Positions 1 through 64,000 of a stretch of DNA of 64,000 nucleotides are shown here, piece by piece. Location: NCBI GenBank assembly GCA_010093815.1, contig ML996571.1, one strand, 5' to 3'. Origin of the DNA: Pseudovirgaria hyperparasitica. Lineage: Eukaryota. The notes beneath the pieces are model-generated. The model was given only the letters and a program-made list of their open reading frames with translations. It was not told the origin of the DNA and made no database searches. The stretch's first letter is position 1; the number at the start of each line of letters is the position of its first letter. The position numbers were made by a program, and so were the translations under genes.

Positions 1-1177
1 CAACCTGTATAATACTCGTGTTACGTATCCACCAGAGCAAGGAAGTAGTCGCCAGCCAATGATATAAGAAGACTTTCAGAGATACATCAGATAGTTCGCG
101 TCATTCACGAGTTCGAAAAGAGTACTTGGGATATAATAGTAGACTTGAACTTGGGCAAAAAGACGTATAATAAATAGAACTAATAATCATAATAAACATG
201 ATCATAACCAGAGACATAAACATAAACATAATCGTAAACATGATCAAAATCATAATCAGAATCGTAATCATAATCATAATTGATGGTGATGATTAAAGGC
301 TGCTGCCACGAATTACATAGGTACGACACGTGACCAAGCACGGACTCTAGGTAATGAATAATATGGACGTGGGAGTCCAATACGACGGAACTATTGCGGA
401 TGACATGGCAACTCTAATAATAATCACCCATCATCGATCTTCCACCGGATTAGACGGAATGCAGCGAAACCTAATAACCTGTTGCACTATTACTAGCTGA
501 TACCTTAGTCGGGACAAAGCCCCGCTTCTAAGCTGCCGCATCTGCTTCTATATAGGCCTCGCTCTCGCCCGCGATCGCCCTCGGGTGTTTGCCTCTCGCC
601 TCTCGCCGACAAGCCACTATAACTAATTAGAATACGTACTGCCCCAGTAGTCGCCAAATGTGGCCGTCTGCTGTTGCTGCTGCTGCTTACTTACGATGCG
701 TTAATCATGAAAAGAGATGACAGCGAGCGAGAGAGAGTCTTGAGCAAGGAAACGACAAGGACCTCGACTTTGCCTGTAACAGCTACTGTTCCTGCTGCGT
801 GAGATCCGATCCCTAGCTGGTCTGTCCTGTCGTGTCTTTTACTCTCCGCCAGCCTGTAAGAATAGTCCACACACACACTCCTCTCCATTTGGACGGCTTG
901 AATTGGTTCCGCTTACAAGAGCCGTTAGCATTGTCTTCCAAGTGCATCTGCTACTCACTTCCCATCAAAACTCTTCTCCACCGCGCGCCACCCTCTTCGC
1001 ATCTCTCTGACCTCCCACCGTACCCTCGACATTCCTCTATTCTCCCGGAGCACGACCTTCTCTATCGTAATGTTGCCCGACTGAATCAATCGCTGAATAC
1101 CGACATACTTCTTTCCTCGGCTGCCCGCAAGGCCGCTCTCGCGCCATCTCCATTCGCTACTATATACTACATACACT

Positions 1178-2894
1178 ATGTTGGCCTCACGACTTTTACG
1201 TTATTTCGCTGCGGCGACCGCCTCATTACATATTGGTCATGTCAATGCGATAGACATGGATCCCGATGACCACAGTACGTGTTCCACCCTACTCCGGTGC
1301 TTGGGCGTTGTTGCCTGAGGTTTCGGTACGATGGCTATGCACGTCACCATCAGAACCGTCGGAGCCGAAGTCTTGGCATGCCGCGACCGCGATCACAGCA
1401 TACAACCGCCTTCGCCATCTCGCGCGACCATGCATTGCTGACTGCTTGCAGATAGTGTCAAAGCTGCTGCGTCGACCGTTGCTCATGGTCTCATGAGCTA
1501 TTACCATGGAAATGAATCTGGTCAGCCTGTTGGTTGGCTGCCAAGTCCTTACTACTGGTGGCTCGCCGGTGCCATGTTTGGAGAGGTCTGTCTTTGCGAG
1601 TTGTGCGCTACTGGGAGGCTTCAATGCTGACTGTGCATAGATGGTAGAATACTGGTACTATACCGGTGATGACACATACAATGATTTGGTCATTAAAGGC
1701 CTGCAGGCGCAGGTTGGCGATAACCAAGATTATGAGCCGCTGAATGTCACGAAACAGCTGGTGCGTCGCCTCATTCTTGCACAGAGTCATAGGCTACCTA
1801 CTAATTCAGATCGCAGGGCAACGATGACCAAGACTTCTGGGCATACGCTGTGCTCAGCGCTGCCGAGCTCAAGTTCCCCGATCCACCCCAAGGCCAGCCT
1901 TCGTGGCTTGCGCTCGCTCAAGCCGTCTTCAACAGGCAAATTTCGCGATGGGACGCCCAGACCTGTGGCGGAGGTCTGAGATGGCAGGTCTTTTCCTTCA
2001 ACACGGGTTACAATTACAAGAACAGTGTGTCGAACGGCGGCTTTTTTCAGCTCGCAGCACGTCTATACAGATACACTGGAAATCAAACTTATTATGATTG
2101 GGCTGAAAAGATGTACGATTGGATGGAGTCTTCCCCTCTCTTGACAAAAGACTTTCATGTCTATGATGGCACAACTACAGACAACAACTGTACCGACGCA
2201 GATCGTCATGAATGGTAAGCTACGACATAAATGCTCTTTTTGCTCCGGCACTAACCTCCCCAGGTCCTACAATGTTGGCATGATGATCGCAGGTTCCGCT
2301 TTCATCTACAACCACACGCAAGATGAAAAGTGGCTGAATAGGCTGAACGGATTCATCGATGTTTCCGACATTTTCTTTCCCTATAATGGCGTGAACACCG
2401 GCGGTCCGGTCCTTGTCGAAGTCGCATGCGAGATCATATCAACATGTAACAATGACCAGCCATCATTCAAAGGCTACCTAGCCCGCTGGATGGCCCTTGC
2501 CGCTCAACTCGTGCCGCAAACAGCAGATCGAATCCTGCCAAAACTACACTCTTCGGCAATCGGCGCAGCAGCACAGTGCTCTGGTGGAACAGACGGCGTG
2601 ACATGTGGTCGCCTATACAATCAAACTCAATGGGATGGTAAATATGGTGTAGGCGAACAAATGAGCTCGCTGGCGGTCATTATGACACTCTTAATCGACA
2701 CGCAAGCACCCCCTGTCACGGCCAACACCGGTGGCACAAGTGTGGGTAACCCGGCCGCTGGTACGAAGAACAACGATCCGACGAATCCGTACGCGAACAT
2801 GCCCATCACCACCGGCGATCGGGCAGGTGCAGGCATCTTGACAGCTATTATGCTGGCCCTCACGGTCGGTGGTGCGGTCTTCATGGCCAGTTGA
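1178..2894 (+). CDS. DCW1: GPI-anchored GH76 mannan endo-1,6-alpha-mannosidase (DCW1/DFG5 family), 5 exons
   Basis: Spliced reading: signal-peptide-like MLASRLLRYFAAATASLHIGHVNA, intron 1275-1451, then PYYWWLAGAMFG, EYWYYTGDDTYN, catalytic GNDDQDFW, CGGGLRWQ, YKNSVSNGGFFQLAARLYRYTGN, and the C-terminal ITTGDRAGAGILT hydrophobic GPI tail. DCW1 and DFG5 paralogues cannot be told apart here. Confidence 0.93.
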
Positions 2895-3343
2895 AGGCCT
2901 TGCTACGACACATGTAAATGTAGAAAAGCTGGGATATTGGTATCTTTCAACGAAGTGCATGAGACGCCCGATCACGAGGCGTCATTAATTATTGGTTTTT
3001 TGGTATACCTTGGGGGTTTTGCGCGCATCCTGCGCAGATTCGACTGCATTGATTGCTAGCATTCAGTATACATATATATGTTGTACACATGTGCATCACG
3101 AGCATGGCTCTGTGGAACTGTATATATTTGAGATGACGAAATACGAAATATGAAACGATCTAACAGGGCCCATCGCTCCTTCTTTGGTTCACGTTGAATG
3201 GATGGCAGCGGCGACCCAAATCGATGACAGGCCGCGTTTCACTCCTCTCTTTTCCTCATCTCCCTACCTTCAATGGTACCTACTTGGACAACTGTCATCG
3301 ATTTCCTTTCGGCCTATTGAAAACGTGTTTCTAGAGGCCGACC

Positions 3344-4241
3344 CTATTCTGGCTGTGGCTGCGGCTGCACAACGCCCCAACGCTCCGCGAACGGGTCGTT
3401 ACTCGCATCAGTATTCCTCACATACTCCACTCCATCCGCAAGCTCCTGCGCCATGTCATCGCCATACATTGCCGCCACGAACGCATACGTCACGTCGATC
3501 CCGGCCGCAACGCCCGACGAGGACCATATCTTGCCGTCCGTCACCCAGCGCGCCTTTGCGACCCAGTGTACTGCCGGGCCTTGCGATGTTGCCTGTGGAA
3601 TTTTACTTGTTTGATGTGGTGTTGTCGGGTTTGCGGGGCAGTGGGATTGATGGACGGACATGGGCAAGGCAGGGGGTAGATACGGGAAGAGGAAGAGAAG
3701 GAAGAGAGAAAGAACGAAAGAAAGAAAGAGGAATACACACCCACGTCCAGGCCTTTTTGTTCGTCGTCGCGCGCCGTCCATTCAGCACGCCCGTCTTCGC
3801 TACCAACGCACTGCCCGTGCACACCGTGACCAGATACTGCAGCTGCGGAAACACATCCGCGACAAACTGCACTGCGGGCGCGATGTTGGCGGCGTCGCGC
3901 GTGCCGCTGCCGCCGGGCACGAGTAGTACTTCGATGTCTGAGGGTGCAGTGGCGAAGGTGTGCGTTGGCAGGATGGCTTCGCTGAATGCGGAGGCGTCGG
4001 AGGTGTTAGTGCTGACCGGGTCCATTGTGGCAGCGAGGAGGGATAGGGAGAGGGGATGGGTGCGGGAAAGGGTGTTGAGGATGTCGAGAGGTCCGAAGAC
4101 GTCCAGGGCTTGGAAGCCTGGGAAGAGGACGACGGCGTATTTGGTGGGTGGTGGTGTAGTGGATGTTGATGGCGATGCCATTGTTGTGGTCGGGAAGGGT
4201 AACATAGCGAGGAATATGCTGTTGAGAAGGGCGAGTCTCAT
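3344..4241 (-). CDS. DJ-1/PfpI family protein (isocyanide-hydratase-like) with predicted signal peptide, 2 exons
   Basis: VVLFPGFQALDVFGP, LLVPGGSG, nucleophile elbow VTVCTGS, GRRATTNKKAW; intron 3740-3593; exon 2 ARWVTDGKIWSSSGVAAGID. Hydrophobic N-terminus MRLALLNSIFLAMLP. Confidence 0.9.
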
Positions 4242-5919
4242 GGTATATGGTGAGAAGGAGTAAGGGAGAGTAGACTGGTAGTTTGTAAATCCGACAGCAG
4301 ACGGAGTATAATATCAGACAAAATGTCTTTGAAATGCCGGAAAGACGAGAATGTGGATATAGAGACACACGCAGACACACACACAAGATGCGCTGAACCG
4401 ATCCAGATATGATCAAGAAAAAGGCAAAACCAACAATCAACCAAAAACTCGGCGCTGACAGGCCCTACATACACACATATATACCTACGGATCCATCCGG
4501 AAACATATCGGTGAAGCTGATCAGCACCGCCGTAAGTAGAAAGATGGATGCTGCCATCCATTCAATGGGATCCATCCATCCATCCATCCCCGACGCGGGA
4601 ACCCCATCCATCAGATCCCATCATCCATCACACCTCCCTTCCTCACATTAAACTCGAAGGATCACACACACACACACATCCAACCAAGGTCGCCAGCTAA
4701 ATCCCAAACCGGCAACATTTCCAGCGCAAATGCTCTCACGAGCCGAGCACGGCATGGCATGGCATGGCACATGTTTGATGACTATCAATCAACCTTTTAT
4801 CTAATTAGTATGCATCCATGCATACATGAGATATATAACGTTCAATCCATGTAGAATCAACTCATGATCGTCGTCGGAATTGCACACACGTATCATACAC
4901 ACACAAACCCACATACACACACACACACACACCCCCAAAGCCGAAAGCACGTCATTCTGAATAAATAAATACCAAGCAAGCAGCACACACACTTGTCAAA
5001 ACACCATCTATCGTCGCCTCCCCTTTTCCTCATTACAGTATACTACTATACTACCACTGTACATGAGGACCATAGGTGGTGGTAGTAAGCAGAAGCAGTA
5101 AGCACACATTCATTTGCCCTTACAAATCAGCCCTGCTATCGACATTCATCATATCATACTCTAGAATTACAGATGGGTTTGACCTAATGAAGTTTTTTAT
5201 GTGTGGGGAAAGTATGTTCTTTTGGGCATGGAGAGAGGGAAGGAAGGAACCCAGGGAGAAATGGGCCTCTTTTGAGGTCATTGACGACACGACTAAATTA
5301 TGCGATGGTTAGCGCTGTTAGGCAAAGCAGTGCTTCTTAGATTCAAGGAGTGCATATGCACATCTCAGCAGGTCACTATGCGGTGCGACTGGCAAGTGAC
5401 AATAGACCATTCATTCTTAGGACGCCAGCATCCTTAATGCAATGAAATGTCGTGGATGGCGCAGTCTGGGCAAATGGTATTAAATCAGGGAACCTCGAAG
5501 ACAAATATAACACAACCGTCTTCTCGTCCCTGTCGCTGACAGTCCTCGTTTAATTACTATTTGCTACATGCTCTGATCAAAAGTAGGGTAATAGTATTGA
5601 AGGTGAAGTAAGACAAATGAAAAAGCGTTTGTAGGGGGTCCGAGATCGAGGTCTGGTAACAGCCGAGCCAGCGCCCGACCAACGAACGATTATCGATGGG
5701 TGTGTGGGAAGGTATAAGATGTTCTCGCGGTTTTGTCGTTCATTACAAAGGGATACCAGCTTCGTGAAACACCAGGCTCCAGCGCCTATCTCCAAATCTT
5801 CGACACCGATGACACTTCTGGATGCTGGCCAGAATGCCTAGAGACAAGGTGCTGATTCATAGAAGGCCTTCTTTCGCACACCCGGTATGTTCTTGTCCAC
5901 TTCGCGTTGACATCGAGTC

Positions 5920-7433
5920 TTAAGCTGGGGTCTCGCTGTCTACGGTGGTCGAATCTTGGTCGATAAATCCACTCTGCTCTCGATGCATGCGAGCTTCAAT
6001 CTCCTTTAGTTGACTCTCGCGCGCAAGAAGTTCCTGTCTCTTCTCATTGATCTCGCGCTGAACCTTAACCTCTATTTCACGGAGCTTCTCCTCCTCGCGG
6101 CGAAGCTGCTCTTCCTTCAGGCGAACCGATTGCGAAGCGAGATCTTCGGGGTTCATTGATGAGTCCCTACGTAGACAATTAGCATAGTAATGTGGGTTGC
6201 AACGGAACGTCAACTTACGCAGCAGCACCACCTTCGACGCTCTTGCTGAGTTTCTCGGTACGGTAATTCTCGTACAGGAAGTCGTGGGTAATCTCCTTGA
6301 GGTCGGCGAGATGGCTGTGAAGAAGTGCACTCCGGACAGCTAAAAAGTCAGAGTGCCTTGGATTGTCGACTTCGACGATGCCCCATGGGTACTGTCGCGC
6401 GCGGACCCGCTTCCCTCCAACCTCGACAATGTCTTCAGAGCCGACAATGGCAAATGGCATCAGTCCCCTGAGCTCTGCGTTTTCTTCGACGGTGTCCTCG
6501 TCATCCTCCTCGATGTCATAAGGGAAGTTGTACACCGGAATTCGGTAGTGCTCAATATCTTCCATAACAAGCTTCTTCGACTCGGCAAGCTCTGCCGGTG
6601 TCAGAGCGTCTGCTTTACCGATGACGGGGATGACGTTAACGCGTGGTGAAAGCCGCTTCATCAGCTCGATATCGAGTTCTCGGAGGCTGTATTGTGATCA
6701 GTAGGTCATCAAAACTGCAGTCTATACAAACGTACCCATGACCAGTAGGTGTGATGAAATACAGGAGTACGTGTACTCTGTTATCACGGAATCTTGGGTT
6801 ACGCTTGATTCTCGACTCTTCAGCGAGAATGTCATCATATTGGCGTTCGAGATAGCCGACGATTTCAGAAAAGCTGACATGTGTGAGTTTGATCCCATCA
6901 TTATGGTATTCAACATACCTGGCCTCATTGTCAATTTGATCACCGAATCCAGGTGTATCGACAATGGTGAGGGAGATGCGTGTGCCTTCTTCATCAAGCT
7001 CTAGTTCTGTGGAGATTCTTAGCGACTTCTTATGATGTCGGTTCCTCGTTCTGGATACGTACCAACAGTGATGGGCTTGATCTTGACGCCTTCCTCAATG
7101 TGTGCAGTGGTCGGGTCATCAGTGTCCTTGTGCTGAAGGACCTTCTTTCCGCAAAGCGTGTTCACGAAAGTGGTGCGGCCTACAGATCAATTAGTATTCG
7201 TAGCCCTGAGCGGATCGCAGACATGTCTGCGCTGGGGAATCACGAACCCGTGCCTGAAGCACCGCACACCATCAGACAGAACTGAATCCCCTTCTTGACA
7301 TTCTTCTTCCTGCGAATCTTGATCTGAATGAATGCATTGTTAGCACTGAGCTTTCATGACGATGAGATGGCGGCGCGCTGAGAAGTGAATGAAGGACCGA
7401 GCTCAGGAGAGCGGAGCGACTAACAGCATTCAT
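5920..7433 (-). CDS. CDC11: Septin Cdc11/AspA, 7 exons
   Basis: Spliced reading MNAIKIRRKKNVKKGIQFCLMVCGASGTGRTTFVNTL, with the Arg-for-Lys P-loop typical of Cdc11; also IVDTPGFGD, VIGKAD, RARQYPWG, YENYR and a C-terminal coiled coil. Confidence 0.95.
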
Positions 7434-8047
7434 TGTGACGGTATGAAGGAGACGATTCGATGTCAAGCGGTATTACTAGATGCAGCGACTCTGATCGAAT
7501 GCCTCGGGACTTAAACCGTGGCGAAATAGAATGGGGAGAAAGGGTGGTGGTATCGAGGTGTTGACAATCGGAGGTGAAGCCAAAAAGTTGTTCCTGCCTC
7601 CCTTCTGTCCCCATGGTCAAGGGGCTCGCTAAAGCACGACCCCCTTGCTGCCTTTCCCATCAAGGTCAAGCTTGCTTGCTCGGCCCAACTTTTATCCAGC
7701 TCAGGGTCTGGTCGTTCTTGCTAATTAGTTGAACCCACGCTTCATTACAAGCTGCGTGACATGCCCTCAGTCGCCAGTCTTCAACGGCACTCCACATGAT
7801 GCCACGACACAGTTTGTCTTGAACTTCGTTATCTTACATAGCCCTTCTAATGACAAACATCCAGTACAATAGGAATACAATACCTTCGAGCCCCGAACCT
7901 CCAATATGCCTGTGATGCTCCGCGCTGCCCGCCGTTACAATACTACCCTTGCGGACGTACAGCTACAACGTCCCTTCTATCTCTCGGCCTTCCCTTGATC
8001 TCGCCACATAACCTCCCGCAAGCTTTGCGTAGAACTCTCTATTCAAG

Positions 8048-9377
8048 ATGGACACTAGACGGGTCATAGACGAGTCCACAGGTCCAGTTGCACTATCAGT
8101 TGCATTTAATGCAAGTCGCAGCTATTTCTCAGTGGCTTTGGACACAGGCTTCCAAGGTCCGTCGAGAATGCTGTCTGCACTAGCGCAGACTCTAATGTTG
8201 CATAGTATACAAATCAGAGACATGCGAGCTGGACAAGACGCGAGGTGAGACTTGCTGAAGAAGGAGCGCCAGCGACGCAATATGCTGCTAACAGCACCGT
8301 GGTCAGATTTTGGTTCAGGCTTGGCTGCTGCTGAGATGCTGGGACAGTCGAGCATCTTAGCTCTCGTTGGTGGTGGAAGGCAGCCCAAATTCCCCCAGAA
8401 CAAGGTAGGATAGAGCTGTAGGTATCGACATTCAGTTCCCTGACTGTTTATAGGCTGTTATCTGGGATGATCTGAAAGAAAAGACACCAATCACTCTAGA
8501 ATTCCGAAGCCCCGTCCAACGCGTTCGGATATCGCGATCTCATCTCGTGGTAGTACTCTTGAATAGCGTTAATCTGTATAAGCTTGCGTCTCCTCCCCAG
8601 AAACTCGCAACGTTCGATACAGCAAACAACCCGTATGGCTTGTGCTGTCTCGGAGAGCAACTCATGGTGTTCCCGGGACGAACACCAGGTCAGATACAGC
8701 TCGTCAGACTCAGCAATAACCTAGTCAGCATCATTCCTGCGCATAGTTCTCAGCTGAGCGCATTAGATCTGAGTGCAGATGGTGAAATACTTGCGACTGC
8801 AAGTGAGCAAGGGACTCTGATTCGTGTCTGGGCAACAACGAGTTCCAGCAAATTGGCAGAGCTTCGACGTGGTGTAGAGCAAGCTGTGATCTTCTCCATA
8901 GCGATCTCTCCATCGAACACCATGCTTGCTGTAACATCGGACAAATCGACATTGCATATCTTTGATCTGCCTGGCGCAGCAAACTCTTCAAGTTCACGGC
9001 CGACCGAAAGCATGAGTGGTGGTGAGAGCGCTACAGATGTAGAAGGCCCAACAAAATCCAAGTGGGGTATGTTATCAAAGGTACCCTTCATGCCCAGAGT
9101 CTTCTCAGACAGCTACTCGTTTGCGAATGCGCGTTTTGAAATAGGAGACGAGCCGACAGCCCTTGCTGGAAGTTTACGTCTAGGAGGCTCGAATGCATCA
9201 CTACCAAGTCTTTCAGGTCGGCGGACGCCGAAGGGCGTCATTGGTTGGTTGAGTGAATCTGTGCTGGTCGTGATCGGCGCAGGCCAAGATGCACGATGGG
9301 AGAAATTTTTGGTAGGACCTGCTGCCGATGGTACGCGGGTGTGCTGGAGAGATGGGTGGAGACGATATCTCAAATGA
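8048..9377 (+). CDS. HSV2: PROPPIN WD40 phosphoinositide-binding protein (Hsv2/Atg18 family), 4 exons
   Basis: Exons give LALVGGGRQPKFPQNK, IIPAHSSQL, ATASEQGTLIRVW, the lipid-binding ELRRG motif and TSDKSTLHIFD. N- and C-termini (DGWRRYL) resemble Pezizomycotina Hsv2. Confidence 0.88.
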
Positions 9378-9596
9378 CTGCTCCTGCTAATCTGTAGTGT
9401 GGAGACCGCTTGTTGGTAATGCGAGGTGCGGCAGTATTACTTCAGTTACCTAGACTGTTGTTGCACACGCTTCTATGCTTCGAAATTCAATCTTTTCAGG
9501 TTTTGAAATGTACATATATTGTGTTCGAGATGCGAGACTGAGTATTACGTACTACGAAGTAACATTCAGGAATTGTATATACCAATAATTCATTCT

Positions 9597-9881
9597 CTAC
9601 TTCTTCTCGGTCTCCTCTCCCAGTGTCTTATTCACATTCCCTCCGATAGCCCCTTCTTTGGTAAAGTTCTTCCCAATCGCCCCTTTACTTGACAGCGGAC
9701 CCCCGATTCCCTCACCAAGCTGTCCGACCACACCATCCGCTACGTGTCCGATTAGCACCATATCCTGACTCCCCTGTCACTGTATCTGCAACTTACCCTC
9801 GAACTGCTTTCCAATGGCACCACCTGCATTGAACAGCGGCTTGCCTTGCGCGGCCGTGTCGTCCGTAATTTTGTCAGACAT
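9597..9881 (-). CDS. Small Gly-rich hypothetical protein (~75 aa) with internal GAIGKxF repeat, 2 exons
   Basis: MSDKITDDTAAQGKPLFNAGGAIGKQFE, intron 9796-9740 (GTAAGT...CTAAT...TAG), then ADGVVGQLGEGIGGPLSSKGAIGKNFTKEGAIGGNVNKTLGEETEKK-stop. Confidence 0.75.
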
Positions 9882-10113
9882 GGTGTTTGTATGCGGAGAT
9901 TGAATTGCTGCGGGTTCAGGCTTGCTGAAGCGGTTCTCGAGACTGTGGAGAAGTTCCATTGTGAATGCAAGAGTCTACTGGGGATGGCCGTTCAGAGCTG
10001 TGGAGAGGTGTAGAACAGTGATGTTTGGGTGTGGTTGTCACTAGTGCGTCATAGATTCTCGTCACAATGTATGACGTTGGGATATGGAAGTGCTTGGAGG
10101 GTAGGTAGTAGTG

Positions 10114-10583
10114 TTATTGTGCAAGTATGTATCGTGGATCATAAGAGTTGAGTATTTGCTCTAGACAAGACTCGAGTCTACATTTCGTATTAGACCTTTT
10201 CTTCTGTTGGGTTGGGAGGGCGTAGAAGTCCTCGGGGACGTCGAAGAGGCTGTATGCGTCTTTGGGGAATGTGTTTCCATCGAACTTGGTGCTTTCGAGG
10301 TCGTCGACCATAGCATTGGACCTGTGGTTATTTGTTACAGCCAATTTGTTCGATGATGATGATGATGGAAGATGATGATGGAAGATGATGATGGAAGATG
10401 TCCTTTCGCATCTCGGATATCCAGGTAGAAGAATCCAACTTCACAACATGCTTTCCATAATCTGTCCAGCTCCTGCTCCTCTCCATTACGGAGTTTCTCT
10501 AATGATAATCGCAACAGGGGTGCTGTTGGCACATCAGTTGGAAATGGTGGTAGACCGGGGAAGTCTAATGCATCCGAACTCAT
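10114..10583 (-). pseudogene. Frameshifted, truncated 2OG-Fe(II) dioxygenase (N-terminal DIOX_N-like part only)
   Basis: LPPFPTDVPTAPLLRLSLEKL...LWKACCEVGFFYLD is a typical fungal 2OG-Fe(II) oxygenase N-terminus. The frame breaks at a 13-bp triplication (10362-10400) and resumes as LFDVPEDFYALPTQQK; no HxD...H catalytic region follows. Confidence 0.75.
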
Positions 10584-11314
10584 GATATACTGGGTAAGGA
10601 GCTATCATGTATGAAAGCTTAGATCTGCTAGGAGCTTTGCCCGGACTCGCAGTGTTCAAGTAGTGAATCAGCATTTGCTCTCATGCTAATCATATATCAG
10701 TTTCATGTCAGCGTGATCAACCAGAAGGAATACTGGAAGCTTGACCCGGCACGGAACTATGTCATCTCGGCTGTGTTCCCTCGTTGTGTTGTAACTTTAG
10801 TGATGTGATGCACATGTCGGAGAATCATATATCACTACAATGTGCCTCTTGTTGCATGCTTCAAAGCTGTGATGATGCGCACAGCGAAAAATTCTTGAAC
10901 CCTTGTCGTGATGCTGGACCTGCTTCAATCGTTCTTGATGACATGGTAGGTATCGACTTCAGCGTTAGGCACAGCAGCAAAACTCCCCTTGCGTTGTCTC
11001 CAGGTCGAAGAGGACACTGGTGAAGATGAGGGTGCGAGTCCTCAATTGTTACTCGTCGCGTCCAACAAGCTTGAAGCAGAGAAGGATGTCGGAGATGGTC
11101 ATTGCTTGGTCCAGGCCTGGAGCGTGAAGCTGAAAGACCCCACGATGGTGATGCGAGGTGAATGATTGGTGCGGTCCCGCCTTCGCCGAGGGAACGACGC
11201 CTAGTACGAGAGATAGGGTGGTCGTGACTTATTATACGCAGTGTTCCGGCTAGAATTGTGGGGGGACCGACCAAGCTGTCACAGCCGCTGTCGCAGTGAA
11301 AAAGGGCGTCCCCC

Positions 11315-11565
11315 TGCCTGTCCTGCCTGTCGGAGCTGCCCCGCCCAACCCCCAGGGAGCCGCGGTTAAGATGGCCCTGACAGCCCATAATAGCCCCTAA
11401 TAGCCCATGATAGCCCCCCATGTCAATCAATCTGTCGGCAGCTCAAGCCCCCCAAGCTCTAGCGTTTGTGCTGCCCTTTTGCCTTATCAGGGGCAGGCAC
11501 TCAGGCATTTCTCAGGCACTCTCAGGGCGCAACATGGGCATACAGCTCCCCCCCAAAAGTTGCCT
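11315..11565. promoter_or_regulatory. Motif cluster upstream of the ceramide synthase (7x AGGCA/TGCCT, 3x ATAGCCC)
   Basis: TGCCT at 11315, 11324, 11480 and 11561; AGGCA at 11495, 11503 and 11514; ATAGCCC three times at ~11390-11417. Confidence 0.4.
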
Positions 11566-11867
11566 CCTTGCAGCCTGACGGCCCTGACCACCACTGACGA
11601 TCCCCACAGAAAAACACCTCCAACAGCTGCACTGCCAAAATAATCCTCGCCTTGCTTCTGGTCCCTATCTTCAACCCTCTCACCGCCCAGCTTCAATCTT
11701 GTTGTCTCCTTCGTTTCCCCTCCCCTCCGCATTGTCTGCTCCTCCTACCACCTCGCCATCGCCTCCTCGTCGCTCGTTATTGTGCCTTGCTCAATCACTC
11801 TCGCCCGCCAATGTCTAGTCGTTCCTGAGCTAGTTACCCCCCTAAAAGTGCTGCGATTTTTCTGGCC

Positions 11868-13476
11868 ATGCCTCCTACTGATCCTGCTCAATTGGCCGCC
11901 AGAGACGTGTCCTTCTCGGACCTCGACTCAATGTCTGCCCAGTGCTCCGAACAGAACACCTCAAGTCCCTCGAAGAAGCTCTGTATGGTCCCAAAGGCAC
12001 GCAGAATGCCAAGCAAGAAGCCGAAAGACGACAGTTTACTGGCTTTTCTGTGCGCCCACATTGTCGAACACCAGATAGGCAAGCCAGATTGTACAGATAC
12101 TTTTGAACCCAATACTGACAAGAGAATCAGGCATATCCATAAACCTAATCCTTCTCCTATCACTCGCACATATATGCTTCCCTCGTGCTCGGCGGCGCAC
12201 TCGCACATTTTTTGAGCTCTCGTACCGCGACCCTTCCACCGGCCTCTACACACAAGGATGGGACGACATGCCCTTTGTTTTTCTCTGGACCATCATCTTC
12301 ACCGGTCTTAGAGTTGCCGTCATGGACTATGTACTGAAGCCGCTTGCCAATTTTGGTGGCATTCGTTCGAAACGTGCAAGGGTCCGGTTCGCGGAGCAAG
12401 CCTGGCTTCTAGTATATTACCTTCCTGTATGGCTCTTCGGAATGGTATGTTTACAGTAACATTTGCGCAAAAGAAAAAAGATCTTGATAATCCATGCAGC
12501 CGCTAACATGCTACAGTATATCATGTACAACTCCAGTTTCTGGCTCGACCTACGAGCCATGTGGGCCGACTTCCCTACTCGCACAATGACCGGCCTCGTC
12601 AAGTTCTACTATCTGGTTCAGTTCGCTTTCTACTTCCACATGATCATTGTTGTGAATATTGAAGAGCGCCGCAAGGATTACCACCAGATGTTCATACATC
12701 ACATCATCACATGTGGCTTGATCTCTATGAGCTACTCCTACTACCAGACCAAAGTTGGAATTGTCATCTTGTGTCTGATGGACGTTGTCGACATATTCCT
12801 CTCCACTGCCAAGGACCTCAAATATCTTGGATTCAGCGTCGCCTGCGACGTCATGTTCGGCCTCTTCATCGTAGCTTGGTTCGTTGCGAGACATGTCCTT
12901 TACCTCGCCGTGTGCTATTCCACCTACGTTCATGTGCCCGAAGTTATGCCGTACGGCTGCTACGACTCTGTTACAGGAGAGAAGCTTGCTGAGACTGAAG
13001 AAAGTGGTATCATGACGCACATTCTGCAATCTTTTAGAGACCCTGGAGCCCCTGTTTGCTTCAACAAGCGCATACAGTCAAACTTCCTTGCCTTCCTCCT
13101 GGCTCTCCAGGTCGTGACACTGATATGGTTCTATATGATCATCAAAGTCGCGTACAAAGTCGTTACGGGGCAAGGTGCAGATGATGTACGAAGCGATGAT
13201 GAAGGCGAAGACGAGGAAGAAGAAGATTTCGATGTTGACGAAGACTTGGAGGCTCACCACCTGAACGGCATGGTGCAATTACCACTAGAGGAGGAAGTTG
13301 GCGTTGAAGGTCTGCATTTCACTCGGCAAGGTAGTCCAAGTAAAGGCTCCGGAGTCAAAGGGTATCGGCGCAATGGGAACAAAAGCGGGAGTTCGCGATC
13401 TAGCGGTATCAGTATACCCGGACATGGGGACCACAAGGAGCTTCTTGGTAGAATTGGTTGTGACAAGCCGTCATGA
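11868..13476 (+). CDS. LAG1: Ceramide synthase (TLC domain), BarA/Lag1-type, 3 exons
   Basis: RFAEQAW, Lag1 motif EERRKDYHQMFIHHIIT, MDVVDIFL...LKYLG, GADDVRSDDE, and C-terminal KELLGRIGCDKP as in BarA-type enzymes. Intron 1 is probably GC-AG (12079-12130); intron 2 is at ~12445-12517. Confidence 0.92.
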
Positions 13477-15153
13477 TTACATTACGATAGATGGCGTTGA
13501 AATGGCGGGGTTTGATAATTGGGAGTGTGTCTTTGGGGGGGAAGATCGCTCGACTTCCGTCAACGCTTACCATATCATCAGCATTGTTTGCGTACTAAGG
13601 TTTTTTCTCTCTCTCTCTGCGCTATGGAACGTAAGAATACCCACGAATCGGATTAGACCAGCTTTCTTGCACACACACACGCACACTACTTTTCGAACAT
13701 GACGAGATATGAAGAGATATGCATGTGTTTTGCTCATGGTGTGTAAAGGCTCCCCGTGTGTTTTTGTGCTGCATGATTCATCCATCCATCCACCACTCAG
13801 CCATCCCGCTCGCTCCAAACTCAATTCGTTACTGCCACAACAACCTTCCACCGCACTGCTGAAAACTCGATAATTCAACGTGACTGTAGCGTGATCCCCC
13901 CCCCTCCCCTCCTTCAGCAGTGCCACTAGTGGGGGACACAAACAGTGTCAGTCAAGCAGAGGGGCCACCTGTTTTTTTTTTCGCATAAAATACGAAACTT
14001 GTCGCGGACTACTGCATGCAGCAACTATACCGTGTTTGAATTATCAGTTATGCTGATGGTGTATGTGCGGATAGTAAGGTGTTGAGTTGGAGGTTAATGG
14101 ACTGGTTGTATGTAGTGGTGTAAAGCTGGTTGGTGGTCTGGGATTTTCTTGTTTTGGTCTGGGGATTTGTTGATATTCAAAGTGTGTTGTTTCCCTAGCT
14201 TGGGTAGTGTGGTAGGCAAGTATGCTTTTGGAGAGCAAAAGGAAATGAGTCTTACAAAGTTCTGCGTAAGAGCACGTTTTTGGAGCGTTGAGCACATGGT
14301 TGGGGTTCGGAGTTCCCCTTTGAACATACATTCCCGGCAGACATGCACATTGGGATATCGAAAGGGACTGGACTGGGGAGGTACGACAAGACGTTCAAGG
14401 ACCCAGAAAATTGTTCAAGCAACCGTACTGATAAGTTCATAGTGCAAGCAATCTAAAACGAATGACATGATTACAACAAGTCCAATTCTATACATAGCCA
14501 TCAGCATTCCGGACCTCCTTAAAAATAGCTACCCAATAACTAACCCCTTTTACTTCCAACGACACTGTGAAGTCAATGAACACTCAACACATCCTCTCAT
14601 ATCTTCACAATTGCTAAACAATGTCCTTTGTCGCGTACAATCGAAACCAACATCTCCTTCCCTTCTCGATATAAAACCACCGTTACCCCCTTTTCCCTCA
14701 CCGCCGTACAGCATAATCGAACTGTGACCTATATTTGTCCTCTGTTTGAAGATTCTAGATTTATTGGCTGCTATTACCACCAGCATCACCTGTCATAAAA
14801 CACACACCGCTCGTTGTCCCCTCTGTCAAAGATACCGATCCCCTTGCAAGCAACGCTCCGGTTTGAACACTTTGTTTCCCTCTTTTGCACGACACGCTAT
14901 ACACTCCCTTCCCCTCCCCTGACTGGCTCACTGGCGCGAGACACGTCTTTCGGCGGACCGGTGGGATCGTGTGATTACACAATATTTAACATTGTGAAGA
15001 GTGTGGTAGCTACTCTCTGATTCATTATCTAACCTACATCGTCGCTCTGTCTCTCCCCCTTCTTTCCCTTCTCCTCTTCCTCTCAACAACACAAACACAA
15101 ACACAAACACACCCCAATCCATCCCAACCACACCACACCACAACAACGCAACA

Positions 15154-15513
15154 ATGTCCCTCCAACCCACCAGCCTCACCCTCGCCCACCGCTCCAAACC
15201 ATCTCCCAATCCCGCGGACCCCCAATCGTCGTCATCAGCTGCTCAAAACACACCAGACAACAAGTCAGACAGCTCTCTGCCTAACTCTGCATCTTCTTCT
15301 TCTTCATCCTCGGAGCCTGATGCATCTTCTTCCTCTTCGGAGGAGGAGGACGAGGAGGAGGAGGAGGACGAGGAGGACGAGGAGGAAGAAGAGACTGAGC
15401 CTGATGGATCCAGCAACAGAGTCACGTGGGACTGTTTCGCATGCGGCGCGCTGGATAGTGAGGGTGGGGTGTGTGACGCTTGTGGGTCTGAGCGGTGTTT
15501 GGCATGTTTTTGA
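15154..15513 (+). CDS. Small acidic/Ser-rich protein with C-terminal six-Cys zinc-finger-like motif
   Basis: 119-aa ORF in good ATG context (ACAATG), ending WDCFACGALDSEGGVCDACGSERCLACF. Cys spacing is identical to the ORF at 16636. Confidence 0.6.
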   Translation: MSLQPTSLTLAHRSKPSPNPADPQSSSSAAQNTPDNKSDSSLPNSASSSSSSSEPDASSSSSEEEDEEEEEDEEDEEEEETEPDGSSNRVTWDCFACGALDSEGGVCDACGSERCLACF

Positions 15514-16217
15514 TTGGTGTTGTGAGTTGGTAGGTGAGTGGGTGAGTGGGATTGTGGGATTGTGTAGAATAGTGCTAATTGGGATTTAGGGAGTGTGGAG
15601 ATGAGGGTTTGGGCTTGGAGGGGTTGGGGGGTTTGAATAGGGGTTTGGGGTGCTTGGGGATGGTGGGTTGTGTTGTCGGGAGTCGAGCTGGCGAGTATTG
15701 CTGTTCTTTGATTGTGTTACGAGGCTGGGATATGGAGGCGTGGTAGAGTAGGTTGAAGGTTGTTGTCTCGAGATGGCATTTGCGTTGTTGACGTAGTCGA
15801 ATATGGCTCTTGTTCTGGGGCAGGCAGATGTGCAGGCAAATAGCCAGTCTAGAGTCACTGAGCTTTGAGCCTGTTTGTTAGAATAGATCTATGCCTATTC
15901 TCATGACGTTCTTGATGTTCTTGTCGATGCATGTCTTCCTGTATACAGCGTCCCGAACCCAATCTTACCTCATTTGCTCAAGTCCACTTTACTTTGCCTT
16001 GTCATTCATGAATCGCTGGTTATTGCCTTCCTGATGACCAAATGATTGTACACACAAGAGAAGGGCAGCATCTTCATTCTCCTCTGCGTATCTTCAATCC
16101 CTGTCTGGATCTATTAGTGAGTATCTTATTTCGACTTTGTAACATGACCACAGCTCCATAACGAACATGTCATAGCTCTCTCGCTTCTACACTCTTCTCC
16201 CATTCTCGAACTGATCA

Positions 16218-16259
16218 GCAACATCTATACCGCAACATCTATACCGCAACATCTATACC
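16218..16259. repeat. 14-bp tandem repeat (GCAACATCTATACC) x3
   Basis: Read directly from the sequence. Confidence 0.9.
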
Positions 16260-16635
16260 ATGACTTCATCGTTCAAGATCCGCTCAGGAGGTTAGCAGTA
16301 AGATACTTTGGAACGTTCACTACGCAAAGCCTTACGAATCAGAATATATACACTGCTACTCCATACTCTGTGACTTCTTACATGTATTTACATGCACTGT
16401 TGGAGCACGACCGTTACACATACTAATACCCGCCTCTGCGTCAACGCATCACATCCTTAACAACATACATTAGTACTATATATACATCCACCATTTCGAT
16501 GCAAAAATCTTTTTCTTCTTCTTCTCCATGCCACAGCAACTTCGATAAACACCTGAACAATTCTACTCACACGCCGAATTCGACAAAGAAAACAACCATC
16601 AACAACCATCAACAATCACCCTTCGATCCTCCAGG

Positions 16636-16788
16636 ATGATCAACTCCACACCAAATCAAGTCGATGCCAAGAACGAACCATCCGAGAACTACGGCTGGGA
16701 CTGCCATGTGTGCTGGACGACTAATTGGTACACGCAGGTCTGTCAGGCATGCCAGCACGCGGAATGCTACCTTTGTCCCAGATTGTAG
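16636..16788 (+). CDS. 50-aa zinc-finger-like microprotein (below the ORF-track cutoff)
   Basis: MINSTPNQVDAKNEPSENYGWDCHVCWTTNWYTQVCQACQHAECYLCPRL-stop; motif W-x-C-x2-C-x9-C-x2-C-x-H-x2-C-x2-C. Confidence 0.55.
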   Translation: MINSTPNQVDAKNEPSENYGWDCHVCWTTNWYTQVCQACQHAECYLCPRL

Positions 16789-17281
16789 GGCATGGATGCA
16801 GGGGGCTTTGCACAATGGAGTGGTAGATTTGTTCGCTCGGATGTGCTTGGAATGGGGGCTCGGTATAGAGATATATTGAATATTAGATGTTGAGATGATG
16901 GGATTGTATGTTGTTGCTGTGGTGGTGGTGCACTGTGATATACAATGTTTGAGTCTATCCCGTAGATATAGGCTTGGAAGAGAGAGGTGTATGACTCCCT
17001 GATACGTCCGGTATCGAGAATGGCTAGGTGATGTGGCCGTTGTCACAGATACCAGCATGGGTTTTATCTCCGCATACTATCCGTATGATATAAGCCATAT
17101 AGTTCATGCTGCTTCCATTCACGAACTCCTGTTATTTGCATATATATTCGTTCCTTACTACTCAGTTCTTCTCCCCTCATGCTCCTTCCTACTATACCCA
17201 ACTGCCCCTTACATGGAGTCTGGCAAAGTGCATATTCTAGATGCTACCCAACGCCTATTCTCCCGGCTACTCGGATAGAAT

Positions 17282-17452
17282 ATGGTCTGGATAAAGCACA
17301 AGTCGGAAAAGTTTATACCGACTTCCCGGCGTGATCCGCCCGAGAACGAGTGGTGGACATGCTGCAAGTGTTGCCGGCTCATTAAAGTCACAATGAAGTG
17401 CTTCCATCGCAGACATGGGGCGAGTAATAACAGCCTCTATCTATCCACCTAA
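17282..17452 (+). pseudogene. Third, degenerate member of the W-x-C-x2-C-x9-C microprotein array (may be a short CDS)
   Basis: MVWIKHKSEKFIPTSRRDPPENEWWTCCKCCRLIKVTMKCFHRRHG... keeps P-x-E-N-x-x-W-x-C-x2-C-x9-C but lacks the last Cys pairs in frame. A GH...CEGC segment with stops lies at ~17480-17530. Confidence 0.35.
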
Positions 17453-18305
17453 CTAATAATTCTATACCTATAGATTAATGGTCGGACACGAGAGTAGATA
17501 GAAGAAGGCTACCAGGTGCGAGGGGTGTATTTCGTGGGACATTTCACCGTCGACAAAGACGGGTCATGAGTATAAAGATGCAACTGGGATGGACGGAAAA
17601 GAGAAGAATGAGAGTCACGAAATATAGAGTGATGAGGACGCCCTGGAGACGGAAGGTGGTACTCGAAATCACGGGATCGCGCACAAGGGAACTGACAATA
17701 TGTAAATCGACATGTGCATTGCAGATAACGATCGATATGACATTGTTCGTACTCACAACATAATCTGGAAAGACCACTCTTCATGTGGCGGAATAGCGAT
17801 ACTCGTTGAAAGGAGAATCAATGTTCAAATGCTCTGAAACGTCGAGCTCAAAACAACCATCAAGTGTACTGAAAAACCAGATATTCGCCAAGATCTTCAA
17901 CGAAATATACAATACAGTCCCAAGATAGTCTGATTTCAGCTGCTGAGCGGACAAGGTAAGCCAGGACCTTGCACCCGCTGCGCCCCCTACCGCCCCCTAC
18001 TGTGTCATATAAAGCCTATCTTGGACATCAGTCTGTGAAAATGTGGACAAAACAGTATCGAGAGCTTTCTTGGAATGCAAGGTCTGGTAGGTTTGAGAAG
18101 CAAGTCAGACGATATGACAGCATACCAACCAACCCACCCCCTGAAATCCAGGGATACCAGCGATGTTGGTCAGATTGCCTTCTCCCGAGCGCCCAAGAGC
18201 GCTACATCCAGTCTCTACACAACATCTTTAAGACTCCCACTCGCGCCCAACACCCTCAGCACCACACCGAAACTCCTCTTCCATCCTCCTATCTAATCAC
18301 CAGCC

Positions 18306-19193
18306 ATGGCCGAAGCATGCTACTCCGACGGCGGAAGCATGCCCGACCTCTGGCTCCGCTGCGGCGAGCGCTCGCCCGCCGCGGCCAACAACTGCTGCGC
18401 ACTGAACACCACCTACCCAAACGGCATCGACGTCTGCCTACAAAACGGCCTCTGCGGTTACAATAACCCCACCACCGGCATCTTCGAGTACTGGAAAGAC
18501 CCGTGCAGCGACCCGACCGGCGCGGGCTGTCTCGAGCTGAACTGCACCGCGCTCTACACCAACCTCAACGTGCCGGGCATCTACCCGGTGCATCCGTGCG
18601 GGTCGAGCTGGAGCAACAGCACGAAATGGTGCTGTGGGACGGACGATAGCTGCTGTGAGGATGAGACGCGGGCGGAGAGCGTGCGGTGGATCGCGACTGT
18701 TTTTGGCGCCGCGGTAGCGACTGTACCCCTGACCCTGGCCCTGTCGAGTGAGACGAGGCTGGCGAGAACGAGTATTCCGACGGCACTGTCGACAACGAGT
18801 ACTCCAACAGTACTCTCTGCGCCTTCATCAACCGCAGAGGATCCGTTGTCCAGCGCAAGTTTACTCTCGCGAGGCGCCAAAGTAGGCATCGGCATCGCTG
18901 CGGCCTCTGCTGTTTTTCTGCTCTGTCTTGGTGTATTCATTCTCTGGAGAGCCAGAACTAGGAGACAGCTTAGTAGAGATTATAAAGCCCAGGCAGGCGG
19001 ATCAGCGATCGGACATAGTGGAGTGGCTATAAACTCTCTGTCTGAGCTTGCAGACAAGAGTGTGGTAGAACTTGATTCAAATGTTTTCAGGGAGCTGGAT
19101 TCATCTTCCGTGCAGGAGCTGGGAACGGAGTGGCAGAGCGGGAAAGATGCGCCAGTGATGGGGCTGGGATCACAACGTCCGACTAAAAGGTGA
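18306..19193 (+). CDS. Cys-rich, Ser/Thr-rich single-pass membrane protein (cell-surface-sensor-like architecture)
   Basis: N-terminal Cys-rich domain (CC...CLQNGLC...CSDPT...WCCG...CC), S/T stalk, LSRGAKVGIGIAAASAVFLLCLGVFILWRAR transmembrane segment and cytosolic ELDS repeats. Confidence 0.8.
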   Translation: MAEACYSDGGSMPDLWLRCGERSPAAANNCCALNTTYPNGIDVCLQNGLCGYNNPTTGIFEYWKDPCSDPTGAGCLELNCTALYTNLNVPGIYPVHPCGSSWSNSTKWCCGTDDSCCEDETRAESVRWIATVFGAAVATVPLTLALSSETRLARTSIPTALSTTSTPTVLSAPSSTAEDPLSSASLLSRGAKVGIGIAAASAVFLLCLGVFILWRARTRRQLSRDYKAQAGGSAIGHSGVAINSLSELADKSVVELDSNVFRELDSSSVQELGTEWQSGKDAPVMGLGSQRPTKR

Positions 19194-19591
19194 AGGTTGT
19201 TGTAGTGTAGGTTTGTTCACTGGTGCCGGTCTGTACAACAGCATAGCACATGAGCCGAGAAACGTTTATTTTAAACTTAATTTTTGGTATTATCTCTAAT
19301 CTCAGACTATGCACATCTTTCTGTACAAGCCGCTGAGGGCAGCTGCAAATAAGCTTGTGCTATGATCATGGGTCGTGTTTTATCAACCGCTGAACCGAGA
19401 TAGCTCAAGATTCATCCTCGATTGCCCGTTGAAACTCGCATGACGAGTCTACCAGGAAGACGTCATTGATGACCATGTATGCAAACTACAAGATCCGGAC
19501 GCCGGAAATGCTTCTTCAACCATTCGACACCATAGACGCCTGCGTAGTCCAGCAGCATCATACGAGCTGCACAACATAACTTTTCCCCTTA

Positions 19592-22500
19592 CTAGTATCG
19601 TTTGTAGCCATCATACCTTCCCTGATTATCGTTACCTCGATATCCATTGTTGCTTCGGTGGTTGCCATTGGGCCTGTACGCATCATTGCGATTTCCGCCG
19701 TTCTGGCGATATCCATCACCGCTTCGGTGCCCATCATTTGGTCTGTACGTATCATCCCTGCGATTATCATAACTCGCATTATGGTAGTTATACCCTTGAC
19801 CTCCACGGCCTCCGGAGCCTGCATAGCCGTTAGACGGAGGCATCTGTGGAAAGGCCGCTCCCGGAGGTGGGGGTGGGAATCCACCCGGAAATGGTGGCAT
19901 CGGAAATCCCATCTGAGCTGCCACGTGGGGCGGGGGAGGTTGAAAGCTCGGGTTGATGAACGAGGAGAAAGGGTTCTGGGGATTAAAGTTTTGTTCTTTG
20001 GAAGGGTATGAATTGCGATTGTTGCCAAAGCCGCCACGTCCGTTCTGATTGCCATTGGAGTAGCCTCCGCGATCATTGTGGGAGTGATAACCGCGATCAT
20101 TGCCACGGAATCCACCGCGTCCACCCCGGAATCCACCTCTTCCGCCTCTCTGGGCCTGGCTGATTGTCATTCGAACATCGTCGTCGTTGAGAACAGGCTT
20201 GGGCATTTTGAGACCCCGGAGTAGCATAGATTTATGGACATTGGAGGACTTCGGCATGACATAATAAGCAGTGACGGACTGATCGTCGTCAATGTCCGGC
20301 ATCCGCGATGAATCCAGAGGAAATGACAGGGAGCTTCCCGGCAGATAGCTGTCGTTCTTTACAAGCTTGCCAGCCAAGCCTTCACTGACTTTAGTGTTCA
20401 TTTTGAATTTGGTTTCGGTAGCCTTCTTAGAATAGAATTTCTCAACAACATCGTTGTAGAGCGGATGGCGAGTTGAGAAATACAGAGCTTCTCTGCCGAA
20501 TTCGTTACGTGCGTGCTCATCGGCACTGAGTCGAGGATACACCTTCTTCATGGCTGCTAAGAGGCGCTTTTCATCGATAAAGGGGAGAAGGATCACTGCT
20601 TTCCACAACTGTTGCTTCCCGTTCATATCAAGCTCAAACTCCTCAGGATAGAAGTCGATAATCTCGCTCTCAGGATTCGTCATCAAGTCATGAAACGGCT
20701 CAGGAATAGCATGTCTTGATGCCGCAGGTAGCACGCCCATGAGCTGCTCGAATGGGTGAAACGGTGCCCCGAGTTCGAAGTTGAACTCCATCTGTTCAAT
20801 ACCAACGAAGTCGGCAGCAAAGGGGGCATAGTGATGTGGATAGTACCATGTCCACGAGGCACACCCTTGAAAGTAGTATCGCAGGACCCAACACAGCCCT
20901 TCCATGTAGTCGCGCGCGACTCTGTGACGGAACTCGATATCCTTGGGGTCAGCTTTGAACTTCTGCTCGTAATATCGATCAGCATATCCGTCTTCCCAGA
21001 GCATGACAGTATCAGGTGCCGGGTCGCTAGGATCTTTCTTCTGCGGTGTAGGCACTGGCGAGTTGCGACCAGGAGTACCGGAGTCATCGTCAGTGATCAG
21101 GTCCGCCTTACGTTTGGTCGCTCCTGAAAGATTGAGCTGCAATTTAGTCGCATCGTGAGTGACACTCCCATCATCCTTTGAAGATCCATTATGATCTAAG
21201 CTGCTTGTGTCTGACGGTGGCGCTTGACCGAGTAACCTCGCTTTCAAGGCAGCAGCGGCGCTCTTGTTGTCATTATTAGCTTGATGTGAAGTTTTGCGGT
21301 TCACGAATATGTCGTGGGTCAAATCTTTGTTGCTAGCAGCATGGGCATCCTTTGGCTCGAAGAAGGGCATGTTCCCAAAATCCGGCTCTGCATTCCTAGG
21401 ACGCTTGTTAGGTTGGCCACCACCACCACCGCCTCGGCCGCGACCACTTCGCCAGGCATTACGTTCTGCTCTCTGTCGGTCCTTCTCTTCTTTCTGTAAA
21501 GCGTCATCACGACGACGCTTGAAAATATCGTTCTCTTGCTCCGCAAGGCCTGATAATATGAGTTGTGCGCGGCTAAGGTCGACATGGCCATCCTTTGTCA
21601 CATAACCACCCATCTGCGGCAGACTTTTGCGCCATATCTTGATGAGAGTATCGATGCCTTGCTCCCTAATATCAAGACTAGGTAAGTGTGGTAGGAAGTC
21701 ATTACCAACGAAGAAACACATGAAAACCCAATCATCTAGGGCTCGTTCAAGGTCAAAGGCGAAAGGTTGACCAGGTACATTCATTTCAATAGCGAGATAT
21801 TCGCGAAGAATTGAGACATGAAGCCAGATGAATGGTTTCGGCCCAGCTTGTTGCTTCTCATCAAATTCTCCAGCCTTCACTTTGATCTCACCTCTGCATT
21901 GATCAGCGTAGTGGCCGGGCTGTCCACAAAGTTTGCAAAGCCGTGGTTTCTTCTCATCCGCAAAAACATCTTCACGAAGGACCTTGAAATGAGGCTCATG
22001 AGTGGCGAGCCCAAGCATGATGAGATCGGCGTCCTGTGTAATTAGACACCAAATTTCTCGAGGGTTTTATGTCAACTCACAAGACCGTATATACAGTGAC
22101 TAGTGTTCGGATCGTGGTCGGGAGAACGTCTCTGGGAGCGGATGAATTCCATGATTTTGTGTTCACCTTCTCCAGGGACTGTAGCATCAGATATGATGAT
22201 TTTGAGCTATCCCCGGTCAGCCAAGCTTCGTCGTGTGCAAGTTTACTTCCTACCTTTGCCCATGACGGATCCTCGTTAAGCTTGTAGGCGACCCAATACC
22301 TGAGACTGAGTGCTAGTATTTCCATGAAGGGTGTACCCGGCGTGATAGAATTACTGTCCCATGTCTTCTTGACTATCTGCTCGTTGATGAAGTCGTTGGC
22401 TGCACCTTCCCCTTTCTGAGACTTAAGTAACTTCATGAACTCTTGCTTCTCCTCATCCTTCTCTTGCGCTTCTTGGGCTGATCTAAAGCGTCGCGCGCGC

Positions 22501-22895
22501 TGCTGATTCATCTTAGCGCGTGGGGCTACACCATCTACATCGAAGTAAGTATGATTTTATTAGAGAGTGATGTCGCTATTTAGAGACATACCAACGGCCA
22601 TCATGAGGATTTTGCGTGGGCGCGCCATGCGAACGACACGCTCAGTATACTTGAAGATCTCCAGCATCATCTCTTCCTCGGTCTCTGGCGGAGCTTTGTC
22701 CTCCGGATGGGAACAAGGATGAACGATACCATTCATATCGAGGTAAAGGTTGTCGATCTCGCCATTGATATTCGGTCCATTGTAGTCCACAGGTATCTGG
22801 ACTCCATCTATCTCTTCTGGAGACTCTTCGAGAACGGGCGAAATGATCTTGGGATACTTCTGAGAAAGCCATCGGAAAAGCGCTGGAACACCCAT
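19592..22895 (-). CDS. RAT1: 5'-3' exoribonuclease 2 (Rat1/Xrn2/Dhp1), 4 exons
   Basis: [66 protein letters not shown], zinc knuckle [28 protein letters not shown] and an RGG-rich tail. Confidence 0.97.
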
Positions 22896-23405
22896 GATGG
22901 GTCTTGGAAGGGGGTCACGCCTTGTGTAAGGTCAAGGTTGATTGTAAGATTGAAGCGGAGCACCTCCGAAGGAAACTTGGCAGCTCGGACGGTGTCGTTG
23001 GAGAGGGTGGTTGTCCGGACGATCACTGTATATACATGAGCAACAGTATGAGCGTCGCAAAGGGCGTTGGTTTGAAGAGACGGTGAAAGGTTGCGAAGAT
23101 GCGCGTCGGTCTGAAAGATGCTGACCGCGGAATGCGTCGCTGCCTCCACGAAGAGTAATATGATCTCAAGCTTTCAGCCCTACCGGAATTACATCGGGAA
23201 AACGGCACAGTATGGGTACAACGTATATCGCATTTGAGTACAACATCGGTAACGATTTATGCGCAGGAAGAGTCTAGTCCTCTAGACTGTGCGGACGTAT
23301 CACACAGGAGACCTTTTGCTCTCTGTTTCAGGCGATACTTTCAACCCCTCGGGTGTTGTCATTCAATTATGATCGCATAATTCCTCATTTTACTCACGAG
23401 CAGCC

Positions 23406-26400
23406 ATGTTGCGTATGCTCGAAGCTCAAGCTCCGGCGAAGCAGACTGCTACCGATACGATCAGTACACTGAGCGGTCGCCTCACGAATGGTACCCTTTT
23501 GGAAGACCGACGTGCCGCAATCCTTGGCCTACGCAGCTTTGCGAAAGATTATCCTGCCTCAGTCGCGTCCGACGCACTCCGGCCACTGATAGGATGTTTA
23601 GTCAAAGACTCGGAGGACATAGATACTACGAAAGTAGTCCTTGAGACACTGTTAGCTCTCTTTGAGCCTAGTGAGACAAGTGTATGTTGATTGGAAATGA
23701 ATTTGAAGCTCGGAAAATGATTGTGGGTGTAGCTCGAAGCTTCAGAAGACATAGCACTTTGGCTTGCCGACGAGTTCTCTCAGGTATATAGATCTCACCA
23801 ATCACTATGGCTAGTGCTGAGCTTATGTTAGCGACAAGACAACACCACGATACTCCTTGATCTCCTCGATAAACCTGATTTCTACTCCCGCTTTTACTCT
23901 CTAAGACTCCTCCAAGCCATCTTTACCTCACGCGAGGAAAGGACCCAGGAATCCATATTGACAGCACCATTGGGTACTACACGGCTCGTCGCGACCTTAG
24001 ATGATCCTCGAGATGGTATACGCAATACCGGCTTACGGCTACTATGTGGCCTAACGGAGACTTCACCTGAGCTTCAAAAGCTGGTCGCGTTTGAGAATGC
24101 ATTTGACAGGATATTTGCTCTGATGGAAGCTGATGGATCCTTATTACAAGGAGGAATCGTGGTTCAAGACTGCCTGACACTTCTGCATAATTTGATACGT
24201 GATAACACTGCAAATCAGTCTTTATTTCGCGAGTCTGGAGGCATTGCACAACTGTCCTCGATTCTCCCCGGTGGACCTAAAAAGAAAACCTCGTCGTTGT
24301 CCCTCAGTCCCGAGGGCGAATGGATGAGTCCTGAAAGTAGCAAAAATGTATGGGGGCTGCTGTCCATCATGCGACTGTTCCTTATCCCTGGAAGCATCAG
24401 CACGCAACCCAATCAACTTGCTTTCCATAAGCATGGTATCACTCAACAGGTTCTGGAACTCGCTTTCGACAAGTCTAGCACTCTTGCTACGCGCGCTGAG
24501 GTTTGTTCTAGAATCCTCTGTATAGTAGATATCTAACGTGTAGCTTCTAGGCTCTGAATACTTGCGCTGACATTATACGTGGGAATGCTAGGCTTCAAGA
24601 AGGCTTTGGCCAATACCAAGTAACTCCAATTATGGAGAATGAGCACCCGACTAATGGTGCTGCATCGCCCGTGGTCACTCCAAAACTCTACGTCATCGAA
24701 GCATTGCTTGAATTAGCTCTATTAACGACTTCAAACAGTCTCTTTGGGGCTCGTTTCGCTGCGTGCGAATGTATAAAGGCTTATTTCCACAATCACCATA
24801 CTATTAAGCTGCATTTCCTGCAAAGAGCTGTGTCCGGCCATACATCTGGAGAATATGAGCCAGCTAATGTATTGAGTACTTTAGTCAGTGGTCCATCAGC
24901 TTCGAAAGATCCGTATCGGGTGTGGTTTGCAGCCGTGCTAGTTCTGCATCTCATCTACGACGACTTGGAAGCTAAGAACATTGTTATGAACGTGGTCGAA
25001 GGCAATGCTGAGAATGGTGAAGAGGTGGTTACCTACATTCAGACACTCGCGGGTCATATGGTCACTGCTCTAAAAAGTAACGACAACGAACGCGTGTGTG
25101 TAGCTTACTTGATGTTACTCTCAGGCTGGCTCTTCGAAGCTGCCCCAGCCGTCGACGATTTCCTCAACGAGGGAAGCACGTTGCAAACCTTGATTCAAAC
25201 AGCATCTCGAATAGCACCTGATAATGTCGTCCGCCGGGGGCTGTGTGCGTGCTTGTTGGGAACGATATATGAATTTTCTACTAAGGATTCGCCAATCGCT
25301 AGACGGGACCTCCAACCTGTCCTGACTTCGCGTCTCGGTAGGGAGCGGTATTTATCGGCGGTTAATGGTCTACGGAAACATCCTCTGATTCGCGACTTCG
25401 AAGTGCTCCCAATGAGCACGTTGAAGGATTCAAATGGAACGCCCACAGTACTGTTCGATACTACTTTTGTGGAGTTTCTCAAAGATAATTTCAGTCGCTT
25501 AGCTCGCGCCATTGACCGTGATCCCGGGTTGGAAGTTCATATCACGCACAATGGCGTTGATCGGGACCTAGTCGATGTATTGAGAAGTCAACTCGAAGAA
25601 AAGAACCAAGCTCTTCAGAAAACTGAGTCTGACCTGCTTTCCATAGAAAGCAAGCTAAACCAGGAACGGGCTGATCATAAGAGAACGCAGGAATCATCAA
25701 CTGCAGAGATCAACAGGGTCAAGAGCCTCACAGAAGCCATCAAAAAGAGCCAAGAGCAAGAGCAGGCTAGAATGGAAGCGGCACATGAAAGAGTCATCAG
25801 AGACATGGAGGCTCAGTACAAACAGGCTACGCAGCAGATGCAAGTTCAAATCCAGAAGTCGCAGCGTGAGGGTTCAGAGGCAGTCGAAAAAGCGAAACGA
25901 CCATTGCAAGATGAGATTACAACACTGAAACAAGCTAAGGATGAACAGCAGCAGAAACTCAGCAAGGCGAACGAAGAGAAGAACAAGAATTCAAAGGCCG
26001 TCCAGGAGTTACAGCAACTTGCTAAGCGAAGCAAAGAGGAACATACCGAGGCACAAACGATCATAACTTCACTCAAGTCGGACCTGAGAAAAAAAGATAA
26101 CCAGATTGATGATCTAAAGAAAGCCAAGGTACAGCTCGAAGCCTCAGTCGAAAAAGGAAAGAGCGAGAACGATCAATTACGTACAAGGTCACAAGACCAG
26201 ATATGGGCAGTGAAAGATGCGGAAGAGAAAATACGGAAGGCCGAGCAGATTGCAAAGGATAAGGAGGAAGCCCGCAGCAAGGCACAGGGTGAACTCGATG
26301 ATATGCTCATGGTTCTTGCTGACATTGAAGAGAAGCGCACAAAAGACAAGGTAAATAACATCCTACCGTAATTTATTGCACTTTTGGCTTTACTGACACT

Positions 26401-26504
26401 GCCGCTAGGCTCGCTTAAAGGAATTGGGAGAGCAGATTTCGGACGATGAGGACGAGGACGACGATGAGGAGGAGGAAGAGGAAGACCCGAGTGATGTTGA
26501 CTAG
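23406..26504 (+). CDS. USO1: Vesicle-tethering protein Uso1/p115, 5 exons
   Basis: PAKQTATDTISTLSGRL...LLEDRRAAILGLRSFAK, IALWLADEFSQRQDN, ELQKLVAFENAFDRIF, a long coiled coil, and an acidic tail in the last exon (26409-26504). Confidence 0.95.
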
Positions 26505-26958
26505 GTTCAAACACCTATTTAGACTCCAGCCCGGAAATATCACTTTACACACAGGAGAACATGTTTCTGATAGTCAATCACAATGTGTCATACTGGATAG
26601 GCAAAGCATGGCTAGAAAAAACCAAACAGAATATGATGCCAGTAGCTCAACAATACACTGATGGAGCATGTTGCGCCGAGTCGAGTCATGTAGGCCTGGC
26701 TTGGCATAAATGACTGTACGAAAACCCCTCCCTCCGAGCTGCCCCACTACCTAACAAGCTATCCGGATGGACAAATTTCCACCACACTCAACAAACACAC
26801 GACACTACGAACCTACGCCGCGAACTCTGAAGAATCCCCACACGTTCCCTGGCATCATAGCGACACTGAGGTATTACAAACCTCTCACTTCTCTCTATTC
26901 GCGCGAGCGCCTCCCATATTGCTGAGCTCCGCGTTTGCGGGAGACAGTCGCCTCCAGC

Positions 26959-29900
26959 ATGTCCATCGACTTCCCGAAGGAAGAAGAGCGCATCCTTGCT
27001 TACTGGAGAGAGATTGATGCTTTTCAACGTCAAGTCGAGCTATCGAAAGGTCGCCCACCTTATACCTTCTATGATGGGCCTCCATTTGCGACCGGCCTCC
27101 CCCACTATGGCCATCTCTTAGCTTCCACCATTAAAGACATTATACCCCGATACTGGTCCATGAATGGAAGATATGTTGAGCGTCGGTTCGGGTGGGATAC
27201 TCATGGTGTGCCAATTGAGTATGAGATTGACAAGAAGCTCGGGATGAGCGGCAAAGATGCGGTACAAAAACTTGGAATCGCGAAGTACAATGCCGAATGT
27301 AGAGCTATTGTCATGAGATTCGCTTCGGAATGGAAAGAAACCATTGAACGTTTAGGTCGCTGGATCGACTTTGAAAATGACTACAAGACTATGAACACCT
27401 CCTTCATGGAGTCAGAATGGTGGGTATTCAGCCAGCTCTGGAAGAAAGGCGCCGTCTATCGTGGATTCAAAGTCATGCCCTACTCTACCGCCTTGAATAC
27501 TCCTCTGAGTAACTTCGAAGCCCAACAAAACTATAAGGATGTGCAGGACCCAGCAGTAGTGGTGACATTTCCTCTCGTGAACGACCCAGAAACATGTCTC
27601 CTGGCATGGACAACTACGCCTTGGACGCTTCCCTCACACACTGGTCTTTGCTGTCACCCAGATTTCGAGTACGTCAAGATTTATGACGAAAAGACGAAGA
27701 AGAATTACGTCTTACTCGAAGCCCTTCTCAAGACCATATATAAGGATCCAAAGAAGGCCAAGTTTAAAATCATTAGTAAGATCAAGGGTAAAGACATGCT
27801 TGGATGGCAGTATGAGCCTCTATTCGATTTCTTCTATGAAGAATACAAGGATAAAGGTTTCCGAGTGTATAACGATACTTATGTCACTGCAGACAGTGGC
27901 GTAGGAATAGTTCATCAAGCACCGGCATTCGGCGAGGACGATTACCGCGTAGCATGGGAGGCCGGAGTTGTATCCGAGTCCCGGCCACCTCCGAATCCCG
28001 TTGATGACAGTGGTATCTTCACATCTGAGGTTGGGGAGTTCGCCGGCAAGGGCGTCAAGGCCGCTGATAAGGAGATCCTAAAAGCTCTGAAGGCCAAAGA
28101 TAGAGTTCTGGTAGACAGCACGCTGATGCATAGTTACCCATACTGTTGGCGATCGGACACCCCGTTGATATATCGTGCCGTTCCATCTTGGTTCATCAAA
28201 ATCCCGGACATCGTTCCCCAGATGCTTGAAAATGTCGCAGGATCACATTGGGTGCCTTCCTTCGTCCAGGAGAAGCGTTTCTCAAATTGGATCGCTGGTG
28301 CAAAAGACTGGGCTGTTTCTCGGAACCGGTATTGGGGAACACCACTTCCGCTATGGGCGAGCGAAGATTTCAAAGAGGTTGTCTGTATCGGCAGCATTGA
28401 GGAGCTAAAGACTTTGAGCGGGTACCAAGGAGAGATTACTGACCTTCATCGCGACAAAGTGGACGATATCACTATCCCAAGCAAAAATGGGAAAGGGGTT
28501 CTCCGTAGAGTTGATGAAGTGTTTGACTGCTGGTTCGAGTCTGGCGCTATGCCTTACTGTTCGGCCCATTACCCCTTTGAAAACGTGGAGCAATTTGAGA
28601 AGTCATTCCCCGGAGACTTCATCGCCGAAGGTCTGGATCAGACTAGGGGGTGGTTTTACACACTCACAGTACTGGGCACTCATCTCTTTGGGAAGCTACC
28701 TTTCAAGAATTGCGTTGTTAACGGCATTGTTCTGGCGGAAGATGGTAAGAAGATGTCGAAGCGACTCAAGAACTATCCCGATCCAAACCTAATCATGAAC
28801 AACTATGGTTCTGATGCTCTTCGACTGTATCTCATCAATTCACCAGTTGTTCGCGCAGAAACACTCCGCTTCAAGGAGACTGGCGTCAAGGAGATCGTAT
28901 CGCGAGTCTTGCTTCCGCTCTGGAATAGTTATCAGTTTTTCGCCCAGCAGGTTGCTCTCCTTAAGAAAATCGAGAATATAGATTTCGTCTTCGATCCCAA
29001 GGCCGAGGAGACCAACACGAACGTTTTTGACAAATGGATCCTCGCCAGTTGTCAAAGTTTACTGAAGTATGTCAATGAAGAGATGGCTGCGTATCGTCTC
29101 TACACAGTCGTACCAAAGCTTCTTGGACTTATTGATAATACGACAAACTGGTACATCCGATTCAACCGCAAACGTCTCAAAGGCGAGAATGGCACCGAAG
29201 ATACACGGCACGCTCTCAACACTCTTTTCGAAGTAGTATACACCTTGGTTCGTGGTCTTGCCCCATTCACACCTTTCATTGCCGATAACATATATCTCCG
29301 TCTACTACCCTTCATACCTCAAGAACTGCAGGCCCAGGACGCACGTAGCGTGCATTTCCTGCCATATCCAGAAGTTCGCCAAGAGCTCTTCGATGTGGCT
29401 GTCGAGCGTCGCGTTGGTCGTATGCAGACTGTCATCGATCTATGCCGTCTCTGTCGTGAGAGGAGAGCCATTGGTCTTAAAACACCTCTCAAGACACTTG
29501 TCGTCATCCACGCAGATGTACAATATCTCGACGATATTAAAGGACTAGAAGGTTACATCACAGAGGAGCTCAATATTCGGGACCTCGTTCTCTCTTCAGA
29601 CGAGGACAAATATGATGTCCAGTATTCGCTTTCTGCCGACTGGCCCATACTAGGCAAGAAGCTAAAGAAAGATGCACAAAAGGTCAAGAAAGGCCTGCCG
29701 AGCTTGACAAGCAACGACGTTAAAGAGTTCGTGAAGAGCGGCAAGATTACCGTTGATGGTATTGATCTCACATCTGAAGATCTCGTGGTGCATCGCGGAT
29801 TGAAGGAGTCGGAAGCATCGAAGACACAGGAATTCAACACTGACGGTGAGGCACTTGTCATTCTAGATGCCGCCATCTATCCTGAATTGGCACAAGAAGG

Positions 29901-30195
29901 CCTGGCTCGTGAAATGATCCGACGTGTGCAAGATCTTCGCAAAAAAGCTGGTCTCAATGCGACGGACGATGTTGGCATGGAGTACAGCGTGTTGAAGGAC
30001 CCTGAGAACATCGGACTCGAGCAAGCATTCGAAGATCAAAAGTCTCTATTCGAAAAGGCGCTGCGAAGACCTGTTGACAGACTCCAGGCCACACAGGCCG
30101 AAGAAAAGATACCCGAGAAACAGGAAGAAGTAATCTTGCAGGAGGAAGGCGAGATTCAGAAAGCTACTTTTCTACTAAGGCTTATCAGGCTTTGA
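26959..30195 (+). CDS. ILS1: Cytoplasmic isoleucyl-tRNA synthetase, intronless
   Basis: FYDGPPFATGLPHYGH (HIGH motif), AWTTTPWTLPS editing domain, EGLDQTRGWFY and KMSKR. First ATG at 26959 (MSIDFPKEE). Confidence 0.98.
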   Translation: MSIDFPKEEERILAYWREIDAFQRQVELSKGRPPYTFYDGPPFATGLPHYGHLLASTIKDIIPRYWSMNGRYVERRFGWDTHGVPIEYEIDKKLGMSGKDAVQKLGIAKYNAECRAIVMRFASEWKETIERLGRWIDFENDYKTMNTSFMESEWWVFSQLWKKGAVYRGFKVMPYSTALNTPLSNFEAQQNYKDVQDPAVVVTFPLVNDPETCLLAWTTTPWTLPSHTGLCCHPDFEYVKIYDEKTKKNYVLLEALLKTIYKDPKKAKFKIISKIKGKDMLGWQYEPLFDFFYEEYKDKGFRVYNDTYVTADSGVGIVHQAPAFGEDDYRVAWEAGVVSESRPPPNPVDDSGIFTSEVGEFAGKGVKAADKEILKALKAKDRVLVDSTLMHSYPYCWRSDTPLIYRAVPSWFIKIPDIVPQMLENVAGSHWVPSFVQEKRFSNWIAGAKDWAVSRNRYWGTPLPLWASEDFKEVVCIGSIEELKTLSGYQGEITDLHRDKVDDITIPSKNGKGVLRRVDEVFDCWFESGAMPYCSAHYPFENVEQFEKSFPGDFIAEGLDQTRGWFYTLTVLGTHLFGKLPFKNCVVNGIVLAEDGKKMSKRLKNYPDPNLIMNNYGSDALRLYLINSPVVRAETLRFKETGVKEIVSRVLLPLWNSYQFFAQQVALLKKIENIDFVFDPKAEETNTNVFDKWILASCQSLLKYVNEEMAAYRLYTVVPKLLGLIDNTTNWYIRFNRKRLKGENGTEDTRHALNTLFEVVYTLVRGLAPFTPFIADNIYLRLLPFIPQELQAQDARSVHFLPYPEVRQELFDVAVERRVGRMQTVIDLCRLCRERRAIGLKTPLKTLVVIHADVQYLDDIKGLEGYITEELNIRDLVLSSDEDKYDVQYSLSADWPILGKKLKKDAQKVKKGLPSLTSNDVKEFVKSGKITVDGIDLTSEDLVVHRGLKESEASKTQEFNTDGEALVILDAAIYPELAQEGLAREMIRRVQDLRKKAGLNATDDVGMEYSVLKDPENIGLEQAFEDQKSLFEKALRRPVDRLQATQAEEKIPEKQEEVILQEEGEIQKATFLLRLIRL

Positions 30196-30619
30196 GACGA
30201 CTAGCATGAATGAAAAAGTAAATGTACCAGCTTGTGACTTGAATTATTCACACCTATCATGAAGAAAGATAGATAGATAGATAGATACAAATCCTGACAT
30301 TGATTCTGACACCTAGATTGAAAGATCAACGCCATGCCATGTAGACCATTTGCCCCGAAACCTAGGCAATAGTTCATCTTTTTAATGCAGCCTGAGAAGG
30401 TTTGTTAGTACGATGATAATGGCAAAGTGTTAATATCAGGCACAAAGTAGCTTACCGTGTAGCATTGCTTCAATTTCAAAAATTCCGTGAGACATTTATC
30501 CTTGTGTATGTTCTTGTAGTCTGCGGTAATACATTTGCCGTACGCAGCGCCCTACCTATGTGAGCCTCTTGATCTGTGAATTCGGATCGATGCAGTAACC
30601 TCTTTGGCACATTTGACAG

Positions 30620-30981
30620 ACGCGGATGCCAGTCTGTCGACTGGCCTTGTGCGTCCAGGCATACTTGAATGCTCAAATGAGGTGGTTCTTGTTCAAAGCG
30701 AAGATGAAGTCATGATGTAGAAAGCAGTCGGGCGCAAAAGCGGTGTATTGGTAGTTTTAGCGCTTCCCCACAAAACACGCTCGCTCAGTAGAAGCACGCG
30801 CGCGCGTTGTCCTATCAAGCTTGCAACAATCTTAGAACTCCTAACGCGCCCCCGTTCGATTCCTCTACTCCTCAGTAATGATTGCACGATCAATGAATTT
30901 AACTAAATCAAGCGCTATTGTACTGTTATGTTTACATCAACATTCCACCATCGCCGTTCATGCGCTTAGCAAGCGGCGCGT
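30620..30981. promoter_or_regulatory. MCB-like (ACGCG/CGCGT) cores upstream of SFI1
   Basis: Cores at 30620, 30796, 30803, 30844 and 30977. A G1/S role is inferred from the downstream gene. Confidence 0.4.
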
Positions 30982-30999
30982 CATTCTCTAGACTTTCGA

Positions 31000-33900
31000 A
31001 TGCCCATATCCAAAGCAATTGATGAGTTACCCTCACTGTCAGATCAAGGTAAAGAGGCCTGAGGTGTATCCGGTGTAGCTACTAACGAGTCATCAGATGT
31101 GGAACTATTGGGATCAATCGTTTTCGCTGCGGAGAAGATATCCGGACCGCCTTTCCGAGCACTCTTTACTGCCTACGACCAAGTGCTTGCTGAGCACGGC
31201 ATTTCGCCCGGAAATGACCAGACATACTTTCGATTTCTTCTACGGATGGGCGAAGAGCGAATCGAGAATGACACACTATTTGGAAGATTCAAATCTCTGT
31301 TGGAGCGAACAGGAATACGGGTGGAAATCGATCGCAATGAAGACCATGTGGAAGATATCACGCGTCAAGCCGAGAATCCGGGATTGCGGGATGCTCTCGA
31401 GAGCCCGCAGAAGACGCGCCGCGCATCGTTCGACTCAGCTCTCGACCATCTCACAGATGGCGAGCGACAAGACGACGTATTCAAGAATGCAGCTTCAGAT
31501 TATCGTGAGCAGCAGCAACAGCGACCTTCGAGCCGTGTCTCGGGCTCTATCGTATCTCCACGCCAGCGATTTCAGTTTGCTAACGCTCCCCGAAGCCTCT
31601 TCCGGTCCGGAGCGTACCGAGGACGGCTGAACACACGAACAGCATCTGAACAACTGCCACTGAGTAAGAGACGCCAGACATCAATCTCAAGTCAGAGCAG
31701 CCTCCGCATAACGAGACCATACGATGACAGTCCCACGAAGCAGAATGCCTATTATTCTGCAGATGAGTCCGAGAGCGCGGAGCCGACATTGCCTCAAGCA
31801 AGGGGCTTTGAGGTTGATACCATCAAAGATGTATCCCAACAGGACCAATTGCGGGATGCGGTATCTTTCCGATTGCGAGAGGTGCATCAGACTGCCAGAC
31901 GATGTCTCCTGCTGTGGAGCGCGAAAGCACTACAGAGTGTCGAACAGTCGAAACTTATGGCTCGCAAAGCTGCGGAACATGATCGCTATGCACTCCTCAG
32001 ATCAGGACTTGATATGTGGACGAACAAGTATCGAACGCGCAAACGAGACCTCGAGACAGAGAAGTTCTTTGAGCACATGGAACGAAGAGCAGATCGAGCA
32101 CGAAACTTGTATCTAGTCGCGAAGGCTTTCACCCATTGGGCTCGGAGTACTTCTGACGAGGTCGACAGAACTTCCATTGCGAGACGACATATTCTCCGCA
32201 CTAGATATTTCAACGCGTGGAAAGATATCACTGCGATTAATGCGCTCAAGGTTCGTCGACAAGGCCTACGCAAGTTCATGGGGATCTGGCGTGATCGCAC
32301 TATAACATTGGTCGACAATCACATCAAGGCACTTGTCCGCTACGAGGATAACCTGATAGAGCGGACATACTGGCGTTGGTTCTGGGCGGTTTGTGCGCGT
32401 CGAGCTCCGCTCTGGGGTGAACAACGATCGAAACAACACTATTTCACCAAATGGCTGAGAGAACATGATCAAATTCAAAAGCAAGAGCAGGAGGCGACCG
32501 AGTTTTGGGATATAAAACTACAGAGACAGGCTGTTAGGTCATGGCATAGCACATTTTTAGCGGTTCAAACAGCAAATACGGCGGCGAATAACTGTCGAAC
32601 TAGGTCGTTATTGTCAGGTGCTTTTCGACTCATATGCAAACAAACTCAGCTACGGCGCCCGACATCTCAAGTCCATCATTCGACTGATGACCGGCTGATT
32701 AGAAGCTACTTTAGCACTTGGCTGATGCGTTTCCGGCTTACGCGTCAGGCCGATGCCTTTGCAGTTCAACGTCTTCTGCATAGAGCTATGACGACTTGGA
32801 AGTGTCGAGTGATAGGAGTCCATATCAACGAGAGGCTCGTTGCGCAGAATCTGTATAGGTGGATGTTGTCAGCCAGGGCAGCGCTGATACTTCGAGTACA
32901 TAATGCAAACAACAAGAAGGCCTGTTTGTCAGCCTGGAGAGCACGCGCGGTGTCGCGGAAGCATGAACTGGAGAGCTCGAAGACTGATGTGAGAACCAGC
33001 AGTCGTCGGCGAATCCTAGAACGGATCATGAGCCACTGGTCTGATAGAACACGCGAGCAGCAGCAGAAACACCTTACCGCCGAGTCTTTCCGCAGTAGCA
33101 AGCTTGCGTCCAGCCAGTTGATCTGTTGGGTCTCGCGCTATCGGCACGCTCAGAGACTCGATCAATGGGCGACTGACGCGCACTTCTATGTATCTGCGAA
33201 GCATACGCTCTCGGTCTGGCAAGTCGCCACGCAAAACGCCCGAAAGCAACGACGACGCGAAGCGTATGCACACGTACGCCGTGCAAACAAGATGGCTTTG
33301 GGTCGTCGGATGCTCAAGAGGTGGCAAGACACGCTGGAGGCAATCACAACAGCAAGACGCAGAGCAGAAGACATGCAAGAGATGAAACAGACACAGGTCG
33401 CAACTCAGTGCTTAGTATTATGGCAGCAAGAAACCCAGAACAAGATTCGACTCTCACATCAAGCCAGCGACTTCTATCGGCGTAAAATCAGCTCGCAACG
33501 TCTGCATCAGTGGATTCTGAGGCTACAGGACGTACAAGAGATCCAGGCAATGGGGACCACGTTGGCAGCTGAGATTAATACCAGGAACTCTAGGTTACGA
33601 CTCAAGGAGCTCAGTGCGAGATACTTTCGCATCGAGTCTCAGAAGGACACAGCTGAAAAATTTCAAGCGCGCAGTTTCAGGAAGCATCGGCGTGACATGT
33701 TAATTTACTGGAGGGACCGGACTATGCAAAGGATCTCCACAAACGAAACGATATTTGTGACTGTACCAAACCAGCAGAAAACCGATCTTGACGACGATGC
33801 AGCAGAGCAGGACACAATAAGACGCAAAGAAGATTTGACAGCCCTCGATACCTTGGCACTGGATAATGATGACCACAACTTTATTCTTGGAGACAATGAA

Positions 33901-34302
33901 GACCTGGGAAGCACATTCTTCACGTCTACCCCGCGTGCTGGCTATCACCGCACGCCATCGAAGACTCCAGCAGCCAGGACACGAGAGCTCCTACAGTCGC
34001 GACTGAAGACTCTCAATGCTCCTCGCGGCAGAGGGACGGTAGATACGACTCCTGCGCCACTATCCGGACTGTCTCGGCGCATTCCAGCCTCAGCACCGCA
34101 TCCTTCACTTGGGCATGCGGACTCAGTCGTATCTATCTCCTCCTTCACCCGCAAGCTCCAGGCTCAGGGAATACCTGTCAGTAGCCGAGGTGAAGGCCCT
34201 TCGAAGCTGCCTTCGATGAGCCGATCCACTAGACATGGGAAAGGACAGGTTGGATTCATTGGCTTCGACGACATACAAGAGGAAGATCGAACAGAAAGCT
34301 GA
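31000..34302 (+). CDS. SFI1: Spindle pole body protein Sfi1, 2 exons
   Basis: Short exon MPISKAIDELPSLSDQ plus intron 31049-31096; PFRALFTAYDQVLAEHGI...DQTYFRFLLRMG; many Trp-containing centrin-binding-type repeats (KAFTHW, RYFNAW, YFSTW). Confidence 0.88.
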
Positions 34303-34996
34303 TGTCAGTACATAGAAGCTGCCGCTTCGCTCTTGATTGGGTAGTGTTGGAAGTTGTACAGAAGCCTCATCATTTTAAAAGTGTTGGAAACCCGGCCCGC
34401 TCATGCGATTGATCTTGTTTGGATATTATGTTTGAGCTTGCGAAGATACCCCTTTACCAATGTTCAGATCCATGTGCTTCTAGTTGTACTTGTCTAAAAT
34501 CACAGGTGTGATGAAAGAGTTTTATATTTTGAACTCAGCTCAACTTTCCCTACACGTTGTCGCTTTAGTCTACTAGTAGGGCGTATGCTGTCACATTACC
34601 ACAGAGGGATCGCGTCTCCACCCTGCTATATCCTCAGGCATCAGTTGCGGACCCGCCCGCGCGGGATGTACATCAAGCCGGGCATGGTGGACCCGGAGAA
34701 AGCGATTGGTCCGCTGCGACACCGACCCTTGAACGCCTGACCGTTGGAGCTTAATCGCAGCCTCAACGAAATTCACATGCGCTGATAGCAAGACCGCTGT
34801 CGCCGTGCGCTCGAATCCTGGACAAAATCCTGGCGTCAGACGTAGGTCACTGATAAAGCCAAGATTGTTGATTATGAGCCCCATTAGGCAGGGGATCCCA
34901 ATGAGAGGTTCAGGTAAAGGTGGGCGGCATTTCGTCCATACTTTTCTCTCTCCTGACGTCGAATTCTGGTGGTGTGTGCTGCTCTTGTGATGAGGT

Positions 34997-36004
34997 ATGG
35001 AAGAAGACAGTCCTGCAGTACAAACACTTGCTGGAGGCAAGGTGTCTGCTCTAGTCTCTCTTCTTCCCACCTTTGTCCGAAGCCATGCGCTGCTTGGACG
35101 TATGACGAGGGGGATTGGAGCCCGAGCCACGGCCCCTACTTGCAAAGATATCGAGACTCCGGCAAGAAGTGGCCTCTCCACGAGAAGGAACAGTAAGATG
35201 CGGGCACACAGCTCCGACAGCGAGTCTGCCTCACTATCTGAATACGACTGCTCTAGCAGACCTCTGTCATCAAGCTCGACTCTGCCAGTCTTCCCAAGCC
35301 CGGAAGTCGGTACTGGTATCAACTGGAAGTACGCATGTCAAGGTAGATAGCGCTTCGGGCCTAGAGCAAGAAAGTCACTGACATCGGTCTCAACAGCTGA
35401 AAACCTCCTCTCACAAGCCATACACGAGTCCTCTACATTCGAACCTACCCCGGACCAGCCAGACACCATGTTCTGTCGGGATCTCTACCTCAGCTCCGTG
35501 AGCTATCTCTTGCGCGGTCTCCCGTCAGACCTGACAGCCTCGGAAGCGCTGGTACTACAAAGCTCTCTGCCCAAATCAATCGCCGCACAAGAAACAGGCA
35601 ACATGGCTGCCAAGCATTGCAATGCTCATACGAACGAGACGAACGGTCTTGACGAGCCCTCGATTGTTCATCGCACGCTGGCCTATTTAGTCCTCCAGGT
35701 CTTCGTTGTCTGCCACTTCTGCCTACCGTATCTAAGGATACTGCTGCGTGAGGCGTACGCGTACGAGCGGCGGCACCACATATCCGAGCGAGCACTTGCG
35801 ACGAGTCTAAACACGTTCGATGAGGTCGGGAAAAGTACAGTTGGGTTACTGGAGAGGGTGTATGCGATTGACGAGGGGCGCTTTGGACGATCTGTAAACG
35901 AGACAGTGGTGTGGTGGGTTAGAGAGGTGAGCGGGGGACTGAAACAGGGCTTGAAAGAGGGTGTGCTGGCGATGCGGGACGGTGGTGTAGATGTAGCGAT
36001 GTGA
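34997..36004 (+). CDS. Fungal hypothetical protein, probably conserved, 2 exons
   Basis: Intron 35343-35396 joins GTGINWKYACQ in frame to AENLLSQA...LYLSSVSYLLRGLPSDLT...AYAYERRHHISER. Start codon uncertain. Confidence 0.7.
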
Positions 36005-37100
36005 CTGCGTTTTTTTAGGCTCTTAGACTATAGCGTCGTAATGACTGATGATTTCACGACATCCACGGATTGCAATGCATATCGTCCCAATCGAGATTAG
36101 TGGTCGCCAAGCCGAGTCCCCGGAAGCGTTCGGAGCAGGAAGGCTCCGCGTGTAGGGAGCATCCGGATCACATGTAAGATACTAAGATGCGACCCTAGGA
36201 TGCGAGAACACCGAATGCAATCTTTGTTGCCATGTCATGAGAACAATGAATCGTACCCTTTTACCGCTTCTCACATCCTCGAGTTCTTAGAGCTGACATG
36301 CTCTCTCTCAACGGTCTACATGATGCTGAGCCCATCCTCCTGGACGGTTGTCTATAGTCGTCACACGATCCATTTCCTTTGACATCCACTCCTCTGTTGC
36401 CATTACGTGAGGCTCTCCCTCTATACCTAGACAGCGACTATGATTCCATGGACTGTCTAAGCCAGGAGCCAAGCTGAGAGTAGAATCTCAAAAGCCCACG
36501 CAAGAGCAGGAATCTAGAAGCTGTAATGCGGCATGCAGGTGATGTAGACACGTAGTCGGGTAACTCATTATTCTTCTTCATCCTCACTGGTCATACTCTG
36601 AAAGTTGGTTAGCCCGGTGACGTTGCCGTGTCTATTCGAAAAGCAGGGTCAGAAGTATATTGTGCACTGTGTCAACGAAGCGGATCCTGATGGTCTTGTT
36701 CCCGAGGAAGTCGTTCGATGCGTGATTCACAGACATCAGCAGCATCTGCGCTCCTTGGTAGTGACTGATGCATATATTGGTATCAGAACCTTGGAACAAC
36801 GAGACGAAAAAGCTGTAACGTCACGCGCCAGAGTACATGAGGCTTTTGGATTTCTGTTCTGAACCGCGACACCTTGACAGGTCTCATCCGAAATCTGACA
36901 ATCAATGTCAGGAGGACAACCTGGAGCAGACTAGGAGAATCGAAACGAAACACTTGCTTCTGCTTGATACCATCGGGTTGCGACTGCAAGACCTCAGCAT
37001 GCATGACTGTCTACGAAAGAGAAAATGGCACATCTTCTGCAGCTAGTAGCAAACTCGACAAAGCAAAGATCGAGACCCTCTCGAAACCAACAAACAACCC

Positions 37101-38913
37101 TCAAGTCCTGCTTCGGAATTGCACCATAGGCCCGTAGCGGACGGATATGAAAGCATCGCGAAGTTGAAACTGGTTCCGGTCCCGTCGGCCCCAACCAAGG
37201 TCCGGCCGTCCTTCACCCAGGGTGGCACCTTCCACACGTCGAACGTCATACCTATGCAATGTACGAGCCACGACTATCATCAACTCCAGCATCGCGAGAT
37301 TCTTCCCAACACAATTGTACGGGCCTTGACTGAAGGGGTGGAACTGCTTCTTCAATTGCGCAACATCCTGCTCTGAAATCCCCGCGGCAGCGTCTGGGAG
37401 CCAACGCTCGGGGCGAAACACATGGGCGTCACCCCATATTGCTTCGTCGCGAGACTGGGCCCAGTCTGCTGTTCCGACGACGACGCCCTCTGGGTAGAAT
37501 TCGTCGCCAATTTTCGCACCGCCTTGTAAGACTTCGCGGGGGAGCTCGCTCGGCGCAGCAGGTGTCAGACGCAAGCTTTCGTCAATGCAAGCCCTCAAGT
37601 ATGAACACTCCGACAAGCGCTGGCCCTGGACAATGTCGTGGTACGAGCCGAACGTTTCCCGGATCTCCTGCACCAGCTTCGCATACTGGTGCGGATAGTG
37701 GGTCAGGTAGAAGAAGATGCCGCAGAGCGTGATGGAAGTGGTGTCTGTTCCGGCCAAGATCAACAGGTTCGCCTCGCCGAGGAGTTCCGAGTCTTTGTAC
37801 GCCCGAGCGCCAGTTTCGGGATCGATGGCCTCGTACAGGAAGTGGAACACGTCCAGCCTTTGTTCCCCCTCGGACTTTTCGCGCAGAGCCTCTTGCTTGG
37901 CAATGCGGCTGTTGACGCTTTCGGCGACGAATTTGAAGTATGCCTTGATGTCGGGCGGGGCCGTCATGGCAAGCAAGGCATCCAGGCCGCGTGGCTTGAG
38001 CCACAGGATCAGATCGAACACGGGTATGCGGCTTATCTACTGCTTGTTAACTGATGGAAATGCACGTGTGTGCACGTAGGATGAAGGTACCGGGTATATG
38101 TATGTCATGTACTGGACAAGATTGTGCGGCATCCTCTTCAGCGAATTCTCACCTGGCTCCTTGATATCGAAGGGCTTACCAAAGGACAAATCCGCCATGA
38201 TATCAAACACCAGCTTGTCCGTCCAATCGGCAAAGTCAATACCTTCGGTCCAGCCGTCGTGGTCCGTCTTCCGGTCCATCAGCAGATCGTTCCATCGGTC
38301 GACATGCTTGATGATGAAGACCGCCGCAGCGCGGAGCGACTTTTCATTGAACGCGAGATTCAACAAACGCCGTTTCTTCGTATGTGCGGCCTTTTCGATT
38401 GTCGTTGTGGTGTTGACGTCTGTGTTGCCGTTGATATAGGCTCGATACGAGGGCGCCTTCTGGACATTGGCCTTGGCGTTGTATATGTCGTTGTACGCGG
38501 CCGGGTCGTTGAACAAGACTCTGTCCGGACGAGGGCGGATCCGCGTTCCTGTCGTGAGCGCGTCAACACTTGCCCACGGGTAGTAGAGGGAGAAGTTGCG
38601 TCCGGCACCACTGACCGTAGACTTGGTGGAGCTGCCACAGCCAGACGTGGTGGTCGCCCTTGACAGCGTGATAGAAGCTCGGAAGGCCGGACAGCTTGCA
38701 CAAGATCGGGCCCGGCACGCGCGCGAGTGGGTGGAAAAAGACGTTGTATACTGCCTTGACGAGGATCTGGTATGCATCAGACCAAGTTACAGCGCAATGC
38801 GTCGAAACACCTACCGATAACAGGGCTGCCAGCGTCAAGGTCCAGTACGGATGCTGGTGTAGCACGCTTATCGAATGTGCCAACAACATATTCGTCGGCT
38901 TGGAGAGAGACAC
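37101..38913 (-). CDS. Cytochrome P450 monooxygenase, 4 exons
   Basis: N-terminal anchor, FFHPLARVPGP, I-helix LAGTDTT, ExxR (DESLR), FRPERW and heme motif HPFSQGPYNCVG. Confidence 0.95.
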
Positions 38914-39403
38914 AACATAATACTAGGTGTGTCTGACACCCGGCTAATTATATACTTGATCCCTTCGGCTATATCATACAACCCCATGTCGGTCAACCCC
39001 TGTTCCCGTGGGGCAGTCGATGTGCCACTTTTTCCTTTTGCGCAGTTCCAAGACTCCTTTGCTCGCCTATCTCCGAGCTGCCATTGTCAGCAAAACGGAC
39101 GCCCGGACACACACGAGGCTGCAGAGTGTGTATGTGTAAGCCATGGGCGACGTCTGGAATCGAGGGCAGCCGCAATGCATATTATTGGTGAGCAGAGACG
39201 AGGCACGTGATGCTGCATGCAGATTCGAATCCCGCGGCCACGTCAACGCATTGTTATACTGAGGATATCGTGATGACGGAGCGATGTTACTAGTAGCATG
39301 CCAGAGTTCTGTCCACAATAATTGTATTGCTATCCGAACAGCCTGCATACAATCTAATGAATACAGCACAACACTAAATGTCTTTGCATAATAACACCCA
39401 TCC

Positions 39404-41650
39404 ATGTGGCTGCTCAACGTTGCCACGCTGGAGCTGGAGGCATTTTTCGGGGACGACAGGCCAGAGTATGTGATCCTCTCGCACACCTGGGAGGACGACG
39501 AGGTGCTCTTCCAAGACATGGCCTCGCCGTCACGGGCGCAGAAGAAGAAGGGCTGGGTGAAGATTGATCAGACATGCAAGCGAGCGGCAGAGGCAGGCTA
39601 CACACACGCGTGGATTGACACCTGCTGCATCGACAAGCGCAGCAGCGCGGAGCTGAGCGAGGCCATCAACAGCATGTTCCAGTGGTACTGGGCTGCGGCA
39701 GAATGCTGGGCGTATCTCGCTGATTTCGCACTGCCGGAGGGCTGGCAGCCGCCGCGGACGTTCCAGACCAATATGAGCGCGTGGACGGCCGAGTATCGGG
39801 AGCTGGTGGACAAGTTCCTGAGGACAAAGTGGTTTAGGCGCGGATGGACGCTGCAGGAGCTGATTGCGCCGCAGCGGGTGACGTTTTGGAGCAGGGACTG
39901 GGTGGTGTTTGGCACGCGCACGATGCTAGGCCGGGCGATATATGAGAGGACGAATATCCCGGAGGAGGCGCGGGATCGGCTGCAGACGTATAGTATCGCG
40001 GAACGCATGGGGTGGGCGGCGAGGCGGAAGACGACACGGGTGGAGGACCAGGCGTACTGTCTGCTTGGTATCTTCGACATCAACATGCCGCTGCTGTATG
40101 GGGAGGGCAAGAAAGCGTTCCGCCGGTTGCAGGAGGAGATTATCAAGTCCAGCCTCGACCACTCTATCTTTGCGTGGGGCGTAGACAGCCTGATGGCGAC
40201 CGAGAATGAGTTGGTGCAGAACAGCCAGAACGCCAGATCGTTGTCGTCGTTATCGTCGAGTGTCTTTGCGTCGCACCCGGCGTCCTTTCTTCCCAACGCC
40301 CGACCAAACGACGAGATGCCCACGCGCTACGAGCTTTCAAACATGGGTCTCTACATCAAGCTGCGCATCATCTACATCTGCGCCTGGGACAGCGACGCGC
40401 AGTGGAAGGAAGCTCTCGGCCTCCTCAACGCGACCTCGACCTCGACCTCAACCTACGACGACAACGCCTCAGACATCGCAATCGCGCTGCACATCCACAG
40501 CCAGTCCGGCCTCGCCCTCATCCGTCAGCCCAGCCGCTTCACAAAACGGTGTTACCTTGTCCCCGTCCCTTTCCGCGACGGCGACAGCATGCTAGCCAAA
40601 TCCGACGGTATCCAAATCTCCAACCGCGCCATCCTAGCCCGCCACTTCCCGCACCTCAGAGAGCGCGACGACCGCGTCCCGACCGCGCTGCTCGCCGCGC
40701 GTGTGCATGTGCAGGTCGGGCCGGGACTGCACATTGTCGACACGTTTCCGCAGCCGTATGTCCGGCGTGTCGGGATGACCCGGATCTTCACCCTCGAGGG
40801 GCAGGCGGAGGACTGGCTTGGTGCGTTTCTGGTGCAGTGCGAGGACGTGATTGGGCGTGTTGCCCTGCTTACGGTGCGTGGTGGGCTACTTCCGGTGCCG
40901 GTGGGAGGAGGAGGGGCAGAAGGAGCAGTACAAGAAAAAGGAGAAGAACTGCACGCCCGACGTCCCCGGCTGCAGCTGCGGTACCTTGAGACTTCGGAGC
41001 TGCTGGACGAGCGGGGTCTGCCCTGGTACTACCACTTCCGCAACGACCGCAACGACCGCAACGACCGCAACGACCGCAACGACGAAGCAGAAGAAGACGT
41101 GGACTTTGACAAAACACACGCCTTCGACAGCTCCACGGAGATGATGCAGGTGCTGCTGCTGATGGAGATGGCGACAACAAGCAAGAAAATAAGCCTGAAG
41201 TTCTCGTCGCCGCAGTGGGAGTGCGATTCGAGTCCGTATTACCTGGTTAATGTCGATATGGTCGTGGCGGATGATGATGAAGGGGGTGAAGGCGGTAAAG
41301 TGGCTGAGGTGGCAGAGGGTGGTAAGCAGGAAAAGGACAAGGTAGAGAATAGAGATGCAGGCTCGACTGAGCCGCAGCGCTTATTCCATGACTTGTTCTG
41401 GGTGGCAGGGCGGGCGCGGGATGCGGCATCGAATGCGGGGCCAAAACCGGAATCAGAACCGGATGCGAATGCGGGTTCCGACGATGAAGACGCTGAGGCA
41501 GGGGCTGAGGCAGAGTCTGAGGCAGAGTCTGAGGCAGAATCTGAGGCAGAGTCTGAGGCAGAGGTTGAGGCAGAGGTTGAAGCTGAGACCGGGACTGAGC
41601 TTAAGTATGATGTGGATGTACTCTTCCCGCCGTACCTGTACGATCTGTAA
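39404..41650 (+). CDS. HET-domain protein with long unassigned C-terminal region and acidic repeat tail
   Basis: YVILSHTW, WIDTCCIDKRSSAELSEAINSMFQWY, WFRRGWTLQELIAP, RKTTRVEDQAYCLLGIFDINMPLLYGEGKKAFRRLQEEI. Confidence 0.93.
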   Translation: MWLLNVATLELEAFFGDDRPEYVILSHTWEDDEVLFQDMASPSRAQKKKGWVKIDQTCKRAAEAGYTHAWIDTCCIDKRSSAELSEAINSMFQWYWAAAECWAYLADFALPEGWQPPRTFQTNMSAWTAEYRELVDKFLRTKWFRRGWTLQELIAPQRVTFWSRDWVVFGTRTMLGRAIYERTNIPEEARDRLQTYSIAERMGWAARRKTTRVEDQAYCLLGIFDINMPLLYGEGKKAFRRLQEEIIKSSLDHSIFAWGVDSLMATENELVQNSQNARSLSSLSSSVFASHPASFLPNARPNDEMPTRYELSNMGLYIKLRIIYICAWDSDAQWKEALGLLNATSTSTSTYDDNASDIAIALHIHSQSGLALIRQPSRFTKRCYLVPVPFRDGDSMLAKSDGIQISNRAILARHFPHLRERDDRVPTALLAARVHVQVGPGLHIVDTFPQPYVRRVGMTRIFTLEGQAEDWLGAFLVQCEDVIGRVALLTVRGGLLPVPVGGGGAEGAVQEKGEELHARRPRLQLRYLETSELLDERGLPWYYHFRNDRNDRNDRNDRNDEAEEDVDFDKTHAFDSSTEMMQVLLLMEMATTSKKISLKFSSPQWECDSSPYYLVNVDMVVADDDEGGEGGKVAEVAEGGKQEKDKVENRDAGSTEPQRLFHDLFWVAGRARDAASNAGPKPESEPDANAGSDDEDAEAGAEAESEAESEAESEAESEAEVEAEVEAETGTELKYDVDVLFPPYLYDL

Positions 41651-42037
41651 GGGCTTATAGGACTTACTGCCTTACATGGCCAGACGGCTTCTTGGCAGGG
41701 GGAGAGCGTATCTGACGTATATACATGACCACGCGAACTGGACAACGACGGCGACGACGACGGTGATGATGAGGCAGGTATTAAATGACGGGTACGGTCG
41801 AACAGATACACGAACAGATATATTTGTATTTATACACGAATACATATATACCTATAAACAGACGAACACGTAAACAGACATACATGCGGATGGGACCCAG
41901 TCGTGTGGTATGCCTGACTAATGACCGACAGAGTGTAGCCTCCTGTATTTTTTGTGTATATACATGCGTTTCTTATGTGTCTTACATGCATGCGTTTCTT
42001 ACATGTGTTAAGCATGCGGACTAAAAGCGGTGATGGA

Positions 42038-42100
42038 TAGCCAGTTAGCCAGTTAGCCAGTTAGCCAGTTAGCCAGTTAGCCAGTTAGCCAGTTAGCCAG
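42038..42100. repeat. 8-bp tandem repeat (TAGCCAGT) x~8
   Basis: Read directly from the sequence. Confidence 0.95.
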
Positions 42101-42720
42101 CAGATAGACTAGCTAGCGAGTAGATGAGCATGCGAACATATATACATATATATATACACGAGAAGACAGATACACGCACATACGAACACACGCACACGCG
42201 AACACGCACGCAAACAGATATACCAGACACACGAGTCATACCATACACTAGACACACGAGATATACTGTAGCCCCTGTGCTATCCCATCCCATCCCATGC
42301 CATCCAATGCCATCCCATGCCATCCCATCTTACCCTCTTTTACCCCATTCTATTCTACCCCATCCCATCCTATCATACTATCTTCTACCCATTATAAAAC
42401 TCCATCTCCTCATACGTGCATATGTACATATATACATACATATCTATACACGTATATACAGAAACATACACGTGCATGTCTTGTATGCGTATCTTGTGGT
42501 ACCTTGTGCATGTATGTATGCGTATCTTGTGAATGTATGTAGACCTCGTGAATGTAGACGTGTCTATGTATACCTTATGCATGTCTTGCAAGGAATATAC
42601 TGTGAGTGTATGTCAATATCTTGTTCCTCAGCCTAAGTACTGCCCGTATGCGTGTCTTGTGCATATATGTATGCGTGTCTTGTATATCTTTGTATCTTTG
42701 TATCTTGTCTAAGTATCGTA

Positions 42721-42945
42721 TATATCTTACTCTTGTATATCCTACTCTTGTATATATCACTCTTGTATATATTACTCTTGTATATATTACTCTTGTATAT
42801 ATTACTCTTGTATGTCTTACTCTTGTATGTCTTACTCTTGTATATCTTACCCTTGTATATCTTACTCTTGTATATCTTGCTCTTGTATATCTTACTCTTG
42901 TCTATCTTACTCTTGTATATCTTACTCTTGTATATCTTACTCTTG
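42721..42945. repeat. 15-bp minisatellite (TATATCTTACTCTTG) x15 with point variants
   Basis: Read directly; head-to-tail units with no spacers. Confidence 0.95.
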
Positions 42946-43398
42946 TATCTCACACGCAGCGTACTAAGCGGAGTATCTGTACGTGGCTGTGCGGGTAGAG
43001 ATGGATGGATAGATGGACAGATGGATGTGGATGTGGATGTTGATACATGAGCATGGGAATATATGAATACAGTACGCACGGACGAACAAACAGACGAACG
43101 AAGAGATAGACGAACGAATGGATATCCAAAGAGACGAACAAACGAACAAATGCACGAGTCGACAAACATCCAGACACACTGGGCATTCCGCGTTATCCTA
43201 TCCTACTCCATGCCTACCAAAGACAAGCTCCCTTTCTTTTAGATATATACATGCAAGTCCTGTATGTCTTGTTTCCACGTCCTGTACGCATGTCTTGAAT
43301 GTACGCATATGCACCAAACGCAGGAGTCCCAACCCCACACAAAACACCTCACTCCAAAACCCCCAAACACCCAGTTTGCAAGACCATCCAATCTCCCC

Positions 43399-45753
43399 CT
43401 ACCCCCTAAAGTCCCCAACCTCCCCCCTCGCCCTCTCCCTCAATACCCCCCTCAACACCTTCCCACTCGCGGCCTTGGGAATACTCTCCACAAACACGAC
43501 CCCACCCGTCAGCGCCTTGAAGCTCGCCATGCGGTCGCGCACCCAGGCCGCAACGTCTTCTTGCGTGAGGGGGAGGACTTGGGTGTCGGGTTTGTGCGGT
43601 TCGTTGTCGTCTTTGGCGACTTTGTCTCCTTTGTCTCCTTTGTCGACTTTGTCGTCTTTGTTGGTGGAGTCGGAGTTGGAGGCTGTGTCTGCAACGTAGC
43701 AGCAAACAGGCGTCTCGGGAACAACATACGCGCGCGGAACATCACCCATATCCGGCCCCAGTTCAATGCCAATGACAGCGGCGTCGCGGATGAGCGGGTG
43801 CGCGAGGAGGCATTCTTCCAGCTCGGTGGGGGAGACTTGCCAGCCTTTTACCTTGATGATTTCCTGGTGCTGGGGGTCAGTGTGTCGTTGTGTGGTTTTG
43901 GGGAGGTGGGAGTTAAAAGGGGGTTCAGGGGGGGGAAAAGGACAAACCTTGGCCCGATCACAAATATACCACTTCCCCTTCTCCACAAACCCGATGTCCC
44001 CCGTGCGCAACCACCCACCCTCGAGAATCGTCTCCCGAGTCGCAGCATCATTCCCCAAATAGCCATTCATAATCGAGGGGCCACGCACGAAGATCTCGCC
44101 CCGGACGTTATCCTCCGTAACCACTTTTCCCCCTCCCCACCATTCTCCTTCACCTCCCTCTCCTCCCTCTCCCCCTTCCACACCCCCCTCCCCACCATCC
44201 CCCCCAAAACACACAACCCGCGCCTCCATCCCAGGCAACAACCGCCCGACACTCCCACTCCCATCCCTCTCCGCAAACCCAAACGTCGTAATCCACCCCA
44301 TCTCACTCAACCCCCACACCTGCGCCACCACCGCCTCCGCATGTAAAACCCCACACAACCCCCTCTGCGCCCCCCCCGACAGCGCCGCCCCCGCACACCA
44401 CACAAACCTCAACCCCTCCAACACCCCCTTTTGCTCCCTCCCCCCGGCAACACCGACAAGATCACGCACAATCGGCGGCACAACCGCCGTCTCCGTAATC
44501 CCATACGCACCAAGATACCGCACAAACGCCTCGCGGTAGTACCGCTTCATGATGTATGTTGTGTGGCCGTCGCGCAGGGGCGCGCAGTGGAAGAGCGGGG
44601 CGGCAAAGGCGTGGAATTGCGGGAGGCAGAGGAGGCGGCGGATGGGGTAGGGTTTGAGGGGGGTGGAGACGGAGGAGTGGAGGAGGATGGACTGGGCTAC
44701 GTGGGCGTGGTGCGAGATGAGGGCTGCTTTCGGGAGGCCGGTTGTGCCGGAGGTGGACATTAGGGATGCGGGGGTGGATTTTGATTTTGCTTTCGATGCG
44801 GATGCGGATGTGGAGGGGAAGCGGACCCAGTCTGATTCGCCGTGGGTGAGGAGGGTGGTCCATGATTGGAAGGGGGATGTGGATGATGTGTTGTTGTTCT
44901 TCTTGTCAGTGTCGAAGACGAGAATGTTGGCGTCTGCAATCCCGCATTCGCGCGCGGCGGGCAGCAGTTTGGGCAGGAGTTCGGGCTGGACGAGGACGGT
45001 GCGGACGGCGGAGACGGCGAGGATGTGTTTGAGCTCGGTGTGGCCGTAGGCGGGGTTTGCGCCGACGACGCAGCCGCCTGCGCCGATGATGGCGAGGTAG
45101 AGTGGGGAGTAGAGGATCTGTTGGGTGGGTGTGTCAGTTTGGTTGTGTTGGTGAGAAAGGGGGAAAGACGCACGTTGTTGAAGGAGAGCACGCAGATGTT
45201 GTCGCCGGGCGTGATGCCGCGGGCCTTGAAGCCGGCGATTAGTTGTCGTACGCACAGCAGGACGTCGCGCGCGGTGAGGGCGTTGGTGGGATCGGCGGCG
45301 TCGATGTATATCTGCGTGCGGGTGTGATTGTCAGTCTTCTTTTCCGTGATTGATGGATGGGATGCATGTGATGTCAGCACAGCCAGCACGTACCTGGCGA
45401 TCCGGGAAGCGGTCCACGTTTGCAAACGTCCAGGTCAGGAGATCGACGTCCGGAATGTCAGGGTAGTGGTCCGGCGTGAAGATGCCTGTTGGTGCCGGAC
45501 TTGTTGACGACGTCGGAAGTGGTGATGACGGGGCTGCTGCTGCTGCTGCTGCTACAGGGGCTACAGGGGCTGCGGCACGGCGGCCGCGGTAGTGCACGAG
45601 CGAGGCCAGCGAGGTGGAGACGTGGCTCAGGAGGCGTCTGGCGTACTCCATGGCGGAGACGCGGCGGTGGTTCTTCGTGCATGCGGCTGGGGATGCGGGC
45701 GTGGTGGTTCTAGCGTCTGCGTTGTCGACGGACTTGGTGTGTGTTGGTGGCAT
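43399..45753 (-). CDS. 4-coumarate-CoA-ligase-like acyl-CoA synthetase (ANL superfamily), 4 exons
   Basis: YIDAADP, MSTSGTTGLPKAA, LPQFHAF, QVWGLSE, GWLRTGDIG, DRAK|EIIKVKGWQVSPTELE (an in-frame intron near 43950-43867) and PKAASGKVLR. Start at 45753 or 45651. Confidence 0.9.
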
Positions 45754-48700
45754 TGTGGATTCTTCGTGTCGTTGCTGTTGTTGTTGTTGGAGAGTGTACT
45801 CGCAAGTCTATCTTCGTGTCGTTGCTGCTGCCGTCGACGAGGATACTCGCAAGTCTAAGATCGCGTAGTCCTGTCGAAGAAGTCGTGTCGAAGAAAAAGA
45901 GGAAGAAGAAGAAGCAGGAAAAAGTCACGGCGCCATAAATCGAAACTTTTCCTCCCAAGACCTTCAGACCCAGATTCGACACGAACAAGGCAAGCGAAAG
46001 CACACAATAACACACAAAGATGATTAATGCTCTGTTCCAGTTCCCAAAAAAGGGGGTGTCGGTGCCAATGTCACTCACTCCCGGGCAGCAAGCGAGGTTC
46101 GGCGAGTGACGGACGGACGGATCGGGTTTAAGGGAGGACGACGACGAGACGTAGAGGAAGGGGTAGAGTAGAGCAAGGGCAAGGCTGATGTTGTTGTTGT
46201 TGTTGTTGTTACACACCATCTATATATATACACAACCCCGGAGGTGTATACATAATATATACATTCACGCCAACATCTTCGGCGATCAAGATTGAATCAG
46301 ACAAATTGAAGAAGCTAGGCAGGTAGGTGTAGTAGGAAAGGGGGGGGGGAGGGAGCGAACTGCGTCATGCGTCATGCATGAAGGGTATGTGTGGTGGATG
46401 CTACAGCAGGGGTGATGCTTGCGTGTTGACCGGCGTTCTTCTGCATGTTCTACGGATTCGATTGTATCTCAGGATCTGCAATATCTCGATATCTCTCCCG
46501 GTAAGCAAGCAAGCAAGCGGGTCAGCCCGTGCGTAAGATGAATAGACAGATGAGTCCAAGATACATGGTAAACAGATGGATAGTAAATAGAGGGATAGTC
46601 CCAAGCACCTGGCACGTGCTCAGTGTCCGTGTCAGTGGAAGTCCGTGAATGGCAAGAACGACGCACGCAAGATCGTCGGTTTGCTGGTGCGTGCCCGGTG
46701 CTGCAGTCACGTGCTGCGTGTGTGTGCGCAAGCCTAATTAGCCGCATTAGGCAGTTACGGTGGCGCAAACCTTAAACCCGCCGTCCGGGCTGAAGAAATG
46801 ACGGATTCGGCGAATCAACATTGGCCTTACAAATACATAGCTACATACTACTGTACATGTACAATATGTGAGCGATCGCGTGAGTGCAGCTGTTTATTTG
46901 TATTTATTTTATTTGCATTGCTCGGCGAGTATGGGATGGAATGGAACGGAATGAAGAGAGGGAGGGCTGTGGATATCCGCGGGGTTGGCTGGCTGGTCCC
47001 TCATGTTGTCAAACTCCTCGACACCCCCAGTCAGATCCCAGGTCCTTGTCCGGATGGCATGATGAATATCCATCAGCCCATCCATCTACCTGTCCATCCA
47101 TCCATCTGTTAATCTGTTAATCTCACACCTTATCCATCCATCCACCCCGAGACCCGGCGCGCGGGTCGTCGCGCACACAGCACTTGATACCTGACAGGTG
47201 TGAATTGCTGTTTGTCTGTCTGTCCGTCTGTCTGTCTGTCTGTCTATCCTCTATTCTTCCATCCCATCTCCGGAGCTATAGACAAGACAGTAAGAATGAA
47301 GCAGCTACTAAGCCAGCCAAGGCATCTCCACCCGCCCACACCGCCGCCGGACGTTGGACCTCGTTTGCGGTCTCGCGTGTGATTGGCGTATCACTTTCCT
47401 TGGCTCCACCATTCTGTAGGTACTGTCCCTAATGTATGTCCCTTTGTCATGTACATACATACATCAAACACAAGCAACGACGACAGCGACAACGTGCAAT
47501 AGAATGTACACGTCGCTTTTTCGGTCTGTGCGTGTCATTGCTGTTGTCGTGCTGTGCGGTCTGTGTGCGATCTGTGCGTGCGTGCGGAAGGATTGATGGA
47601 TCGCATCGCATCGTATCGTATCGCATCGAGTCAATCCAAATACATATCTCGATAACTTGGATAATCACAGATGGCCGGATTAATGGCCAGGACGCCTAAC
47701 GTGCGTGCAGTGCCATGCAGTGCTGCAGTCTCGTCCAGCCTCGCGTCGAGTATCTCGAATACGTCGGCTTGCAGTGTGCATTGCATCGTGGCCAAGTGTC
47801 CGTTTGCGTCGTGCTGCTTCGTAAGGCAACCAGTCTCTCTTCTTTGCCAGCGGTCGTTGTGATCTAGACTTGCTGCAACGACTGCATGCTGCTGCGAACA
47901 ACGGCTGGGCTGGACATGGGCATGGGTATGGTATCGACATGGATATAGGTAAGGCTGCGAGGGTAGGTGGGTGGGTAGGTAGGTAGGTACATACGACGAC
48001 TTGGACTACTCGTCATGCAGGTCCGCGTTTCTCTATACTTTCTTTTGTCTTTTTATCTCTTTATTTGTGTATGTGTGTGCTATACATCTAGCATTGAAGT
48101 GCTGCTGGATGTAATACTATGTTGTAGGAGTAGACTAGACGTCGGTGTAGTAGTGGCAGTAGAAGCTGTAGAAGCAGTAGTGGTAGCGGTAACTACCCAC
48201 TAGGCACTCACTCCCTGAATCAACTAGCCCTCTCTACTCCTACTATTACTACTACGACTCTCTACCCATCCAGCATATCAAATAAATATCACATCACATC
48301 ATCACAACCTATCAATCCATCAACCCATCCATCCATATACGCAAAAAACATGACTCTACCACGCATTACCCAGCAGCCAGCCCAGCAGCCCTTTCAGCAG
48401 CCAGCCAGCCCAGCAGCCAGCCATAGTAACACCACATCCACCACATCCACCACTCCACCCCACACCACGCAAGGACACAGCATCTTGATTTGACTCCCCC
48501 CGCATATACTGTACGTCTGTATGTATGTACATGTATGTCTATATGCATGCATGTACATAGGGCAGACCACAGCACACAGCACACAGCACACAGCACATAC
48601 CACGCGAAATCCAACTTTCTCATTCCTTATCTCTCTCGTCTTGTTGCCAATCAATTGACCATTCATTCACCAATCATCCAGTTGATCAATCACTTAAATC

Positions 48701-49860
48701 AATCGACTTATCAATTAATCAGTTTAACCAATTAATCAATTAATCAATTACCCACCCACTCACCCACTTCCTCGAACCAACCCTTCATCTTCTACCGTAC
48801 CATCCCATCCTCACTCAAACTCAAACACAACACTCGAAACCTGGAGAATTGGCTCGAGTCAGTACGTGAGTATGTGAGTAAGTAAATAAGTAGAGTTTGA
48901 AATGGTGAAACGCGGATGGTGAGACGTGAGATGACTACTTGGTATTGCGCTGCTCGTGTGGACATGACTCGTGCTGCTTGGTGCGCGTGCGTGGAGTGGA
49001 GTGGAGTGTGCGCGTGCGTGGTGCGTGGTGCGTGGTAGTGCGTGATGGCTGGGATGGATGTAGTGTGCGCGTGCATGGGTGTGGGTGGATGTGGAGAGGT
49101 ATGTGGAGAAATGGAGAGGTGGAGAGGTGGAGGACATGCGGGTGCAGACATTACGATCACTACTACTACTCTAACGACTACAGACTTGGATCAAATACAC
49201 CACGACACGACACGACACACATACACACATACATACACATACATACTCCCATCTCATCCCATCCCATCCCATCCCATCCCACCACCAAATCCCCCCTCAC
49301 ACTCCCCAGACAGCATGTATCTCGCCCCGTCCCATTGGCTGGAGTGCTGTATTAGGGTGTTTGCCGTGGTGGGATGATATATAAGTACATGTCTATATTA
49401 CGTCCCGTCACTCGAGACTAGGAGGGAGGGCGATGGATGGAAGGCCGACTGGACTGGCTGGGCTGCTTCAATTGTAGTTTATGAGGTGAGGTCGTGATGT
49501 GAGTCTACGATCCGAGTTCAGCCTCTGAAGAGGACAAGATATAGATGCGACCATGGCTGCTGCTGTCTGTCTGTCCACCGAGTATCCGTGATGAGAGTGT
49601 CGGAGTTCACCTGTCTTTGTATCAAAGTGTACGTTAGGTCTGTTGTAGATACTGCTCGCAGTGTATACAGAGTGCTTTGTATGAAGTGAATCGTGGTATT
49701 GTTTATTTGTTTGAGATGTCGACTCCTTGCTTGATGCTCATCGACTGACTGCAGCCTGCTGTCTCTAGTGACAGCTCCGGTATTTGTATATCGTCAACTG
49801 AGACTTTACTTCTCCTACTCCTCCGCTCATGCTTTATAGACTTCAGTCTCCATCTACGAG

Positions 49861-51480
49861 ATGTCTTATACAAGATCCCCCAGTCCCTTGTCTGATGGTG
49901 TTGCGGAGCATGCGGGTGTGGACTTGACTACTGATGGGAGTGGCTCGTGTCAAGATGCGGATGAGATGGCTACTCTTGTGGATTTCTCACATCGAGGCAC
50001 GGATGAGATGGCTACGCTTGCGAGTTTATCGCGTCAAGACACGGAAGATTCGGCTACTGATGGGAGTAACTCGTGTCAAGATACGGATGAGATGGCTACT
50101 CTTGCGAGTTTATCGCTTCAGGACACGCAAGAAATGACTACTACTCCCGCCCCCTCGCACCAAGACACGGCAAAAGAGCTTCAAAGCGTGATATCCAACG
50201 CAGAGCTCGACACTTCCACCAAAAACCACATGAATCATCTCGTCCAAACCATGCAGACTCAGCACCAAACCATCTGCCCAGCATGCCTCGAGCCAGACAC
50301 TCACTCAACAGCCAGCAGCTCCGACCCGGAGTCGACTTCCCGAAAACGCAAGCACAGTCAAACCACCCCCTCTACCCCCGAGTCTGGCACCACCACCACC
50401 ACAAGACCCAAGAAAAAAAGCAGAAAACATCCTCAAAATACAGTATTCAGTACCGCTTATGTTGGCAGGTTCAGACGCTGTAATAATGACGACTGGTTCT
50501 CCCGATTCGCCGTCGGCAACCCGGAGCCCGTTCATCTTCCTGCGTATGGTGCCGCAATATCCAAGCGAGCAGGCAATACCCACCAGGGAGAGTATCTCGA
50601 TGATCTGGCTGAGCAACACGCCGAAGCGGGCATGCATGGCCAGCCACGCCCGCTCACGATCTTTGGCTCTACACTTGCTCCGAAGCCGTCCTTGCCCAAA
50701 CACAAACATCCAGAAGACGTCGCAGCAATGGTAAACTATCTGACCAATCCCGACCCACACCTCATCTCCAAAACCCCCACCGAAGAGGCCATCCACTCCT
50801 GGTCCACCATGCCAACAGACTACCCCAAAATCATGGTCCGTCTCTGGGACCACAACTCCAAGGCCCACATCGAGGACGGCAAGCAAGGCTTCCTCTCCCA
50901 GTGCGGCGGCGTGCCCCTCGACACCCCCTCCCTCCGCACCTACTTCCTCCAGTCCCACGTCGACTTCCGCAGCCGCGCCGCTACCCCCTTCATCTCCGTC
51001 ACCTCCGACCCCTCCAACGCCGCAAACTTCCACGTCCGCCGCCTCAAAGCCCGCCAGGAGAAGCGCAGCCGTGTCCCGGTCGTTCGTTTCACGCTCATGA
51101 ACTGGGCCGCCCGCGTGGCGGAGGGCATGCCTACTCTGCACATGGGCCGCGAGCTCAGGCACTACAACGTCTACAACCCCTATGCGTACTCTGCCTGCAG
51201 CGACGCGATTGAGAAGTTTGAGTGGCTTGCGCTGTGGTGTGTTCCGCCGTCGCAGATCGTGGGGACGTGGTTTGTGGGGGATATGGAGGATTGGATGGCG
51301 AGGCGTGATGAGGGTATGAGTGGCTCGATGAGGCCGGACGCGAGATGGCTTTGGAGCTTTCATTTTGATGCTTGGTGGAAGCTGGTTGCTCTGCCGGCTT
51401 ACGAGGCGCATGAGCGGACGAGGCTGGGTGGTGGTGTCCCTGAGCATATTGAGAATTGCGGCTGCTGCGGCCATTCTTGA
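49861..51480 (+). CDS. Uncharacterised protein with repeat/basic N-terminus and C-terminal cholera-toxin-type ADP-ribosyltransferase-like domain
   Basis: 539-aa ORF with IMVRLWD (R327), LQSHVD (H366), PFISVTSDP (S379) and FEWLALWCVPPSQIVGTW (E454). From memory it resembles fungal DUF7587-type proteins. The CDS is likely; the function is inferred. Confidence 0.72.
   Translation: MSYTRSPSPLSDGVAEHAGVDLTTDGSGSCQDADEMATLVDFSHRGTDEMATLASLSRQDTEDSATDGSNSCQDTDEMATLASLSLQDTQEMTTTPAPSHQDTAKELQSVISNAELDTSTKNHMNHLVQTMQTQHQTICPACLEPDTHSTASSSDPESTSRKRKHSQTTPSTPESGTTTTTRPKKKSRKHPQNTVFSTAYVGRFRRCNNDDWFSRFAVGNPEPVHLPAYGAAISKRAGNTHQGEYLDDLAEQHAEAGMHGQPRPLTIFGSTLAPKPSLPKHKHPEDVAAMVNYLTNPDPHLISKTPTEEAIHSWSTMPTDYPKIMVRLWDHNSKAHIEDGKQGFLSQCGGVPLDTPSLRTYFLQSHVDFRSRAATPFISVTSDPSNAANFHVRRLKARQEKRSRVPVVRFTLMNWAARVAEGMPTLHMGRELRHYNVYNPYAYSACSDAIEKFEWLALWCVPPSQIVGTWFVGDMEDWMARRDEGMSGSMRPDARWLWSFHFDAWWKLVALPAYEAHERTRLGGGVPEHIENCGCCGHS
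49930..50170 (+). repeat. Coding 42-bp (14-aa) tandem repeat, ~5-6 units with a 126-bp higher-order period
   Basis: QDADEMATLVDFSH / RGTDEMATLASLSR / QDTEDSATDGSNSC / QDTDEMATLASLSL / QDTQEMTTTPAPSH; 49930-49978 is nearly identical to 50056-50104. Confidence 0.85.
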
Positions 51481-52310
51481 GGATCACATTCGGAGGGGCC
51501 GCTCGTCCTTGCAGGACTCCTTGTGCAGCATTTTGTCGAGGTTCGTTTGATCTTCACTTTTTCTCTTTCCAGTCCTGCTCATCACTCTTTTCCGCAATCC
51601 TTCACCGTTTCGTCAATTCCATTTTTCCCCTTTGCTTGGGTAGGTCGATTTCATTGGCGCGTTGCGTCTTCCTTGTAAAGTTTCGATCTGCTTTCTCGAG
51701 TCTACTATGTCGGTAGTAGCCATTTCCTTATATTTCTGGGTCTATTTAAAGTCGATTAGCACAGTTTGTCTCGGCGTACATTAGCCTTTAGATCAAACTT
51801 TTTCAAATCTACTTAGGGGTTAGTAGAGCATCTCGTCATATTTCTGGGTCTGTTGAAGGTTGGTTCTTACATGCGTATCAGTATCCGCTATCATTCAGAT
51901 CAGCATACAAGAGCAATAATAGCGTCGAACGTTGGGGTTAAGGACTGCATTCTTAATTGTGCACATGATCTGGCACTAGTACCCCGACCTACCTTGATAG
52001 CAGCTTGAATGGGTATCACAGACGCCCTAGCACGAAGATAGATCTAGACAATTCTACCAATCTTCTCCACGTCCTCCCGATGTGTATCCTGCCATGTCAA
52101 TGCATGACAACCCCATACCCCTCCACGTGACCAGCCAGCTCCTGCACACCCCACCTCCTGACCAAAATAAAACCCCACAAACTCTCCTCATCAAATCCAC
52201 ACACACGTACATACATACATCTCCAGCCTTCCATCTCCCACCCACCTCAATCCCCACGTCCCACACCACCACCACCCCAACAAAACAAACAAATCACCAA
52301 ACAAACAAAA

Positions 52311-52762
52311 ATGCCCCACCCGCAAAAATACCGCCTCTTCTTCCACACGCCCCCCGCCGCCCTCGAAGCCTGCAAAGCAGCCATCTTCAACGCCGGCGCG
52401 GGCCGCTACCCGGGCGGCAAATACACAGAGTGCGCCTGGGCCGTGCTCGGCCAGGCCCAGTTCCGCCCCGGTCAGGCTGCGAAGCCGCATCTGGGCGTGG
52501 CTGGACAGCTGGAGCGGACGGAGGAGGTGAGGGTTGAGGTTGTGTGTTTTGGCGAGGAGGTTGTGAGGGAGGCGGTTGGGGCTTTGAGGAGGTGAGTTTG
52601 AGGGTTTTTTGGGGTTTGGGGGGTTGTTTGGGGGGAGGGGGAGGGGAGGGAGGGGGTGGTTGTGGTGATGATGATGATGATGATGATGCTAATCTATGGG
52701 TTTGTAGGGCGCATCCGTATGAGGAGCCGTCGTATGGGGTGTATGCGTTGGCGGATTTTTGA
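52311..52762 (+). CDS. Small YqfO / NIF3-insert-like (PII-fold) protein, 2 exons
   Basis: KAAIFNAGAGRY...YTECAW...GQAQFRPG.AKPHLG..GQLE..EEVRVE, intron 52592-52707, then AHPYEEPSY. Confidence 0.88.
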
Positions 52763-53427
52763 TACTGGGTGGTGGGTTTTGGGGATGTTGGGGGGTTTTT
52801 GTTTGTATGATGGGTGTGTACTTACAGAGGGATCCGTGGGACCGGGAGAAGTAATGGATGGACCCTCGTGCATCTGAGATTGCTATTGCTACCGAGTTAT
52901 CAAGTGACGTCGAGAGTTGCGTGTAGAGGTACTACTCATCTCGTGCCATCCTAATCATCCATCGATGGCTATTTCAGTGTGATTTCTAGCACGTCTCGTA
53001 TGCGGAGATACTACTCTCCTTTTATAGAGAATCTATCGAGTCTTGTTCGCTGGGTATATGTCTATCTAGGGTATATCTTATGAATCGTATGCTACACTCT
53101 GTATATGGGATTATGTGTTATTTTACAATCAGTAGTACCGTTCTGTTATTAGATCTGATTGATTTGCTTCCACCTCAAGACTTATCAAGTCAAGTCATGT
53201 CTAGATACTCATAGGGTGAGAGAAGGTTGAGAGAAGGTGTTCAGAGTAGAGGAGGCCGTGCTCAGAGTTACGCCCACAGTACGTGCTATGCCACATCTAG
53301 AAGGTGGGGTTTGGGCGTAAACACTCTCATGCATCAGAGTTTGTTACCGAATCATTGTAACATACACTGTCACTTGTGGGGCTGCTAGCCATCCTCGTGC
53401 ATCCCGATATCCATCCATACAAGAGCC

Positions 53428-55314
53428 ATGGCGGCGTCCCAAAGGGCCTACCAATACGGTAGCATGCCCTCTCACACTTCGTTCCGAACTCTAGAACTCT
53501 TGCCTGGACGCCGAGACGATCATATCTCGTGTGTGCTGCATCATGTAGACTGGTCACACCCACCAGAATATGAAGCGTTATCCTATGCTTGGGGAGATGC
53601 AAAGGATGTAGAGTGGATTACATGCCAAGATAGAGAGTTAAAGGTGACTCGAAGCCTCTATAACGCACTCAGACATCTTCGCCTCCAAGATAAGTCTAGG
53701 ATGCTGTGGGCAGATGCCATCTGGTAAGATGGGCTCAAGTAGTTCTATCGCGACCGTCGTCGACTTGTTCGGCCCTCTGCTAGTCAGACTGTCTCTCATT
53801 GTCTGACACCTCTTAGTATCAACCAGTCCGACGTTCCTGAACGCAGCAGTCAGGTCACGCAAATGCTGAGGATATACCAGACTGCAAAAACAGTCATCGT
53901 TTGGCTCGGGCCAGACTCAGAGAAAGGGCAGGCCAAGCAAGCCGTGAATGCCATCAGGACCATATCGGATTTCATCTGCCAAAGGGTCGGTATCCCCGTC
54001 TCCGACCTGAGCTCAATCAGCGATGTCTACCAAGAAGTCATCTTCAAGAATAAAAAGTCGCTTCCACTACCGAATGACTGCGATTTTGTCACCGGCAGCA
54101 TGTGGCAAAGCCTCGTATGGTTCTACTCCCATCTTTACTTCACACGCGTGTGGGCCATTCAAGAGGTAAATGCCACGACAGAACGTGTGGTCCATTGTGG
54201 GCACGAAACCGTCGAGTGGGATCGTGTGGCACTGGTAGCTGGTTATATAATCATGGAAACCGCTTCGTCAAAGAGCCTCGGTTTCTCCACGGCAAAGTGC
54301 TGGTTCGCAGCCATCATGACAACGGAGCGTATACGACAGCCCAAAAACTGGCTGTTCATGCTGTATTTGACGTCCAATTTCAACAGCACGGACCCGAGAG
54401 ACCAGATATACGGGCTACGTGGGCTGATGAGGCTCTCGGGCGGAGACGCCCCTGAAGGGCTGTTGCATCCCGACTACGCAAAGTCAGATACAGAAGTCTA
54501 TCGCGACTCTGTTGAAGCCGGATTGGTCCATTTCCAGAACACGGATGTGCTGCTGTACCGCAAAGGAGACGAAAGCCCGTCTTGGATTCCCCGCTGGGAC
54601 CGGCCCATGCTGTTTCGCAACCCCTTCCGATTTGGAAAAGCGCTTCCATGGAGACCTGCTGGTCTTACAAAACCCGTCTGGACTATTGACAAGGAAGCAA
54701 ACTTGCTTTCCCTGTCGGGCTATACCATTGATTGTATTAAAGATACTGTACCGTATAGAGAAAGTATCTTCGGCAATGCAATGATCGAGTCGGACGAGGG
54801 GAGGGAAGAACTAGGCAAACTATGGCAACAGATACTAACGACAATGGAGCGAAGTTTCCGACAAACTCCATTTGATGCTTCCATACTCACCGCCGCGGCA
54901 ACATCTTTCTCTTTTGGCCTAGATGAGAACAGCGACCCCACCAATGAACGTCTATTACTACACAAGTTCATCGCTTACCTGAGACTGATTCTTAGCAACG
55001 AAACTCTCAACAAATACATACCGCAGAACCTAAGCGAGGAAACCGAGTACGCCAACGGCCTCCTCTTCGGCAAGCCCGTCTGGGACTTTCCATACCCGGA
55101 ATCCAGCTTCTTCCTTACCGCAACTGGAATGGCGGGATGCTGCGTCTCGACGACACAAGCTGAAGATGTCGTATTCGCCCCTTTGGGCAGTACATATCCT
55201 TTCGTGCTACGCCGTCATGGTGATTGCTATAGTCTCAGGGGCTTCGCGTTCGTGTATGGCATGATGCGGGGGGAGCGGGTAGGGCGCGAGGTCGAAAGTG
55301 TTACGATATGCTAG
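53428..55314 (+). CDS. HET-domain protein, HET-6-like architecture, 2 exons
   Basis: FRTLELLPG, YEALSYAWG, LWADAIC|INQ (intron 53724-53816), ERSSQV..MLRIY..AKTVIVWLG, YFTRVWAIQEV, TDPRDQIYGL, PSWIPRW and a C-terminal PFVLR...GFAFVYGMM.GE block. Confidence 0.93.
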
Positions 55315-56219
55315 TACGATGCTGCGACGACGCGGACGCCTCGAGGATATGAATTCGAGCTATCACATCTTTTAGAGATCTACGGAAAGGAATGGATGGG
55401 ATGGTGGCCAAGGTATGAGCATCTTAAGAGGTGAGATGATTGGACTTCCATGCATGATATACGCTTGTCCAGCCTCTAATGGTGTCGTATATGTGAAAGC
55501 GAATAGTCGAATGATTGTAGGAGTCCATGGATATGTAAGGCGATAATAATCACTGCTATTGGCGTATTTGCCATTGAGACAGTGGTGTATTTGGCATTCT
55601 GGGAAACTCTATACTGGAGAACTGAGTTATATTATACAGATGCGATCGTGGTAGCCGTATTGATAACCCCTTGAACGGACCAGTTCCAGGCTGCCAGGAA
55701 TCTCTCCGGCCTGGAAATACAGACTCCTGCCTCTTATAAGTATCTCTTCAACCACATCATAACATCTACATTATCATCTTCACGTTCATTTGTATCAGGG
55801 TATATAAACTCTCGCCACCTCGCATCAAGATCCATCTCAAGAGTTTCATACCCATCTGTCAAATGTCTGCTAATGACGGCACGGCTCAGCACATGAACTA
55901 CATGTTGTTCCCCATCTCTTACTCGTCAACAGCCTTACTTAACATCACAACACCCGTCAAGACACACGCACAATACTCCGAAATAGAATCCTAGCATACT
56001 GGGCACAAATATAAGAGCTCTACCAATGACATACAACAGCAAACCCTCTCCTCGCCCCAGCCCTCGCAGCATCCCCCGTCTATCCTCTATCCAAACGAGC
56101 GAATCTCCCCTCAAACAACCCCTTAAAAAATCAACCCCGCAAATCCAGTCCTACAAGCACATTTCATCAGGGCTGCCAACCATGACCATCCAGTCCCAAG
56201 AACGCGACGACCAACCCCA

Positions 56220-56668
56220 TCAGCCGCAGTAATCGCTCCGACCACTCCCAGCATCAACACAGTTGCCACACGGCGTGCGCCCGTTGACCCACACCAGCGT
56301 CTCGCCCTGGCCCGCACACTTGAACAGGCTCTGTCCGATCTGCGCCGTGCTGGGATACTGCCCGTTGTTCCACGCGTCGGCGAGGACTTTGCCTTGGATT
56401 TCGGTGTCGGTTCATCCTGGGTTGTGGGGTGTTAGTCTGGGGCTCTCGATATGGATTGTCGGGCTGGATGTGAGGATGTGCTCATCGTCTGATAGGGGGT
56501 TTCTGGGGGATGTGGGAGATGGGTAGATGGATGCGCTGGATGTTGTGACGTACCGCGGCCCTTGAACGTGTGTCCGCAGTAGAAGAGGAAGGTCTTGCAG
56601 TCGCCCGCTGCGGCCGTGATGGCGAGCTGGGAGACGGCGAGGCCGATGAGGGTGGAGGTGGCGAGCAT
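56220..56668 (-). pseudogene. Small secreted Cys-rich protein gene with in-frame premature TGA
   Basis: Exon 1 MLATSTLIGLAVSQLAITAAAGDCKTFLFYCGHTFKGR; intron 56553-56417 (GTACGT...CTAAC...CAG); exon 2 G-stop-TDTEIQGKVLADAWNNGQYPSTAQIGQSLFKCAGQGETLVWVNGRTPCGNCVDAGSGRSDYCG-stop. Confidence 0.75.
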
Positions 56669-56959
56669 TGTGGTTTTTGTTGAGTTTGGTTTTTGGTGGT
56701 CTTTGTAGAAGGAAGGTGGAAAGTAGGGTTGGAGATCTGCTTTGTGCTTTGTGCTTGCTTGCTTGCTTGCTTGCTTGATGATCGCCAATCGACCAACCTC
56801 CTGGACTCTTTATATGTTTTCTAATCTATTCACCGATGCCGCCTTGATGCTCTGAGCATATTGTTTTCCTCGCCGTTGAGCTTCAGCTCGGTCATACTCA
56901 TGGACCAGTGCTCGCCGGAGTCATCTGGGAATCATGCGTTCTGACTGAATTGTCAGGCC

Positions 56960-57042
<83 letters not shown>
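56960..57042. repeat. (ATG)n microsatellite, ~27 units
   Basis: Read directly from the sequence. Confidence 0.97.
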
Positions 57043-57403
57043 ACTCGCACGTTGACTTGTCTGCTTGGTGTAGTGGCATCGAGTGGTATAACAGTTGCGA
57101 TCGCAATATCCGGATCCGGAAGCTCAGCTGAAGTGCTTTTCTGGTCGTTGCTTATGAGCTGAGCCTGTGCGACTTTTGTAGTCTTCGCAACACAATGGGT
57201 GTGGCGTCACGTAACGTTACGCCATGTTTGGAGAGAGGCGAGGAAGCAAACAGTTGCTCTCAAGCTATCAGATGCTTCATATATATCGCGTCTAGATGCC
57301 TAGCACAACTACCACCCAATAAACCCAACCTCAGGAAATCAACAAACACACTTCTCGCCCCTCCATACCCCCCCTTCCCTTTGACAAAAAAAAACCCCAA
57401 AAA

Positions 57404-57658
57404 TCAAACAGAATCCACCAAAAACCCCCCACTCCCCAGATTCTCCACCATGGCCTGCACCTGCACCGTGCCCTCCACTCCCACGTCATTCACCACCCGC
57501 ACATCCCAGTGGAAGTCATTGCCGTTCATCCTTTTTAGTTCTTGTAGGAAGAGCGCCAGCACTACGACGAGCGCGACGAGTGCGCCTGTTGCGATGGCTT
57601 GGACGAGGAAGGTGAGGAGGGCGAGGGTGCGGGGGGGTTCGTGGTGGGGTTTGGACAT
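57404..57658 (-). CDS. Small single-pass membrane hypothetical protein (84 aa)
   Basis: AAAATG start context; MSKPHHEPPRT followed by the hydrophobic LALLTFLVQAIATGALVALVVVLALFL. Same C-rich to G-rich drift as neighbouring genes; no family recognised. Confidence 0.45.
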   Translation of the reverse strand: MSKPHHEPPRTLALLTFLVQAIATGALVALVVVLALFLQELKRMNGNDFHWDVRVVNDVGVEGTVQVQAMVENLGSGGFLVDSV

Positions 57659-57707
57659 TTTTGAGGGTTTGGGTTGAGGTTTTTGGGGTTTTTGGGGGTT
57701 GGGGGTT

Positions 57708-57772
57708 GGCTGAGGGAGTTGGCTGAGGGAGTTGGCTGAGGGAGTTGGCTGAGGGAGTTGGCTGAGGGAGTT
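57708..57772. repeat. 13-bp tandem repeat (GGCTGAGGGAGTT) x5
   Basis: Five perfect units read directly. Confidence 0.95.
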
Positions 57773-58508
57773 GGGGTTTGGTCGAGGGAGGGTTTGTTCA
57801 GGTTTCTTTCTGGAGAGGCGTGGTTGTTGTCGGGGGTAAGTTAGGTACTGCATGAATAGTCTATCAGTCTTGTCCATCCATCCACACATACACACAACTC
57901 CCTCACATATCCACTTACCACCGTACACACACACACAGACAGACAGACAGACAGAAAATCGCCAAATTCTCCTCTAAACACTCAGAATATAACAACAAAA
58001 AAACCCTACAAAAGCATCCTCAGAAATGGAAAGAAAGCAGGCGTCCTCGTACATCCCATATAACCCCATCCACCGACCCCAGGTCCCCACCCCTTGTCAC
58101 CGCCAAGCCCGTGTTCTAATCAAACGACCTCGTATTCGTGCAGCAGTGGGCAGCTGTGCTGGTCCAATACACATGCGCGCACACGCGCACACGCGCACGT
58201 CGTGTATGAGGCTGAAAGGTGGCTTGGGGGAATAAGCATGGATGGGATTCCTTGGTGCAGCGAGCGCTGTTTGATAACTTGGAATGGTAAGTTTCTGGGG
58301 GGGACGCCCTCGTGTTTCACATGCATGGGTGGATGCGTGGATGCATGCAGCGTTTTCAGCTGGTCTAGACCCCTCGTACGATGCAGACCCTGGAAATATG
58401 AGGATTGGATGCTGCTTCAAGACTGAACACCCCTTCATTACATATCATGATTTACATAACGTCATCAAATAAGTTCGTCCCCCAGCGATAATTATGCCAG
58501 CGCCAATC

Positions 58509-61241
58509 TCACTCCTTGAGATACTTGCTCGCCTTCTGCCGCAAGCCCAACACCGTCTGCACATGCTCCCTGCTCAACACGCCGCCCTCATGCCTCGCCA
58601 GCACCAGCGCCGTCTTGACCGTACTCTTAATCTCCCTCCCATTCAGCTCCACATTCGCCAGCCCGTCAAAGTCCGCATCGCCAATCGCATGCTCGCCCGC
58701 GCCCAGCCTGCCGATGAAGTTTGTCCAGATATCCCGTCTTGCGGCGCGGTCGAGCTCGGCGTACGGCATGATGAGGTCGAGCCGGCTCTCAAATGCCGGA
58801 TCGAGGGCGCGCGCGCGGTTGGTGGTTAGGAACATGATGCCTTCGTAGTACTCGAGCAGGCGGAGGAAGACGGAGACGAGGCTGTTGCGGTGGATGCTGT
58901 CGACGTGGCGCTGCTCCATGAAGACGTCTGCCTCGTCGATGAGCAGGACGGCTTTCCAGAGGGCGCAGCGCTTAAGGGCTCGGTTGAGGCTTGTCTCGAG
59001 GACGCTGGGGTAGCTGCCGAGTTCCGAGGCGCTGAGGGTGTAGAGCGGGGCGCGGATCTGTTCGGCGACTGTGTAGGTTTGTTAGGGAGATCAGCTTTGT
59101 CAAAAGGGGGTGTGGGATTGATTGTGCTTACTGGATTCTGCGGTCAGTGTTTTGCCAACTCCTGGCGGGCCGCATAGCAAGAAGGCCATTCCGCGACCTG
59201 GTGATTGTGTTAGTGAAAAGCAGCAGAAGGGAGGGTATCAGCGATCTACCTTTCCCCGTGATGAAGTCGTCAAACTTGGAGGCGCCTGACTGGTAATCCT
59301 GGGTGAATGCAAGAATAAGCCGCTTCTGGGCGTCGTCCATTACGAGATGCTTGAATGCGTCCTCGTCCCACTCGATGTCGTGGATGCGAGTAACTTCGAC
59401 GTCAACTGGACGCTGTCAGTGCAAGAAATTAAGGTATATAACACAACCTACACCAAGTTTTCTTGCTGAGGGAGAATCCCTTTACAGTAGGGACGGCGAG
59501 AAGACATTGCTCATCTGTGAGCGGGTTGATCTTCTCACGCCGTTGGAGAAGACCAGGATCGAGCGCTGCGATCTGCTCCGGAGGAGAATATCCAGACGGC
59601 GCTGGAGGTTTGGTAGGCGGAGGGATGTATCCAGCAGGCAAATGTGAACTGTTCGCGTTGAACGGATCGATCATGCCACAGCCGTTGTTGGCAGAGTAAT
59701 CATCGTCACACCCGACATCTTCGTAGGTATCGTGGTTCATGCCGGAGGGTTTATTCTTGTTCTCACCAGGGTTGAGCGTGAGCAGTACAGGCTTCCTCCC
59801 ATTATGCAGCTTATAGTGAGCGTAAGCGTCAATGATGACCCGCTCTTGCACCTAAGTGAATCTGATCAGTTCTAATACCTGCAATGCCTGGGCAACCTAC
59901 GGTCTCGGTTTCGCCATTGCGGCCTTCGTTCTCGCGTCCAAATGCCTTGAAGTGATAGCCACAAAGACTTTCAAACTTCCTTCCACGCGAAGTCAATTCT
60001 GAAATAAGTGCATCGGGGTCATGGTGGAGACGAAGCGGGTAAGCAGCTAGAGTTGTAACATCAAGTGCTCCTTCGTACTCCTTGATGGTAATCCTGTTGC
60101 AGCGCCAGCCGAAAGAGGTGCCGTCCCAGTCGATCATCTTCAGATACACCTTCCACACGTCGTCGCCTTTCATGTTTGCGATTCTGGAACTCTCGAACTT
60201 GACCAATTTAGCCACAGATACCAGACCATTGATTCTTACAACAAGTAGCTCATCTGGAGGATAAAGAGCCCACAAGAACCGCCAGAGAATCAACTTTGTG
60301 TTCTGACAGTCTTCAAGCGCCGCCACAACCGGCTTCCAGTTATTCTCAAAGATGGTGAGCAGCGCAACTGCGTGGTTCTGGGTTTCCTCGTCGTCTTCTT
60401 CCATGAGATGGTCCTCATACTCCTGTCTCCGGTGGAAGTATGTAGAGAAAGGTGGGTAAAAGTGGAAGGATGGATCGAGGCTTGGCTCATCCGTTCCCTG
60501 AACTTCAGTGAGAAACTGACGTAGTTTGGGACTGTTGACCGCGATGCTTCGAGTCTGCCATCCGATAGACGCACTGTATCGAACCTGCCGGTGAATGAGT
60601 GCGTACGTGCCACGCATCATCTCCATTCGTCGAGCCTGCTCGTCTTCCTTTTCCACGAATTCAGGTGGCTGATCGGACCAAAACACGCATTGACTGCAAA
60701 TGCAGCGACCGAATGCGTAGAGATGCTTCACATCAAAGTCTGCCTCGGAGTTTGGACTTGGCTCCTTGTTCCCGCTCTCGTCGGCAGATGGAGCATTGAA
60801 GTCAAAGGCACCGCAACTTGGGGGAGGTGGCATACTGGGAGGGAATGACGGAGGCATTGAACCAGGAGCTAATGGCATGAACGGTACTGGATACGATTCG
60901 GCTGTCGGCATGCTCCCAGTAGAAAGCTTCTTGTCACTTTTCTTGCTGCTTTTCTTGCCCTTCTTTATATGCGCTGAGTCTGGCGGCGGCGGCGGTGGTG
61001 GTGGCAGGCCTGGGTCGAATCCCGGCGGCCATGGTGGTGGTGGCATTCCTGGATAGCTTCCCGGCAGTGGTGGTGGTGGCCCTGGATAGATTCCCGGCGG
61101 CGGCGGTGGTGGTGGCAGTCCTGGGTGTAATCCGATCGGCAACTGTAACGGAAGAGGCGTATTTGAATGTCCGTCTTTGTACTCTCTGTCAAAAACAGCA
61201 GATACGGAAGCCCAATCGGGACCGCCATAGTATTCGGCCAT
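58509..61241 (-). CDS. Fungal AAA+ ATPase with Pro-rich N-terminus, 5 exons
   Basis: Spliced Walker A CGPPGVGKTLTAES, Walker B VLLIDEADVF, FLRLLEYYEGIMFLTTNR, DPAFESR and LNGREIK; upstream LWALYPP, RGRKFESL and RVIIDAYA blocks typical of this fungal AAA subfamily. Confidence 0.92.
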
Positions 61242-61758
61242 GGTAAGTCGAGGAGAGGTTTTTGGCTTTGGCTTATCGCTGACCCGAAAGGAAACAGGAT
61301 GTAGGGCAGTACTGTGGAGAGCTGCAGCTATATATATAGATACACATATGTATGTTATATGTAGAGAGATGAGCGAATTTCCTCATAGGACGGACGGACG
61401 GATATGAGGAGCTTGAGGCATAGGGCAGCGGAAAGTGAGAGCGGGGAAGGTTCGGATGGGTTGTCAGAGCAACGTTTGCCTGAAATTCACTCGCATAGAA
61501 CTGATCGGTCGGAAGTGCATCTGTTGTAGAACACGAAAAGACAAGGCAACAGCGGCGCCAACGCACGTAAGACCAGGATACCGTTTTTGCACCACTCTGT
61601 GAGCTTTGTTGAGACTCCAGATGCATCCAAAGCTGTGACCGGCTGCATACATTACATATAGACTTGATTGGTGCTTAGGCCATGTCGCAGATGTGTCAAT
61701 TGCTGCCTATTGTAAGGTCCAGGCTGACGCGGTGAGAAAGAAACAAGGCGTCGCCAGC

Positions 61759-62872
61759 TCAAGGAATCGTTACAACCATTCGCCCTGTTACTTCGTCCTT
61801 TGTGAGTTTATCGATGATGGCTGGGGCTTCTCCGAATTCATGTACTTCGATTCTAGGCTCCACAAGCCCATCCATATTCCACTGCAACAGTTCGCTCATC
61901 TGCGCCTCAGTCCCTGTCGACGATCCCTTAATAACCAGACCTCTATTGGCAATCTGTATGGGCGAGAGTGGTAAGTGATAGTCTCCTCGCGGCAGCCCAA
62001 CACACACGAGAACACCGCAATTTCGAACCAGATCTGGAGCTTGTTCATATGCCCTCTCCGAGCCTGCGACGATGATAACAGCATGTGCTCCCTCTCCATC
62101 AGTCATGGACTTGACCTTCTCGACGACATTGTCTTTCTTGTAGTCGACAAACTCGCTAGCTCCAAGTCTCAGACACAGCTCTTTCTTGTCGTCGCCTCCA
62201 TCAACGGCTATGACCTTGTAACCCTTGGCTCTCGCCGCGATCTGCACGCCGATATGTCCAAGTCCCCCACCAGCTCCAATGATAGCAACCCACTGACCAG
62301 GCTGTACTTCTGGTGCAACCAGAGAAACCGCGCCAGCCAGACTCAGCCCAGCACATAGAAGCGGTGCCGCCACTTCAGAGGCAATGCCGTCAGGAATATG
62401 CGTTACAAAGGCCGCATCTGCAACGGCATATTGCTGCAAAGTGCCCCAGCACGTCCGGCCAGTATTTCCTTGCTTCGAACAATTGTTCGCTCGGCCTTGA
62501 CTGCAGCTAGAGCAATTCCTGCAGGCAGTCCACAGCCATTTGATACCCACTCTCTTCCCGATAAGATCTTCGTTGACGTTGAGCCCGACGGTGACGACTT
62601 TGCCGACGCCTTCATGACCGGGTATTTCCGTGTATTCGCCCATGCCAAGTACATTGCGACAATCCGAGTGACTGCAGAGCACCCTGTGAGTGACCATAAC
62701 TCGGCTGATCTATGACATGTATACAATACCAAAGGCCTGTACACTCCATTCTCACAAGGACTTCACCTGGGCCTGGCCTCTTCACCTCCACGTCATGCCG
62801 GATATCTAGCTTCCAGTCTTTGCCTGGATTCACAATCCAACAGGCGGTCTGCCTGGAAGGGATTTCGCTCAT
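61759..62872 (-). CDS. Zinc-dependent alcohol dehydrogenase (MDR family), 2 exons
   Basis: TGLC|HSD, GHEGVG, structural-zinc CRNCSSC...C, APLLCAG, GAGGGLGH and GRMVV. Confidence 0.95.
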
Positions 62873-63274
62873 TTCAACGTGATTATCGTCGTACTCAAAC
62901 TAGGCAATCGACTCAACCTCTTTCAATTGAAGCTTCCAGCACTTAAAGGGGGAGCTATTGGATATTATAAACCTCCGCCAATTCCTCTCTCTCTCTCGCG
63001 ATTTGCCGATGCTGCCCCGCACCGGCTCACTGAATAAGCGACATTCGGCATTTGACCTGTCTGGTACGCGGCTATATCGGCTGCAGCTTCCGCCGTCCAA
63101 GTCTTTCGTGGAGATGCTTGACGGTTTCAGCTCTGATGCGGCATCGAGACCAAATTTAGGGTCGATGTTCTGCTCGCGATTTGCATCGGTGTGGGCACGT
63201 CTCCTGCTTCTGGAATCGCCATAGAGACTCCAAGAGCATTCTCTGGATGTGTAGAAGGGTGTCGATAGCCTCTT

Positions 63275-64000
63275 TCAGGCTGCAAGAGCCAGTGCAACGA
63301 TCCTTTTCCCCCTATCACCACCCATGAAGTCGCTCGACTGGTCTTCCTCCTTGAAGCCAGAATCAAAGTCCATTTCGATACTGGCTTCGTATGCTTTGAC
63401 GACAATCTCTTCATCCACCCGCACTCCACCCTCTACCAGCGCTCTTATGATTCCTGCAATCCGCGATATCTCTTTCCTCGTCTCCATGCCAATCTCATCA
63501 TTCTGGCTCGAGTAGATCTCTGAGCTGATGCTTTCCTCAATTCGCGTGATGCTGACATCCTTCCCGGCGGCAACCGGCTCCACGTGTTTCGAGATCCAAA
63601 TGTATCCGTTTACTCCCAGAATGACATCAATCTCGCCTCCACCACGCGCCGTAGTCAGTGTGAAGAGCTGTCTTCTAGACCTCGCTACTCCACCGCTCTT
63701 GCCCCCACTACCACCAGTACCGGTCACACTAATAAAGTAGCCGTTGCGCAATTTTCCGTATTTCAAGCTCCTCGTATGAAGTGAGGCCGCGCCATCTCCA
63801 TGTATAGTCTGAACCTCTGCAACTACCAAGTCTCCCTCCGTGAAGAACGTCCTGATGTTGAGCTCGTCGACAGCAGTCCTTCGGCGAAGTATACCGCCTG
63901 GGAGATTGATAGCGGACAAGGGAAGCGAAGCAAGCAAGGGTCCGGCAACATCGACCCGCCATCTTTTGGATTGAACTTCGACGATGCGACCAATGACCAA
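63275..64000 (-). CDS. RRP4: Exosome complex component Rrp4 (3' part; 5' end lies outside the window)
   Basis: S1 domain [46 protein letters not shown] and KH domain [12 protein letters not shown]. Confidence 0.95.

Follow-up and report, generated by a model that had tools for sequence, protein, structure and literature searches.

A putative non-secreted ADP-ribosyltransferase of the DUF7587 family in a filamentous ascomycete

The window, that is, the whole 64,000-nucleotide stretch of DNA analysed here, covers positions 248001-312000 of one contig in a 35.4-Mb genome assembled in 122 contigs. It carries an Xrn-family gene, genes for Uso1, a class I tRNA synthetase, Sfi1 and a P450, and two HET-domain genes; judged from these genes, the host is a filamentous ascomycete. 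The ORF under study encodes a long-type DUF7587 protein, and its features are collected in Table 1. A 389-aa ORF runs antisense to it (50305-51474). No Pfam match was found for this second ORF, which by its composition probably just mirrors the GC3-rich domain on the other strand (GC3 0.79).

Table 1. Features of the DUF7587 locus and of the encoded protein (counts are aligned proteins with the residue, out of those with any residue at that column)
Feature	Coordinates	Strand	Remarks
DUF7587 long-type ORF, 539 aa, open throughout	49861..51480	+	From the ORF list; no intron seen
As many as 6 copies of a degenerate 42-nt (14-aa) repeat	49921..50170	+	Within the acidic disordered N-terminus
Predicted two-helix hairpin, aa 100-137	50158..50271	+	pLDDT 86-90 over aa 101-130
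Basic patch 1, RKRKH, aa 161-165, NLS-like	50341..50355	+	Patch enrichment in relatives
Basic patch 2, RPKKKSRKH, aa 182-190, NLS-like	50404..50430	+	Patch enrichment in relatives
Predicted catalytic core of the ART, matching DUF7587 (PF24494) over aa 322-473	50824..51279	+	
R327, strand 1	50839..50841	+	141/142; by range starts, aligned with Arg7 of cholera toxin and Arg10 of the CARDS toxin
R359, start of the His-bearing helix	50935..50937	+	149/149 across two clades
H366, end of the helix preceding the S-x-T strand	50956..50958	+	144/149; distant branch 111/118
S379-V-T381, STS-like motif, strand 2	50995..51003	+	S 148/149; T/S at 381 131/149
Basic helix-loop segment containing R398 (aa 384-408, net charge +6), next after the S-x-T strand	51010..51084	+	R398 141/149
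E454, predicted catalytic Glu, start of a core strand	51220..51222	+	Own clade 76/78; distant branch 118/118
C-terminal C-x-C-C motif	51457..51468	+	Own clade 36/78; short clade 1/69
Weakly supported GT..AG intron, possibly in the 3' UTR of a sense transcript	51541..51881	+	Seen in a single contig (depth 8.6), the shorter flank of which has 28 letters
Canonical 62-nt intron (GTAAGA..CTAAC..TAG) removed from an antisense transcript	51809..51870	-	X3 and X4; absent from X1

Transcription was assessed with runs X3 and X4, which come from one sample of a kind not on record, and with the DNA run X1. Runs X3 and X4 behaved as RNA, because their contigs were spliced at the introns of neighbouring genes, where X1 was unspliced. 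One X3 contig extended over 49745-51808 without gaps and with unchanged letters, covering the whole ORF, and the same contig skipped the minus-strand intron. There is transcription at the locus, some of it antisense. Since the splice joint with the best support here lies in the antisense direction, the ORF-covering contig is no proof of a sense mRNA, which is only weakly shown.

In the full-length model, aa 1-97 were acidic and disordered (pLDDT <50), and the predicted hairpin was followed by a disordered linker in which the two basic patches lie, by some helices of moderate confidence at aa 226-295 and by a confident folded unit at approximately aa 308-522. The protein matched PF24494 with 30.1 bits, the curated cut-off being 27, over profile positions 3-144 of 146. 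It is thus a member of DUF7587, a family listed under no functional name, and groups with the long forms, whose clade is marked by basic patches and a C-x-C-C tail. A TniQ match (E 0.005) was rejected, as was an N-terminal CxxC, which was present in 4 of 54 long relatives.

The homologues were collected by phmmer against 1.84 billion representatives; 199 proteins were found at E<=0.001, and the best 150 of these were aligned. DUF7587 was matched by 126 of the 135 relatives scanned, and the Enterotoxin_a, Pertussis_S1 and Scabin-like profiles by none of the 135 at E<=0.01. Among the best 150 of the 199 relatives, the most conserved columns were R359, S379 and R327, followed by H366. The E454 column, occupied in 147 proteins, contained Glu in 100, His in 36 and Gln in 5, and the complete R-H-S-E set was present in 95 of the 150 aligned relatives. 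The residues quoted in the original prediction (R327, H366, S379, K452 and E454) were all present in the contexts given there, and the conservation of R327, S379 and E454, the loss of which it had named as evidence against itself, was confirmed, for E454 at 100 of 147 overall and almost throughout its own clade (Table 1). The R/H/S/E signature exceeds chance.

A tree of 147 cores, built after three short fragments had been dropped, comprised two clades, and in a tree of 88 sequences this split had an SH-aLRT of 100. The clade of the query (n=78) is made up of proteins with mostly long N-termini, with Glu in 76 and the C-x-C-C tail in 36. The sister clade (n=69) consists of short proteins, and the residue at the Glu position is His in 36, Glu in 23 and Gln in 5 of them. 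A third, distant DUF7587 branch was seeded by paralogue L001; in the alignment of the best 120 of its 136 matches, Arg was found in 102 of 103, His in 111 of 118, Ser in 112 of 119 (within S-W-T-S-S) and Glu in 118 of 118. Alignment between the branches by hhalign paired R, H and S with a probability of 72%. The genome itself has at least six DUF7587-like loci, five detected by the Pfam model, this ORF included, plus L008. Paralogue L003 is of the His type. Paralogue L008, located about 15 kb from the ORF, is of the long type, with basic patches including PPKKRK, and has Met at both the Arg and the Ser positions. Since His occupies the Glu position in 36 of 69 sister-clade members and L008 carries Met at two positions, loss of the triad is tolerated in the family.

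Such losses raise the question of whether the query is a pseudo-enzyme, either a scaffold that binds NAD or a paralogue that is drifting, perhaps silenced by the antisense transcript. Besides the 43 of 69 sister-clade proteins with His, Gln or Asp in place of Glu and the absence of Arg and Ser from L008, this reading draws on the spliced antisense transcript at the locus and on the query itself, which lies on a long branch of the family tree and has an unusual segment before the Glu (E451 in none of 145 others and F453 in one of 145). Secreted pseudo-ARTs have been proposed in M. oryzae, according to excerpts of bioRxiv 2021.01.25.427855. Nevertheless, a pseudo-enzyme appears distinctly unlikely: all 539 codons are open, the query has the consensus residue at all of the 20 most conserved columns, Glu is kept in 76 of 78 members of its own clade at 25-41% identity, and the domain was predicted with pLDDT >90.

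The fold of the C-terminal domain was predicted by AlphaFold2 from aa 307-539 with 135 sequences (pLDDT 92.6, pTM 0.89). In this model, R327, S379 and E454 lie on three strands (324-329, 377-381 and 454-458, the last opening with E454), and H366 lies at the end of a helix. Foldseek returned eight matches at E<=0.001, all of them pertussis toxin S1 chains (best E 4.8e-5), and the next matches were EcPltA, DarT, cholera toxin A1, TreX/TreTu and scabin. In an independent scan of 48,161 chains, three rows reached Z>=8, namely EcPltA (Z 9.5, rmsd 2.9, 130 aligned), pertussis S1 (9.3) and TreX (8.1); values of Z <8 are common on their own, and the weight of the result lies in the uniformity of the match list, the top 17 rows of which we take, from their entry titles, to be of the ART fold throughout. 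On re-alignment, the entries of the pertussis S1 catalytic subunit gave Z 9.2-10.2 (NAD-bound S1: Z 10.1, rmsd 2.6, 126 aligned), EcPltA 9.7, Tpt1 at most 8.4, LT-IIb 8.1 and cholera toxin A1 6.9-7.7. The Atlas searches agreed, with pertussis S1 as structural row 3, below the naming bar; feature scores below 0.9 count there as leads only. No match was found in a viral fold library at E<=0.001. Sequence and profile searches against PDB structures reached no ART or toxin, and identity to the toxins is 12-17%; the link to ARTs is therefore a structural one. The model predicts an R-S-E ADP-ribosyltransferase fold for the C-terminal domain.

The register of the active-site residues was read from the ends of the aligned ranges and not from residue pairs. 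The range starts set R327 against Arg7 of cholera toxin and Arg10 of the CARDS toxin, and the CARDS range end sets E454 against Glu132 if the alignment is ungapped; at the range end of pertussis entry 6ro0, E454 falls on Glu129 only with a gap. The residue numbers Arg7, Arg10 and Glu132 are those given in passages of PMC8120803 and PMC8640204. From the order of the residues and from one range end, E454 would be the spatial equivalent of the toxin catalytic Glu. H366, which is conserved and stands in the expected order, may correspond to the active-site His that pertussis S1 has between its Arg and Ser motifs.

The protein was compared with known systems. Its best structural matches are pertussis S1 (7ski, 7sky; PF02917) and E. 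coli PltA (4z9d), at Z 9.2-10.2 and rmsd 2.6-3.9. The order of Arg, His, Ser and Glu is shared, as is a residue at position -2 from the catalytic Glu that need not be Glu. However, identity to them is 12-16% and there is no PF02917 match. Unlike these toxins, the query is fungal and apparently intracellular, without a signal peptide, and it has a long disordered basic N-terminus, an additional conserved Arg pair (R359/R398) and the C-x-C-C tail. With cholera toxin and heat-labile enterotoxin A1 (PF01375), the query shares the R-S-E fold (Z 6.9-8.1) and the register of R327 with Arg7, but it lacks E-x-E; PF01375 was matched by none of the 135 relatives at E<=0.01 and not by the query even at E<=0.1. 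No gene for a toxin binding (B) subunit was found among the 20 window ORFs scanned.

The assignment as an ART, which had been proposed from the letters of the ORF, thus stands as a prediction from the fold and the R/H/S/E signature, whereas membership in the large ascomycete family DUF7587 had been overlooked. The anticipated fold was predicted by AlphaFold, and cholera toxin and scabin were among the Foldseek matches, but the best match was pertussis S1 and not those that had been expected. In the narrow sense, the label "cholera-toxin-type" cannot be kept, given Z 9.2-10.2 for pertussis S1 and EcPltA versus 6.9-7.7 for the cholera entries and no profile match in 135 relatives. It had also been stated that the last block resembles cholera toxin almost residue for residue. 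The position is homologous, but part of the likeness comes from letters that few family members carry (A457 in 7 of 146, S464 in 6 of 144 and Q465 in 19 of 144), and the close match is partly luck.

Other members of the superfamily differ from the query in their motifs. Scabin and pierisin share its R-S-E fold (Z 6.3-7.6), and DarT scores lower (Z 5.4-6.0); scabin, pierisin and ScARP, which are guanine-N2 DNA ARTs (PF22596), and DarT illustrate that nucleic acids are possible substrates for folds of this kind. The scabin Trp..Gln-x-Glu motif (W155, Q158 and E160, as given in an excerpt of PMC8120803) is absent from the query, as is a PF22596 match. The Rhs toxin domains TreX/TreTu (Z 7.9-8.1) are, by their entry titles, bacterial secreted toxins with immunity proteins. 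Tpt1/KptA chains reach Z 7.4-8.4 with fewer than 100 residues aligned. Tpt1 is an H-H-h enzyme according to the same excerpt (PMC8120803), whereas the query has the R-S-E residues and no Tpt1 Pfam match. By fold and residues, the protein is predicted to be an R-S-E ADP-ribosyltransferase that, by profile and motif, lies outside the cholera, pertussis and scabin families and inside DUF7587.

The likeness to Tpt1 also bears on the possibility that the enzyme cleaves NAD+ and passes ADP-ribose to water or a small molecule, as an NADase, a phosphorylase or an enzyme of Tpt1-like phosphate transfer, with NAD+ depletion or a soluble signal as the outcome. The fold evidence for this is the same as that for a transferase, the Tpt1/KptA chains are followed further down the list by MbcT/ParT-type enzymes, the -2 position is unconserved, and ART-fold RES enzymes are reported to phosphorolyse NAD+ in passages of PMC9503650. 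We consider such an activity rather unlikely. Tpt1 was aligned over 91-99 residues as compared with 126-140 for pertussis S1; the R-S-E triad, which RES enzymes replace according to the same passages (PMC9503650), is intact here; and a nuclear-type signal together with a conserved basic helix would fit a macromolecular acceptor more easily.

The ARTT motif, defined in an excerpt of PMC8120803 as aromatic-x-x-[E/Q]-x-E, is absent from the query: position -2 is Lys, the aromatics of the relatives stand at -4/-3, and the model has a helix there. As had been pointed out originally, the -2 residue is neither a fixed Glu nor a fixed Gln, and in the family it is Glu in 39, Lys in 27, Arg in 17 and Asp in 12 of 146. 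The E-x-E of arginine-specific enzymes (Glu110/Glu112) was not found in the query, which has K452, and Glu occupies -2 in 25 of 78 members of its own clade. Because the position varies across the family, Lys at -2 tells little about specificity, except that it rules out the classes in which E-x-E or Q-x-E is fixed. Pertussis toxin can dispense with its -2 residue (passages of PMC9079181), and a variable -2 residue is therefore compatible with activity.

The cellular location was assessed from the N-terminal region. In agreement with the original prediction, no hydrophobic signal peptide was detected, the best 9-residue N-terminal hydropathy being 0.6 by a crude, uncalibrated test. Among the 135 Met-starting relatives, none had a strongly hydrophobic N-terminus (a 9-residue hydropathy >=2.5 within the initial 35 aa) and three reached 2.2; in the distant branch, 4 of 116 had values >=2.5 by the same uncalibrated test. 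Both basic patches are where they had been described, and such patches recur in relatives: windows with four K/R in five residues upstream of the domain were present in 45 of 60 relatives with long N-termini versus 15.9 expected from shuffles, a count inflated by the relatedness of the sequences, and in 3 of 90 short relatives versus 3.4 expected. The distance from patch to domain ranges from 40 to more than 300 residues, as expected of a linear signal in a disordered region. These features suggest nuclear import via the basic patches, which can instead be RNA-binding or nucleolar. The protein is likely a non-secreted, intracellular branch of a known enzyme superfamily, as far as its sequence indicates.

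Alternatively, the protein might be a toxin exported by an unconventional route against host or competitor cells, in which case the patches would target the nucleus of the victim. The nearest solved structures are bacterial toxins, and the named long-type relatives include Helotiales, presumably with plant-associated lifestyles. Secreted PF01375-type ARTs have been predicted in other fungi (excerpts of PMC12099005 and bioRxiv 2021.01.25.427855). This explanation is regarded as very unlikely, since the family lacks a hydrophobic leader, none of the 135 members has a Pfam delivery or binding domain, and the family is spread broadly over Pezizomycotina genera. The position of the ORF between HET genes at 39404-41650 and 53428-55314 could point to a killing or signalling partner of these genes in non-self recognition. 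However, at least 77 HET matches are present in the genome, and of the five other DUF7587-like loci only L008 has a listed HET match at a distance of some 12 kb or less, and this match is the same HET gene. A HET partnership was rejected as unsupported, the linkage among the paralogues being inconsistent, and it is considered extremely improbable.

Weighing these explanations, we somewhat favor a non-secreted DUF7587 mono-ADP-ribosyltransferase that would act on a macromolecular acceptor within the fungal cell, probably in its nucleus. One ADP-ribose would be moved from NAD+ to a nuclear macromolecule. By analogy with the pertussis and cholera toxins, NAD+ would be held by R327 and S379-x-T381, E454 would promote the loss of nicotinamide, and H366 would help to position or activate the acceptor. 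More tentatively, the basic patches may be the signals for import into the fungus's own nucleus, and R359/R398 together with the basic helix may grip a polyanion.

The acceptor is more likely nucleic acid or chromatin-bound than protein arginine. Within the ART reading, a nucleic acid accounts for about half of the expectation and a non-arginine protein side chain for most of the rest. The lean toward nucleic acid or chromatin is a weak one and follows from the basic patches, R359 and R398, and the basic helix after the S-x-T strand. The net charge of aa 392-408 is >=+3 in 96 of 148 proteins and <=-3 in none, for windows chosen after the alignment had been seen. R359/R398 could simply bind the phosphates of NAD+. 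A wider proposal is possible but doubtful, namely that DUF7587 is a large overlooked endogenous R-S-E family of fungi, the long clade of which writes ADP-ribose on nuclear DNA or RNA, so that a domesticated toxin fold would set a nucleic-acid or chromatin mark and the His- and Met-type paralogues would have altered chemistry or serve as decoys.

Full-text searches for DUF7587 and PF24494 returned no literature, and among the papers listed by topical searches none dealt with this family; an assignment of DUF7587 to the ART clan may already stand in the Pfam/InterPro text or clan or in Aravind 2015. In the excerpted text of PMC13720257, a review of 2026, only four fungal writers of ADP-ribosylation are described (two PARPs, Tpt1 and a sirtuin), none of them R-S-E, and more may exist; according to the same text, fungi have several eraser families, of whose substrates little is known. 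Ascomycetes and basidiomycetes are listed in a passage of PMC3482391 among the carriers of an R-S-E toxin domain with the motif RxDxR. The DUF7587 family has R-x-x-D-x-x-S instead, and the carriers behind that passage could include these DUF7587 proteins. The fungal ARTs of the cholera-like PF01375 type that have been predicted to date (Magnaporthe and Beauveria) come from secretomes, as far as the excerpts of PMC12099005 and bioRxiv 2021.01.25.427855 go, whereas the DUF7587 family is without a leader. If the reading of DUF7587 is true, fungi would possess a type of ADP-ribose writer that has so far gone undescribed in them: a non-secreted R-S-E family over Pezizomycotina, with at least six loci in this genome, would be an added class of fungal writers, and the fungal erasers would gain candidate substrates. 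The hypothesis is directly testable at the named residues.

The family is distributed across many Pezizomycotina genera, and the host appears to be a Dothideomycete. Of 21 long-type relatives looked up, 12 were named by organism, and we take all of them to be Leotiomycetes, two of which are confirmed. On a horizontal transfer from Leotiomycetes, the two trees disagree: in one, the query is the first branch in the long clade (SH-aLRT 79), and in the other, it is nested in a five-member group. A metagenome scan for relatives gave a single contig, which at 2.7 kb was too short to show its gene context. A word-index search for close relatives returned the query alone among 457 candidates and missed the close family. 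A similar search for fused forms yielded none among 5786 longer candidates and so speaks weakly against fusions, and a distant member, P0238, is presumably fused to ankyrin repeats.

The stretch around the DUF7587 gene and the two HET-domain genes flanking it was found to be variable-looking and bounded by housekeeping genes. A P450, an AMP-binding enzyme, a DUF7025 AAA+ ATPase and an alcohol dehydrogenase were also encoded in it. The ~3.6 kb on the 5' side of the DUF7587 gene was microsatellite-rich, and no ATG-started ORF of at least 120 aa was present in this interval. The intron of a small two-exon gene was spliced in both X3 and X4, two runs of one sample that behaved as RNA; exon 1 of this gene gave no convincing Pfam match.

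At the 3' end of the DUF7587 gene, a spliced antisense transcript was found to converge on or overlap the gene. Beneath this transcript lay a minus-strand ORF of 389 aa, for which no Pfam match was obtained. The C-terminal C-x-C-C-G-[H/Q] motif, usually located only a few residues from the stop codon, possibly has a metal-related or a lipid-anchoring function.

Features of the DUF7587 locus and its paralogues (window positions unless a locus is named)
Feature	Position	Strand	Remark
HET-domain gene	39404-41650
Microsatellite-rich interval	46200-49860
Minus-strand ORF	50305-51474	-
C-x-C-C-G-[H/Q] motif	51457-51468		36 of 78 in query clade
Antisense splice joint	51809-51870	-	contig to 52022
Two-exon gene, ~110 aa	52311-52762	+	intron 52590-52705
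HET-domain gene	53428-55314
L003, short-clade paralogue	L003:1153-2067 (G000:C6)		His at catalytic Glu position
L008, long-type paralogue	L008:28-2151 = G000:C7:312807-314930		15 kb from DUF7587 gene

In the paralogue L008, Met replaced both the Arg and the Ser of the signature, while the Glu was retained and two classical basic patches were present. This locus was flanked by housekeeping genes, presumably exosome RRP4-like and GPI8-like, and its product clustered in the tree with a Hymenoscyphus protein (SH-aLRT 91). The R-H-S-H set was found in approximately half of the short clade, to which L003 belongs, and may indicate a different chemistry.

Ankyrin-repeat fusions are a known layout among fungal conflict proteins, and such a fusion was carried by P0238, a DUF7587 protein of Talaromyces. 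Among the nearest non-fungal look-alikes in the ESM Atlas rows for P0001 were unnamed Bacillota clusters (273, 366 and 387 aa; TM by query at most 0.61), which could represent a bacterial sister family.
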